Assembly: GCA_943704425.1 (NCBI GenBank) | Contig: CALSCP010002154.1 | Location: 32,127-96,126 of the forward strand | Length of the DNA stretch: 64,000 nucleotides | Source: Ministeria vibrans ATCC 50519 | Taxonomy: Eukaryota > Protista > Filasterea | Direction of reading: 5' to 3' | In this document: positions 1 through 64,000 of the stretch, piece after piece | Layout: each line of letters opens with the position of its first letter | Position numbering within the stretch: the first letter of the stretch is position 1 | Made by a program: the position numbers and the translations under genes | Notes under the pieces: generated by a model | Seen by the model: the letters and a program-made list of their open reading frames with translations, nothing else | Databases searched by the model: none | Told to the model about the DNA's origin: nothing

Positions 1-335
1 TTCGAAGTTTCATAGAAGTATATACAAAATAAATAATCAAAAATGCATTTAAATAATAGCCGTTTCAACTAAGGACATGGACGTAATTTATTGGACGAGG
101 GTACTGCCCAGAGTCTCGCTGTCCTGAGTATCCTCGTATTCTTATTGTTTTAGCATTGGCCTAATAATAATTAATAAGAGAGAATCGAGAGCTGTACCTG
201 TCGGTGTGTAAACAAATATTTACAAACATGAATCAATATTGAAAGCAAGAGACACAACACCACACGACCACGACTCACACAAGAGGCAAAATCACTAACA
301 CTAGCAATTGGTAGATACACAAAGAGGGATAATAG

Positions 336-956
336 CTAGGGTTGAACACCAAAGTCGGTGGTGGGCAAGGCAAGGACGAGTGAGTCGCGTGTGACAAAGT
401 CCACATCCTCGCATTCGTGTGATGCTGCCTGTGCCGTGTAGTACACACCGTCGCCGTAAGGCGGCTGGTGCCAGGTGCCCATCGAGATGACGACGGATCG
501 CTTGCCCGAGAAGTGGACAAGGCGCAGGTCGCCTGGCTGCAAGTGGGCACACCCGACGGCGGCCGGGGCGAGCAGCAAGGCAAAGCGCTGGCCGCTCAAG
601 GGGTGGAAGAGCTGCTCTGACGTCGGGTGGTTGTTGACCTCGCGCACAAGCGCGTGCGGTGTCACGGAGCGGTCGTCGAGGCGCGATGCGATGGTGTACT
701 CGGGCATCTTGATGCCGTCGTTGCGCGCATGGATCGTCTTCGGCGACGACCACACGGAGAAAGGGCCGTGCGCCACGCCCCCCTCAGTGCTGATCTTCAC
801 GGTCGACGCCCAGTCCTCAAAGCCGCCCGGCACGTCCACGTAGTGCCCGTACGGCGCGAGTTCTTCTTCCGAAGGATCGTGCAACTCTTTCACAACAAAC
901 ACTGGCAGACCCGAGAGCGCCTTGTCCGAGTAGTCGGCGTATCCAGAGGGGGCCAT
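336..956 (-). CDS. Ureidoglycolate lyase (AllA-like cupin), single exon, 206 aa
   Basis: ATG-started ORF with motifs REVNNHPTSEQLFHPL and GTWHQPP resembling ureidoglycolate lyases; N-terminal 'EELAPYG'. Confidence 0.7.
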   Translation of the reverse strand: MAPSGYADYSDKALSGLPVFVVKELHDPSEEELAPYGHYVDVPGGFEDWASTVKISTEGGVAHGPFSVWSSPKTIHARNDGIKMPEYTIASRLDDRSVTPHALVREVNNHPTSEQLFHPLSGQRFALLLAPAAVGCAHLQPGDLRLVHFSGKRSVVISMGTWHQPPYGDGVYYTAQAASHECEDVDFVTRDSLVLALPTTDFGVQP

Positions 957-1106
957 CTGTAGTGTAGAGAGAGAGTGTGTGTGCGAGAGAGAAAGAAAGA
1001 AGTGTCAAGTGTCTCTGAAGTCCGAAGTTTGAACTTTGAACTATCAAAAAGTATTAAGAACACTGATCATCTCTCTCATTGTTTGTTGTCTATCGTACTG
1101 CTTGTC

Positions 1107-1464
1107 ATGCACCGCTCATTTGAACCACTTCATCCGTCGACAAGCCGCCTGTTGTCCTCCCAGAGGGAGGCAGACGCCTACGACCGCCATCGTCGCGCAC
1201 TCGGCAAAGTCAAGCCAGTCGTCGACACCGGAGCGCCGCGCAGCCATCCTCACTTGCGAAGCAAATCAAAGGTGCGCCGTCTCACTGGTTTGTCGCAGAC
1301 CCAAGACGAGAGACGACTGACAACAAATATTATCAACATTCCCAGAAAAAGCAACAGGAGAAAGAACGCTTGACGGAGATTGAGCGCGATAACCGCCTCT
1401 TGTTAGAGAAGATGTCGGGCATCATGGCAGGACAAGGACAGGTTCGCATTAAACTCAAAAGAGT

Positions 1465-1495
<31 letters not shown>

Positions 1496-2008
1496 CGCTT
1501 CGTTGTCAGGGGCAACCGCTTTTTTTGCACGTCTTGTTGACCACGCTTGTGAGCCATAGACGTGTCTTTAGCTGATGCCAAGCATGTCATTGCCAGCCCA
1601 AGTGCATTGTACATGTCCACCCGATGTTTACGACACTGATATTTGTCACGCGCTCTTTTAACGTATCTTTCATCCCAGGTCGATCATGTCAATCGCTATG
1701 AGGAATGCACGCAGCGATCCCTGAATCGAGGCAAGCGCAAGCGTGAGCTGGAGCGAATTACACGTGAAAACGAGCGAATGCTGCGGGCGTTGCAGGCGCG
1801 TCAGCCGTCTCTCTCGCGCAGAAAATGGGACAAGGAGCACGAGAAGAGCGAGTATCTCAAGAAGCAAATTACGCGGTTCCCATTAGGTCCACCCGTATTG
1901 GGCGACTCGCCCGGTCGACGCGACGGCGAGCGTGCTATGCGCGAGGATGCGTACTCGCCCGACGATGGCAACGAGGAGTACGAGGATGTCGACGAGGAAG
2001 GCGATTGA
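1107..2008 (+). CDS. CFAP97-domain (hemingway/KIAA1430) cilia/flagella protein; exons 1107-1271, 1346-1441, 1679-2008
   Basis: GT-AG splicing joins YDRHRR..KPVVDTGAP, IERDNRLLLEKM and SLNRGKRKRELERITRENERML..P.LSRRKW in frame; these are CFAP97D-family motifs. Confidence 0.8.
1465..1494. repeat. ~30-nt G homopolymer in an intron
   Basis: Directly visible. Confidence 0.9.
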
Positions 2009-2162
2009 TGCGAAAGATGTTGGATTCTCTTGCGGCATCACGGTGTGTATATGTAACGGAGATCGAAGCCTTGTTATTTTTTATTACTGTTGATTCAACC
2101 CCGCACACACACACATAGAGAGAGAGAGAAAAAAAAAGAAAAAGAAAAAAAAAGATCGAGAG

Positions 2163-2700
2163 CTACTGGGCACTGGCGAGTTTGCGGAGGACGTAGTTGA
2201 GGATACCGCCGTGCTGGTAGTAGGCGATCTCAAGGGCCGTATCAAGACGCACCTTGGTCTCAAACTCAACGCCCGAGCTGGCGCGCACCTTGAGCGTCTG
2301 GCCGACTGTGAATGCGTCGGGAATGGCAAAATCAAACGTTTCCTTGCCGGTCAGACCGAGCGAGTCAGCGTCAGCGCCCGGAAGGAACTGAAGCGGAAGA
2401 ATGCCCATGCCGACCAGGTTGGATCGGTGGATGCGCTCATAGTCCACCTGAAGATCAACAAATAAGAAAGTGAGATGGATAGGAATGAGCCGAGAGAGTC
2501 GATTGTACCGCAATGACGGAGCTGATGCCGAGCATCCACGGGCCCTTGGCGGCCCAGTCGCGGCTTGAGCCAGACCCGTACGCCTTGCCCGCCAGGACCA
2601 CCAGCGCACTGCCCTCCGACCGGTACCGCGCAGCGGCGTCGTAAATGTCCATCTAACCATGAGAGGGAGAGTGGGAGAGACGAGGCAGAAAGAAACGAAG

Positions 2701-2787
<87 letters not shown>

Positions 2788-4375
2788 AGAGGAAAAACAA
2801 AGCGTTAAAGAGACAGAGAAGAGAGAGAAAAGAGAGGAAAAACAAAGCGTTAAAGAGACAGAGCAGAGAGAGAAAAGAGAGGGAAAACAAAGCGTTAAAG
2901 AGACAGAGAGAGGGAGCAGAGGGGAGAACAGGAGAAAAACAAAAACAAAAATGGAAAATAGCGTGCATGTGGTAAGGCACCTTGTCTCCAGACGGGACGT
3001 GGACTGTCTTAGGGCCCGGGACACCATCCATGAGCTTGTTGACAAGGCGGATGTTGGCAAAGGTGCCACGCGCCATGACGTCGTCGTTGCCACGACGACT
3101 GCCGTACGAGTTAAAATCGCGCGGTGTCAGCGAGTGCTTGTCGCTCAGGTAGCGCGCAGCAGGGCCTGCAGTGAAGAAGTGCACACACGTATTAGTAGAA
3201 CGTACACTTGAATTCGTATTGTGGGTTATTTCTGTTTACTGTTTCGTGCAATGTTTCCGGCCGGTGAAATGTGGTCGGTGGTGACGGAATCACCCACGTT
3301 GAGCAGTGCATGCGCACCCTTGATCTGACGCAGAGCCGGAACCTACAACAAATACACAATGTGTGACAACTCGTTCCGTTCATAACATGCAATTGATACC
3401 TCCAACTTGACCCAGTCAAAGAAGGGAGGGCGCTGGATGTATGAGGAGGGAGGCCACGCGTAGAGCGTATCAGTCGTGACCGGCAGCGCATTCCACGCCG
3501 CATTGCCGTCTTTGATGCTCTCGTACACCTCTGCGAACAACTGTACCAATACAACCAAGATGATCAGCGTCCATCTCTCTGCTGTCTCGTCATGTGCGTA
3601 CCTTGGGGACCACTGTTTGGTTGATGACTTTGCTCACTTCCTCATTCGTGGGCCAAATATCGCGCAGGAACACATCCTTTCCTTCCTTGTCCTGCCTACA
3701 CTCGCCCAAAACACATCGCGAATAAGTATATATATATTAAAAAACAAAATAAAAGCTACCCAATCGGCTCAGTCTCAAAATCAATGCGAACTGTTCCCGC
3801 AAGCGCATAGGCGACAACCAACGGGGGACTCGCAAGGTAGTTAGCGCGTGTCAGCGAGTGGATGCGCCCTTCAAAGTTACGGTTGCCCGACAGAACACCA
3901 CAGACAACCAAATCGTTCTGTACCCAAAACCAGCATGTTAGTATATTAATTGTATGTATGTATGTATGTGTGTGTGTGTGTGCGTGTGTGTGGCAGTGAC
4001 TAGTGTCAGCTTACGGCCTCAATGGCATCGCCAACTTCCTGGTCGAGGGGTCCGCTGTTGCCAATGCAGGACATGCACCCGTAGCCCACCGTGTGGAAAC
4101 TACGTACGAGAGATGATGCATTAGACACATACATCGTGCAAGATTAGAGTGTTTGTGAAGAACACATACACACGCACAATCCGCTCCCTCACAAACAAAC
4201 AAACAAACAAAAATGTACCCGAGTTTCTCAAGGAACGGAGTGACTCCACTGTCGTTCAGGTAGCGCGTGACAACACCACTTCCCGGCGACAGGCTCGTCT
4301 TGACAAACGATGGCACTGAGAGACCCTTCTCAACAGCCTACAAAAATAAAAACAACAGATGAGCCGACCTCACTC

Positions 4376-4428
<53 letters not shown>

Positions 4429-6251
4429 ACATTTGCAATCACATACACTTAGTGATCGATTGAGTCATATCTTAGTAATGGATTATTATTACCTTCTTGG
4501 CAATGAGACCGGCACCCAGCATGACGGACGGATTGCTGGTGTTGGTGCAGCTGGTGATGGCCGCAATGACCACACTGCCGTGCTTGAGCGTCTCTGAGCC
4601 TCCCTTGTACGCAAACTTGCTCTCGGCCGAGAGAGTCTCGGGTTTCAGCGCAAATCCCTTGAAGCCAACGGGACTGACGAGGCACTACAATATTATTATT
4701 ATTTTAAGAAAGTGTAAGTCTGCTTGTGGAAGAGAAAACACTGCCATGCAATTGAACGTGCCTGGTCAAAGTCCTTCTTCATGTCGGCCACAGGAACACG
4801 GTCGTGCGGGCGCTTGGGACCTACCAAACGAAAAAAAACATCAACTCGCCACACACTTGACAGCCTCGTATTAATTACCGGCAAGACAGGGAACGACCGT
4901 TGCGAGATCCAACTCAACGCACTGCGAGTAGTGGATACGTCCTTCGTCGGTAGCGTCGTTGTAGTCGCGCAGCATCCCCTGGGCCGCCAGGTACGACCGC
5001 ACAAGCCCAATGTGCTCCTGTGCATACAAACACAAACATAGGAAACAAGAAAAAGAGACGCCATGATCAATAAAGACAGGGCACATCGAGTCAAACTGAC
5101 CGAATTGCGGTTGGTCTGGGTGAGGTAGTCAATGGCGACGTTGTCCACAGCAAAGAAGCCCACTGTGGCACCATACTCGGGCGCCATGTTGGCAATGGTC
5201 GCGCGGTCCGCCACCGAGAGCTGAGCCACACCAGGACCTACATCATGTCACACATGAGGATAACAATCATATGGACCCAAAGTACATCATACCGTAGAAC
5301 TCGACAAACTTGCCAACAACACCAACATCACGCAGATGCTTGGTGATGGTGAGCACGACATCGGTGCTGGTGGCCAGGGACGACATGGTCCCCGTGAGAC
5401 GGTAGCCGACGACACGCGGGAGCAGCATGCTAATGGCCTGGCCGAGCATGACCGCCTCCGCCTCAATGCCACCCACGCCCCACCCGACGACACCCAATCC
5501 GTTGATCATCGTCGTGTGCGAGTCGGTGCCCACCAATGAGTCGGGGTACACAAGACCGTCGCGGTCAAACACCACGCGCGCAAGGTACTCCAGGTTCACC
5601 TAAGAAAAATAACCCCCCATAATCCCATGAGATTAGATCAAACCACAAACATACGTCGAGCACGCCAATACACAATATTAGTTCTCTCTGAGGGGTGTCT
5701 CTATCTCACCTGGTGGACAATGCCCGAGCCCGGCGGCACCACCTTCATGTTGTCAAAGGCGTGTGCGCCGTACTTGAGAAACTGGAAGCGCTCAAAGTTA
5801 CGCTCAAACTCCAGCTTGCTGTTCTTCTCAAGAGCATCCGGAGTGCCACTCACATCCACCTGCACCGAGTGATCAATCACCAGGTCAACGGGACACAGCG
5901 GGTTGATCTTCTTGGGATCGCCACCAAGGCGGTCCATCGCCGTGCGCATTGCTGCAAAGTCAACAACCGCAGGCACTCCAGTGAAGTCCTACACACATGA
6001 AACAAGACGTGGTGATTGTGTGAGCACAAAAAAAAAAAAAGAAACATATAAAAAAATGATCTCACCTGGAGAATGACACGGGCCGGCTTGAAGGGAATTT
6101 CGGCGTTGAGCTCACTCGACACTTTCCAGTCCAAAATGCGCTCAACGTCTTCGCGGGTGAACGCGAAGTTGTCGCACGAGCGCAGCGAGCATTCCAGCAG
6201 CACGCGGATGCTGTAGGGCAGCGAGGCAACGCGGGCGTCGTTGAGGGCCGA
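2163..6251 (-). CDS. ACO1: Cytosolic aconitase / IRP1-type aconitate hydratase, main body (multi-exon); 5' exons lie at 15384-15693
   Basis: [113 protein letters not shown]. Confidence 0.95.
2704..2915. repeat. (GA)n microsatellite followed by imperfect AAACAAAGCGTTAAAGAGACAGAG repeats in an aconitase intron
   Basis: Directly visible. Confidence 0.85.
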
Positions 6252-6278
6252 CTGAGTGAATGTGAGACAAACAAGATA

Positions 6279-6335
6279 CGAACAAAAAGCACAGTGGCGT
6301 ATCTTTCACGTGATGGGATGTCCGAAACTCATTTT
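6279..6335 (+). repeat. Left arm of 57-nt inverted repeat (partner 15473-15529), abutting a scaffold gap
   Basis: CGAACAAAAAGCACAGTGGCGTATCTTTCACGTGATGGGATGTCCGAAACTCATTTT is the reverse complement of 15473-15529 with one mismatch. Confidence 0.95.
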
Positions 6336-6361
6336 NNNNNNNNNNTTTTTTTTTTTTACAG

Positions 6362-6913
6362 TGCACTCGGTATTTGGAGAATTTGCAAGTGGGAGATCGG
6401 CTGACAGTGTGCCTGAAGCCATCGGTGATGACCTTGCCCGAGGACGACAGTGCGCCTATCATTATGGCGGGCCTGGGCACTGGACTTGCCCCGTTTATGG
6501 CGTTCATTCAGGAGCGCAGTGAGCGTGCGGCGCAAGGGATTGCGGTGGGTCCGATGACGCTGTACTTTGGGGCACGGTACCGGGCAGCGGAGTATCTGTA
6601 CGGGGCAGAGCTGGAGGCGCAGGCGGCGACGGGTGACGAAGCACTGGCATTGCGTTTGGCCTTCTCGCGTGACACCTCACGCAAGGTGTACATCCAGCAC
6701 CTGATGAAGGAGGACGCTGTGCAGCTTAAGGAGGCGCTGCTCGACAGCCCCAACGGCGCCTTCTACCTGTGTGGGCCCACCTACCCCGCCGGCGACGTTC
6801 ACGACGCCATTGTGGGGGCCTTTGTCGCGCACGGTGGACTCTCGACTACCGACGCCGAGAAGAAGATCCACCAGCTGAAGGAGGACGAGCGCTATGTGCT
6901 TGAGGTCTACTAA
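6362..6913 (+). CDS. MET10: Last exon only of sulfite reductase alpha (NADPH flavoprotein, Met10-like); upstream exons absent from window
   Basis: Poly-T+ACAG acceptor, then CTRYL..VCLKPSVMTLP..PIIMAGLGTGLAPF..LYFGAR..AFSRD..KVYIQH..FYLCGP..RYVLEVY. Confidence 0.85.
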   Translation, partial: CTRYLENLQVGDRLTVCLKPSVMTLPEDDSAPIIMAGLGTGLAPFMAFIQERSERAAQGIAVGPMTLYFGARYRAAEYLYGAELEAQAATGDEALALRLAFSRDTSRKVYIQHLMKEDAVQLKEALLDSPNGAFYLCGPTYPAGDVHDAIVGAFVAHGGLSTTDAEKKIHQLKEDERYVLEVY

Positions 6914-7052
6914 GCTCAAAAAGAAAACATGAAGAAGAACAATGCAAAACTATTTTTTTTAATTTTTTTTACTGAAATGAAAAAGCATGCAGAACAACGC
7001 AACGCTCGTACAAGATTACTTCAATAATAAGACTCGAGTCATATATTTTATT

Positions 7053-8817
7053 TTAGTACTTGTAGTTTGCCTCAAAGAGACTCTGGGCGGCCTCGGCATC
7101 GCCTGAGCCTCCGGCGTACTTGCCCTGCTGGGCCTCGCCGTTGGCCTTGGCGCGCACCATGAGCGCTGCCTGCGCGGCGGGCACGTGAGCGGCGTCTCCC
7201 TTCCACGTCTTCAGGACGGTTGCCTGCAACGCACGTCCAAACGAGAAGGTCAGCGACCAGGGCTTCTTAGCATTGATGGAGTTCATGGCGTTGAGGTGGA
7301 GCGTCGCACTCTCCTCTGACTGGCCACCCGACAGGAAGGTGACGCCGGGCACGGCCACGGGCACGGTGCGCTGGAGCACAGTGAGCGTCGCCAGGCCAAT
7401 GTCGGCCGGCGTGTACTTGGTGGGGCACTCGGCGCCCGGACACACCATGTTGGGCTTGAGCAGTGAACCCTCGAGGAACACGTGGTGGTCCGCAAGCGCC
7501 TTGTACGTCGCCGCAAGCACACGCTCCGTCACCGCCACCGCCACACTCAGGTCGTGTGCGCCGTCCATCAGAATCTCAGGCTCGACAATGGGCACAAGTC
7601 CGTTCTCTTGGCACAGCGTCGCGTAGCGTGCCAGCACCTTGGCATTCTCTTCAATCGCCAACTGTGAAGGTTTTCCCGTGGCCACGTCGATCTTCAAAGC
7701 GCAGCGCCACTAAAACAGAACGGGAAAAGAGTCAAAAAAAAGAAACGTGGTAGAAAGTGTTGCGTTTTGTCGATTACCTTGGCGAAGCGAGCGCCGTCGG
7801 CGTAGTACTTGGCGCATCGCTCGCCAAGACCGTCAAGACCCGCAGTGGTGGTCTCCTCGTCTGTGCCGGGAATGTTCTTAAGTCCCTATACAAACAAAGA
7901 AAAGATGATGTGTGAGTGAGACGATTGCTACATGTAAGAGAGGGTAAAGGTTGAAGAATAAGACAAAGGGAGTGTGTGTGGGGAGGAATGCACAGATATG
8001 CAAAAACAGTGATGGTGTGGAAAAAAAAGATGCATTGCAGAAAGAGCGCGAGCGAGCGAGTGAGCGAGTGAATGAGTGTGTGTGTAGTTCAACATTTTTG
8101 CATCGTACTTTGTCGACTTTGATGCCGGGAATGATGCCCTTGGCCTTGAGCACCTCGGGAAACGACACACCATCGTCGGTCTTTTGGTAGAGGGTCTCCT
8201 CGAAGAGAATCACGCCCGAAATGTAGTCACCCAGGTCTGAGGGACGCACAACGTGTGAGTAAGTGGGAAGTGCGAGACAAACTTGCGCGGATGAGATGCC
8301 CAAAGCGGCGGAATGAGCGCGCAGCGGCGCACACAGAGACACGGGAGCAGTGCAAACACGCCCATGTGGTGCAGGGAGGGACAGACAAAGCCAAGGGAGC
8401 AGGAGAGAGCAGAGATGCGCACCAGTGCGTGTCATGGCAACGTTTGTGCGTGACACGGCAAAATCGGCACGGTGCAGGCCATTTAGCACTCATCAATGTT
8501 GAATATGCACTCTATGTACATGGCCCACGGCGCTCAATCGCAGAAAAAGCGCCTTTTTTTTTTTTTTTTTTTTTTTCGGGATCAGACAAAAAAAAAAAAA
8601 AAGAAGAAGAAGAAAGCAAAAGTTTACTTTCAGTGGTGAAAAGAAGTTGCCTGTACGCGCGGCGGTTTTCTTCGTTGTTTTCAACGCTGATCGGAGCAAA
8701 GCGCTTGCCGATGGTGCCGGTGCTCTCGTCGGCGGCCAGGATGCCCTTGCCGGTCGCGGCAATGGCGTTGGCCGTCGCGGCAAGTTCGGCGCGTCGTTCG
8801 CTGCTCAAGTGGGACAT
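7053..8817 (-). CDS. Class I fructose-bisphosphate aldolase, 4 exons
   Basis: [58 protein letters not shown]-terminal Tyr. Confidence 0.95.
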
Positions 8818-9061
8818 GGTGGTCGAGTGGAGGTTTGAGGAAGAAGTGGGAGTGGGGTGATAATCAATCTGATCAGTGATCTTACTTCTTAGTGAAAGTG
8901 ATTAATGATTTATTTCATTTGACTTTGTGATTTTTGAGTGATCATTGTTTATTTATGGCACCACGATTGAGTCTGTCGGCTCACTCTGCACTCCACTCTC
9001 TGAGTCTCTCTCCTTTAACACATTTTTTTCTTTTCTTCTCACTTTGCCTCAAGTCAAAGCG

Positions 9062-9807
9062 ATGGCGCCAAAGGACGACTACGACTACGTGCCGTGGGCG
9101 CTGCCCCCGCCCGTCTACGCGCTCTTCATCTTCATGCTGGGCACGCCGCTCGTCGTCGCCAGCGAGCTGCTTGACTTCGAGGGGCGTCTTGCGGCGCTGC
9201 TGCCCTCCGATGCACACAAGATGAGCCTGCTGTGCCTGGGGGTGTTTGGTGTGCTCGTGGCGACGCGTGTGCTCACCGGCATTGTCCTTGCTGCGCGCTG
9301 CTCCGAGCAGGTGCCCTATCCCTTCCTCTATGCCTCCAAGCACGACAAGATCGGAAAGGACGTCGACCGGTATGGACGAGGGGGAGTGATTATGAGCTCT
9401 GGGTGTGTTTGGGTTGCGTTGATTGGTGGTGTGTGTGTTCTTGTTTGTGTTTGTGTGTTTGTGTGTTTGTGTGTGTGTGTGCTACTAATTACTCTTTCAC
9501 CCTTTGTAGGTTCAACCGAGCCCAGCGAGCCCACCAGAACACTCTCGAGTCCCTTGCCGAGGTCTTTGTGGCGGCCGTGCTGGTTGCGACGGTCGTTGAT
9601 CGTCCTCGGTACGCCGGTGCGGCCCTCCTGGCCATGTCGCTCCTTCGCGTGCTCTATGCGTACGCCTATGTCAGGTCCACCAAGGCCCGCAACCCGTGGT
9701 TCTTCCCGTTCGCCGCAATCTGGTTCAGCTTGGGAGTGTATCTCTTCCTCTTTGCCCTGCGCAACCTGACGCCGGTCAAGGGCGTCGCTGGCTTCGTCTT
9801 TCCCTGA
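9062..9807 (+). CDS. MAPEG family membrane protein (microsomal GST3-like); exons 9062-9369, 9510-9807
   Basis: VPYPFLYA..RFNRAQRAHQNTLE..RVLYAYAY..R motif and hydrophobic helices. Confidence 0.8.
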
Positions 9808-10025
9808 TTGATCTTCCAAATACACTCCTTCCTTCATTTCTCTAAATTCTAATACGTAACAGTATGTTATGTCTCTATTCAGTTTAATATTATTATTTAT
9901 ACAGTATTCTCTAAATATCTATTCTTTGCTGAATGGCAAACGACAAATCTGTCTGAAATCATTTTTTTTTACATTTATTTACTCTTAAACTGATTAACAT
10001 TAAAATAATTCATCTTTTCATACAT

Positions 10026-10857
10026 ATGCTCAGAATTCTACACACTGTCCAATCGCGCTGTGCACGCCACACCGCCGTGCGTTTGCTCCCCACAGCGTCG
10101 TTTGCGACGGCCCCCTCCAAAGTAAGTACCGCAACGAACCGCCAATCGCTCCGTCGCACTCACGCGCCCCGCTCCCTCAGCGATGGCGCCTCGTAGACAA
10201 CCTCTTTAACCACTACCGCGAAGCACACGCCCAAGAGGTTGGGCCGGACCGTGCTTGCGCTGAATTCGTCTGTATGCAAGAAGGTACGTGAGTGCGGATG
10301 ACTTGAACTTGAACTTTCCTTCCATAGTGATCAATTCTTATTGCTTGTCGTTGTCGTCTCTGTAGGCAGCTGTGTCACCGCCACCGGCACTTCCATTTTC
10401 ACCCTTGCCAACATCCCCTCTCTTCCCTTCCACTTGTCGTCCATCTCCCTGGACAATTCAGGAGTCAACGCAAATGGTTTGCGTTATGTTCAGCCGTGCA
10501 CTCATGTCAACTCTCTCTCCTTACACAACTGCTACCTCATTGGCGACTCGGCCATTCACCAACTCGCCAGCAGTCTCCCCGCCTTGCGCTCGCTCAACCT
10601 GAGCGACTGCCACAGTGTGACTGTCGATGGGCTCACACACCTCCAGCACCACAGCTCACTTGACCGTCTCGACATCTCAAACACAGCCAGTAATACGCAA
10701 TGAGAAGAGAGCCAAGGGAAAACGTCAACTAAAATGATGATGATGATGATGATGATGTGTGTGTGTGTGTGTAGCCTCGGAAGAAGACCTTTGCAAGCTG
10801 AAAAAGATCTTGCCCAATGTCTCCATTAAGCATCACTGCGCCTCAAGTGTAAAATAA
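10026..10857 (+). CDS. DMAC2L: Mitochondrial ATP synthase subunit s / coupling factor B-like LRR protein, 4 exons
   Basis: Arg-rich presequence-like start, then DNLFN..EVGPDRACAEFV (cf. DVGPDRAASEWL in factor B), LRR-like repeats, C-terminal LKKILPNVSI; all introns GT-AG and in frame. Confidence 0.65.
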
Positions 10858-10976
10858 ACAATAATAATAATAATAATAATAATAATAATTATAATTATTA
10901 TATTTTTGTTCTTTTAATTCGATTTTTCCACTCGATGCCACTCCTAAAGCCTCTCTCTCTTTCTCTCTCTATCTCT

Positions 10977-13900
10977 TTAAATGTCACCGAGATTCTCATG
11001 AAAGTTGTTCCCCTCGGTGGTCATCTTGACAATGCCAACGCGAATGACAAAGTCACCAAAATGCTCGCCAGCAGTGCGCTCCGTTGCATACCGGCGCACA
11101 ATGGGTGCGAGCAGGGTCAGAATCTGCTCCTCGTTCACCGAGTCCTTGTACAGTTTGCTAAGGCGCTCGCCGCAGTGCCCGCCCCCCAAGTACATGTTGT
11201 AGATGCCCGGCGCACGCCCGACAAAGGCAATCTCAGCGACGTAGGGACGCGCACAGCCGTTGGGACAGCCCGTCATGCGAATAGTGATGGCGTCGTGACG
11301 CAGGCCCGCCTCGTCTATCAGCGCCTCAATACGTCCCACCAGTGATGGCAAGTAGCGCTCGCTCTCGGCCAGCGCCAAACCGCACGTTGGCAGCGCCACA
11401 CACGCCATCGAGTTGAGTCGCAGTCCCGTGTGCTGTGCGTGGTCCAGGAAGGGATATGTCTTGAGTGTCGCTTCAAGTGCCGCCCGTCCCTTCTCGCGCA
11501 TCCCCCCAATGATCAAGTGCTGGTTGGCCGTCAGACGGAAGTCCCCGTGGTCCGGCATCAGCTCCGTCGCCAGCTCACGCAGCGCCGTCTTGATCGGCAT
11601 ACCGGGCGTGTCGCCAATGCGCCCATTCTCAATGTACATGCCGTACGTCCAGGTGCCGTCGTGGCCTTCGTGCCAGCCAAAGCGGTCGCCGTTGCTCTTG
11701 AACGTGTACTCGCGCGACGCTTCCAACGCATAGCCCAGACGTTGCTCGACCTGCAAACGGAACCAGGCAACGCCGTGGTCCTCGAGCGTGTACTTGAGAC
11801 GCGCGTGCTTGCGATTCTGTCGGTCCCCGTGGTCCCGCTGCACCAGCATAACACTCTCGCCCACGTCAAGCACCTGCTCGGGCAGGCAGAAGCCCAGCGG
11901 CTTCGCAACGCACGGATACGTCTTCTTGTTATTATGCGTCATGCCCATGCCACCCCCAATCGTCACGTTGAAGCCTTGAAGTTCGCCCGATGCCTCGTCA
12001 ATGATCGCAATGAAGCCCAGACAATGGGCAAACACATCCGTGTCGTTGTGTGGCGGAATAGCAAACGCAATCTTGAACTTGCGCGGCAGGTACGTCGCCC
12101 CGTACAGCGGTTCAACCTCATCACCCCCCTTGGCCGCGCTCGCTGCTCCGTCCAACTGCACTGCATTTCCCGCAACCTGCAAGGTGAGAAAAAAGAAAGT
12201 TTTAATAACGTCATTATGATTGTAGTATTAATAATAATAAAATATAATAATTATTATTAATAATTATTATTATTAATTATTTTTTGTTGTTGTTTTGTTG
12301 TTATCACCTGTTTCTTTTTGCCCACTTCGTCGAGCAACCAAATCTCGTGGTAGGCAGACGTCTGCGGAGACAGGTGGGTACTGAGAGCACGTACAATGCG
12401 GTCGACCTCGGCGTGAGCGCGCGTGTCGTTAGGCGCGGGAGTGCACATGACGTTGCGGTTGACATCACCACAGGCCGCCAGCGTGTCCATTAGGGCCCGA
12501 TTGATCTCCTGAATCGACGAGCGAAGGTTCTTCTTGATGATCCCGTGCAGCTGGAAGGCCTGGCGCGTCGTCAGTTTGACGGTGCCCGAGCCGTGCGACT
12601 CGGCGAGAGCGTCCATTGCCAGGTATTGCGCGGCCGTCGAGATGCCGCCGGGCACACGAACGCGCACCATAAAGGAGAAGGCCTTCTCAAGACCGTCGCG
12701 ACGTCGTTGCTCGCGCAGGTCACGATCGTCTTGTTGGTAGATGCCATGGAACTTGGTCAGCTTGGTGTCGCGCTCGGGCAACGCACCCGTCGTCGTGTCC
12801 TGCAGTCCCTCAACAATAGTGCCACGCAAGTAGTTGCTGCCACGCTTGATGTCATCGTCGGCAATCTTGACAACAGCCGAGTTGCTGCCGTCCGCATCCG
12901 CCGCTGTCGCCACTCCAAGTGCCGCCCACAACGACGGTACCCAGGCAGCGTAGCCTGTCTCGAATCCGTCCGCGTCCTGGTCGTCACCATAGCCGATGTC
13001 GCAGAGGGGTGTCGAGCCCAGCAGCGTGAGACGCCGGTCCATGTCGACGCCCGCCTTGCAGTAGTACGCGGCATCTTCGGGTCGGGGCCAGTAGTGCGAG
13101 TCACCCATGGCAAATACGGCTGACTTGAGCGACGTGAGGTCGAGTGCCGTCGAGCTGAGCGCCTTCCAAAAGGCACGCCCGTTCGATGGGAACTCTCCCT
13201 GTCCAGCGGTCGAGACGACCACGACGAGCTGTCCCTCCCCCGGCAAATTGCTCAGCGCCGGATCTTCGCTGCAGTAGTCGTCCATGACAAGCAGTTGTGT
13301 TGGAACGCCGCGCTTAGTGCCTTCCGAGGCGATGCGTGCAGCAATCTTCTCGGCGTTGCCACCGTCCGACGAGTACAAAATGAGCGTGGGATCCGCCTTG
13401 AGACCCGACACAAGTCGCGCAAAGCTGTCCTGCAGCAGACTCGCATGATGAGCGTAACCTCGCACCAGCTCGCTACCGCCCGTCTGTGCCAGTGCCCCAT
13501 CGAGTTGCGGCTCGACGTGCGCCACGTGCGCCAAATGTTGGTCTCGCTGCAAAAACTGCTCAATGTCAGCACGTGTCTTGGCCGAGTCAAGCTGGAAGGG
13601 CTCGCCATTGCGAAGAGGATTCCAGCGGTAGAGAGGCCAGACGCCCGCATCCACCGCACGTTTTGTGGCCTGCAGCGTTGCCAAGTGACTGGCACGCGAC
13701 GCCAACGCAACTCCTTGGTCAGTGCGCACAATGGGTGCGTAAGCCAGGATCACGGCGGGTCCGTCAAACGCCTCGGCCTGCTGCACCGCTTCGAGTGCCT
13801 GAGTGTACGACCAGTGCACCGCAATGGACGCCACGTAGACGCTGCCGTAGTTCATAGCATACAGACCAATGTTCTTGCGCAACTGTCGATGTGCCCAAAG

Positions 13901-15287
13901 ACCGTCGTCGCTGTCGCTCAGCAAATCGTCGGTCGTCACCACCAACAGACGCACACGTTCGCCCGATGCCACAAGACTGTGCACACCCGACAGAGCCAGG
14001 TCGTCACCAAGACGGTCGCCGGCAAGGATCCACTTGGAGCGACGTTGCAACAAGTGCACATGATCACTTAACTCACTCACCGACTCACTCTTGACCAATC
14101 GTGTGATGGTCTCTGCGACCTCATTGCACGCGTCACTCGTGTTTGTCGCAAGCCACTGTGATAGTGCCGCGCGTAGTTCCTTGGACACCTTGCCACTACA
14201 GAGGTTGTTGAAAAAAGGAAAAAAAAAAAAACAAAAAACAAATCAGCTCCCCAAATCACATCATTCACACGTTTGCAGTCGGTCAGTTTTAAAAGTTGCG
14301 CTCTTACCTGGAGATGACAGAAGTGACACGCTGCTCAAGCTGCAGTCGCAGTGTATCGTGCGCGGCAAATTGGCCAAGGGCATTTTCGCCACTGAGGGAT
14401 GTTGCGGCGGACGCTTCGAGGTCGATGAGAGTGAGTGACTCGCGTGCAATCACTTGTTCCAGCAAGCGCAGGTAAGGCGCATAGCTCGGGTTTGCAGGAG
14501 TCCCGGTGGTGACGGAAGAGGCCACCACTGCATCCACTGTCACTGGCTGACAGATATTGAGCTGAGTCGCGTCAGGATCGTTGGCACTGGCAACAAGACG
14601 CGCTAAGTCGGCGGGAGCAACCGACGCACGACGACCATCCTGACCCACAATGGCGGCAAGGATGCGCGTGGAGGCGTCAACGCCGTCGCTGGAGGCAACA
14701 CTTGTAAAGAGCGGACCCCAAGCGACAGTGTCAAGCACGACAATGGCCTCGATGGAGGTGGACGAGGGAAGGGACGCAAGGAATCGCTGGGAATCCCACG
14801 GACGCACAAGTCGCACATGGACGAGGTGAAATTCGGGCGCAGTGGACTCCTTGGAAGCGTTGTAAAGAGCCGCAGCGCTTTCCAGCTCAACAGCTACCGC
14901 GCCAGTGGCAACCAGTACGATCACAGGCGAGGAAGCCGCAGCGGAGGCGGATGACGAGTCAAACGGACTGTACGACGAGTAGAGGTCGTGCCAGATGGCA
15001 TCAGCAGTGACAGCGGGTGCGTGTGCAGCGGCAGCGGTAGTGGCATCGTCGTCTGTGTCAATGAGCGAAAGATACAACGACGTGGGGGTGGCGGAGGCGG
15101 CTGCTGAAGACGACTCGCTGTCTTGGTGTTTGTCAGACAACTGCTTCAGGTGGTGCTGGAGTGAGGCCATGGCGACGACGGCGCTTGTGGACGCAGTCAA
15201 AGTGGATACACGAGGGTAAAAATGGACTACGGGTGTTTGCGAGCGTACTGCCATAAGGTGCGCTGAAACGGCCATGGCGGTTGATTC
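10977..15287 (-). CDS. MET5: Sulfite reductase beta (siroheme hemoprotein, Met5/Ecm17-like: PFOR-like + flavodoxin + NIR/SIR domains); expected N-terminus absent
   Basis: ILYSSDGGNAEK flavodoxin, KFHGIYQQDDRD, LTTRQAFQLHG, AACGDVNRN, YLPRKFKI, ACVALPTCGLA, TGCPNGC; acceptor at 15288 opens ESTAMAVSAHL..PVVHFY. Confidence 0.9.
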
Positions 15288-15383
15288 CTTGACAAGAAAA
15301 AAAAAAAAAAAAAAAAAAAAAACAGAAATGACAGGAGAGTGAGAAGGAGAATGAGGCGAGATCCAGGACGAGACGATGCGTAC

Positions 15384-15693
15384 CAGCGAGAAGTACTCCT
15401 TTCCGTCGACGAGCGTGCGCTTGAGTGAGGCATACGGATGATCTAGGGTGAAAACGAGCCGATGGATGAGCAAAAATGAGTTTCGGACATCCCATCACGT
15501 GAAAGATACGCCACTGTGCTCTTTGTTCGCCGAACGCCCGCCATAGACAACACACGCGTACGGCAGGATGGATTTCAGAGCGACAACTGGATCGTATGGC
15601 CCAGGAAGGGAGTGCAGTGTGTTGATGGGGGGGAGGGGGGCACACAGCGGAGTGGTCCCGCTGGCGACGCGCTTGGCTTCTCTTACCACTCAT
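15384..15693 (-). CDS. ACO1: Aconitase exons 1-2 (15687-15693, 15384-15442) encoding MSDHPYASLKRTLVDGKEYFSL
   Basis: GTAAGA and GTACGC donors, TAG acceptor; phase-0 join to 6251 gives ..YFSL|[16 protein letters not shown], matching the N-terminus of cytosolic aconitases. Confidence 0.85.
15473..15529 (-). repeat. Right arm of 57-nt inverted repeat, in aconitase intron 1
   Basis: Reverse complement of 6279-6335, 56/57 identical. Confidence 0.95.
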
Positions 15694-16130
15694 AGTAGGG
15701 GTCAGTTGAAGTTTGCTTGGTAAAGTTCACGTTTGATGAGAATTTGAATGATGAGACAATGATCACAATGTAAAGTGAGATCAGATCATTTTGATAAAAT
15801 TCCCTTAGCTTTAAGCCACAATGAATATGTATGATTGCGTCAGCCGTCACGGTCGGATTTTGTAATGATCACTGAGTCATCACTCCTGTGTCAGGTTGAC
15901 CGCAACGACGAGCGGCGTCTGCAGCGGGCTGCGGTCGGTGCACGCCGCAACTTCAGCCATTTGGATCTTGTCGAGAACGCCACACAAATCCTGCGTGAGC
16001 TCCTTGGCCGGCACACCCGCTGTGGTGCCCAAGCGCCCTGCACGAGCAAGCACACACACAAAAAAAGAACCAAGTGAGTTCTCACCCGAGTAGGGATAAA
16101 CTTGTTCGTATTTTCACGAAATGCACGAAG

Positions 16131-16187
16131 ATACGAAAATGAACGAAAATGAACGAAAATGAACGAAAATGAACGAAAATGAACGAA
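16131..16187. repeat. (GAACGAAAAT)n 10-bp tandem repeat, ~5 copies
   Basis: Directly visible. Confidence 0.85.
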
Positions 16188-16260
16188 CGATGAAAGGTTC
16201 TAATAATAATAAACAATAAAACTTAAAGACTATTCAAGATAATTATTAATAATATTGAGT

Positions 16261-19200
16261 TCAAATCACGGAGCCAAGGACTCCGCTTCCGCTGCGGTAG
16301 ATCAGAACATCGCCGTAATTTTCGGCGCCAGCCCAATCGTTCCAGACGCGTCCAATTAGAAGCGCCTGGTGGGAATGAGAAGAGTCGAGAGTGTGCAGAC
16401 GACGGCGGAGTTCTGCTGCGGAAATGACGGTCTCACCGTCACGAAAGGCAGACAGCTTGGGACCGAGTGCTTCCCAGAGAAGCTCAGTCATTCGTGTTTG
16501 ACTGTCGTCATCAGTCATGAAGGCGCTAGCATCGTCCAGCGAGCTGGAGATCATCTGGCGCGCGTAGCCAACGACCGGAGGATGAACCTGCTGCGTAATG
16601 TCGTTCTTGACCAGCGCGCCTGAGTTGCAGAAATCACAGATAATCAGGATATTGCACCCACGCCAACCAATCTCGGCATCAAGCAAACTCTGGAGCGAAA
16701 GTAAATCAAAGCGAGATGTTTTCCCGCTCGGGTTCACGCGCGCATCGCTCAAGAGTAGCCCGCCGCATTTGTCCTCGACGCCGTGCCCAATCAGCTGAAC
16801 GATCAAAAGGGAGTCCTTGCCGACACCTTCGCCCATGTCCTTGGCGAGTCGCAGAGCAGCCGTGACAATCTCCCTCCGTGTCACAACGTCGTTGGCACGC
16901 GTGTCCACCACGGTGTGAACCTTGAAACCGCGTCCGCCCCACAACTGCGCCATCCTTGACACGCTCTTGCGCACACCGGGAAGGTCTGCGTAGAGGTGGA
17001 GTGCATCATTGTTAGTGCTTTGGTAGCGACTTACACCCACCACAAGTGCACCAGCATGCGTGTACACGCAAGGAATGGTGCGCCCTACCAAAGAAAACAA
17101 TAATATTTATTATGTAGTTTCATTATAAAGTACTTTTCTTTTGCATACCAACGCTGGTTCGACCATGATCTACAATCCACCATTGCTCCAACGAGGCGTT
17201 AAAAAGTCGCTCGCCCTCGTGAGCGTAGGTGGCCAGGGCTGCAAAAACATTGCTCTCCAACAAGTAGCTCTGCGTTGACTTGGCCACTTTGTCGGGCGGA
17301 AAAAGAGGCGCATCTGCCTGAAACGGGTGTGCGGGTACAAATACGCAGTCGCCACGCCAACCCCATCGCAGAGACCGTGTCTGATTGCACACTTGCTCAC
17401 GAATTCGCTCTATCGTTCGCCACACATCATCGCTGTTCGTGTCGTCTGTCAGTTCAACACGCACAAACGGCTCGTTGTCAAACAGTCGAAGCTGAACAGG
17501 AACGCAATTCTTCATGATCATGACGCTTGTGCTTCGCTGCGTTGCCCGGATGAGGCAAGTGGGAAGAGACTCGCGCCAGAGTGCAACTACAATCAAGTGG
17601 AACGTGGCCAGTGACACAGGGAGCATCATGGAGCCTGTCGGCGTGTCCACATACTGATAGAGAAAAAGGTGGACCGGATGCACGTGGGAGACGGGCTGGT
17701 GCAAAAAAGGGGCATCGTCGGGGAGAAGCATGGGAATGAGGAGACGGTCATCACGACGAAACACCAAAGAGAGGCGTTCGAGTGAGGCCAGAAAGGCGGG
17801 CACGTCGGAGATGTCAGCACCTGCCAGCAACTGGCTGCGGTCGGGCTGTGGGGCCGACTGCGCGCGCGACTTTTGTCGACGCAATCGAGGCTTGAGGCGC
17901 TCTTTGAGGGCGATTCGGCCAGGCTTCTCCATCGCATCGGGCGCACGATGCGTCATCAATTCGTTTGCACGCTTGCTCGCTGCCGTCCACACAAGCCACT
18001 CAGCTACTTCGAACGGAAAGCCAACTTCCGACATCTCTTTCGCGGCGTCCAGCTCGCGCAGAATGCGTGAAGTGCGCCTGATGTCGAGTGCCTCTCCCGC
18101 AGAAATGACTTCATCAAGCATTGCCAGAGCACGCTTGCTCTTGGAGCGTCCCCACTGAGCCATCACAACGGAGCATAGCAGCTCAACAGCGGCCAACAGT
18201 TGAGGCACGTCAAAGATGATGACATCATCGTCGCTCACCGACACAGACGTGACGTCTGCTCGACAGACAAGGATGTCGGCCGAACTCTCCAAGTACGGGA
18301 TGAGACCATCGCGTATGGCATCATCTGACGGAAGCAGCTCGCCGAGCACAATCAGTGGTGCATCGTTGAGGGCAAGTTCGCCAAGGTTGCAGACGGGGCT
18401 CATGAGGGGAATCTTGCCGAAGCGCGTCCAGCGACCAATGAGGTCCTGTACGAACACCAGCTCTGTTGGCAGCTGGCGGTCACGTACGGCCGAGTGAAGA
18501 GCACTACTCAAGTCACGTAGGCCAATCTTTTTGGCGCTGCCGACTTGGAAAAAGCAAACGCTCTCTGTGCCCGACGGCTTCTCGACGTGGTCGCCGAGAA
18601 TAGCACCGATGCGTCGCAAAATCTCGCGGTGCGTCAGCAAGAGAAGGTCTGCTGGCACAGTGTTGTTAGGGAACGTGTCGACGTGAGTGCCGACAAGGAC
18701 AACGCGAAAATACGACATGTCAGTCGTAGGGACTTGGTGGGCGATGATGTGCGCCCACTTGGACATGTGGTCGAACTGTTGCTGAGCAGACACGGCGTTT
18801 TTCATCTCGGATAGGTCAAAGACGATAAGATACACAGATTCGGAGCCCATGAACAAGGCTGGAAGCGAGTCAAACATCGATTCCCCTGTGCGCGCGTGTG
18901 GTTGAGACGGAAGATAAAAAAAGACAGGGACAAAAAAGAGATAGTACAATTAAATCCAATACGAGATGTGTGCACACAGGTCATAAACAAGCCATCTATA
19001 TAAATTATAATGCATACCGGCAAAGTCGAATGTGTCCAAGTCAACGTGCTTTTCTTGCAGCTTACTCTCAAGGAGCCCTCGCGCTTGGTCCATTGTCTCG
19101 GTGAAGACGTGTGAAGGGCCGATAGGTGGCATTGAGCCGCTGCTGGATTGTTGGGAAGTCGCGCGCGAAAGGGAGCGATGGCCATAGGCAGTTGATGAAG

Positions 19201-20795
19201 GGGAGGACGTTGAGCGTGTGAGAGACTTTTGACGAGAGAGGTCACAGCTACTGACGACAATGGCAGGCGATACGCGTCGGGATAGCGGCCGCGAAACGCT
19301 TTCATCACAGCTGCTGCGACGGGTAGAGACGAGTTCGACGTCATCGTCGTTCCACACGGAATCCTCTTCAATCTCAGTCTGCTTCTCGTCCCATGTATCG
19401 CGCCGCGCCAGAGGCTGCCCCAGCCCACTGCTCTCACTAAATCTACGCTTTTCTGCGGAGATTTCCGCAGCAATGAGACTCGCCAGATGAGACTCTTCTT
19501 GAGGAACTGCCTGAAAGTACCCTGTGTCGGGGTTGAAGACCATTCGCAGACGGTGTATACGCGTCGCCACAGAGCGGTCGTCCTCGCCGGGCAAGGCCTC
19601 ACCCATCATTGCCGCCACGAGCGCACTTTTTCCTGCCATTGGCGCGCCAAGGAAAAGCAGCTTGATCGATTTGGAGACGACTGAACCACGAGACAGGGCC
19701 GCCGTGAACGCCAGATGGTATGCAAGCGCCCTGTTTTCGTGAGGGGAAAAAATAACAAAAAAGAAGAGGAGGAAAATAAGAAGAAAGTTATGTAGTGTTC
19801 CGTCACTGTCCATGTACAAGCTGTAGTTCATGTAGAATGTGTATCCTTACGGAATATTGGTCCATGTGAAGGAAGAGCCGTTTTCGCAGTGCGCAATGAG
19901 CGCTTTCGTGGTCTTCTTAAACTCCAATTTGGTCACGACACTAAGTACGTGTTCAAGTTAAAAAAAAAGGAATTAATAAGAAAGAGCAATAGACGTAAGT
20001 AGAATGCAAAAGAGTAAGTAATGATAATTACTCTGTAAGAGGAGAGTCATGGCATACCTGGCGCAATCGGTGAGGGTCGTGATTTGCGATCCATGTACAA
20101 GGGTCCACACTTTGATTGTGTGATCATACGAGCAAGAGAAAAAGGTGACACCATCTCCCATAATGCAGACTCGACGAGCAGCGCTGCAGTGATAAAGCAA
20201 AACAGTAATAATTATTTAGAATTAAATATTGTATGTTATGTGGAATATTGGGTCATACTCGGTGTGCGCGGCAAAAGAGCGAAGGCATGCGCCAGTTTGA
20301 ATGTCCCACACTTTGACTGTCTCGTCAAGTGACCCGCTGACCACGCCTGCCTCTTCTGTTGGCGTAAACACTGCACATCGCACTCCTCTACGTATGCGCA
20401 GTCAAAAGTCAATAAGTGTCTCATATGTATCTATGTGTGTGCGCATGTGTGTACATATGCGTATTAATTATTGTGAGTGATATTAATACTCGCGTAATTA
20501 ATAATTATTATTATTATTATAATTATTATATTTTGGGTGTACGCGTGAGTGTGTAAACATCATGCCGTGCGTTTTTGTGTGCAAAAGAGAGACAGTGTAT
20601 ACATGTAAAAGAATTAATTATCACTAGTAATTCTTCGTTACTTTGTATGACCGACGAAAGACTTTGTGCACTCGCCAGACTCGACAGACCACAGCTTCAC
20701 TGTCATGTCGTCTGATGCACTCAATATGTTCAGTCCATTGTGATCAAATACGCACGACCAGATCCACCTAACACAAGCAAGAAAACGGTTATATG

Positions 20796-20838
<43 letters not shown>

Positions 20839-21726
20839 GTTATTATTATTATTATTATTATTATAATTATTTTAGCAGTACGAGTTGTGGCCGCTCAATG
20901 TCATCACGCACACGCCCAAATCAATGTCCCACAGTTTCATAGTGCAGTCATTCGAGGCGCTGAGCACTTTTGTCTGGTCTGGAGAGAGTGCCACGTCCCA
21001 AATCTCACTGTCGCAAAAAAGAATGCAATGGGATGTATGGCAAAACAAACAAATTGCGACTCTTTTGTGTACCCTTCATGGCCTTCGAATGATGACAGAC
21101 ATTCGCCCGTGCGGAGGTCCCATATTTTCACAGTCTTGTCGTACGAGCCGCTTGCAGCCCGAGTGCCATCGGGAAAGAGAACGCCGCAACCAACGCTTCT
21201 AGGGGAAGAATAGCAGTCAACGAGACACCGTTCACCGAACGTACGCGTTCACCCAACTCTCGCGGCGTAACGTACTGGCTGTGGCCATGAAGCGTCACGC
21301 AGCAAGCGCCACTCTCAAAGTCCCACACTTTCAAAGTTTCATCTCGAGAAGCACTCAATATGGTGTTGCCCGTGGTAGAGATGTCGACGGAGAAGATAGG
21401 CCTACGGAAAAAGAAAAAAAAGCAAAGCGGAAGTGGGTGGGTGAAAGCTTTATTGTCCACGTAAAAACATACCCGTGGTGTCCTGTGAGCGACCGAACAC
21501 ACTGAAAGTCCTTTACAGACCAGATCTTTACTTCTCTGTTGGCGCCGCCGCTGACTAGCCACTCTTCATCGGCGCTGAGCGCGACGTCGAATATCGCAGC
21601 TGAGTCGTGCAAAACCTCAAGCGGACAGCCGATCTCGCTACTGCCACCACTTTCTGGGCTAAACAAGACAACATCTGACTTGTTACTGTAAGCTAAAACG
21701 TCTTCGTCAATGCGAACAAACGGCAT
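16261..21726 (-). CDS. WD40-Roc-COR-caspase/metacaspase-like (C14) multidomain protein, ~1458 aa, 11 exons
   Basis: Exons 21473-21726, 21276-21401, 21073-21198, 20882-21007, 20642-20767, 20259-20387, 20058-20183, 19851-19940, 19018-19730, 17149-18885, 16261-17084 join in frame (4377 nt). WD40 GH..WD repeats; Roc GAPMAGKS, DFAG, VYLIVFDL, VGTHVD; protease ALVVGVSRY, LIGHG, ICDFCNSG. Confidence 0.85.
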
Positions 21727-22104
21727 TTGAAAAAAAAAATAAAACATTTAGACAACAAATCTATAATCATAGTAAACAATTAATATGTGGCGTTACTTGC
21801 TTGTTTGGCCATCGGTCAAACCATCTGCTCTCTCAATACTTCTTAAACTTGTATCTGAGTAATTTCCCGTGCCTCAAAAATGAATCTGAGCTCTTTGTGT
21901 TGTGCTTTTTTTGCATTGCAGTTGAAAATGTAAAAATTTAACAATTTGCCTAAACACTGCACAAAAACAAAATCACGGCACGAATGGCAGGAGCTGTGAT
22001 CCGGCTCAGAACATACACGCATATCACTACGTCTTTGCATACATGACGCTTCTAACCTCCTCGCTCACTTGCATGACAGACACAGAAAACAAAAACGCTA
22101 CAAT

Positions 22105-24451
22105 TCATTTTTCATCCTCCTCCTCCTCCTCCTCGCCACTATCACTGTCGGGCGTCTGGAGCCACACAAGAAACTTGTTGACCTTGAAAAGGGCCGTCGT
22201 CTTGCCGGGGTACGTGTCGTTAAGGTCGTCGCGCCACAGCAGGTAGGCCTCTTCGTCGCACACGTCAAAGTCGTACAGGTAGACGAACGCTCGATGGATC
22301 AATCCTATCAGGTTGTGTAGGTATGAAAAGTGAGTGTTGTGTTGTGTTGTGTTTTCGTTGAATCGGCTCGGCTTTGAATACCTTCGGGGAAAGACTGCTC
22401 GTGACAAATAACCTGCAAGGCGTAGACGAGAAGCATTTGCAGCGGAGGGGTCTTCAAGAAGAAGCGCAAGAGCGGGGCGACACGTTGGAAGCGAGCCTTC
22501 TCGGCAGCAGTCGTTGCTGGGGCCGGAGGGTTCGAGGGAAGGGCAAAGCGAAGCACTTCAGAGGAGACAATGTACAGAAAATCGGTTGAGCTGCGCGTCG
22601 TTTCGTCAAATGTCATCTATTAAGGAAAAAAAAAAGCGATAAAAAAAAAAAACGAAAAACAACACAAGAATTGAGCATGCAAAGATACAACAACAAAAAA
22701 AAAAATGTCGGCTTTTACCTTGATCCATTTGGCGACATCTTCGAGTGGCGATTCGGGCAGAAGCGGTGAGAGCTTGTCGCGCAGTTGCATGCGAATGGCG
22801 GGCCAGGGGAAGAGCTCAGAGAGAGAGTGCTGGGCGACCCAGGCAGCCTCCTGCGCGTGCGTGTCGGGAGGTGACTCGGGGAAGAGCGAGGCACGTTGGA
22901 TGCGCCATGATGCTGTAAGAGTGCGCGCTTGCGCTAGGGACACACGCGAGAGAAATACACCGACAGCAGTGCGGGTGTCGGAACCGGTGAACAGGGCAAA
23001 GAATTGCGCAAGTGCCGCGTTGGTGTTGGGTGCTTTGGCGTCGCTGTCGGGCAGACGCACCGCCACGTCAACAAGGAGAGCCGGCAGTGTACGGTCCACT
23101 TGAGGCACATCGAGTCGAATATCGGCGAGTGCCTCGACGCTTGTCTTGACGGCGTCCACCACAACATCCATGCTCATAAGCGCTGGTCGGGTAGAGCGTG
23201 GCTGCGGGGGGGACTGTGCCGGCGACTGTGCGGCACGTCCACTGCGGTTGTCATGCGGATTCAAAGGCGCCGCACTACTGCCCCCACCGCGACCGCCAGG
23301 CGGACTCGCAGTTTTCTTCCAGCCCTTCTTCTTCTTGCGTGCGTCTCCTGAGCTTCCTCCAGCAAAATCTGCATCGTCGTCGTCGTCATCATCTTCGCCA
23401 ATGGCCGAGCGTTGAACGCAGGCGGCCAAAAGGCTGGCGGCGGCAGTGCGACTCTTGTCATCGCCCCTGTCGATGGCACGCGAGAGGGTCATCTCAACGA
23501 GCTCCTGATGAAACTGTGGTGCGCGCAGGTCGCGCACGCATCGCAGTGCTTCGGCCGTGTCGGCGGCGCCACTGAAGAGTTCGTCGAGCAAAAGCGAGGA
23601 CTTGTCGCGTACCTGTTCGGGCGTGAGAACCGGACGAGGTTCTAGCGCTGCAGCACGTTTGGCAGCGAGCATAGCAGCGGCCGTGGCGGCGGCGGCGCTT
23701 TCCGAGGCACTTTCGGGGCTCTCGAGTCGCACGCGTTCCTGCAGACTGTCGCTTTCGCGCTTGTCGACAACACCGCCTGCCTCGCGACGAATTGCATTGA
23801 TGGTCTTGGCACTGGCGACCGCCCGTCGTGGCACCCACTTGTTGTCGCGCAGCTCAATGGTGTTGAGCAAGAGAAAACGGATGCGTGCAGGGAGGCGGGG
23901 GTGATCGGCGAGTCGATGCATGCGGGAGAAGTAGGCAGCCATGTGTTTCGCCGCCTTGGCGTGGTCCAGCACCTTGCCCACCGTGGCCATGAGTTGGCAG
24001 AGACAGTCAATGTCATCTTCGTTAGGGTCCTCCAGGTTGCTCAGGAGCTTTTGCACACAGTCGTGCAACACCTTTTCGCCGACCATGGAACGTTTGCCGA
24101 GTTCGCCGATGAAGCGAATATTGCCGAGCATTTTGAGGCGCAGTCGTGTCCACTGCTCGAATTCGTCCTCGTTCAGCTCGGCGCCCGTTCGCTCGCGAAA
24201 CTCTTCAAAGGCGCGAGAGCGGTTGTCAAACTCTTCGCGACACTTGTGAATGAGCAGCCGTTTGAAGGTGGTTGGCTCGCCAGGCGCGAGTGAACTTGGC
24301 GCGCGGGGCATGCCTGTTTCGACGTCAAAGCAAGGCACACGCTGACTCAGATAATCGCACAGGTCAGCGTACATGCCACTGAAGGTAGGTTCAATGAGAG
24401 CCTAAGCAGAAGAGAGATATAAAAAACAAAGTGATATAGAGGGAGAAGAAT

Positions 24452-24507
<56 letters not shown>

Positions 24508-24900
24508 GGGAGAAAGAAACAAAGTGATAGAGAGAGGAGGGAGAAAGAAACAAAGTGATAGAGAGAAACAAAAAGAAACAAGTGATAGACAAAGTAATAG
24601 AGACACAAAAAGAAACAAGTGATACTGATAGACAAAAGACAAAGTAATAGAGAGAAACAGACAAGTGATAGGAAAAAAGGAATAGAGAGAAAAAAAAAAG
24701 ACAAAAAAGAGTGTCTGGAGTACCTTCTCGAAGAGCAAGACAACGACGCCACGCAGAATAGTTTCGCTCGTTACGCCGACATGTACAAATTGGGGTGCGA
24801 TCCGAGGGAATTTGTCAATGGTGAGTTTGTTGAGCAGGCTAGACAGCGGGCGGGGGGGGAGGGAGGGGGAGGGGGTCAGGCGGCGTCGCGTTCTTTCCGG

Positions 24901-24941
<41 letters not shown>

Positions 24942-25256
24942 GCAGTGCGGTACCTTCGAACGTTGCGAAACACATGTTCATCGCTGCTGGCCGTCTCCTC
25001 CGTCCGCAACGCACTAGGAGACACCCATGGAGCGTCGCTCGAATGGAGCTTCACTGCCGAATGCTGATGCGAAACAAGACAGAGAAGGAAAAAACGAAAA
25101 AAAAAAAAATGAGCGCCAAGAGGAAAAATGAAAGAACATGAAGAAAAGGGCAATCGGAGAGAGGCGTTGAAGGAACGAGTGGAAGTCACTTACGGTGCCG
25201 CGGCTGCGGTAGGAGGAAGAACGACCGTGCGGTGCGTCTGCTCCTTTATACGACAG
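22105..25256 (-). CDS. EIF4G2: eIF4G2/DAP5/NAT1-type initiation factor (MIF4G-MA3-W2), probable CUG start at 25256
   Basis: FRNVRSLLNKLT, VGVTSETILRGVV, MLGNIRFIGEL, RIRFLL, W2 end EEAYLLWRDD..YPGKTTALFKVNKFLVWL; short N-terminus without the long eIF4E/PABP-binding region. Confidence 0.85.
24421..24700. repeat. Intronic (GA)n plus AAACAAAGTGATAGAGAG-family repeat
   Basis: Directly visible. Confidence 0.8.
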
Positions 25257-25477
25257 TTTGAGGTCTTCTTGTTTGAAAAAAGGGGGTTTGAGGGGAAAGA
25301 GAGGCAGGCGGACACGCCAAACAGTGAGAGGGACTGGAAAGGGGGGGTGTGTCAATAGTAATTCGTGGCCAAGTAAGGCGCAAATTAATTGAAAATTGAA
25401 ATTAATTTCGATCGTCGATTCGACGGCGGATTCGTGAACGTTTTTTGAACTTCTCATCTCAACTCTTTTTTTCCAAC

Positions 25478-26674
25478 ATGAATACATTGCCTCTGGAGAT
25501 TAAACATGCGATTATTGCTTTGTGTGATCCCGAGTCAACTTGGGCTCTTTCGCTTGTGAGTCGAGAATGGCGTTTCGCAGTGTGTGGCGATGGATTTCGA
25601 ACGCTTTCCAATACCCTCTACCAACGCGACTCTGTTCGCGCACTGGAAGTGTTGCTACGGATGAGTACACGTGAAAGTGCATGGCACACGGTGGGGCAAG
25701 TGCCGATGGCAAAGGCATCGTGGATTTTGAGGCAGGCCGGACACATAGGTGCCTTTCGTGTTGTCGAATTGATTCTGCGCTCGAGCACTCACCCGCTCCT
25801 CTTGGACTACATGAATGCTCTTGTGCGTGCCAGCAGGGTGGGTCGCGTTGATGTGGTCGACAGGCTGCTGTCGGAGCAGCGCTTTGAATTTGACGGGCTG
25901 TACGCTGCGCCATTTTTTGAAGCGGCTGCGCTGGCGGGACAGGTTGGGGTTGTTGAGCTGCTTCTGTCACACCCACGGTTCCATGTGGACTCGCACGAAT
26001 TGGATGGAGTCTTTGAGGTTGCCTGCTGCCATGGTGTTGCGGGCGTGGTGGCGTGTCTCTTGGGCGATCCAATCATCAATAGTCTGGATAGGGTTGGTGA
26101 ACACTCTGCGGCCGCCCGGGCGTTGCTTGGCGCCTGTCGATTCAACCACACGGATGTAATTGAGGTGATTCTTGTCGATGGACGTTTGGATCCATCGCTG
26201 TGTAATAATCAGCTCATGCGCTGGGCGGCCGAGCGGGGACACACTTCGATTGTTGCTCAGTTATTGGCGGACGCCCGTGTTGATCCTGGTGTAGACGACA
26301 ACTATCCCTTTCGCTATGCGTGCAGCGAGGGACACCTTGCCGTTGTCAAGTTACTTCTGGGCGACCCACGCGTTGACCCGACAGCCGTCGACAACGACGC
26401 CTTTCGCGCCGCCTGTGTCAACAACCACCTTGCCACGGCGCGTGTCTTGCTTGCCGAGCCCCGTATCGATCCGACGGCGCGACAACACTATGCCTTGCGA
26501 TTTGCCAGTCTGCGCAGCCATCATTCCATGGTAAATTTACTGCTGGCTGATCGACGGATCGACGCCACAGTACTTGACTCGTATGCCTTGCGTGCGGCGC
26601 GCAGGTACGGAAGCCAACCTCAAACGGATGTGGATTGGGAAGATATCAATGACGTCTTTTGTTCAATAATGTAA
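25478..26674 (+). CDS. Intronless F-box-like + ankyrin-repeat protein, 398 aa
   Basis: N-terminal LPLEIKHAII..LSLVSREWR; repeated A..GH..VV.LLL.D.RVDP units. Confidence 0.85.
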   Translation: MNTLPLEIKHAIIALCDPESTWALSLVSREWRFAVCGDGFRTLSNTLYQRDSVRALEVLLRMSTRESAWHTVGQVPMAKASWILRQAGHIGAFRVVELILRSSTHPLLLDYMNALVRASRVGRVDVVDRLLSEQRFEFDGLYAAPFFEAAALAGQVGVVELLLSHPRFHVDSHELDGVFEVACCHGVAGVVACLLGDPIINSLDRVGEHSAAARALLGACRFNHTDVIEVILVDGRLDPSLCNNQLMRWAAERGHTSIVAQLLADARVDPGVDDNYPFRYACSEGHLAVVKLLLGDPRVDPTAVDNDAFRAACVNNHLATARVLLAEPRIDPTARQHYALRFASLRSHHSMVNLLLADRRIDATVLDSYALRAARRYGSQPQTDVDWEDINDVFCSIM

Positions 26675-26944
26675 TGAATTGTATTTGTGAAGTGAGCGCA
26701 ATATCAGCGCATACGTTTCTTTCAGTCCGCTAAAAGAACCAAGGATACATGCCATGTAGCGGGCGATTTCTCGGGTATAAAATTATTATTAAAATATGTA
26801 ATAAATAATAAGAATAAAACGGTGTGTGTGAAACCCATTCGATACAGTCACTAAATAGTAGAAGAAGAAGAAGACATTTCCAATTTATTATCACAATTCA
26901 CAAACGAAAAGCGACAACGCAAACAGCTCAGAACCATTTTCTAA

Positions 26945-27235
<291 letters not shown>

Positions 27236-27341
27236 ATATTAATTTTTTTTATTTCATCCGTCAAGTCACGTAACGTCCAAACTGCCTTACTCTGGATACT
27301 CAAGATAGTAGATCACTTAAAATATTTCAAGTTTCTTATCA

Positions 27342-29038
27342 ATGTCGACTACAGTGGCTGCCGCCTCTGCTGTGGCAACGGCGGCTGTGGCTACCGCTGT
27401 TGCAACAGCTTCATCGACAATTTTGCCGAGTCCGATTTTGAGCAATGCCATTCTACAGAATGTGTGGGTCTCAGTGGGCTGCGGCATCATTGGTGGCGTC
27501 TTGACCTTTCTTGGCTACAGAATATTCCGCTTGGCGGCCTTCTTTTGCGCCTTTTGCATCGTAATGGGGGACAATAGAATCTACCTTGGTGGCCGTCGAC
27601 TGACTCTCTTCGTGTAGGGCTTTGTGCTGTGGTACGTGTTCTCGCCGCACATGTTCACAACATCGATATGCTGTGGACCCAATGGAAAGGAGTGGGGTAG
27701 GGAGCAGTGGTCGTGGCACGAGACTGGAGGAGAAGACCTTTTTCAAACTATTCGGTTATTTCTTTTAGTGCATTATTTGACGTCGTCTATTGTTGGACTT
27801 GTCTTTGGCCTTCTTGCAATGTTCCTCATTAGAGTGGGGGTTTTCATGATTGGTGCCTGTCTTGGCATTGTGATTGCTACTATTGCAATGTCGACGCCCC
27901 TTGGTACACGAGAATGCAATTGTGTCATTTGGGGTTGTCTCTTGTTTCTCTTCCGTCTCTCCAGTCTCTCTCTCTCTCTCTCCTGTTTCTTCCGTCTCTC
28001 TCTCTATCACTGTGTTTCTCTCTCTCTCTTTCTCTATCACTTTGTTTCTCTCTCTCTCTCTATCACTTTGTTTCTCTCTCTCTCTATCACTTTGTTTCTC
28101 TCTCTCTCTCTATCACTTTGTTTCTCTCTCTCTCTATCACTTTGTTTCTTTCTCCCTCCTTTTTCTCTCTCTATCTCTCTCTCATTATTCTCTCTTAACT
28201 CTCTCTCATTATTCTCTCTTAACTCTCTCTCTATCACACACACTCTCTCTCACTATCACTCTGTTTCTCTTCCCCCCTTCTTTCTATCACTTTGTTTTCT
28301 CCCTCACTCTCTCTCTCTGTTTTTTCAATCTCTCCTTTCTATCTCACTTTTGTTTCTTTTCCTCTTCTTTCTCTGCCTATGCTTTGACTTGTTCTTCATA
28401 TGCATTTCACTCACTGCGCCCGTCTTCTTTTCTTTTGACTCTTTCCCTCCAGCAACATCGTCATTTTTCGCAAGCAATGCGGCGTACGGCACCTTCTACG
28501 CCTTGTGCGCGCTTGCGACGGGTATTGTGGCGTGTCTGCTTGAGAAGCTTACAATCATCCTTGCTACGTCCATTGGCGGTGCCTTTGCCGTGTTTCTTGC
28601 CATTGACTATTGGGTTCAGAGCAACTTTAGCAAGTCGGTTGAGATGTTTCTGCAGCGCGTTGCCGAGTCCGTCCAGGAAGGGTTTCAGTCGCGACACACA
28701 AATGTTAGTACCGTCACTCAGAATTACGCGTGGAATGGAAAAGGTATATGCAATATAGAAGAAGTGTCTTTGTCACCCTCATAATTATTATTGTTTGCGC
28801 TTTCTCTGAAGACTTTGGGATGTGTGTTGGGTGGGCGATTCTTTCGCTGTTTGGCATCTACATCCAGTTTGTGTATACGTCGCGGAACGTATCGCACCGC
28901 AAGACCAAGGACAAGGCGAAGAAGCTGGAGGCACAGGTGAAGGAGCAGCAGAGGGCATTGCAGAAGCAAAACGAGTTGGTTGTGCCACTGTTGGCGGCGC
29001 AGGAGCCCGATGCGATGGAGATGAGGCCCGTGACGTGA
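27342..29038 (+). CDS. TMEM198/DUF4203-like multi-pass membrane protein, multi-exon
   Basis: GGVLTFLGYRIFR, GVFMIGACLG, IILATSIGGAFAVFLAIDYW, W..L..FGIYIQF. Confidence 0.7.
27960..28330. repeat. Intronic CTATCACTTTGTTT(CT)n-family repeat
   Basis: Directly visible. Confidence 0.8.
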
Positions 29039-29149
29039 AAGTGCGTGCATGTGTGTGTGTGTGTCTTTTTTTTGTTTCAGAGGGTGTTGTACAGTGTATT
29101 TATTCTGATTTACTTCAAGTGAGAGAGAGAGAGAGTGTGTGTGTGTGGG

Positions 29150-30016
29150 CTACTTCTTGAGGGAGGCTGCTGCTTCTCGCGCGCGTGCTACTGCTTGTTT
29201 GAGCGCCTGTGCAGTGTTCTGTGGCTGTGCTGTTGTGGTGGTGGTGGTGGTGGTGGCCGTCGTCGTCGAAGATGACGCCGTAGAAGGGAGTGCCGTGGCT
29301 GGAACAAAGTCAACGGTGGTTCGCTGACGCATTTCGCGCGCTCGTGTCTCCATGTAGACGCTTTGCTGTTCGCCCAGTTGTTTGTAGTGGCTGTCCGCAC
29401 CAAACAGACTCGACTGCGGATCGTACACCTCGGTGGGCAGATTGCTGCCTCGCTCGTCGACACCACACAGGTCTGTGAGCTTTTCGTAGATAGTGGGGTT
29501 GTGGAAGTGCTTGTGGCGCCGGAGCTCGTCGTTGACATTGCGACCCGTCGATTCGCGAACGGCCAGAAACCTCCGGACGTTTCGTTCGACATCCGTCGTC
29601 ATGGGTCTCCCAGCGACATTGTCAACGTCCAGCGTACACAAAGAGGTGTCAAGGAAGGGTCCTGTGCGTGCGCCGACGCTGCCAAGCATCGGATCGCACG
29701 AGGGTAGCTCGTCAAAGATCAACGGGGTCGCATCAAAATTCGACCGGGCCGTTGCGGTGTTTGCTGTGCTTGCGGCGGTCGATGCGGGCGCGATGCCAGG
29801 AACCGTCACCCGACCAACTGTGGTGGCGCTGTGGCTGTCGCTGAGGTCGTTCTCGTGCACTTGTTGTTGATTCGCACTGTCCTCTTCCTCTTCGTCATCA
29901 TCATAGCCAACAATCAGTTTGGCACCGGGAGGACTCGCACTGCGGCGGCGAGACGAACTATCTCCAGGCGATCCCTCATCGTCACTGTAGTCGGCTGCGA
30001 CCAGTTTCAACGACAT
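29150..30016 (-). CDS. SAP30BP: SAP30-binding protein (HCNGP-like), 288 aa
   Basis: LVAADYSDDE start; FHNPTIYEKL...GVDERGSNLP.EVYDP..DSHYKQL. Confidence 0.8.
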   Translation of the reverse strand: MSLKLVAADYSDDEGSPGDSSSRRRSASPPGAKLIVGYDDDEEEEDSANQQQVHENDLSDSHSATTVGRVTVPGIAPASTAASTANTATARSNFDATPLIFDELPSCDPMLGSVGARTGPFLDTSLCTLDVDNVAGRPMTTDVERNVRRFLAVRESTGRNVNDELRRHKHFHNPTIYEKLTDLCGVDERGSNLPTEVYDPQSSLFGADSHYKQLGEQQSVYMETRAREMRQRTTVDFVPATALPSTASSSTTTATTTTTTTTAQPQNTAQALKQAVARAREAAASLKK

Positions 30017-30651
30017 GAGAGAATAAAACTTTTTTAAAAAAAACAAACTGATGTGATATCCCTCAGGGAAAGAATTCACACACACACACGCACACAAATT
30101 ATATTGGCAGATTCGGCCCCAGAATCCCGACTATGGTGAGTGCGCTCACTGTGCGTAGTGTGCTGTGTGCCAGTGTGGTCGATCTGCATTCTACTCAATT
30201 GTGATTTATGAGTATTGACTTGAATTTTCCCCGTAATTTCATCGAACTTTTTCGTACATCTTTTGGGTCACTTACCACACTAAACACTTTCCACGGTCTT
30301 AAACTAACCGTAAACCAATTTCAACCTTTTATAAATGATAATTTATGTTATTTTTAGAATTATTTCATCATACACACAAAAACAAAATAAATTATTCATG
30401 TTGCAATCAAGATTTCACACACACACAATTTCTCATTCCGCCCACACCGCTTCCTCTCTAGATCTGGTCCCGAATCGCTTCGACGCAACTATGACTAATG
30501 ATACAATATACAAAATACGCCACTATTCACTGTGCAAGGCTGTATCAAAGCGATGATCAGCGACAATGCAAACTCATTTCACACATTTTATTCTCAACTA
30601 AAAATTCACTTTTATTCACTTTTCAGAAACTTATTTTGTTTCATCAATACT

Positions 30652-31896
30652 ATGACATTCGTGGCGTGGCCCTCGATCAAGCAGCTACACGGGGTTGTGG
30701 CGGCGGTGCGTAAATTGCGCTGTCAAGAAGACATGGTCGAGTTTCGCGGGAAAATCAAACTGCACGGCACCAATGGCGCCGTGGGCATTGTTCGCGACGC
30801 AGACGGCAGCATCTGCGTGCATGCGCAGAGCCGCAACCGTGTGCTCACCCGTGAGAGCGACAATGCCAGCTTTGCCTCGTCGCTGTTGCCGCACGAAGAA
30901 TATTTCCGTCATGTCTTCCGCCGAGTTGCGGCCATCCACGACTCCGTCAGGCGCGTCGTTGTCTACGGCGAATGGTGTGGTCCTGGTATCAACAGCGGCG
31001 TGGCCCTGACGAAGCTGCCTCAGAAGCAGTTCTGCGTCTTCTCCCTCTTGGTCGACGAAATGCTCGTCAGCGACCCATCGACCATTGCCGACTTGCTCCC
31101 GCTCCACGAGCGCCCCGACTTCCTTCATGTGCTACCATGGCACTCGGTGGTGGTGCGAACGACCCCGGATGCCGATGCCAGTGGCGAAACGGCCGGCCCT
31201 GCCACCCACGACGACAAGAACGCGCCCGAGCAAGTGCGCATCAACTTCCGCGACTTTGAAGCGTCTGCCAAGGACGTCGAGCGCGTCAACGAGCTTGTCT
31301 ATGCCATTGATGCCGTCTGTCCTTGGACGCTCGCCACGTTTGGCGTGACCGGAAACGGCGAAGGTCTTGTTTGGTATCCCGTTTCGTTGGAGACGAACGA
31401 GTTGTGGATTTGCGACGATGACAGAGGCAACGAGGACGGAGACGACGACGACGACGACGAGGAGGAGGAAGAAGAAGAGAAGGACACGGTGCCTTCGGGG
31501 GAAAGCGTGCCTGCTCCCTTTCCGCACCTGAGAAGGAAGATGTTTGCGCGCTATGCGTTCAAGGCCAAGGGCGAGGCGCACACAATCCCCACCAAGAATG
31601 CGTCCACGAGGAAACAGCCAGCGCAACTGTTGCCAGAAGAGGCCAAGTCGATTCACGAGTATGTAAACCTGGCCGTGACAGAAGCACGTCTACGCCAGGG
31701 GCTCACCGAGGTGCTGGGCGTCGACTACGACCACAAGACGTCGCCCCCTAAGAAGCGCACCAACAACTTCCGCCAGTGGATTCTGGCCGACGTGCAGAAG
31801 GAGATGGGGCCCGAACTTGAGGCAGCCAATCTCACGTGGCAGCAGGTCGTGTCGTACGTGGGACAGCGTGCTGTGCAGTGGTACATTAACGCATAA
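30652..31896 (+). CDS. Intronless ATP-dependent RNA ligase (Rnl2/DRB0094-like), 414 aa
   Basis: Nucleotidyltransferase motifs KLHGTN (I), QSRNR (Ia), YGEWCGPGI (III), GEGLVW (IV), FKAKGE (V). Confidence 0.75.
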   Translation: MTFVAWPSIKQLHGVVAAVRKLRCQEDMVEFRGKIKLHGTNGAVGIVRDADGSICVHAQSRNRVLTRESDNASFASSLLPHEEYFRHVFRRVAAIHDSVRRVVVYGEWCGPGINSGVALTKLPQKQFCVFSLLVDEMLVSDPSTIADLLPLHERPDFLHVLPWHSVVVRTTPDADASGETAGPATHDDKNAPEQVRINFRDFEASAKDVERVNELVYAIDAVCPWTLATFGVTGNGEGLVWYPVSLETNELWICDDDRGNEDGDDDDDDEEEEEEEKDTVPSGESVPAPFPHLRRKMFARYAFKAKGEAHTIPTKNASTRKQPAQLLPEEAKSIHEYVNLAVTEARLRQGLTEVLGVDYDHKTSPPKKRTNNFRQWILADVQKEMGPELEAANLTWQQVVSYVGQRAVQWYINA

Positions 31897-32188
31897 AAAT
31901 GCTATCCATAAGTTTTAATAATTATAATACACAATTTTTGTTATTCTTCTTAATACAAAAGATCGTGAAAACAAACATCTACTGAGACTAATTTCATCAA
32001 AAAGGAAACATATAATAACAGCAACTTTTTCATACGTTGGTGTGTATGACAAGAAACTGAACTTATGGAGGTGGGCATGAACTTGTCCTCATATCGAAAA
32101 AGCATACATGTGTTTTAATAATAATTTCAATAGTGAGTAAAGTGAGTGCAGTTTGCGTGAAAAATGCGTCGTTTATGTAGACAAACCT

Positions 32189-34285
32189 TCACTTGAGAGA
32201 ATCACGTACAAAGCGACGCAATTGGAGCACCTGCGCTTCGGCGGCGCTGTGTGTATCCATGTCAGTATCAACAAGCGACTCGAGGGCGTCGGCGTGGCGT
32301 TTGAAGTCGGCAAGAAAGGCACGCAGGGAACGCTCATTAGTGTCGTGCTGGAGGGCGCGGAAGGAGCGAAGGGGCGCAGCGAGAGCATCGCGCAGACGCG
32401 CGTGCGTGCATGTGTGGTGCTCGAGCACAAACTGCGCGCAGCAGTCGAGAGTGCGTGTGTGAGCGTGCACTTGCAGCAACGGCGGTGCTGTCTGTGCCTG
32501 TACCTGTGCTTGAAAGGCGTGGTCGGTGCGTGCACGCAGAGACGCACAAACGTGCTCAGTGGCGCGCAGGAGTGCACCAAGAACGTGCGAAATGGTGTCG
32601 CGGTGACGCGGCGCAAACGGAGGCAAGCGCGCAAGAAGCTGATCAAGCGAGGGAAGACGCGTGCCGTCGGGGAGCGTTGTGTTTGCGAGAGACGGAGTGG
32701 GAGCGGCGGGAACGAGCACAGCAAGCGAGAGCAGCTCATGCGCACACTCGCGCACACGTCGCCGTGTGTCACGTAGCTGACGACCCAACGAGCGTAGTCC
32801 ACTCTCCTTTTCTTCGTTTTTTCGTTCTTCTTCTTCTTCTTCTTCTAACTCCTCTCTGCCAAATTGGACTGCAAGTGACTGTGTCAGGGCTTCAAGTCGT
32901 CCATAGAGATCCCGCAAAGAGCCTTCAAGACGTGAGACGTGCCGTAGATTCAGATGCTCAATGCGTCCGCTGCACACGTCCAGCAGGGTCGTCGCCCCTT
33001 CCGCTGCCTTCTCTCCTCGATACGGGTTCGAAAAGGCCACAAAATCGTCCACAATGCAATCGTGTGCGTCAAGTGCGTCTCCTGCACTGCGTAGCGTCCC
33101 TCGCAAACGACCCACAAGGCTTTCTAGTGCACCTACTTGCCTCACTCCATCCTCTCTCAGTCGCTCTAGCTCTTGCTCCAGTGCCCCACTCACGTTCTCT
33201 AGCTCACCCATGGCCCTTCGGCGCGTCTCCAGTGCACGCGCTTGCACCGCCACCCGCCGCTCCATTTGCACCAGCTGACACTTCAAGACATGTACACGAC
33301 GTACATCAATTTCTCCTTCACGTGTCGTCGTCAGTCGCTCGACAATATCGCGCAGCTCTTCAACGTTGCTCCTTTTTTTATCCGTTTTCATCGATCTTGT
33401 CAGAGATCGTCGCAGTCGTTCTTCTCTTCGAGCAGTCAACGATGAAAAAGACGACGATGAAGGCATGTCCTCCCTCTGTTCTTGTTGCGCTATCAAACGG
33501 ACTCCTGTCGCCTCCTCTTCCTCCTCCTCCTCCTCCACTACCTCTTCCTCCCCTCTTTTTCTTTCTCTTTCTGGCTCTACCATCTTTTCTTCGTTGTCCT
33601 CTTGCACCGCCACGACCGGTTGCCAGTTGCGCTCGCGCGCCCTCAATTCGGCGACTGTGGGTGCTCGTCGACGACGCTGTGCATTCCTTGTGTGCTGCTG
33701 CTGCTCATTCAGACGTGTCTCCATCCGTAAGTCGGCCTCGCTCGGCACCCGCACATCAACCCCAACGCCTTGCCATCGGGCCTCACGTTCGCGTAGCTCG
33801 CTGCTTGACGGGCGTCGCGTTGGGCGATCGCGCCGAGTCACAACACTCGCCACAAAGTGCATTGCCGCGTAAACCTCGTTGCGCTTCGTCAGCGACCTCA
33901 ACACCGCTGCTGAGATCGACGTGTAGCCAACCACACCCAGGTCGCGTACAATGATCTGAAGAATGGAGGCGGGCAGGAGAGAGTGAGCATACCCCCACAC
34001 GAAGCAAATGCAAAGCATCACACAAGTTCACACCTTGCTCAAGAATCGAGCAAACGCCGCGTCCCGCACTTGAATGGTCTCAGGCGGTTCGCTGGAAAGA
34101 ATCTGAGCACGTCGCTCGCGTGCACGCTCTCGTGACATGTGTGTGGTGTCCGGCAGACCACACTGGTCAAGAAGCGTTGCAAAGACACGCTGTCTCATTG
34201 ACCACGACAACTCGGCCAACTCCTCTTCGCTCACGTCACTCAGTCCTTCTAGGCGCCTTAGCGCCATCTGTAGCCGCAGAGCCAT
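32189..34285 (-). CDS. Uncharacterised coiled-coil protein, 2 exons
   Basis: ATG exon from 34285 splices in frame into a long E/R/L-rich ORF; no family recognised. Confidence 0.6.
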
Positions 34286-34524
34286 TGAAAACAAATTGTG
34301 TGATGAATATTCACAAAACAAAAAATATAAGAAACATAATTATAGATAATCAAATTTGGAAATGTCTTCTTCTTCTTCAAATTATCAAGAAGACGTAACA
34401 ATTTTAGTCGAGCTGTCAATGTATTTTGCCGGACAAAGTGAGGGTATAATTATTATTGATTTATTTTTCTTAATCATTCAAAAGTATAAAATAAGTATTT
34501 GAAATTACACAAACTTTTTTTTTA

Positions 34525-34865
34525 CTACGTCAAGCTGTCAATGTACGCCTTTGCCTTTTCCATTTCGTGTAAGAACGTGTAGAACTGTGGGAGAGTCAGC
34601 TCTGAGAAAGAGAAAAAAAAAACACAAAAAAAGACCCATTAGTTTCTCATTGTATCAAATTGTATCTTACCCATAAAGACGTTTTCGGTCTTTGAAGCGC
34701 CCTTGTCAAGGACCAGTTTGAGCTGCAAGAAGGTTGAGCCAGCCCGTCGCAGCTCATCTGTGCCCGCAGTCACTAAAATTGAATCGTGAGTGAATAAAAA
34801 TAGATAGAGAATCGAGATCGGAGTCATTATGATTCACATTGTTTTTAATAATAATAAATTTATTC

Positions 34866-34907
<42 letters not shown>

Positions 34908-36043
34908 TTATTCGTATTATGTTTTGACATTATAGAGTACAGCTATCGTTTTTCTATTTATTTTCTTGTTAATATTAATATCGTACCTCCAAATTTCCAT
35001 TCCATGTCGACCAGCTCGTTGACCATGAGCGCCTGTGAGATGGCCGCGCGCAGAAGCGGTGCCTGGTTGGCCTTCCACACGGAGCCGACGTGCGCTGCCT
35101 TGGCTGCTGACAGACCCAGTTGCGTCAGATCAGACGTCACTTGGTCCGCATTGCAGCTCATTCTTAACGAGCCCTACAAGAGAGAGAGACAGGTATAAAA
35201 TAATTGATAGAGAAACAGTGAGAAAAGAAGCAATGGATGTAAATCCTAGCATATACAAACGCACAGCGATCCATTCGCGAAGACGTAACAAATTGTGTCG
35301 TCGTGAAAAAAAAACACAAAAAATCCACAATACACTGGAAAGCAATAAAAGATCAGTGTGACATGAAACGAGTCAGACGGAATAGAAAACACCAAAAGCC
35401 AGTATGAACGGAACATAACAATCGGATCGAGTGGCGCAGTGCGATTTGAGACACACGACCTCAATCGGAGTGTACAGTCGCTCCGGTTTAATGTGAGGGG
35501 ACAACAACAAAGAAACAGTTCTTTAAAAACAGCACAACAAGTCAAGAAAAAAAGAAAAAGACAACAGCAGAGCAAGTAGGCTTGGAACAATAAGAACACG
35601 AAATCACTTTAGAATGAACAGTTGAAGACGGGATTGCTTCGGGTTGTACAGTTTAAATCAAGAAAAAAGAAACAAATTTTGGTTTTTGTAGCACAACACG
35701 ACTACGATGGGTTCGCGGGGCGGATTCAACAGAGGGAGCAGGGCGATACACGGCAGGGTGGATGAAGCGGGAGGGGCGCGGGAGCGGTTCTGACCTTGCT
35801 AAAGAGCAGAAGACTTCTCACGACATTTCGCATTGTGTTCACGTTTGCCGAGTGTGTCTCGGCGGCATCGTCGACGGACGTCATGAGGCGCTGGCCGTTG
35901 GCAGTGCCGGGCGACAGCAGGAAGGCGACAGTCGCCTGCACAAGCGCGTCAAAGGCCCCTTCGCTCAAGGACGCCGCTGCCGCCATGTCTGTGCTGATCT
36001 GCGCATCGGGCGCCTTGTCCGGCGAGAAGTGGAACGAGGCCAT
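34525..36043 (-). CDS. COMMD7: COMM domain protein 7
   Basis: LVDMEWKFGVTAGTDEL..GSTFLQLKLV..ENVFMELTLPQFYTFLHEMEKAK. Confidence 0.9.
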
Positions 36044-36314
36044 GTCAAATCAACTCGTGTTGAGGGCTGCCTGTGGACTTTGGAGTGAGTAAAAAGAATA
36101 AGTAGTTAGTAGAGAAAATCGAGTATGCCAATCACAACCTAAAATACAAATAGATAAAACAATCAGCCAACTCTTCCGCCGTAGACACAAAATACTCAGT
36201 AAATCAAGGATCTATTTAGCTATTAAAACCGTGTGAAACAAACATAATTTTTCCGTCGTCGTTAATTCGTATTAAATTTGTACAATCAATCCATCAAAGC
36301 TGTGAAACAAAACA

Positions 36315-38112
36315 TCAGCTGGTGAGCAAATCCTCAAAATCAGCCTCTAAATCATCCACATTTCCCAGCGCAATAGCAGGCACATCGGATACGTCGAGAT
36401 CCACATCCGCCAACTCACGCTCCAGCTCATCCTCCCACGCCTCTGTTAGTAGATGATAATGTGAGTTTCGATAACGAATCGAGTTGTTTTGACATGAATC
36501 ACCTTGTCTTTGACGCGCCTCATCCTCAGCACTGTCAGGAATGTCTTCATCATACTCCAGGCGGGTCTGTACGGTTTCTTCTTCGTCATCGTCAATGCTG
36601 AATGCACCTGCGCTTGTCGGAATGGCCCGTGCAATGTCCTCCAGCGACGGCGACGCATCCACATCACCACCACCACCACCACCACTACCATCCACATCAG
36701 CAGCAATATTGCCACTGCTACTGCTGCTGACTGGTTTGTCTGCTCGGTCACGCTGCAGCTGCAGCTGCTCCCGATGCTCCTCCAGCAGCTCAGGGTTGTC
36801 GGCGCGCACCTTCTTGACGGCTGCGCGTTGCATGCGGTTACGCAGACACAACGCATCAAGGTCTTCGCACAGCGCACTGCACAGTGGTCCGTCGGCTGCG
36901 TCGCCAAGTACCTGCGATGAGGCCACAAGAACTGCCTGGCACTGTCGGTTCTGTCGCAGCGAAGCCACCAGAGCCATCAGTCCCGCTGGTCCCACTCCGT
37001 TGTCACGCATGTCCACGCGCAGCAACGTGCCGCCCGTCGCAAGGGCCTCCGCCACACCAATCGCACTGTCTTCGCCCAGGTTGTTCGCGGCAATGCCCAG
37101 TCGACGCAAAGGACACGAGCGACGCACCAGCGCCGGTTGCAGGCTCATAAACGCACGGTCCGAGAGCGTTGCGCCGTTTCCGCCAATGTTGAGGCGTCGC
37201 AATGCACATGCTGGGTCGTCGAGCAAAGCACAGAGACGCTCGCACGACCGCTGTCCCACACGACAGCCCCACAGGTCCAGCGATGAAAGGTGGCATTCGC
37301 CCGTGTCGCGCGATGACAATGCGTCACACAGTGCCACCACACCGTCGTCACCAAGAGCCGAATTCCCCCGTAAATCAAGTACTTGAAGCGGTACCAAAAG
37401 ACGCCCAAGACACGGCAAGAGTGTCAGAGGCGTAAGGCCGCTGCGAGCGACGCGCAGCTCATGCAGAACACCATGCATTTGCTCGAGGCAACGCGTGAGC
37501 GCCGGCACGTCCGTCCCACTTGTGGTAAGCGACACAAGTCGCGCACTGCCCGTCACCAAACTCATTACACTGCCACCCATCTTGTTGACAACTTTCGCGG
37601 CGGCGCGCAGACCGCACGAGTCGATGAGAAGCGACGAAAGTCGACAACTCGGCTGTGCCAGTGCCACGCCAAGTTGTTCCCAGCCAGCCGCGTCAAGGCC
37701 TGTCTCGGTGAGCTCCAGCGAGCCCAGAAGTGTAGGGTCGCCCACGGGAGCGTCGTCTCGTGCAATGGCTTCGCTGAGCGCAGCGATAACGGCCGCGGGA
37801 GTCGGCACTAACGTACAGCGACTCAACACCAACTTTTGTGTGTGACACAGGCGACAGACGCGCGCCAAACAGGCGCCGGCAGCTGCGTCCACTCGCTCTC
37901 CAATTAGCGTAAACGTCTCTACTGACGAATCGCCTGCGATATCGGCACTTTCAAGGGGTTTAAGCACCGAAGCGAGCGGCGCGCATTTCGAACTAGGATG
38001 ACAAAGACAAACAAAAGAGTTCAATGCGTGTGGGGGAGCGTGCGTGTATCTACCGCTCGCAGTCTTCCTTGTACTTGGCAAGCACGACGCCAGGCGACGG
38101 AAGAGCGGCCAT
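36315..38112 (-). CDS. PPP1R37: RNI-like LRR protein, PPP1R37/LRRC68-like
   Basis: VLAKYKEDCER|SKCAPL N-terminus, LRRs, LRVDMRDNGVGPAGLMAL, acidic tail. Confidence 0.6.
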
Positions 38113-38459
38113 GTCAAAACAAAATTAATAATGATATTAATTTTATTATTCAATATTGATAAAAATTATTTTGGTCTAATGAGATTAAATTGAGTCTCAA
38201 TCGATAAGCTAGTCCTAGCCCCTTACCCCTCAGTCGTACTCACGTCTCACTGTGGCCACCTCACTTACCTGTGTCAAAAGGGTTGAATGCTAATTCACCA
38301 TATTATTGTCCCTGTGCATTGTGCAGCCATTCCTTGCTGGTGTCGGTGTAGAACGTTGCGTTGGACACTCGACCGAGTCGCAAAGATTCCCCTTTACTTT
38401 TCTAATGTACTCCTTTTTCATTGTTTTGGGTGTGTGTGTGTGTTTTCGTGGGTGGTCTC

Positions 38460-39463
38460 TCACTTGAGCAGCGCCTTGATGGCAGCGCTCTCTGCCGCCT
38501 CGACATACGATCGACCGTCGGGGGTTTGGCCCGTCTTGTTTGCACCGGCAGCAATGAGAACCTTGACGGCGTCGGTGTGGCCCTCGAAAATGGCCGCAAG
38601 GAGAGGTGTCATGCCGTACTTGTCCTCGGCCTACAAAACAAGTTGTCCGTCTCCATTTGCACACAGACAAGCGGTTGATATGCGTACGTTGACATCGGCG
38701 CCCTTGGAGATGAGGTACTCCAAAACCTCAACCTGACCGTAGTCAGCGGCAAAGTGCAGTGGTCTGCGGTTGCTCAGCATCGCATTCACATCCAGTTGCT
38801 ACGAAAATGATGAGATGTGTTGTGTGAGTCCGAGAGAGAGACTGAGAGAGTGTGTGTGAAGGAGAAGAACAGCATAAAGAGAGATCCACCGCACAGTACA
38901 CATACGGCCACACGTGTACGCATCACCAGAGCAACATTGGGCGAGTGGTGTGCGCGAGCAGTGAGCGGGAAAGACAGAAATTCACTTGTGGATGCATAAT
39001 CATTAATTGCTGGCGTCATCCTCATCCCATCTGGACATGTTGCGCGCGTCCACTGAAAGAACCAAGTCGCATAGACTCGTATGACGCCAAGAGCAGCTTA
39101 CTCTCCGGAAGATGCGACGAGGCCACACAATTCATATTGAATGAGTCATTTTGCTCGATAACCGGTTATATTTTGAGTCTGTTCCGTCTCTCTCGNNNNN
39201 NNNNNCAGGTCACAACGTCCGGGGAACCAGCGCTCAGGGACACGCGCAGCATAAATTTTTTTGCAATGAGACGAGGTTGTCATGTCGAAGGCGGGAGAGG
39301 GTGCGTGTACCCCACAAAACGCGCATGTGAGACGGGTCGGAGGGACGCGCGCCTGCACAACGAAGCAACAGTGCAAATACAAAATGTATACCTCTTCTTC
39401 GATGATTTTCTTGACACCGTCCAGGTCGGCGTTTTTGATGCTCCAAGGCAGATCACCAGACAT
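38460..39463 (-). CDS. MTPN: Myotrophin/V-1 (small ankyrin-repeat capping-protein inhibitor), 3 exons
   Basis: [69 protein letters not shown]. Confidence 0.9.
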
Positions 39464-39954
39464 GACAAAGGAAAAACAAGAGGAAGGGAAAATAAAAAAC
39501 AGTGAGTCAAAAGCAAATCACTAATCAGTCAATGACAAATGACAAGTAAACAGTGAAACAAGTGAGTGAAGTACATCCAATGTCTGATATCTCACAACGA
39601 ATCACAATTGTTGACTACGCGTTGACTACCAAGCTATGTGGGTGTGCTTTGTTTCTTTCGACTTGGCTCTCGGTCCGAATTGCTGACAACCCATCTGACA
39701 TTGATGACTCATGATTATGAACTCATGATCGATCAAAAAATTAACTAAATAGCTTATAGCACTAAGTTAAGGGAGTTTGTCGCTCAATCCTGTCAAGGTA
39801 AGTCTACAGTCAGATTTAAAATGAGTCGTATTCTTCTTCTTCTAATAATCTAACTGATCAATGATTATAATTATGTGATCACAATGAATAGATGAAATCT
39901 TTTCAACAACAATAAGTTATTATAATAATATTGTTTCGTCTTTCTTTTTATCTC

Positions 39955-41461
39955 ATGGAACGCGCTGCCTCACACGCCGGTAGCTGGTACAGCGACAACG
40001 GTAAGGGTTATTATTATTTTTTTTTATTCAAGACACACTCAAGGTTGGTTTTTCAGCATCCAAACTTCGCGCGTCGCTTGAGTCTTGGTTGGACGCCCCT
40101 GCGAAAGTCCAGGCGCCTGCCAAGGCTATCATTGCACCACATGCTGGCTTCAGCTACTCGGGACCAACTTCGGCCTATGCCTACAAACAAATCGACACAG
40201 ACGCGGTGTACGATGCGGCGCCAGAAAGCTATTTGTGTGTGTTTGTGTGACCGTGACTTTCTTTGTCAGAAAACGAGTCTTTCTCTTGGGCCCGTCGCAT
40301 CACGTTCACTTGGATACGTGTGCCCTTACCAGGTGCAGTAGCTACGCCACTCCGCTGGGCCCTTTAGTGGTTGACAGAGACGGTACAAGAGCAAAACAAA
40401 GCGAGAAACCAACTGAACTTGCATTTATTGGCAGTTGTCAACGAACTGAAGGGGACGGGTGAGTTTGGCGAAATGTCGCGCCAAACCGACGAAGACGAGC
40501 ACAGCATTGAGCTACACTTGCCCTTTGTCAAACACTTATTCCAAACGTAAGGAGAAAAAAGCAAATAATTCAACACTTAGTCTAAACGTAAGGAGAGAAC
40601 AGCAAACAATTCATCTCTTTCCGAATTGCCTGTGTGTTTCTTTAGCCGAACTGACGTGCGTATAATTCCCATTCTCGTTGGAACACTGAGTATTTCACAC
40701 GAACAGACCATTGCGCGATTGCTGAGTCGCTTCTTTACTCAATCTGACTCTCTCTTCGTTGTCTCATCCGATTTCTGTCATTGGGGAAAACGCTTTCGCT
40801 TTACCTATCAAAATCTTTCTTTTCCAACCATTTCCGATGCAATTGAAGATCTTGATCGACAAGTAAACTTGCCAAGCGAGAGAGAAAGAGTGTGTGTGAT
40901 AGAGAGGGAGGAGGGAGAAAGAAACAACCAAAGTGAGAGAACCAAAGTGATATAGAGAGAAAAAGATGATAGAGAGATTATGGTATTGAACGTATTTTCG
41001 TGTAGGGCATGAATGCGATTGAGAAACTGTCTCGTTCCGAGTTTCAATTGTACCTCACTCGCACTCACAACACTATTTGTGGACGAAATCCCATTTTACT
41101 TCTGTTGACTCTCTGTGAATTGTCACTCGCTGACACTGATACTTCTCTCAAGTTTATTCGCTATGCACAATCGAGCAAAGTACGAACTACAATCATTATA
41201 TTATTTTTATATATACTTATATATAATAATTATTATAATTATTATAATAATAATTATTATATTATATATCTAAAATCCCTCTTGTGGTTCCAAGACACTA
41301 CGAACCCAATTAATCGGACCCTAACCTTTCACAATGAATTATGATACAATTCAATTCTATCAGCCGACATGTCTTTTCATCTTTTTATTTTGTAGGTGAT
41401 TTCTGAGGGAGAGAGTTCTGTGAGCTACGCCTCTGCTGCTCTTGTTTTAAATGACGCGTAA
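39955..41461 (+). CDS. MEMO1: MEMO1 / AmmeMemoRadiSAM protein B
   Basis: ASHAGSWY, IIAPHAG, LGPSHH, DEDEHSIE, SSDFCHWG, NTICGRNPI, SSVSYASA. Confidence 0.95.
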
Positions 41462-41499
41462 TGAAAAATGAGTTGAATTTAATGCAGTGTATTTTCTTT

Positions 41500-43614
41500 T
41501 TAAACAAGCGACTTGAAAGCCTTCTTTTTCTTCGTCACATACGTGCTTTCTTTGCTCATGTTTGAGCGTTGTTCGGAGTGTGCCTGTCCTCGCGACGTGA
41601 GCCACTTGCTGCCCTTGGACGCATACTACGCACAAAAACAGAATGAGCCACAAAATTATTAAGGTATTTGAGGGTCGAACCTGATCAGCAGAACTAAGCG
41701 TAATGCATTCGTCAATGTCGTTAACGAGCTCCGTGCATTGTGCACTCTGTGCCGATTTGCTGCTGGAAATTCGACCTCGAATATCGGAGAGTGCTTGTTG
41801 GGCACCCGCATAACTAATAAAGAAAGAAAAAAATATTAATTGTTAATCATAATAATTCAAATGACTCTTTCGACGTGTTGCCCCACTTACTCGCACTGGG
41901 CAGCACGTGCATTGGCTTCGGCAATGACTCTACATGAATTATATTTTAAAAAATGAGCCACAACAATAATAAAACAAAAACAATGAATTATCTTACCGCG
42001 CTGTGTCGATGCGGTTGCGTTGAGCATCAATTTCCACACTGACCGCGCTTTCTTCGTCTCGCTCGGTCATGGTGTCGCAACGCATGAAGGTAAACGCACC
42101 GACAGCTTCACAGTCATTCGTGCCTCCAATGACGTCCTCATAGACCAGGGTGCCCGTCAACGTGTGACCCTTCTCATCCACTTGGTCCACCTTGTCCAAC
42201 GTCAATTCCACGCAAAAGTCGCGACGCTCATCAGCCTGCAAATCGCCTAGGTTGTCCACTGACGCAGAGAGCCCGTCCTCGGCGACGCAGACCTTTCCAC
42301 GACCGGAGTGGACCTTTAGGGGATAAAGGTAAAACAACAAAGAAACAACAAAGTGTGAGCAGTGAAACTGACACTCTATCGCGCTTAGAAACGCCTCTTT
42401 TGTACCTTTGTGATCTTTGCACCGGCTGATACATTTAGACTCAGTCGCAGTCCTCGCGCAACGGTTGTCAGAATTCCGCTGAATAAACAAAAAAAATTGT
42501 TATTATTAAATATTATAAGATTATCCGCCGATGAATGTTGTGATCACATACCCCAAAGCATCCGCAAAAGAGCTGGTAATGGTTGCTTCCGACTCCTATA
42601 AAGCATCATGACGTATAATATTAATATTATCATATTAATAAAGTTTGGTTTGTTTCTCACAATGTAAAAATAGCTTCCGCGTCCAGACTCGGCGATCCCT
42701 TGAAGCATGGAAGCGGAATGGTCCGACCCAAACCCAAAAGTGGACACTGTGATGGCTTGGTTAACGTTGTCCGGCTGCTCGCTGTCGTCGTTCCATGCCG
42801 CCTTATACTCGGGCGGAGGCGGGGGCGCCTGTGGGACGCCGTTAGCGTCGTAGACGAGTGGCACAGCTGGAGCGGCAGCGTTGGCTGTCGCGCGTCCACC
42901 CATAAAGCCCAGGAAGCCCATGAGCCCGCCCGACGACGTAGAGAGTCGCTGTTGCTGCTGTGGAGGCTGTGGAGGCTGCGGAGACGACTGAGTCAGCCCC
43001 TGGCCCTTCATTGCGTTCATCATGCGTGTGCAAACAGCGCCGGTCTCAGTCTCACCCACGTTCGCTTGGCCATCCGTGAAAAGCAGGATGGAGCATGAAC
43101 GCGACGCGTCAGTGCCACGGCGTGCCTTTGCAATGGAGATCCCTTCCACCACTCCTCCGCTCAAATTGGTGCATGATCCTGCCCGGATCGAGGTGAGTCG
43201 TGTCGCAATTAGCGACTTGTTTCCACTCGTCATGGAGGTAAACTCAACAACCCGCTTCACCTCCGTGTCAAACGTAACAATCGCAAGACGGTCTTGGGGC
43301 AGCAGCTGACTCATCACAAAGTGAATGGATTCCTTGCTGGGAAAGAAAGTTTAAAAGAGCGACATTAATAAAACTTATTGCTATTTGGGAGATTCTTACA
43401 CAAGCTTCAACTTGGCACCGCTCATTGAGCCGCTGACATCCAGAACAGCAACAATGTCGACGGGGGCGCGTTTGTCGCCCTGCGTCGGCAGGTCGTCGCT
43501 GTCAGGGGCGTTGATCGTCACCAGCGACCACGCATTCTCCGTGGTCGAGTAAAGGTACGAGGGGAATTCGCCGGCAACGGCGAGCGTCACAGATGGGTAT
43601 GAATCGCCTCCCAT
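41500..43614 (-). CDS. von Willebrand factor A domain protein (VWA with Vwaint-like C-terminus), multi-exon
   Basis: RAPVDIVAVLDVSGSM (MIDAS), TNLSGG, LFTDGQAN, STFGFG.DH, C-terminal AHSEQRS. Confidence 0.8.
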
Positions 43615-44242
43615 ATTGAATATCCAAATGTGAGTTGTGGTTTTGGGTTGTTTTAAAAGAAGAAGAGGAGAAAAAAAAGTGATGAAAAAAGGTCGACCAA
43701 ACGTAATTGTATTTTAAAAAGCAATACGTTTACGTTCGTGTAAATGGTCTCTCAACCCTCCAACCTGCATAAAACGTGTGACTGAACTCGTAGCTTGCTA
43801 ACGTCGTCAACAACCGTCGAATAGTAGGTCATAGTTGTCACTAGATCACAAGATCTTGTGATTGATGACGAGGAGTTTTCGTGGCAGTCTCCTCAACTTC
43901 AACCAGATTTGATTATTTTCGCCAAGATTTTCATTGTTCTGGGTTGAGTAGCGAACCCAAAAATAGCATAAATCGACTTTTTTGCACTCCAACCAAACTT
44001 TGTCTTTGTATAGTCGACTCATTGACCATCGTCGACGTCGAGTGGTCACTGGTCAGACGCAATACGTAAAGGCCGCATGCGCAGCAAACGGAGAAAGTAA
44101 AAAAAAGCCTCAAAAATCAATACACGAGATAGCACACGGAGGGTACTCAGCGTAGTTCGGTAGTTGGTAGTATAAGCCTGTTTTTTTAGTGCTTTGCGTT
44201 TATCTGACACCCATTCGTGTGCTATTTATGTTTTTCAGTTGT

Positions 44243-47200
44243 TTATTCCACCTTTGCAGTTTTTCTACGCACAAGTGTCTGCCACATATCCTTACACAGC
44301 TGTCGATCGTTAAGAAAGAGCGTCAGAGCGACAGCAGCAAGACAGATTGCGCCGACAGCAACGTGGAGAGCGCGCGCAAAGAGCGTCGCGCCGACGGGAG
44401 TGCGCGACGCAGAGTACGCTGTGACGACAAATGCCGCAAGATAGGCCGCCAGGGTGGCACGCGAAGGCAGCGCACTGCGCCACGCAAAGCGCAAGTGGAC
44501 GTCGCCAAAAAATCCATTGATAAAGTGCGCCGAGAAGAGAATGCGCACTGTCATATTGACACAGTTGGCCAAAAGAAGACCGGCAGAGCCAATGAGTCGA
44601 GTAAAAAGAAGCGCCGACGACAGAAAGACGACAGAAAACAGCGTCATGCGCTGTCCGTGACGGTCAATGTGGCTCTGGCTTGCACACGCAAACACAAAAC
44701 ACTATAAAATAAAGCAAGAAATGATGAGTTCATTGAAGAGTGCACTCTTGCGTGTTTGACCTCGGTGATTCCATTGAATGCGAGAAGGAGAGAGTAAACA
44801 CAGTAGAACCGCAGAAGAGACGGACCCACTCCGGAGCTCAGTAGAGATCCACCATACAAATCCAAAAGAAGTTCAGAGTAGCCTAAAACACGAAAACAAT
44901 AAGATGCACAAAGTGAGAGTGTGTGTTTTTATTATTAATATGTTTTCTTGTTACCTTGTCCAAAAACACAGATGGTGAAAGAGACAAGAAAGACAAACGA
45001 AAGAAGCGTAGTGAATGTTTTGCGAGCGAGCCCCAAATCACTCGCCATGTGCGCTCCATTTCGACCCAAAGCACTGAACACAAACAAGTAAACCATCAGA
45101 ATAATTTTTGTTATTAATTTTTTGTTTTTTGTTTTGCTTTTGTTTGTTAGTACCTGAGAAAGAATAAATAATAACTTTCCTCAACGGGACGAAAAATAAA
45201 CCGGGCAACCAACGAACCCAAATTGTTAATCACATCAAAAACTCCCTATCAAAATAGCATTCGCAGTTGAAGAAAAAAAATATCAGCCATATCAAATCAA
45301 GCAGACAATCAATGATTGATTTTTTGTGTGTTGTTTTTTTTTTTTTTTCTGTGTCTAATGGTCACAGGCGCTTGCAGGTCCACCAGCAGCATAACATCTC
45401 GACCAGCCATAGAGTCCTGTGTCTAACTTGATCGGCAAAAGAGAGAATGTTGAACACAGTCATTAGATATCGTTCTCCTTCCGTTAAAAGTTGCTTTGAC
45501 AATGATTGTTTGAAAAAGGTAATCACCAGTGACCCTAAAACATAAAAAGGGAGTATAATGAGAATGTTTTGCGTGCTTTGTCTTACCACTTTCTTCAGAA
45601 ATGAATTGACCGTTTTCTCTTTGAGGGAGAAGGTCCCGGAGAGAGTTCAAACCGGGAAAGAGAGAATCGGGAATGGCGGAAAAGCGGAAGAAGACGAGAT
45701 AAATGACAATGCGGAGAAATGCGGAGAAGCACTCTGCCAAAGCAAAGGCAAAAATGGGAGAATGAGGAAAAACGTTTGCGTATAGACAGACAATGGTTGT
45801 GAGAGCGCGTAAGAGGGTGGCAAGACCGTCTGAAAGAGATCTGACACGCACACAAAGTTTCATTTGGGCAAGCACAGCCAACGGCTCGCTTGTGATTTCA
45901 ATGAGGGGAGCGAGCGCAAATGCGATGACAGCGAATGGGTACGAGTGGACAGTGTCGGGGGGAGTAAGGAGAAAGAGCCAGAGAAGAGCAAGGAAGGTTG
46001 AGAGAAGAGCGCCTAAAGGGAGGGAAAGCCACACCAAATTGCGTGTGAGACGCCTGTGAAAAGGAATGAAAGGGAGTGAACAAAAAAACAAAAAGGAGAA
46101 ATTAGTTCATTTTCATGTTAAACACAAACCAATTACGTGGAATAAACATATCTCGTCGAAAACAATGAAGAATTATGATTACAACCAAACACAAATCCAG
46201 TCACATTTGAAACATAGCTGATTGCAGCATCGAGATGAGCACAAGTGAAAAAAATATGTAATTATATATACAAGATGCAATATTGATTGATTAGATTACC
46301 AGTCCTTTAGTGAATTGGCATCCAAACACACTCGACGAAACGGCTCACGAGCAAGAAAAAGCACCGTCGTTTGTAGCAGAATCAATCTTTAAAGAGCACA
46401 CTAGTGTGTTACTATTTTCTGTTACTTCACGTTTTTTTAATCATACCGAACATTCACCACTCCTAAAAGTTCCCGAGAAATGATTCTGAGCACAAACGCA
46501 TTTGTGATAAAGGAGGCAATGCGAAACAAGAGCTAGCACACCAACAAAGCGTTTAGGTTATGTCAATAATTATTACGATAAACATTGAAGAATACTTGAA
46601 GAGCGACGCCGTGACGGGCGGATTGACCGGCACTGGCGAGAACACTGTCACTGGATGCGGCGGCAGTGCGTTTTTCTTCTTCCCTTTCTTTTGTTTGCCT
46701 CTGTGCGTGTTCTTGGAGGAGGACTGTGATGGTGGAGTTGGCGGGTGGCTCTTGGATGGTCGCAATGTCGATACGCTTGTCCGAGAGCAGGGCTGTGACG
46801 ACCGCCGTGTGGCCTCTTTCGCAGGCGCCGCGAAGAGCGTCACAGTGGTCGTGGGAGGGATCGACACGAGGGTCTTGGAGGAGGAGACTGACAATGGTGT
46901 CGTGCCCACGCAGGCTTGCGGTACGGATGGCGTGCTGACTGCGATGTGCGGGGTCAACAGAGGGCATTTGCAGGAGACGACGCGCCACTTCGAGGTGGTT
47001 TTCTTCGCAGGCAACTATGAATGATGTGTTGAGGATGGACGGGCTCGGCTCGGCGACGAGGCGACTCAAGAGCGTGTTGATCACGGCGAGGTGACCTGTG
47101 TGCGATGCAATGTACATGAGTTCGCGGAACATGACGGTGTTCAGGTTGATTCTTTCGTGCGACACGATCGTGTCAACCAAGTCGGCCTGTCCCGCCTTAC

Positions 47201-47561
47201 AGGCGCTCACAGCGGCGCCCAGAAAGTCACTTGAAGACGGATCAGTCGAGCACAATAGGAATTCAATGATGTGGAAGTAGCCATGGCGTGCAGCGCGGTC
47301 CAACAGGGTCTGGACCAGCCCTGGAGGTACGGAGCCAGCGTGTAACCATGCCTGGCGTCGATTGCTGAGACGCAAGAGGACATTGAGCGACGCAAGCGAC
47401 GCTCGTTGGTTCAGCTGCGTCTGAGCAACACAATGAACGCCGCTGTGCCGTACAGCCTCCCGCCACTCTCTGCTGACCGTCGAGAGGGTACATGCCGTCA
47501 AAGGATCGCTCACGGCCACAATCTTGCACTTGACCTCCCAAGACAAGGGGTCGCTTGACAT
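44243..47561 (-). CDS. RFT1: F-box/ankyrin-repeat region (exon 46596-47561) fused in frame to the Man5GlcNAc2-PP-dolichol translocation protein RFT1
   Basis: RFT1 motifs [50 protein letters not shown]; its N-terminal peptide [16 protein letters not shown] forms the end of the ankyrin ORF. Confidence 0.75.
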
Positions 47562-47826
47562 GGCAAAGGAAGGACGAGAGAAGAGGGAAATATGTTTGAT
47601 AATTGATTATTGATTTCCGTATGAGCGATTTGTTCCTTTTCAATGTTGCCTTCTCATTGAGAAGAGGCATATGTAACACAAACTATGGCTGATCAGAATA
47701 GTCGTACTAGTTGCATTGACCTCACTGTGTGCGACATCTGCAGATCGGATCCACAAAGTGGATCACAATTCACAAAGTCATTCAAAAAGTGAAAACGCGA
47801 AACTTCTTTTCAACTTTTTTTTTCGG

Positions 47827-50116
47827 ATGCTGATTCGCACAGCACTAGGGCCACGTGTGGCGTTGGCAAGGCTATGCCGAACCATCAGGAAAGGGCCGCC
47901 GCCCAAGCCGCGTGTGGGCGTCAAACCGTCCAAAATGTATGTTGCACTGCACGGCAAGGCGAAGCCTCTGGGGACGCCCTCGCGCAACATGCTGCTTCAG
48001 AAGTCGTATGCCGTTCGCGAAGCCGTCAGCAATGTCGTCCTCAAAACGAACGCACCCCGCGCAGGCTCTCTGCGAGGAAATGAGGTACGCAATGTTCGTA
48101 GTTTTTTTTTTTTTTTTTTTTTTNNNNNNNNNNGGCGCGTCGTCAGTGGAAGACATGGACTGGCGGGAAGGACGTGAGGGAGGAGGGGGAGGGACGGTTG
48201 CATTTCAGTCTTTGTCTTTGGCTTTCGCCTTCGCGTTCTACCGCATTGCATTCTCAGCGGCATGGTGCATATACACACCTACAGTGACATTTCCTGTCTC
48301 TGATTTCTTTGCCGGGTGTTCTTTCGCCTTCTGCTTGTCGATGCGAGCCATCAACTTTTGTCTGTCTTTATGTTGATCTCACGTCATTCAACGTGTCGTC
48401 TTTCACTTGTCTCTTATGTTGATTTCACTTCATGCAACATGTCGTCTTTTACTTGTCTCTTATGTTGATTTCACTTCATGCAACATGTCGTATTTCACTT
48501 GTCTCTTATGTTGATTTCACTTCATTCAACATGTCGTCTTTCACTTGTCTCTTATGTTGATTTCACTTCATTCAACATGTCGTCTTTCACTTGTCTCTTA
48601 TGCTGATTTCACTTCATTCAACATGTCGTCTTTCACTTGTCTCTTATGTTGATTTCACTTCATTCAACATGTCGTCTTTCACTTGTCTCTTATGCTGATT
48701 TCACTTCATTCAACATGTCGTCTTTCACTTGTCTCTTATGTTGATTTCACTTCATTCAACATGTCGTCTTTCACTTGTCTTTTATGTTGATTTCACTTCA
48801 TTCAACATGTCGTCTTTCACTTGTCTCTTATGTTGATTTCACTTCATTCAACATGTCGTCTTTCACTTGTCTTTTATGTTGATTTCACTTCATTCAACAT
48901 GTCGTCTTTGTCTCTTATGTTGATTTCACTTCACTCAACATGTCTCCCTGATTGTCTTTACTCATTCCACGGTGCACTAATTGATTGGTTGTATACTCTC
49001 GTTCTCCCTCTAGATGCTGGGCACGTTTGCGCGCAAATGGTTTCTTGTCGATGCGCGCATTCAACCGCCCGGCCGCATTGCTTCCGTCATCCAACACTAC
49101 CTGACAGGCAAATACAAGCCCGTATGGGATCCCTCAGGTACGCGAACACGTTTTGCTTCAGAATATCGTCGTTAAAATAACCCGATTCAATGCATAGCGG
49201 ATGTGGGTGATCATGTTGTTGTTGTCAACGCTGGTCTCACCCACTTCACTGGAAGGAGATGGCGTCAGAAGACTTACTTTCACCACACCGGCTATGCGGT
49301 ATGGCTCAAACTTATTTCTTTTCTTATAATTTGGTTTTCTCAAATTCTATTGAAAATCATAATGACGGTGACGCGAACCCTGTCCAAAATGATATGCGTA
49401 TCCCAAATCATAACGCTGATGATATCCCAATGTTAAAGGGGACCATTCACACACATTTGTTATTCTTCTCTCACACGCACCTTTTTTATTGCTTCACATA
49501 GCGAGGCGTTCGACTCGTACCTGCCAATCGACTCCACGAAAAGAAACCAACAGAAGTACCACATACAAACACATACATACACACTAAGTACACACACAAA
49601 TTAATATTTTGCTTCTGTTTGTCTCCTCAGGTGATCCTACGCGCAGTGAAAGGAATGCTCCCGCACAACCGTCTGCGCAAAGTACACCTTGCCCGGTTGC
49701 ACCTGCACGTCGGAATGCCCGCCGAAGGCCACCCCCACCGCACCATGATCAACCACATCATCCGCGCGCCCCGTCCCTCTCTCCTTCTCTCCGAGAAACC
49801 CGAGACTGCTCACTTCACCGAGTTCAAGGAATCGTACACAGCGGAGCAGCTCGACGGTACACTATATTACTTTTATTTTGTTAGGGTTATGGTTAGGGTT
49901 AGGGTTAGGGTTTGAGTTATTATTATTTTTACATCAAAATGAACGACGACACTAAACTCATATTCTTTAGACCCCAACTTTACTCCCGAGTACGTCGAAT
50001 ACGAGCCGGTGGCGACACCCTTGGACTGGCGCAAAGAAGGCATCAGCAACGACGACGAAGACTTTGAAACGGCGCCTCTCATCCGCCCGTCAAAGGACGA
50101 TTACCCTTTGGAATAG
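47827..50116 (+). CDS. MRPL13: Mitochondrial ribosomal protein uL13m with long basic N-terminal extension, multi-exon
   Basis: [50 protein letters not shown]. Confidence 0.85.
48361..48945. repeat. 46-bp minisatellite, ~13 copies, with internal 7-bp dyad, in a uL13m intron
   Basis: Unit TTGTCTCTTATGTTGATTTCACTTCATTCAACATGTCGTCTTTCAC; period 46 between 48407 and 48821. Confidence 0.95.
49881..49910 (+). repeat. Short interstitial telomere-like (TTAGGG)n
   Basis: TTAGGG TTATGG TTAGGG TTAGGG TTAGGG. Confidence 0.7.
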
Positions 50117-50736
50117 GAAGAGGAGAAAAAGCATAAAAATTATTAGTGTAACAAACTGCTTATGTCGTCGACTGGGGTATGCATATAGTCATTACTCATA
50201 ATTATTATATTTTTTACATAAGATATTCAATATTGATTATTGGATATTTATTATTCACTTTTTTTTCTCCCTTCTCATGCCGAAATCTAAGTCAAAGGTA
50301 GAATATCGATTTACCTATTTTACATGCTATTGTGTCATTCTACCCGTGCCAACGTGAGCGGCTCTACCTTTCTTCGAAACGGAAAAAAAAAATACATAAT
50401 AATCGTGTTCTCGACACGTCTCACTTCTGTCTCGCACGCGCGTCTCGTACTCTCTTCTCCAATCTCTCCCCTCCAAACCAACTTGTGCTTTTTACAGCTT
50501 ACACAATCCACCCATCACATTCGCCTTCCACCTCTCTCTTCCCATCCGCTTAGATCATCGACCTTAGCTTCGAAATCGATTCACCACTTCACAACGACCC
50601 CCCTACCAGCTGCTTCATCGACCTTGTGAGCGACGACAACAACACCAGTGGCACTGATTGCGTCACTCGCACGAGCGATGGCCAAGCAGGCGCGTCGACA
50701 ACGCGAAGCGATGGTGTCGTTTCAGCAACAACCACA

Positions 50737-56574
<5,838 letters not shown>

Positions 56575-56804
56575 AAAGCTATGAGTAAAATTACAGAAAT
56601 GAAAATATGATTAGGAGGGTCTGTGAAAGTAGTTTGACAGTTGTGGTTTTGGAACGGATTTTTTTTGGTTGAACTTTGAACTTCTTTGATTTTTCAAATT
56701 TCACTCTTTTCGTTATTTTGTCGACATTCCTGTAGTCCACGTGATATACTTTCCTGAAACTTCGTTCCTTCTCTCTCTCTCCCTCTCTCTCTCTCTCAAT
56801 TTCC

Positions 56805-57560
56805 ATGTCGAATTCTGGTACATGACACACATGATGTCCATTATCTCTCATCCTCTCGATAGGTCCAAGCGCTCCACCTCCGGAGGATATGCCCCCGCCA
56901 TATGCTCAATCCGCTGCGTACCCACCTGTAGACAAGACTTATGCGTAAGACTGTTCGCACTTTTTTATGGCAATGAGAGGGGGAAAGTTCCCCCCAAAAA
57001 TATCTCTGACAAAAATTCTCGGTGTACTGTAGCGGCTACCCGCCAGCCTCTAGTCATCCGCCAGGTGCAGGTAGGCTGTTGCAAGGTGTCCTGTGAACCG
57101 TGCATAATGCTCTCTTTTCGTCCAGGCTATCCTCCGCAGCAGGGAGGCTATCCTCCGCCGCATCAGCAGGGGGGCTATCCTCCTCCTGGAGCCTATCCGC
57201 CTGCTCCCCAGCCGGGCTACCCGCCTCAACAGCAAGGCTATCCACCTAAACAGCAAGGCTATCCGCCGCAGGGGCTGCACCCTCAATTTAGTACGCGATA
57301 CAAGGTGTAGTGTTGCGCTTACAACGTGTGCTGTAGGTAACGTTCCTGCGCAGCACAGCGCTGTGATGCAGCCCGCAGGTGGGTACCCACCACCGCCTGT
57401 TCAGTACTACCAACCAGGACCACAGAGGACGGTGGTTATCACGCAAGGTCGAACGCAGGCACAGATTGATCAAGAGCGTCGCGCTCGCGAACAGGAACAG
57501 GAGTGCTGTGCCCTTGCCGTGTGTCTTTCTGCCTTGTGTTTCTGCTGCTGCGTCACTTGA
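56805..57560 (+). CDS. CYSTM-type proline/glutamine-rich tail-anchored protein, 5 exons
   Basis: PPPY motif, GYPPQ repeats, C-terminal CCALAVCLSALCFCCCVT; splice phases consistent. Confidence 0.75.
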
Positions 57561-57859
57561 TCAGTTGCAACCCATGAGGTCTTTTGGCCCCGTTCTAGGC
57601 CCAGCTCTTCGCCTTTTATCTCCTTGTATCAAAAAGACACTTTCCGATCTTGCAACTGAGTAACGCACAGAAACTCAAAGAATTCACACACAAAAGTAAA
57701 AAAGACAGGCGTCAGCTCAAATAGAGATGGGCCGATGGATGACGTAATGACTATGAACGGCACGAATAGAACCGTATTCATTCAAATATTCATTTTTGGT
57801 TTGCTATAATAATTTTTACTTTTTACTTTTCAGACGCATTATTATTATTGTCATTGGTC

Positions 57860-59431
57860 ATGAAAGTCGCCGCTGTGGTTGCCGTCATCGCCGTGCTGGC
57901 TGCCAACTACATCTATGGCATTGTTCGGGATCCACTGCTGTACACGTACACTGTCCACAAAGAGGGCATTATTCTCGTGACAGGTGATGGCACTGCTCCT
58001 TCCTTTGCTGTCGCTCATTCCGTTTGCAGGCGCCTCCTCGGGCATTGGACGGGACGCCGCGCTTCGCCTTGCCTCTGAAGGCTACACTGTGTTTGGTTCG
58101 GTCCGTCGTGCGGCGGATGGTGACGACCTCGTCGCAGAGGCGACGCATTCGTGGCCGGCAGGCACCGCTTCGCGCATGCATGCCATTGAGCTTGACGTCG
58201 CCAAACCAGACCAAATTGCCGCTGCCCTCGCCACTATCAAGGCGTTCATGGCAACCTCGGGCCTTCTCTTTGTCGGGCTTGTCAACAATGCGGGCGTTGG
58301 CGTGCTTAGTCCGTCTGAGCTGGCGCCCGAACAGCTGATTTTGCAGACATTTCAAGTCAACGTCTTTGGTCTAATCAACACGACGCAGACCTTTCTACCG
58401 CTTCTTCGCGCTAGCAAAGGACGCGTTGTTCAAATATCGTCGACAAGCGGCACAGTCAGCTCACCTGGAATGGTACCTACTAAGGCAACGTTTAACCTGT
58501 TTGACGCGACTCTCCGTCCGTTCATACGTAGGGTGTCTATGCAGCCACGAAACACGCTGTCGAGGGCTACAGCGGATCTCTCCGTCAAGAAATGGTTCAC
58601 TTTGGTGTCGCAGTGATTATTGTCGCTCCCGGTCCTATCCGCACCAAAATCCCCGGAAAGCTCTCCACAGCAGTAAAAAAAACAAAAGAGAGAGAGGAAG
58701 GAACAAAGTGATAGAGAGAGTGAAACAAAGTGATAGAGAGAGAAACAAAGTGATAGAGAGAAACAAAGTGATAGAGAGATAAACAAAGTGATAGAGAGAA
58801 ACAAAGTGATAGAGAGAAACAAAGTGATAGAGAGAAACAAAGCGATAGAGAGAAACAAAGTGATAGAGAGAGAAACAAAGTGATAGAGAGATAAACAAAG
58901 TGATAGAGAGAGAAACAAAGTGATAGAGAGAAACAAAGTGATAGAGAGAAACAAAGCGATAGAGAGAAACAAAGCGATAGAGAGAAACAAAGTGATAGAG
59001 AGAAACAAAGTGATAGAGAGAAACAAAGTGATGGAGAGAGAGAGGAAGGAACAAACAGAGAGAGTGTGTATGTGTGTGTGTGTGTGTGTGTGAACGAACA
59101 GTAAACAATCGACTCATTTTCTTTTTTTCTCTCTTTCTTTCTCTGTTAGGTGGACGAAGTGTTCTCGCGACTGGACCAGGAGACACTGGACGCATACGAC
59201 TGGATGTACCGGGCATTCAAAATGCTCCCCGAGAAAATTGAGCAGTTTATGCGATTCGCCTTGGAGACGAGCGCAACCTCAGATGCGATTGTGGACGCTT
59301 TCACCGCCGCACAGCCTTTCCCGCGAGTCGTGGTCGCACATCCGCTGGCCAAGGCCCGCAATGTGTTGTGCACACATGTGCTGGCCACCGCACTCTGTGA
59401 CTATGTTTCCCTCAAAGTGTACACGGAGTAA
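57860..59431 (+). CDS. Membrane-anchored short-chain dehydrogenase/reductase (RDH/BDH1-like)
   Basis: VTGASSGIG, LVNNAG, VNVFG, catalytic YAATK. Confidence 0.9.
58700..59045. repeat. Tandem ~19-21-bp AAACAAAGTGATAGAGAG(AG) minisatellite in the SDR intron
   Basis: Directly visible. Confidence 0.9.
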
Positions 59432-59458
59432 TAAAGGAAGGAGATACCAAGTACATTC

Positions 59459-61136
59459 TTAAAGTGGTGGGTTGGTAAGACGACGGGCCGACTGTAGGAC
59501 GTGCATGACCACGTCGGTGTTGTCTGCCGCGTCGTCGCTCAGTGCTGTCTTGCTTGGAGTCAGAACTGCACTTGCAATGCTGAAAAATAATTTTATAGTG
59601 CAAACAAACAAAGATACAAAGTGAGAGAGAGTGGAAAGTGAGAAGGTGGCACGCATGCAATACCTTGGAAAGTGCAGGATCTGAGTGAGTTCTGCTGCAC
59701 GACGGAGCACCACTGCCCCCTCATCTGCATTCCGATGCTACAAACATGCAATCCATAAGCACACAGTCCCAATCACACAAACACACACGGCATTGACTCT
59801 TTCTCTTTCTCTCTTTCTTATACCTGTTTGACAATCTTGGTCAGGGCCAATTGGACGCGCGGAGTAAGATCCTGACAGCGACTGGCAATTTTGGCAAGGG
59901 CGGTCATGAGGACAGTCATAAGGCGAGTCGTGTACTCGGTGGCGTCGTCAGAGAGTGCATTGCCAGTGAGTGACGAAGCAGACGCAGAAGAGACACTCTT
60001 TTGCTGACTGGTGACTGCATTAACTTCGTACGCAAACAGTTCAAGTGCTTCGTGATACAAGACAAGAACGTCCGACGTGCACCGCGGGTCACTGACCACA
60101 GACGCGTGCTCGCCAATAGCCCACACCAGATGCAGAAGCAGTTCCTCCTACAGAGAGAGGAAGGAGGAAGAAAAGAGAAAGAGGGGGGAAAATAGGAGCA
60201 AGAAAAGAGAGGGGGAAACAAACAAACAAGTGAAAAGAAACAAACAAAGTGATAGAAAGAGGAGTCAGTAACGTTTGGGCGAGGATCAGCGAACCTTCCC
60301 ATAGGATCCTCTGCGCTGTGAAATAAAGTCAATGAGTTCGTGTCGACAGTCACAAATGAGTCGCGGCTCAGCGGAGAAGAGCGAGACAACTTTAGAGGCG
60401 AGAACCTAAACAACAACAACAAAAAAAACAAAAAAAAATCAACAAACTACAATGCGAGAGAATGGAGAACAGATTACAAACTGAACGGTCTTCTGAAAAG
60501 GACGAAAGGGGAAAAGCACAGCAGCACGTTGAAGAAGAACTGGCAAGACGGCACGAATAAGGGGGGGCGCGGCACGGGCAAGAAGAGTGTGGAAGAAGGC
60601 ATGAAGCAAAGGGATGGTCGCCTCGCACGCAGACTGCACGCGCAGCCGTGGACTCGTTCCCTACAAAACAAGCAAGAAACAAAGGGACAGAAATTAATAC
60701 GTCATCATACATTGCTCACTATTAAATACCTCGACAAACTTTGAAAGGAGACGCGCAGTGGAGACAGACCAAAAACAGCAGCGGGAGCTCTCGCCAACAG
60801 CCTCGTTGCGCAGCAGATACGTCAGAAGAGGCGAAAAGAGCGCTGCGGACGGGCCCTGTTCGTACGAAGTCTCACGCGACTTTTCAAGGGCGAATGCGAC
60901 GGAGGGAAGATCCAAAATGCAATGGAATACCTTTGAGAGAGAGCAACAAAGTGTGAGAGAGAAACACACAGAAAAAAAAAACAACACGACTAATTCTTGA
61001 AATCGAGTGCGCTTACTTCGAGATACGTTTCGTTTGTGATAAAGGACGGAAGAAGATCAATAATATCAGTGAGAAGTGAACGTGGATTCCACGCCAGTGC
61101 CTTAAAGAAGACTGGAAAGTAAACCTCAAACACCTA

Positions 61137-61179
<43 letters not shown>

Positions 61180-62947
61180 NNNNNNNNNNAAAAAAAAAAA
61201 AAAACAAAAACAAAAGCACACGTTTGAAATCCCACTTACTTGCTCACTTTCAATATTACCTTCGAGTGTGCCTCGAGTGAGTCGCGTGCGTCAAGAGCAA
61301 ACTCAACTGCTTCAAAGGGCACTCGAGGGTCTGCGCTTGCGAGTGCGCGCGGGAGAACAGTGCCAAAGAAGAGTTCATACGCACCCTCAGACGAGTGCAT
61401 GACGACTGGACCAAACCGCGCAAGGAAGCGAAGAAATTGCGGATACACTGCCGCACTCGTATGAGTGTTGAGGCGGGAAAGAGCGCGCGTGAGTGGCGGA
61501 ACAAGACGCGGAATCAGCACAGAGAGCTGTGTGGAAGCGGACGAAATGCAGCTGAGAATCGAAATACACTCGACGGTCGCACTGTCAATCAGCTCCTAAG
61601 CAAAAATAAATATAAAAAAGTTAAAAATTAAAATTAAAAAAGCTGCGCGAAGACGTGCTGCAAGCTCATGCATTACTCGGTCTTCGTTCTTGGGCGGTCT
61701 GTCTTCGTCGTACGAGCGCCAATCCGCCTGCTCTAACACACGCAGACAGTACTCAATTGCCGTGTCACGCAGTCCCACCGACACTACATCGCCATTCCTG
61801 CTGTCTCCTTCTCCTTCTCTTTCTCTTTCTCTTCCTTCTTCATCCTCTTCTTCGTCTTCAATTTCTTCTTTGCCTTCGTCTTTTTGTCCTTGCTCTTCCA
61901 CTCTCTTCTTTGTCTTCTTCTTCTTTGTCTTCGTTGTCGTCTTCTTCTTCTTCTCGTGCGACTTTGCCTTGACACCTTGTGTTGCGGACCTGTGGCACAG
62001 CCACAAATTCAGACTCGAAAAGGCATGCACATTGAGCAGCTGATCAAGTGTGTATGTTTGAGACGTGTTGATGACTGTGAAGAACCCGCGCGCATTGGCT
62101 CCGTCCAGCTCCGTGATCGGCATGGGCTATGCACATGATTAGACCAGACAAGCAAGAAAAAAGGGTATTCTCTCTTCCCTCTGCCCTCTTGTTGATTACC
62201 TTTTTGGGGGCGACAAAGAGCGTTGAAGCGGAGCCTTGAGGGGCGGACACAGTACTGGCATGTCGCAACCATTGCTGCATGGCTTGGTCAATGGAAGCAT
62301 GCGCACTGACACTGGTGTGTCCGCGGCCCACCAGTTGCGAGAGAGTGTCGTACGACGCAACGCGTACGTCCGGCTCAATGCCGGGTGCCGTCACACACAT
62401 GGACAGGTAGGGGATGTACGAGAGGGTGCGCGAAATGGGCCCGAGCGACAAGAGTGCGGGAAGGGCAAGGGGAAGAGAGCGTCGCTCGACGGGCGGGCTG
62501 AAGTCGACAGGAAGCGATGGTGCCACAATGGAGGCAGAGCCGGCACAGTGGACGAGGAGCGACGCACAGAGCGTACGAGTGCGTTGCGACCCGAGAAATC
62601 CGTCTTGCGGCTCCGTCAGCAGAGTCATCAGCGCATTGATGAGGTTCTGGGGCAGCTGCAACGACGCTCGCGACGTGTTCACCGCCACAAACGCATGCAG
62701 TTGCCGTAGCGCATCCATCGTGTCCGACGCCTGAGGGGGTAAGCGAAGCGGTAGCGAAAAACAAAACGGATCAACATTCATTTTTTTCTTACCTGGCCCG
62801 AATTGATGGCATTCAGCATTGAATGCAGGAAGGCGGGGACATCCTACGCACCGGACAAGCGTCATCGCACACCACCCACACCACATACACAGTCTCTACC
62901 TGCTCAGGAAAGTCCCTTGCTTGTTCGAGCATTCGCAAACTTGCCAT
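59459..62947 (-). CDS. AP5Z1: AP-5 adaptor complex subunit zeta (SPG48), multi-exon
   Basis: MLEQARDF start, ITELDG..FFTVIN..DQLLNVHAFS.L..WL, LLHLVWAIGEHAS, LMTALAKIASRCQDL.PR. Confidence 0.85.
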
Positions 62948-63272
62948 TCTTCCAAAAGTGTCTCAAGCTACTGTGACAAACGCGATGAACAAGGGTCAGC
63001 CACGCAAACACTCGGCGTCAAGGATCAAGAGACAAGAAGCAGTGAACGGGTCCCTCTTGGATGAGATCAATCTCGGATTGAAGAAGAAAAAGTCAAGAAC
63101 TTACAAAAGAGTACAACAATGTTTCCTTTCGACCAACTTATGCTTTATAGACAGTTAGACACCGAGTCACCGACACTCTACCAGTGATAGACTTATTAGA
63201 CTTGATCGGTAATAGGTAAATCATTCCGATCAAGTTAAAAACCCAAATCATCATATTTTTCACATTCACAAC

Positions 63273-64000
63273 ATGCGCTTGATCGTCCTCCTTGTGGTCG
63301 GACTGGCAGTGCTTGCAACCGTTGCAAGGGTAGCAGAGGCAGCTGAGAGCTCGACGGATCTGTTCGCTGACGACGCCGAAGTTGCAGATGAGGTACACGC
63401 CATTCGTTCTCCTCTCTCTCTGTCTCTCTTTCTCTCTCTCTCTCTCGTTGGCTCCTTCTGCTGCTCCCTCTTCCCTGTTGCTTGCTTGCCCCTCCCCTTT
63501 CCTCACCAATCTCCACTACTGTGCACCATATCCCAATACCATCATTGCTTTTGTCTCTCTCTCTCTCTCTTCACTTCCGCCTCGTCTGCGTGCTCCATCA
63601 ACTCCCCGATACGGATTGGACTGGATCCTTCACCACCCACCGCCCTGCCTTGGGCGCTCCTCCTGCGTGCGTTTATTTCGTTTTTGTAGGATGATGATGT
63701 TGAGATTGTCGAGGCACCGCCACGCGTTGGACGCGACCACGACGACGACGACGCCGATGACGACGGCGGGACGCACACCCACGATGGCGACGACGATGAT
63801 GACGCGTCCATTGAGATCGAAGATGCCGACCAGGAGAAGCCCCAGCCGAAAAAGCAGGTGAGAGTGTTCTATCTTTGCGATTTTGACTCGTGGATGACTC
63901 ATTGCTTATGATATTGTTTCATGTTTGTGTAGGCCCCTCGATCTGCTCGGATTCGCACGCCTTTCCGTCCCCAAGTATGCTTACTCTTGTCTACCCCCCC
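63273..64000 (+). CDS. 5' part of a signal-peptide protein with acidic N-terminal region (possibly CCDC47-like); truncated by window end
   Basis: MRLIVLLVVGLAVLA signal peptide followed by D/E-rich exons joined by GT-AG introns. Confidence 0.5.

Follow-up and report, generated by a model that had tools for sequence, protein, structure and literature searches.

Gene structure and transcript

The window (the whole 64,000-nt stretch of Ministeria vibrans DNA analysed here) carries on its minus strand one expressed gene that fuses a WD40 sensor, a Roc-COR switch and a C14 protease in one polypeptide. The coding sequence (16261–21726, 1458 aa) runs from an ATG at 21726 to a stop codon at 16261–16263 and lies in a transcribed unit of 11 exons and 10 introns (16188–21736). 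Three spliced contigs, one per sample, cover this unit: X1 (4460 nt), X2 (4435 nt) and the longer X3. The mRNA rebuilt from them is 4460 nt long and contains one ORF, a 5′ UTR of at least 10 nt and a 3′ UTR of about 50–73 nt. X3 extends 4.7 kb beyond the 3′ end of the gene, presumably into the neighbouring gene; a MIF4G gene neighbours the locus.

Nine of the introns, each GT..AG on the minus strand, are removed in the spliced contigs and all retained in the DNA run X5. The tenth (20768–20881) lies inside an (AAT)n repeat skipped in read mapping, and its position was set by its GT..AG ends; once it is included, the rebuilt mRNA and the X1 contig agree exactly in length (4460 nt). The initial annotation had joined eleven exons in frame from the genomic letters, and the spliced contigs bear this out at the two introns that it had singled out. 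The 64-nt intron at 17085–17148, between COR-B and the protease exon, is excised with the frame kept: the joint 17084/17149 was found in X1, X2 and X3 and was absent from X5. The 132-nt intron at 18886–19017, which interrupts the DFAG codons, is spliced out in the transcript contigs too. In the rebuilt ORF the motifs GAPMAGKS, DFAG, GTHVD, IGHG and DFCNSG are positioned at aa 396, 603, 671, 1283 and 1335, respectively. Database, family and fold searches were run exon by exon; the joined ORF was used to check frame and length, and its first 368 residues served as the local tblastn query for WD40 exons at paralogue loci.

The N-terminal region consists of seven WD40 repeats, one per exon, in line with the approximately seven counted before, and these would form a β-propeller. 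The coding part of exon 1 (21473–21726, aa 1–85; joint 21472/21401) encodes an N-terminal lead and the first repeat (Pfam WD40, 35.4 bits). As read from the spliced contigs, Pfam and translation, each of exons 2–7 (20058–21401) encodes one further repeat: exon 2 at 21401–21276, exon 3 at 21198–21073, exon 4 at 21007–20882, exon 5 at 20767–20642, exon 6 at 20387–20259 and exon 7 at 20183–20058. Five of these cassettes measure 126 nt and one 129 nt, and all junctions of the WD40 region are in phase 2. Pfam WD40 or β-propeller models matched exon 1 and five of the six cassettes; exon 5 was outside the Pfam scan, and its WD40 pattern was read from the translation. The short exon 8 (19851–19940, aa 338–368) probably serves as a linker or closing strand between propeller and Roc.

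The Roc-COR switch and the C14 protease

Exon 9 (19018–19730, aa 368–606) encodes the N-terminal half of Roc, as recognised from motifs and paralogue comparison, with the P-loop GAPMAGKS at 19648–19625 and the switch-I motif DRSVATR, and ends in DFA of the G3 motif. A Ser/Arg-rich insertion of about 110 aa, which the paralogues do not conserve, follows switch-I within Roc. Exon 10 begins with the G that completes DFAG and goes on to the second, C-terminal half of Roc, which includes the G4 motif GTHVD (18476–18885; structure and profile matches to LRRK2 Roc). COR-A (17945–18469, aa ~745–919), a basic linker of low confidence (17849–17944, aa ~920–951; pLDDT <50 at model residues 314–345, split matches) and COR-B (17165–17848, aa ~952–1179) come next; the length of the linker differs between paralogues. 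In the family alignment GAxxAGK[ST], DRSxATR, DFAG and GTHxD are kept, so the three GTPase motifs named in the initial annotation are both where it had placed them and conserved.

An AlphaFold model of Roc-COR built on the paralogue alignment A1 reached pLDDT 84 and pTM 0.80, whereas a single-sequence prediction of exon 10 (pLDDT 35) was unusable. With this model as Foldseek query, the best 28 among the matches listed were all Roco proteins. In structural comparison, the modelled Roc aligned over 100 residues with chain 2zej_B, the Roc of LRRK2 (Z 9.9, rmsd 2.5 Å, 21% identity), and the COR (model residues 139–573) aligned with that of Chlorobium tepidum Roco (3dpt_B) over 285 of 299 residues at Z 14.2; the Roc-COR model matched LRRK2 residues 1398–1860 at Z 12. 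The best PDB profile matches of Roc were LRRK2 Roc chains as well, at weak E values of 0.11–1, and a phmmer search of the PDB sequences with exon 10 gave chance fibronectin matches only. Across exon 10 and all 22 aligned members, Pfam Roc appeared only below threshold (E 0.049 in one paralogue), likewise Ras, and COR-A and COR-B had no match. Because these Pfam models were not reached, membership of the Roco family rests on fold and motifs. Like LRRK2, LRRK1 and C. tepidum Roco, the protein has a Roc with THxD replacing NKxD, then COR-A and COR-B, and the predicted likeness to the Roco family proper spans about 300–420 residues at Z 10–14. On the evidence of the model, the central module is a Roc GTPase followed by a COR of LRRK2 type, and the COR that had been presumed from its place in the chain is recovered by fold where Pfam is silent. 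In known Roco proteins COR-B is the dimerisation half of COR.

The coding part of exon 11 (16264–17084, aa 1185–1458) matches Peptidase_C14 (PF00656) at 26.8 bits against a cut-off of 21.4, as do 14 of 16 paralogues (best E 2.1e-10). CHAT matches were weak and confined to 7 of 16 family members, and the domain fits Peptidase_C14 better than CHAT. The catalytic residues annotated earlier are intact: His1285 (codon 16785–16783, in IGHG) and Cys1337 (codon 16629–16627, in DFCNSG) form a dyad that is invariant in all 16 paralogues compared. The catalytic domain occupies one contiguous 273-aa exon, with neither a prodomain nor a long linker visible.

This protease had been described as metacaspase-like or bacterial in style, and the description seems to hold in part. 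In the Atlas its closest clusters are bacterial Peptidase_C14, and a profile match to Arabidopsis metacaspase-4 was obtained at E 0.005. In the alignment with the latter the Asp preceding the catalytic Cys is retained (DFC), but the metacaspase ‘ND’ aligns with ‘KS’, and its Asp, which we take to be an S1-pocket residue, is apparently Ser here. Judged by its sequence, the domain is caspase-like but probably a non-canonical metacaspase. Metacaspases are usually activated as monomers, via Ca2+ and autoprocessing, so that dimer-driven activation may not apply to it.

A lineage-restricted and rapidly diversifying family

In the 29.7-Mb genome, Roc-COR occurs at no fewer than 40 paralogous places and near-full C14 exons number about 40; about 40 paralogues appear to share the WD40-Roc-COR-C14 architecture, its order having been examined at 20 of the ~40 loci. 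C14 directly follows COR in 17 of 20 loci, after a spacer that is of intron size in the paralogues too (69–90 nt), and WD40 motifs lie upstream in 12 of 19. One paralogue has a different N-terminus, yet retains 84.5% DNA identity over Roc-COR-C14. Pfam found nothing in the long open frames that precede L010, L017 and L019, three paralogues without WD40; the frame upstream of L011 gave a second C14 match, which may be that of an adjacent gene. What looked in L010 like an uninterrupted COR+C14 frame was merely an intron without a stop codon, and the genome holds no intronless copy of the gene. The proposal of a one-gene system is thus right in that sensor, switch and protease share one polypeptide, and wrong in that the gene has some 40 paralogues. 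A chance origin is excluded, because the ORF lies in an expressed, spliced transcript and its exon order is repeated in 17 of 20 paralogous loci.

The family is, as far as sequence searches reach, lineage-restricted. Each database relative tested was 96–99% identical to some paralogue of this genome. An exhaustive HMMER search with exon 10 returned five matches, only copies of the same family, and word-indexed profile searches with alignments A1 and A2 returned family copies and none from other organisms. By sequence, bacterial Roco similarity was limited to one weak GTPase match (P0005, E 4.9e-4). P0005 is a true Roc+COR-A protein, and as a query it retrieved nothing beyond itself and one fragment.

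Within the family the modules evolve at different rates. In two independent recent gene pairs dN/dS of the WD40 exons was 1.10 and 1.42, against 0.20–0.29 for Roc-COR and C14; these values come from a counting method on two pairs and may owe something to partial gene conversion between repeats. Replacements in WD40 cluster at four positions (1, 3, 19 and 21) of the 41-aa repeat, that is, on the top face, and the introns separating the WD40 exons of one pair differ at only 1 of 259 nt. In one gene 34 WD40-exon replacements separate the genome from an environmental contig of 97% DNA identity. Since the gene at 16261–21726 lacks a recent duplicate, what was measured is selection on the family and not directly on this copy. 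The pattern suggests sensor surfaces that evolve fast on a constrained switch and protease, as in immune receptors.

A candidate receptor-protease and its relatives

Four groups of known proteins resemble the family. In bacteria, a Runella gasdermin protease labelled ‘Roc-COR-CHAT’ cleaves gasdermin, which leads to cell death (Johnson et al., bioRxiv 10.1101/2021.06.07.447441). It shares with our protein a Roc-COR and a C-terminal caspase-like cysteine protease in a single polypeptide, whereas the family described here adds an N-terminal WD40 region, scores as C14, and is eukaryotic, with introns and about 40 genes. A gasdermin partner is encoded with the Runella protease, and Pfam detected none in the present genome (PF04598, nothing at E ≤ 0.1, a weak test given a fragmented genome scanned exon by exon and divergent bacterial-type gasdermins), so that the substrate known from the bacterial system is missing. 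Genes for light-harvesting proteins were looked for in the genome as well, and none turned up.

The second group comprises the ROCO proteins of brown algae and other SAR organisms, on some of which C-terminal peptidase domains occur (PMC11378527). Ectocarpus has 31 ROCO genes, and its LRR-ROCO proteins were proposed as pathogen receptors (Zambounis et al. 2012, PMC3341825; PMC11378527). Both families are expanded, both encode one sensor repeat per phase-2 exon, an arrangement that permits exon shuffling, and a small algal group bears a C-terminal peptidase domain. The sensor exons differ, however (72-bp LRR in brown algae, 126-bp WD40 here), most algal ROCO proteins have no effector past ROC-COR, and the algal peptidase is IPR009003 rather than C14. 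The third group is the Roco family proper. LRRK2 also possesses WD40, but at the C-terminus instead of the N-terminus; its effector is a kinase and not a protease, and the Roc studied here has a large disordered insertion.

The fourth group, the caspase-STAND-repeat proteins, comprises bacterial and fungal metacaspase-NACHT/NB-ARC-WD40 proteins, of which metacaspase-NACHT-WD40 is widespread in bacteria (PMC3501461), and the Apaf-1 apoptosome. They likewise combine a repeat sensor, a nucleotide switch and a caspase-fold protease; their switch is a STAND ATPase in place of a Ras-like GTPase with COR, and their domain order is reversed relative to ours, with its N-terminal sensor and C-terminal protease. 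The present genome, too, has C14 matches that adjoin NB-ARC matches. With a central module that is Roc-COR by predicted fold, the protein falls outside the NLR/STAND class, although it may work in an NLR-like manner. Literature searches found no eukaryotic Roc-COR-caspase or -metacaspase fusion. Two precedents qualify the initial annotation, which knew of no description of this architecture: Roc-COR with a caspase-like protease was already known in bacteria, and ROCO-peptidases in brown algae and other SAR organisms.

Our preferred reading, to which we assign a probability of about 60%, is that the expressed WD40-Roc-COR-C14 gene belongs to a lineage-restricted family of some 40 intracellular receptor-proteases, NLR- or apoptosome-like, with a Roco switch replacing the STAND ATPase. 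The variable WD40 top face would bind a ligand, a non-self or modified-self molecule; binding would alter the nucleotide state of Roc-COR and its COR-mediated oligomeric state; two or more C14 domains on COR-B would be brought together or released and would cut their substrates, whereupon the cell would probably die or mount a defence. In this scheme the binding of a ligand, the control by GTP, activation through dimers, the substrates and the biological outcome are all predictions. A role of the family in immunity or cell death gains indirect support from the ~40 paralogues, the dN/dS of WD40, the swapped N-terminus and the many NB-ARC genes in the genome. The more ambitious version, a large non-self receptor repertoire on a Roco chassis, in which hypervariable WD40 cassettes signal through Roc-COR to the protein's own caspase-fold protease and the cell is killed or defended, is tentative, and we would put it at somewhat less than even odds.

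The same architecture could serve ordinary signalling, as a GTPase-gated regulatory protease in development, stress or the cell cycle, its copies multiplied by sub-functionalisation and not by conflict. Metacaspases have non-death roles too. The Roco proteins of Dictyostelium and animals act mostly in signalling and trafficking (PMC11378527), and the transcript was present in all three transcript-like runs under no known challenge. A dN/dS above 1 limited to ligand-face positions would nevertheless be unexpected for housekeeping paralogues, as would the exchanged N-terminus and the number of copies in a single lineage, and we regard this explanation as unlikely.

Somewhat less probable still is a self/non-self system of allorecognition or incompatibility in place of pathogen defence. 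In fungal HET-E/NWD proteins, WD40 repeats diversify and trigger death upon cell fusion; the hypervariable top face and the large paralogous family resemble them by analogy, and the replacements that separate the genome from the environmental contig would fit. The switch, on the other hand, is Roc-COR and not NACHT, and the mechanism overlaps that of the preferred receptor-protease reading, the trigger alone being different.

A fusion artefact (read-through of two genes, a mis-assembled contig or a processed copy in the DNA) is very improbable and for practical purposes ruled out: the RNA nature of the runs is a guess, contigs can be chimeric and X3 overruns the gene, but the protease joint is canonical GT..AG, in frame and present in three samples and not in the DNA run, the genome has no copy without introns, and the COR-then-C14 order with its intron-sized spacer recurs in the paralogues.

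Interest in Roco proteins stems from LRRK2, and how the signal passes from Roc-COR to an effector is still debated. A protease placed directly on COR-B offers a simple biochemical read-out of this coupling; if the more ambitious version is true, proteolysis would be a natural output of Roc-COR, and the long-debated nucleotide and dimer cycle would become easy to assay. The family has devices in common with brown-algal ROCO proteins, namely exons that each encode a single repeat, a binding face that evolves fast and an expanded number of genes, which fungal NWD genes and NLRs use too, and it carries the bacterial Roc-COR-CHAT theme over to a eukaryote. On the more ambitious version, immune receptors of the ‘apoptosome-in-one-chain’ kind would comprise a second class, independent of the first, and the family would show that in the evolution of immunity the sensor-switch-executioner design was reassembled around a different switch.

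Gene structure and expression

Contigs of four public runs were compared with window positions 16100-21900. In each of the transcript-like runs X1, X2 and X3, which belong to one study and were taken as RNA by guess, a single contig covers 16188-21736 and lacks nine stretches of genomic sequence, all nine flanked by CT..AC on the plus strand, i.e., by GT..AG on the minus strand from which the gene is read. Contigs of the DNA run X5 retain the intron sequence and have none of the nine joints. Both introns singled out in the initial annotation are borne out, as they are spliced in X1, X2 and X3: the 64-nt intron 17085-17148, which separates the post-GTPase exon from the protease exon and hence links the two regions in one transcript, and the 132-nt intron 18886-19017, which interrupts the codons of DFAG. 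The tenth intron (20768-20881) lies within an (AAT)n repeat, was skipped by the read comparison and was placed from its GT..AG ends. With this intron also removed, the rebuilt mRNA is 4460 nt long, identical to the length of the X1 contig, and contains one ORF of 1458 aa (ATG at 21726, stop at 16261-16263), as expected from the eleven in-frame exons predicted earlier. The gene is real and expressed, and what the initial annotation saw in the sequence holds throughout.

A processed DNA copy was considered and ruled out, because exon 10 is matched at 100% nowhere else in the genome.

The introns at 20768-20881 and 20470-20560 are filled with (AAT)n or AT-rich microsatellites, and the X5 DNA contigs are broken at both. 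Directly past the 3' end of the gene is a tandem 10-nt repeat of cattttcgtt-like units (16120-16200), in which the X3 contig is 20 nt shorter, a copy-number variation between samples. The same X3 contig (9221 nt) extends for 4737 nt beyond position 16100, presumably joining the transcript of the neighbouring gene, which may reflect overlapping or adjacent UTRs.

Domain architecture

All searches, whether against databases, families, folds or structures, were run exon by exon, with the first Roc half (19019-19729), the second Roc half plus COR (17150-18883) and the C14 domain (16264-17082), all on the minus strand, among the queries. Exons 1-7 encode exactly one WD40 repeat apiece, of the form xVxSVxFSPDGxxLxSxSxDxTxKxWD...GxCxxTLxGH, in line with the approximately seven repeats estimated before, and this number suggests a seven-bladed propeller. 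Exons 2-7 measure 126 nt, except for one of 129 nt, and all of exons 1-8 end in phase 2. WD40 or β-propeller Pfam matches were obtained on every exon scanned, i.e., on the WD40 exons except 20767-20642; the translation of the latter, outside the Pfam scan, carries the same WD40 pattern.

The sequence match of the Roc domain is weak (Pfam Ras, E 0.03), and its top PDB profile matches (E 0.1-1) are LRRK2 Roc chains without exception. The Roc motifs GAxxAGK[ST], DRSxATR, DFAG and GTHxD are complete and conserved in the paralogues, with GTHxD replacing NKxD in an LRRK2-like manner; all five motifs of the first reading, including those of the protease, are located where it implied. An insertion of ~110 aa, rich in Ser and Arg, is present between switch I and G3 and is not conserved across paralogues.

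No Pfam match to COR was found in exon 10 or its aligned members. AlphaFold, given an alignment of 22 paralogous exons, produced a model of the Roc-COR exon with pLDDT 84.1 and pTM 0.80. The 28 best-ranked Foldseek matches listed against the PDB were all Roco proteins, including Chlorobium tepidum Roco (E 3e-7), LRRK2, LRRK1 and Methanosarcina Roco2. VIA-align matched model residues 139-573 to the isolated COR domain 3dpt_B (Z 14.2, 285 of 299 residues aligned), and LRRK2 residues 1398-1860 were matched with Z 12. Through these matches the exon 10 module is a Roc-COR by predicted fold, which substantiates the formerly presumptive COR region.

The C14 exon scores 26.8 bits with PF00656 (cut-off 21.4), a family matched by 14 of 16 paralogues. 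Its family profile matches Arabidopsis metacaspase-4 (E 0.005), and among Atlas clusters those of bacterial Peptidase_C14 are closest. All 16 aligned paralogues keep His1285 and Cys1337 without exception, so the dyad described as intact is also conserved. The domain starts ~10 residues or less after the end of COR-B. In its testable defining features the family agrees with Roco proteins, and it has those of Peptidase C14 as well; the defining feature of NLR/STAND proteins is absent.

Gene family and sensor evolution

In the organism's own 29.7-Mb assembly, exon 10 has 78 matches, corresponding to at least 40 loci with 48-65% protein identity, a family that the initial annotation, which proposed a paralogue count, had not seen. 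The C14 exon profile matches 65 places, of which ~40 cover nearly the whole exon and have open frames. Architecture was examined at 20 paralogue loci, where WD40 exons were located by tblastn with the first 368 residues of the joined protein. The C14 exon is directly downstream of COR in 17 of the 20 loci, and WD40 motif runs were found upstream in 12 of 19 scanned. The COR-C14 spacer measures 69-90 nt throughout, consistent with a conserved intron.

An exhaustive HMMER search with exon 10 against 1.84 billion representative proteins returned five matches. Four of them look like copies or fragments of the family; the fifth (P0005), which Pfam identifies as a true Roc+COR-A protein, is matched in its GTPase half only (E 4.9e-4). 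Word-indexed profile searches with two alignments of paralogue exons (A1 and A2) yielded metagenome and Logan contigs only, and the relatives tested among these are 96-99% identical to paralogues of this genome. Within the reach of these databases, and judging from sequence matches, the family is restricted to a single species or close strains of it.

Two members, at C916:8838-11344 and C1344:11145-13660 of the assembly, share 98% identity with one and the same environmental contig (L029). Either very recent duplication or haplotypes left uncollapsed in the assembly may account for this, so the count of ~40 genes may be slightly inflated. Contig C1441 has three members inside 50 kb in mixed orientation (53-55 kb, 77-80 kb and 100-103 kb), which looks like local clustering through tandem or segmental duplication.

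Two recent pairs were compared exon by exon for dN/dS by a counting method. Loci L009 and L018 are gene-sized duplicates on different contigs (93-96% DNA identity). Between them, the six WD40 cassette exons show 32 non-synonymous versus 9 synonymous changes (dN/dS 1.10), and the introns separating these exons differ at only 1 of 259 positions; dN/dS is 0.29 for exon 10 and 0.28 for the C14 exon. In the second pair, L028 of this genome and environmental L029 (97% DNA identity), dN/dS reaches 1.42 in the WD40 exons, which differ by 34 replacements, compared with 0.20 in exon 10 and 0.29 in the C14 exon. Replacements in both pairs cluster at positions 1, 3, 19 and 21 of the 41-aa unit, i.e., at the start of the first strand and at the residues flanking Asp of SxDxT. 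We take these positions to be the top, ligand-binding face, and presumably they coincide with those reported to diversify in fungal HET-E/NWD genes. Locus L010 shares 84.5% DNA identity with L009 over Roc-COR-C14, but its N-terminal region differs from that of L009 and lacks WD40 motifs. The pattern in these sequences points to a fast-changing, exchangeable sensor ahead of a constrained switch and protease; the selection result comes from two pairs only, the repeats may have undergone gene conversion, and no recent duplicate of the window gene exists.

Loci L010, L017 and L019 have open frames of 180-480 aa upstream of the Roc exon, where WD40 exons would be expected. These frames have no Pfam match and may be alternative sensor domains. 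Just upstream of another member without WD40 motifs is a 606-aa open frame (L011:6735-8552, minus strand; C1441 ~55934-57751) with its own Peptidase_C14 match (E 3.4e-5), which represents either a separate, adjacent caspase gene or a second caspase domain at the N-terminus of this member.

Genomic setting, related systems and proposed function

The remaining genes of the window are of common eukaryotic types and encode a flavodoxin-containing sulfite reductase and MIF4G/MA3, SNF2 and RING proteins. In the first of these (10980-14188, minus strand), a flavodoxin domain is in the same open frame as sulfite reductase hemoprotein exons (Flavodoxin_1 and NIR_SIR), which we assume to be the fungal Met5-type arrangement. 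Searches of the genome gave no match to gasdermin or light-harvesting proteins. NB-ARC was found in at least 29 places, and C14 matches adjoin NB-ARC matches on the same strand at C1613:120996-123065 and C328:29623-31338, therefore suggesting that the organism has STAND-type caspase (caspase-NB-ARC) fusions too.

The initial annotation knew of no description of this architecture. No eukaryotic WD40-Roc-COR-C14 protein was found in the open literature either, but the underlying principle has a bacterial precedent: the authors of the Runella gasdermin study name its protease Roc-COR-CHAT (bioRxiv 10.1101/2021.06.07.447441), so that a Roco module which drives a caspase-like protease is no novelty in principle. 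The Runella system has a gasdermin, whereas such a partner of the present family was not found in the genome. The Roc-COR fold is shared with LRRK2, LRRK1 and CtRoco. Brown-algal LRR-ROCOs likewise occur in expanded families, in which each LRR has its own 72-bp phase-2 exon and a function as immune receptors has been proposed; C-terminal peptidase domains of another clan than C14 are present in a few of these proteins and in some ROCOs of other SAR organisms (PMC11378527). Bacterial metacaspase-NACHT-WD40 proteins (PMC3501461) follow the same logic with a different switch.

The protein is most likely a receptor-protease. The WD40 face would bind a ligand, Roc-COR would turn this binding into an altered nucleotide and oligomeric state, and C14 would be activated through juxtaposition with another copy or through release. 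The transcript, the folds, the motifs, the size of the family and its selection pattern come from the data; the ligand, GTP control, dimerisation, substrates and outcome we infer by analogy with CtRoco and LRRK2, with caspases and with the bacterial Roc-COR-CHAT protease. In sum, these genes form an expanded Roco family of a eukaryote, in which the sensor evolves fast and the effector has a caspase fold, and which may plausibly act in immunity or cell death.
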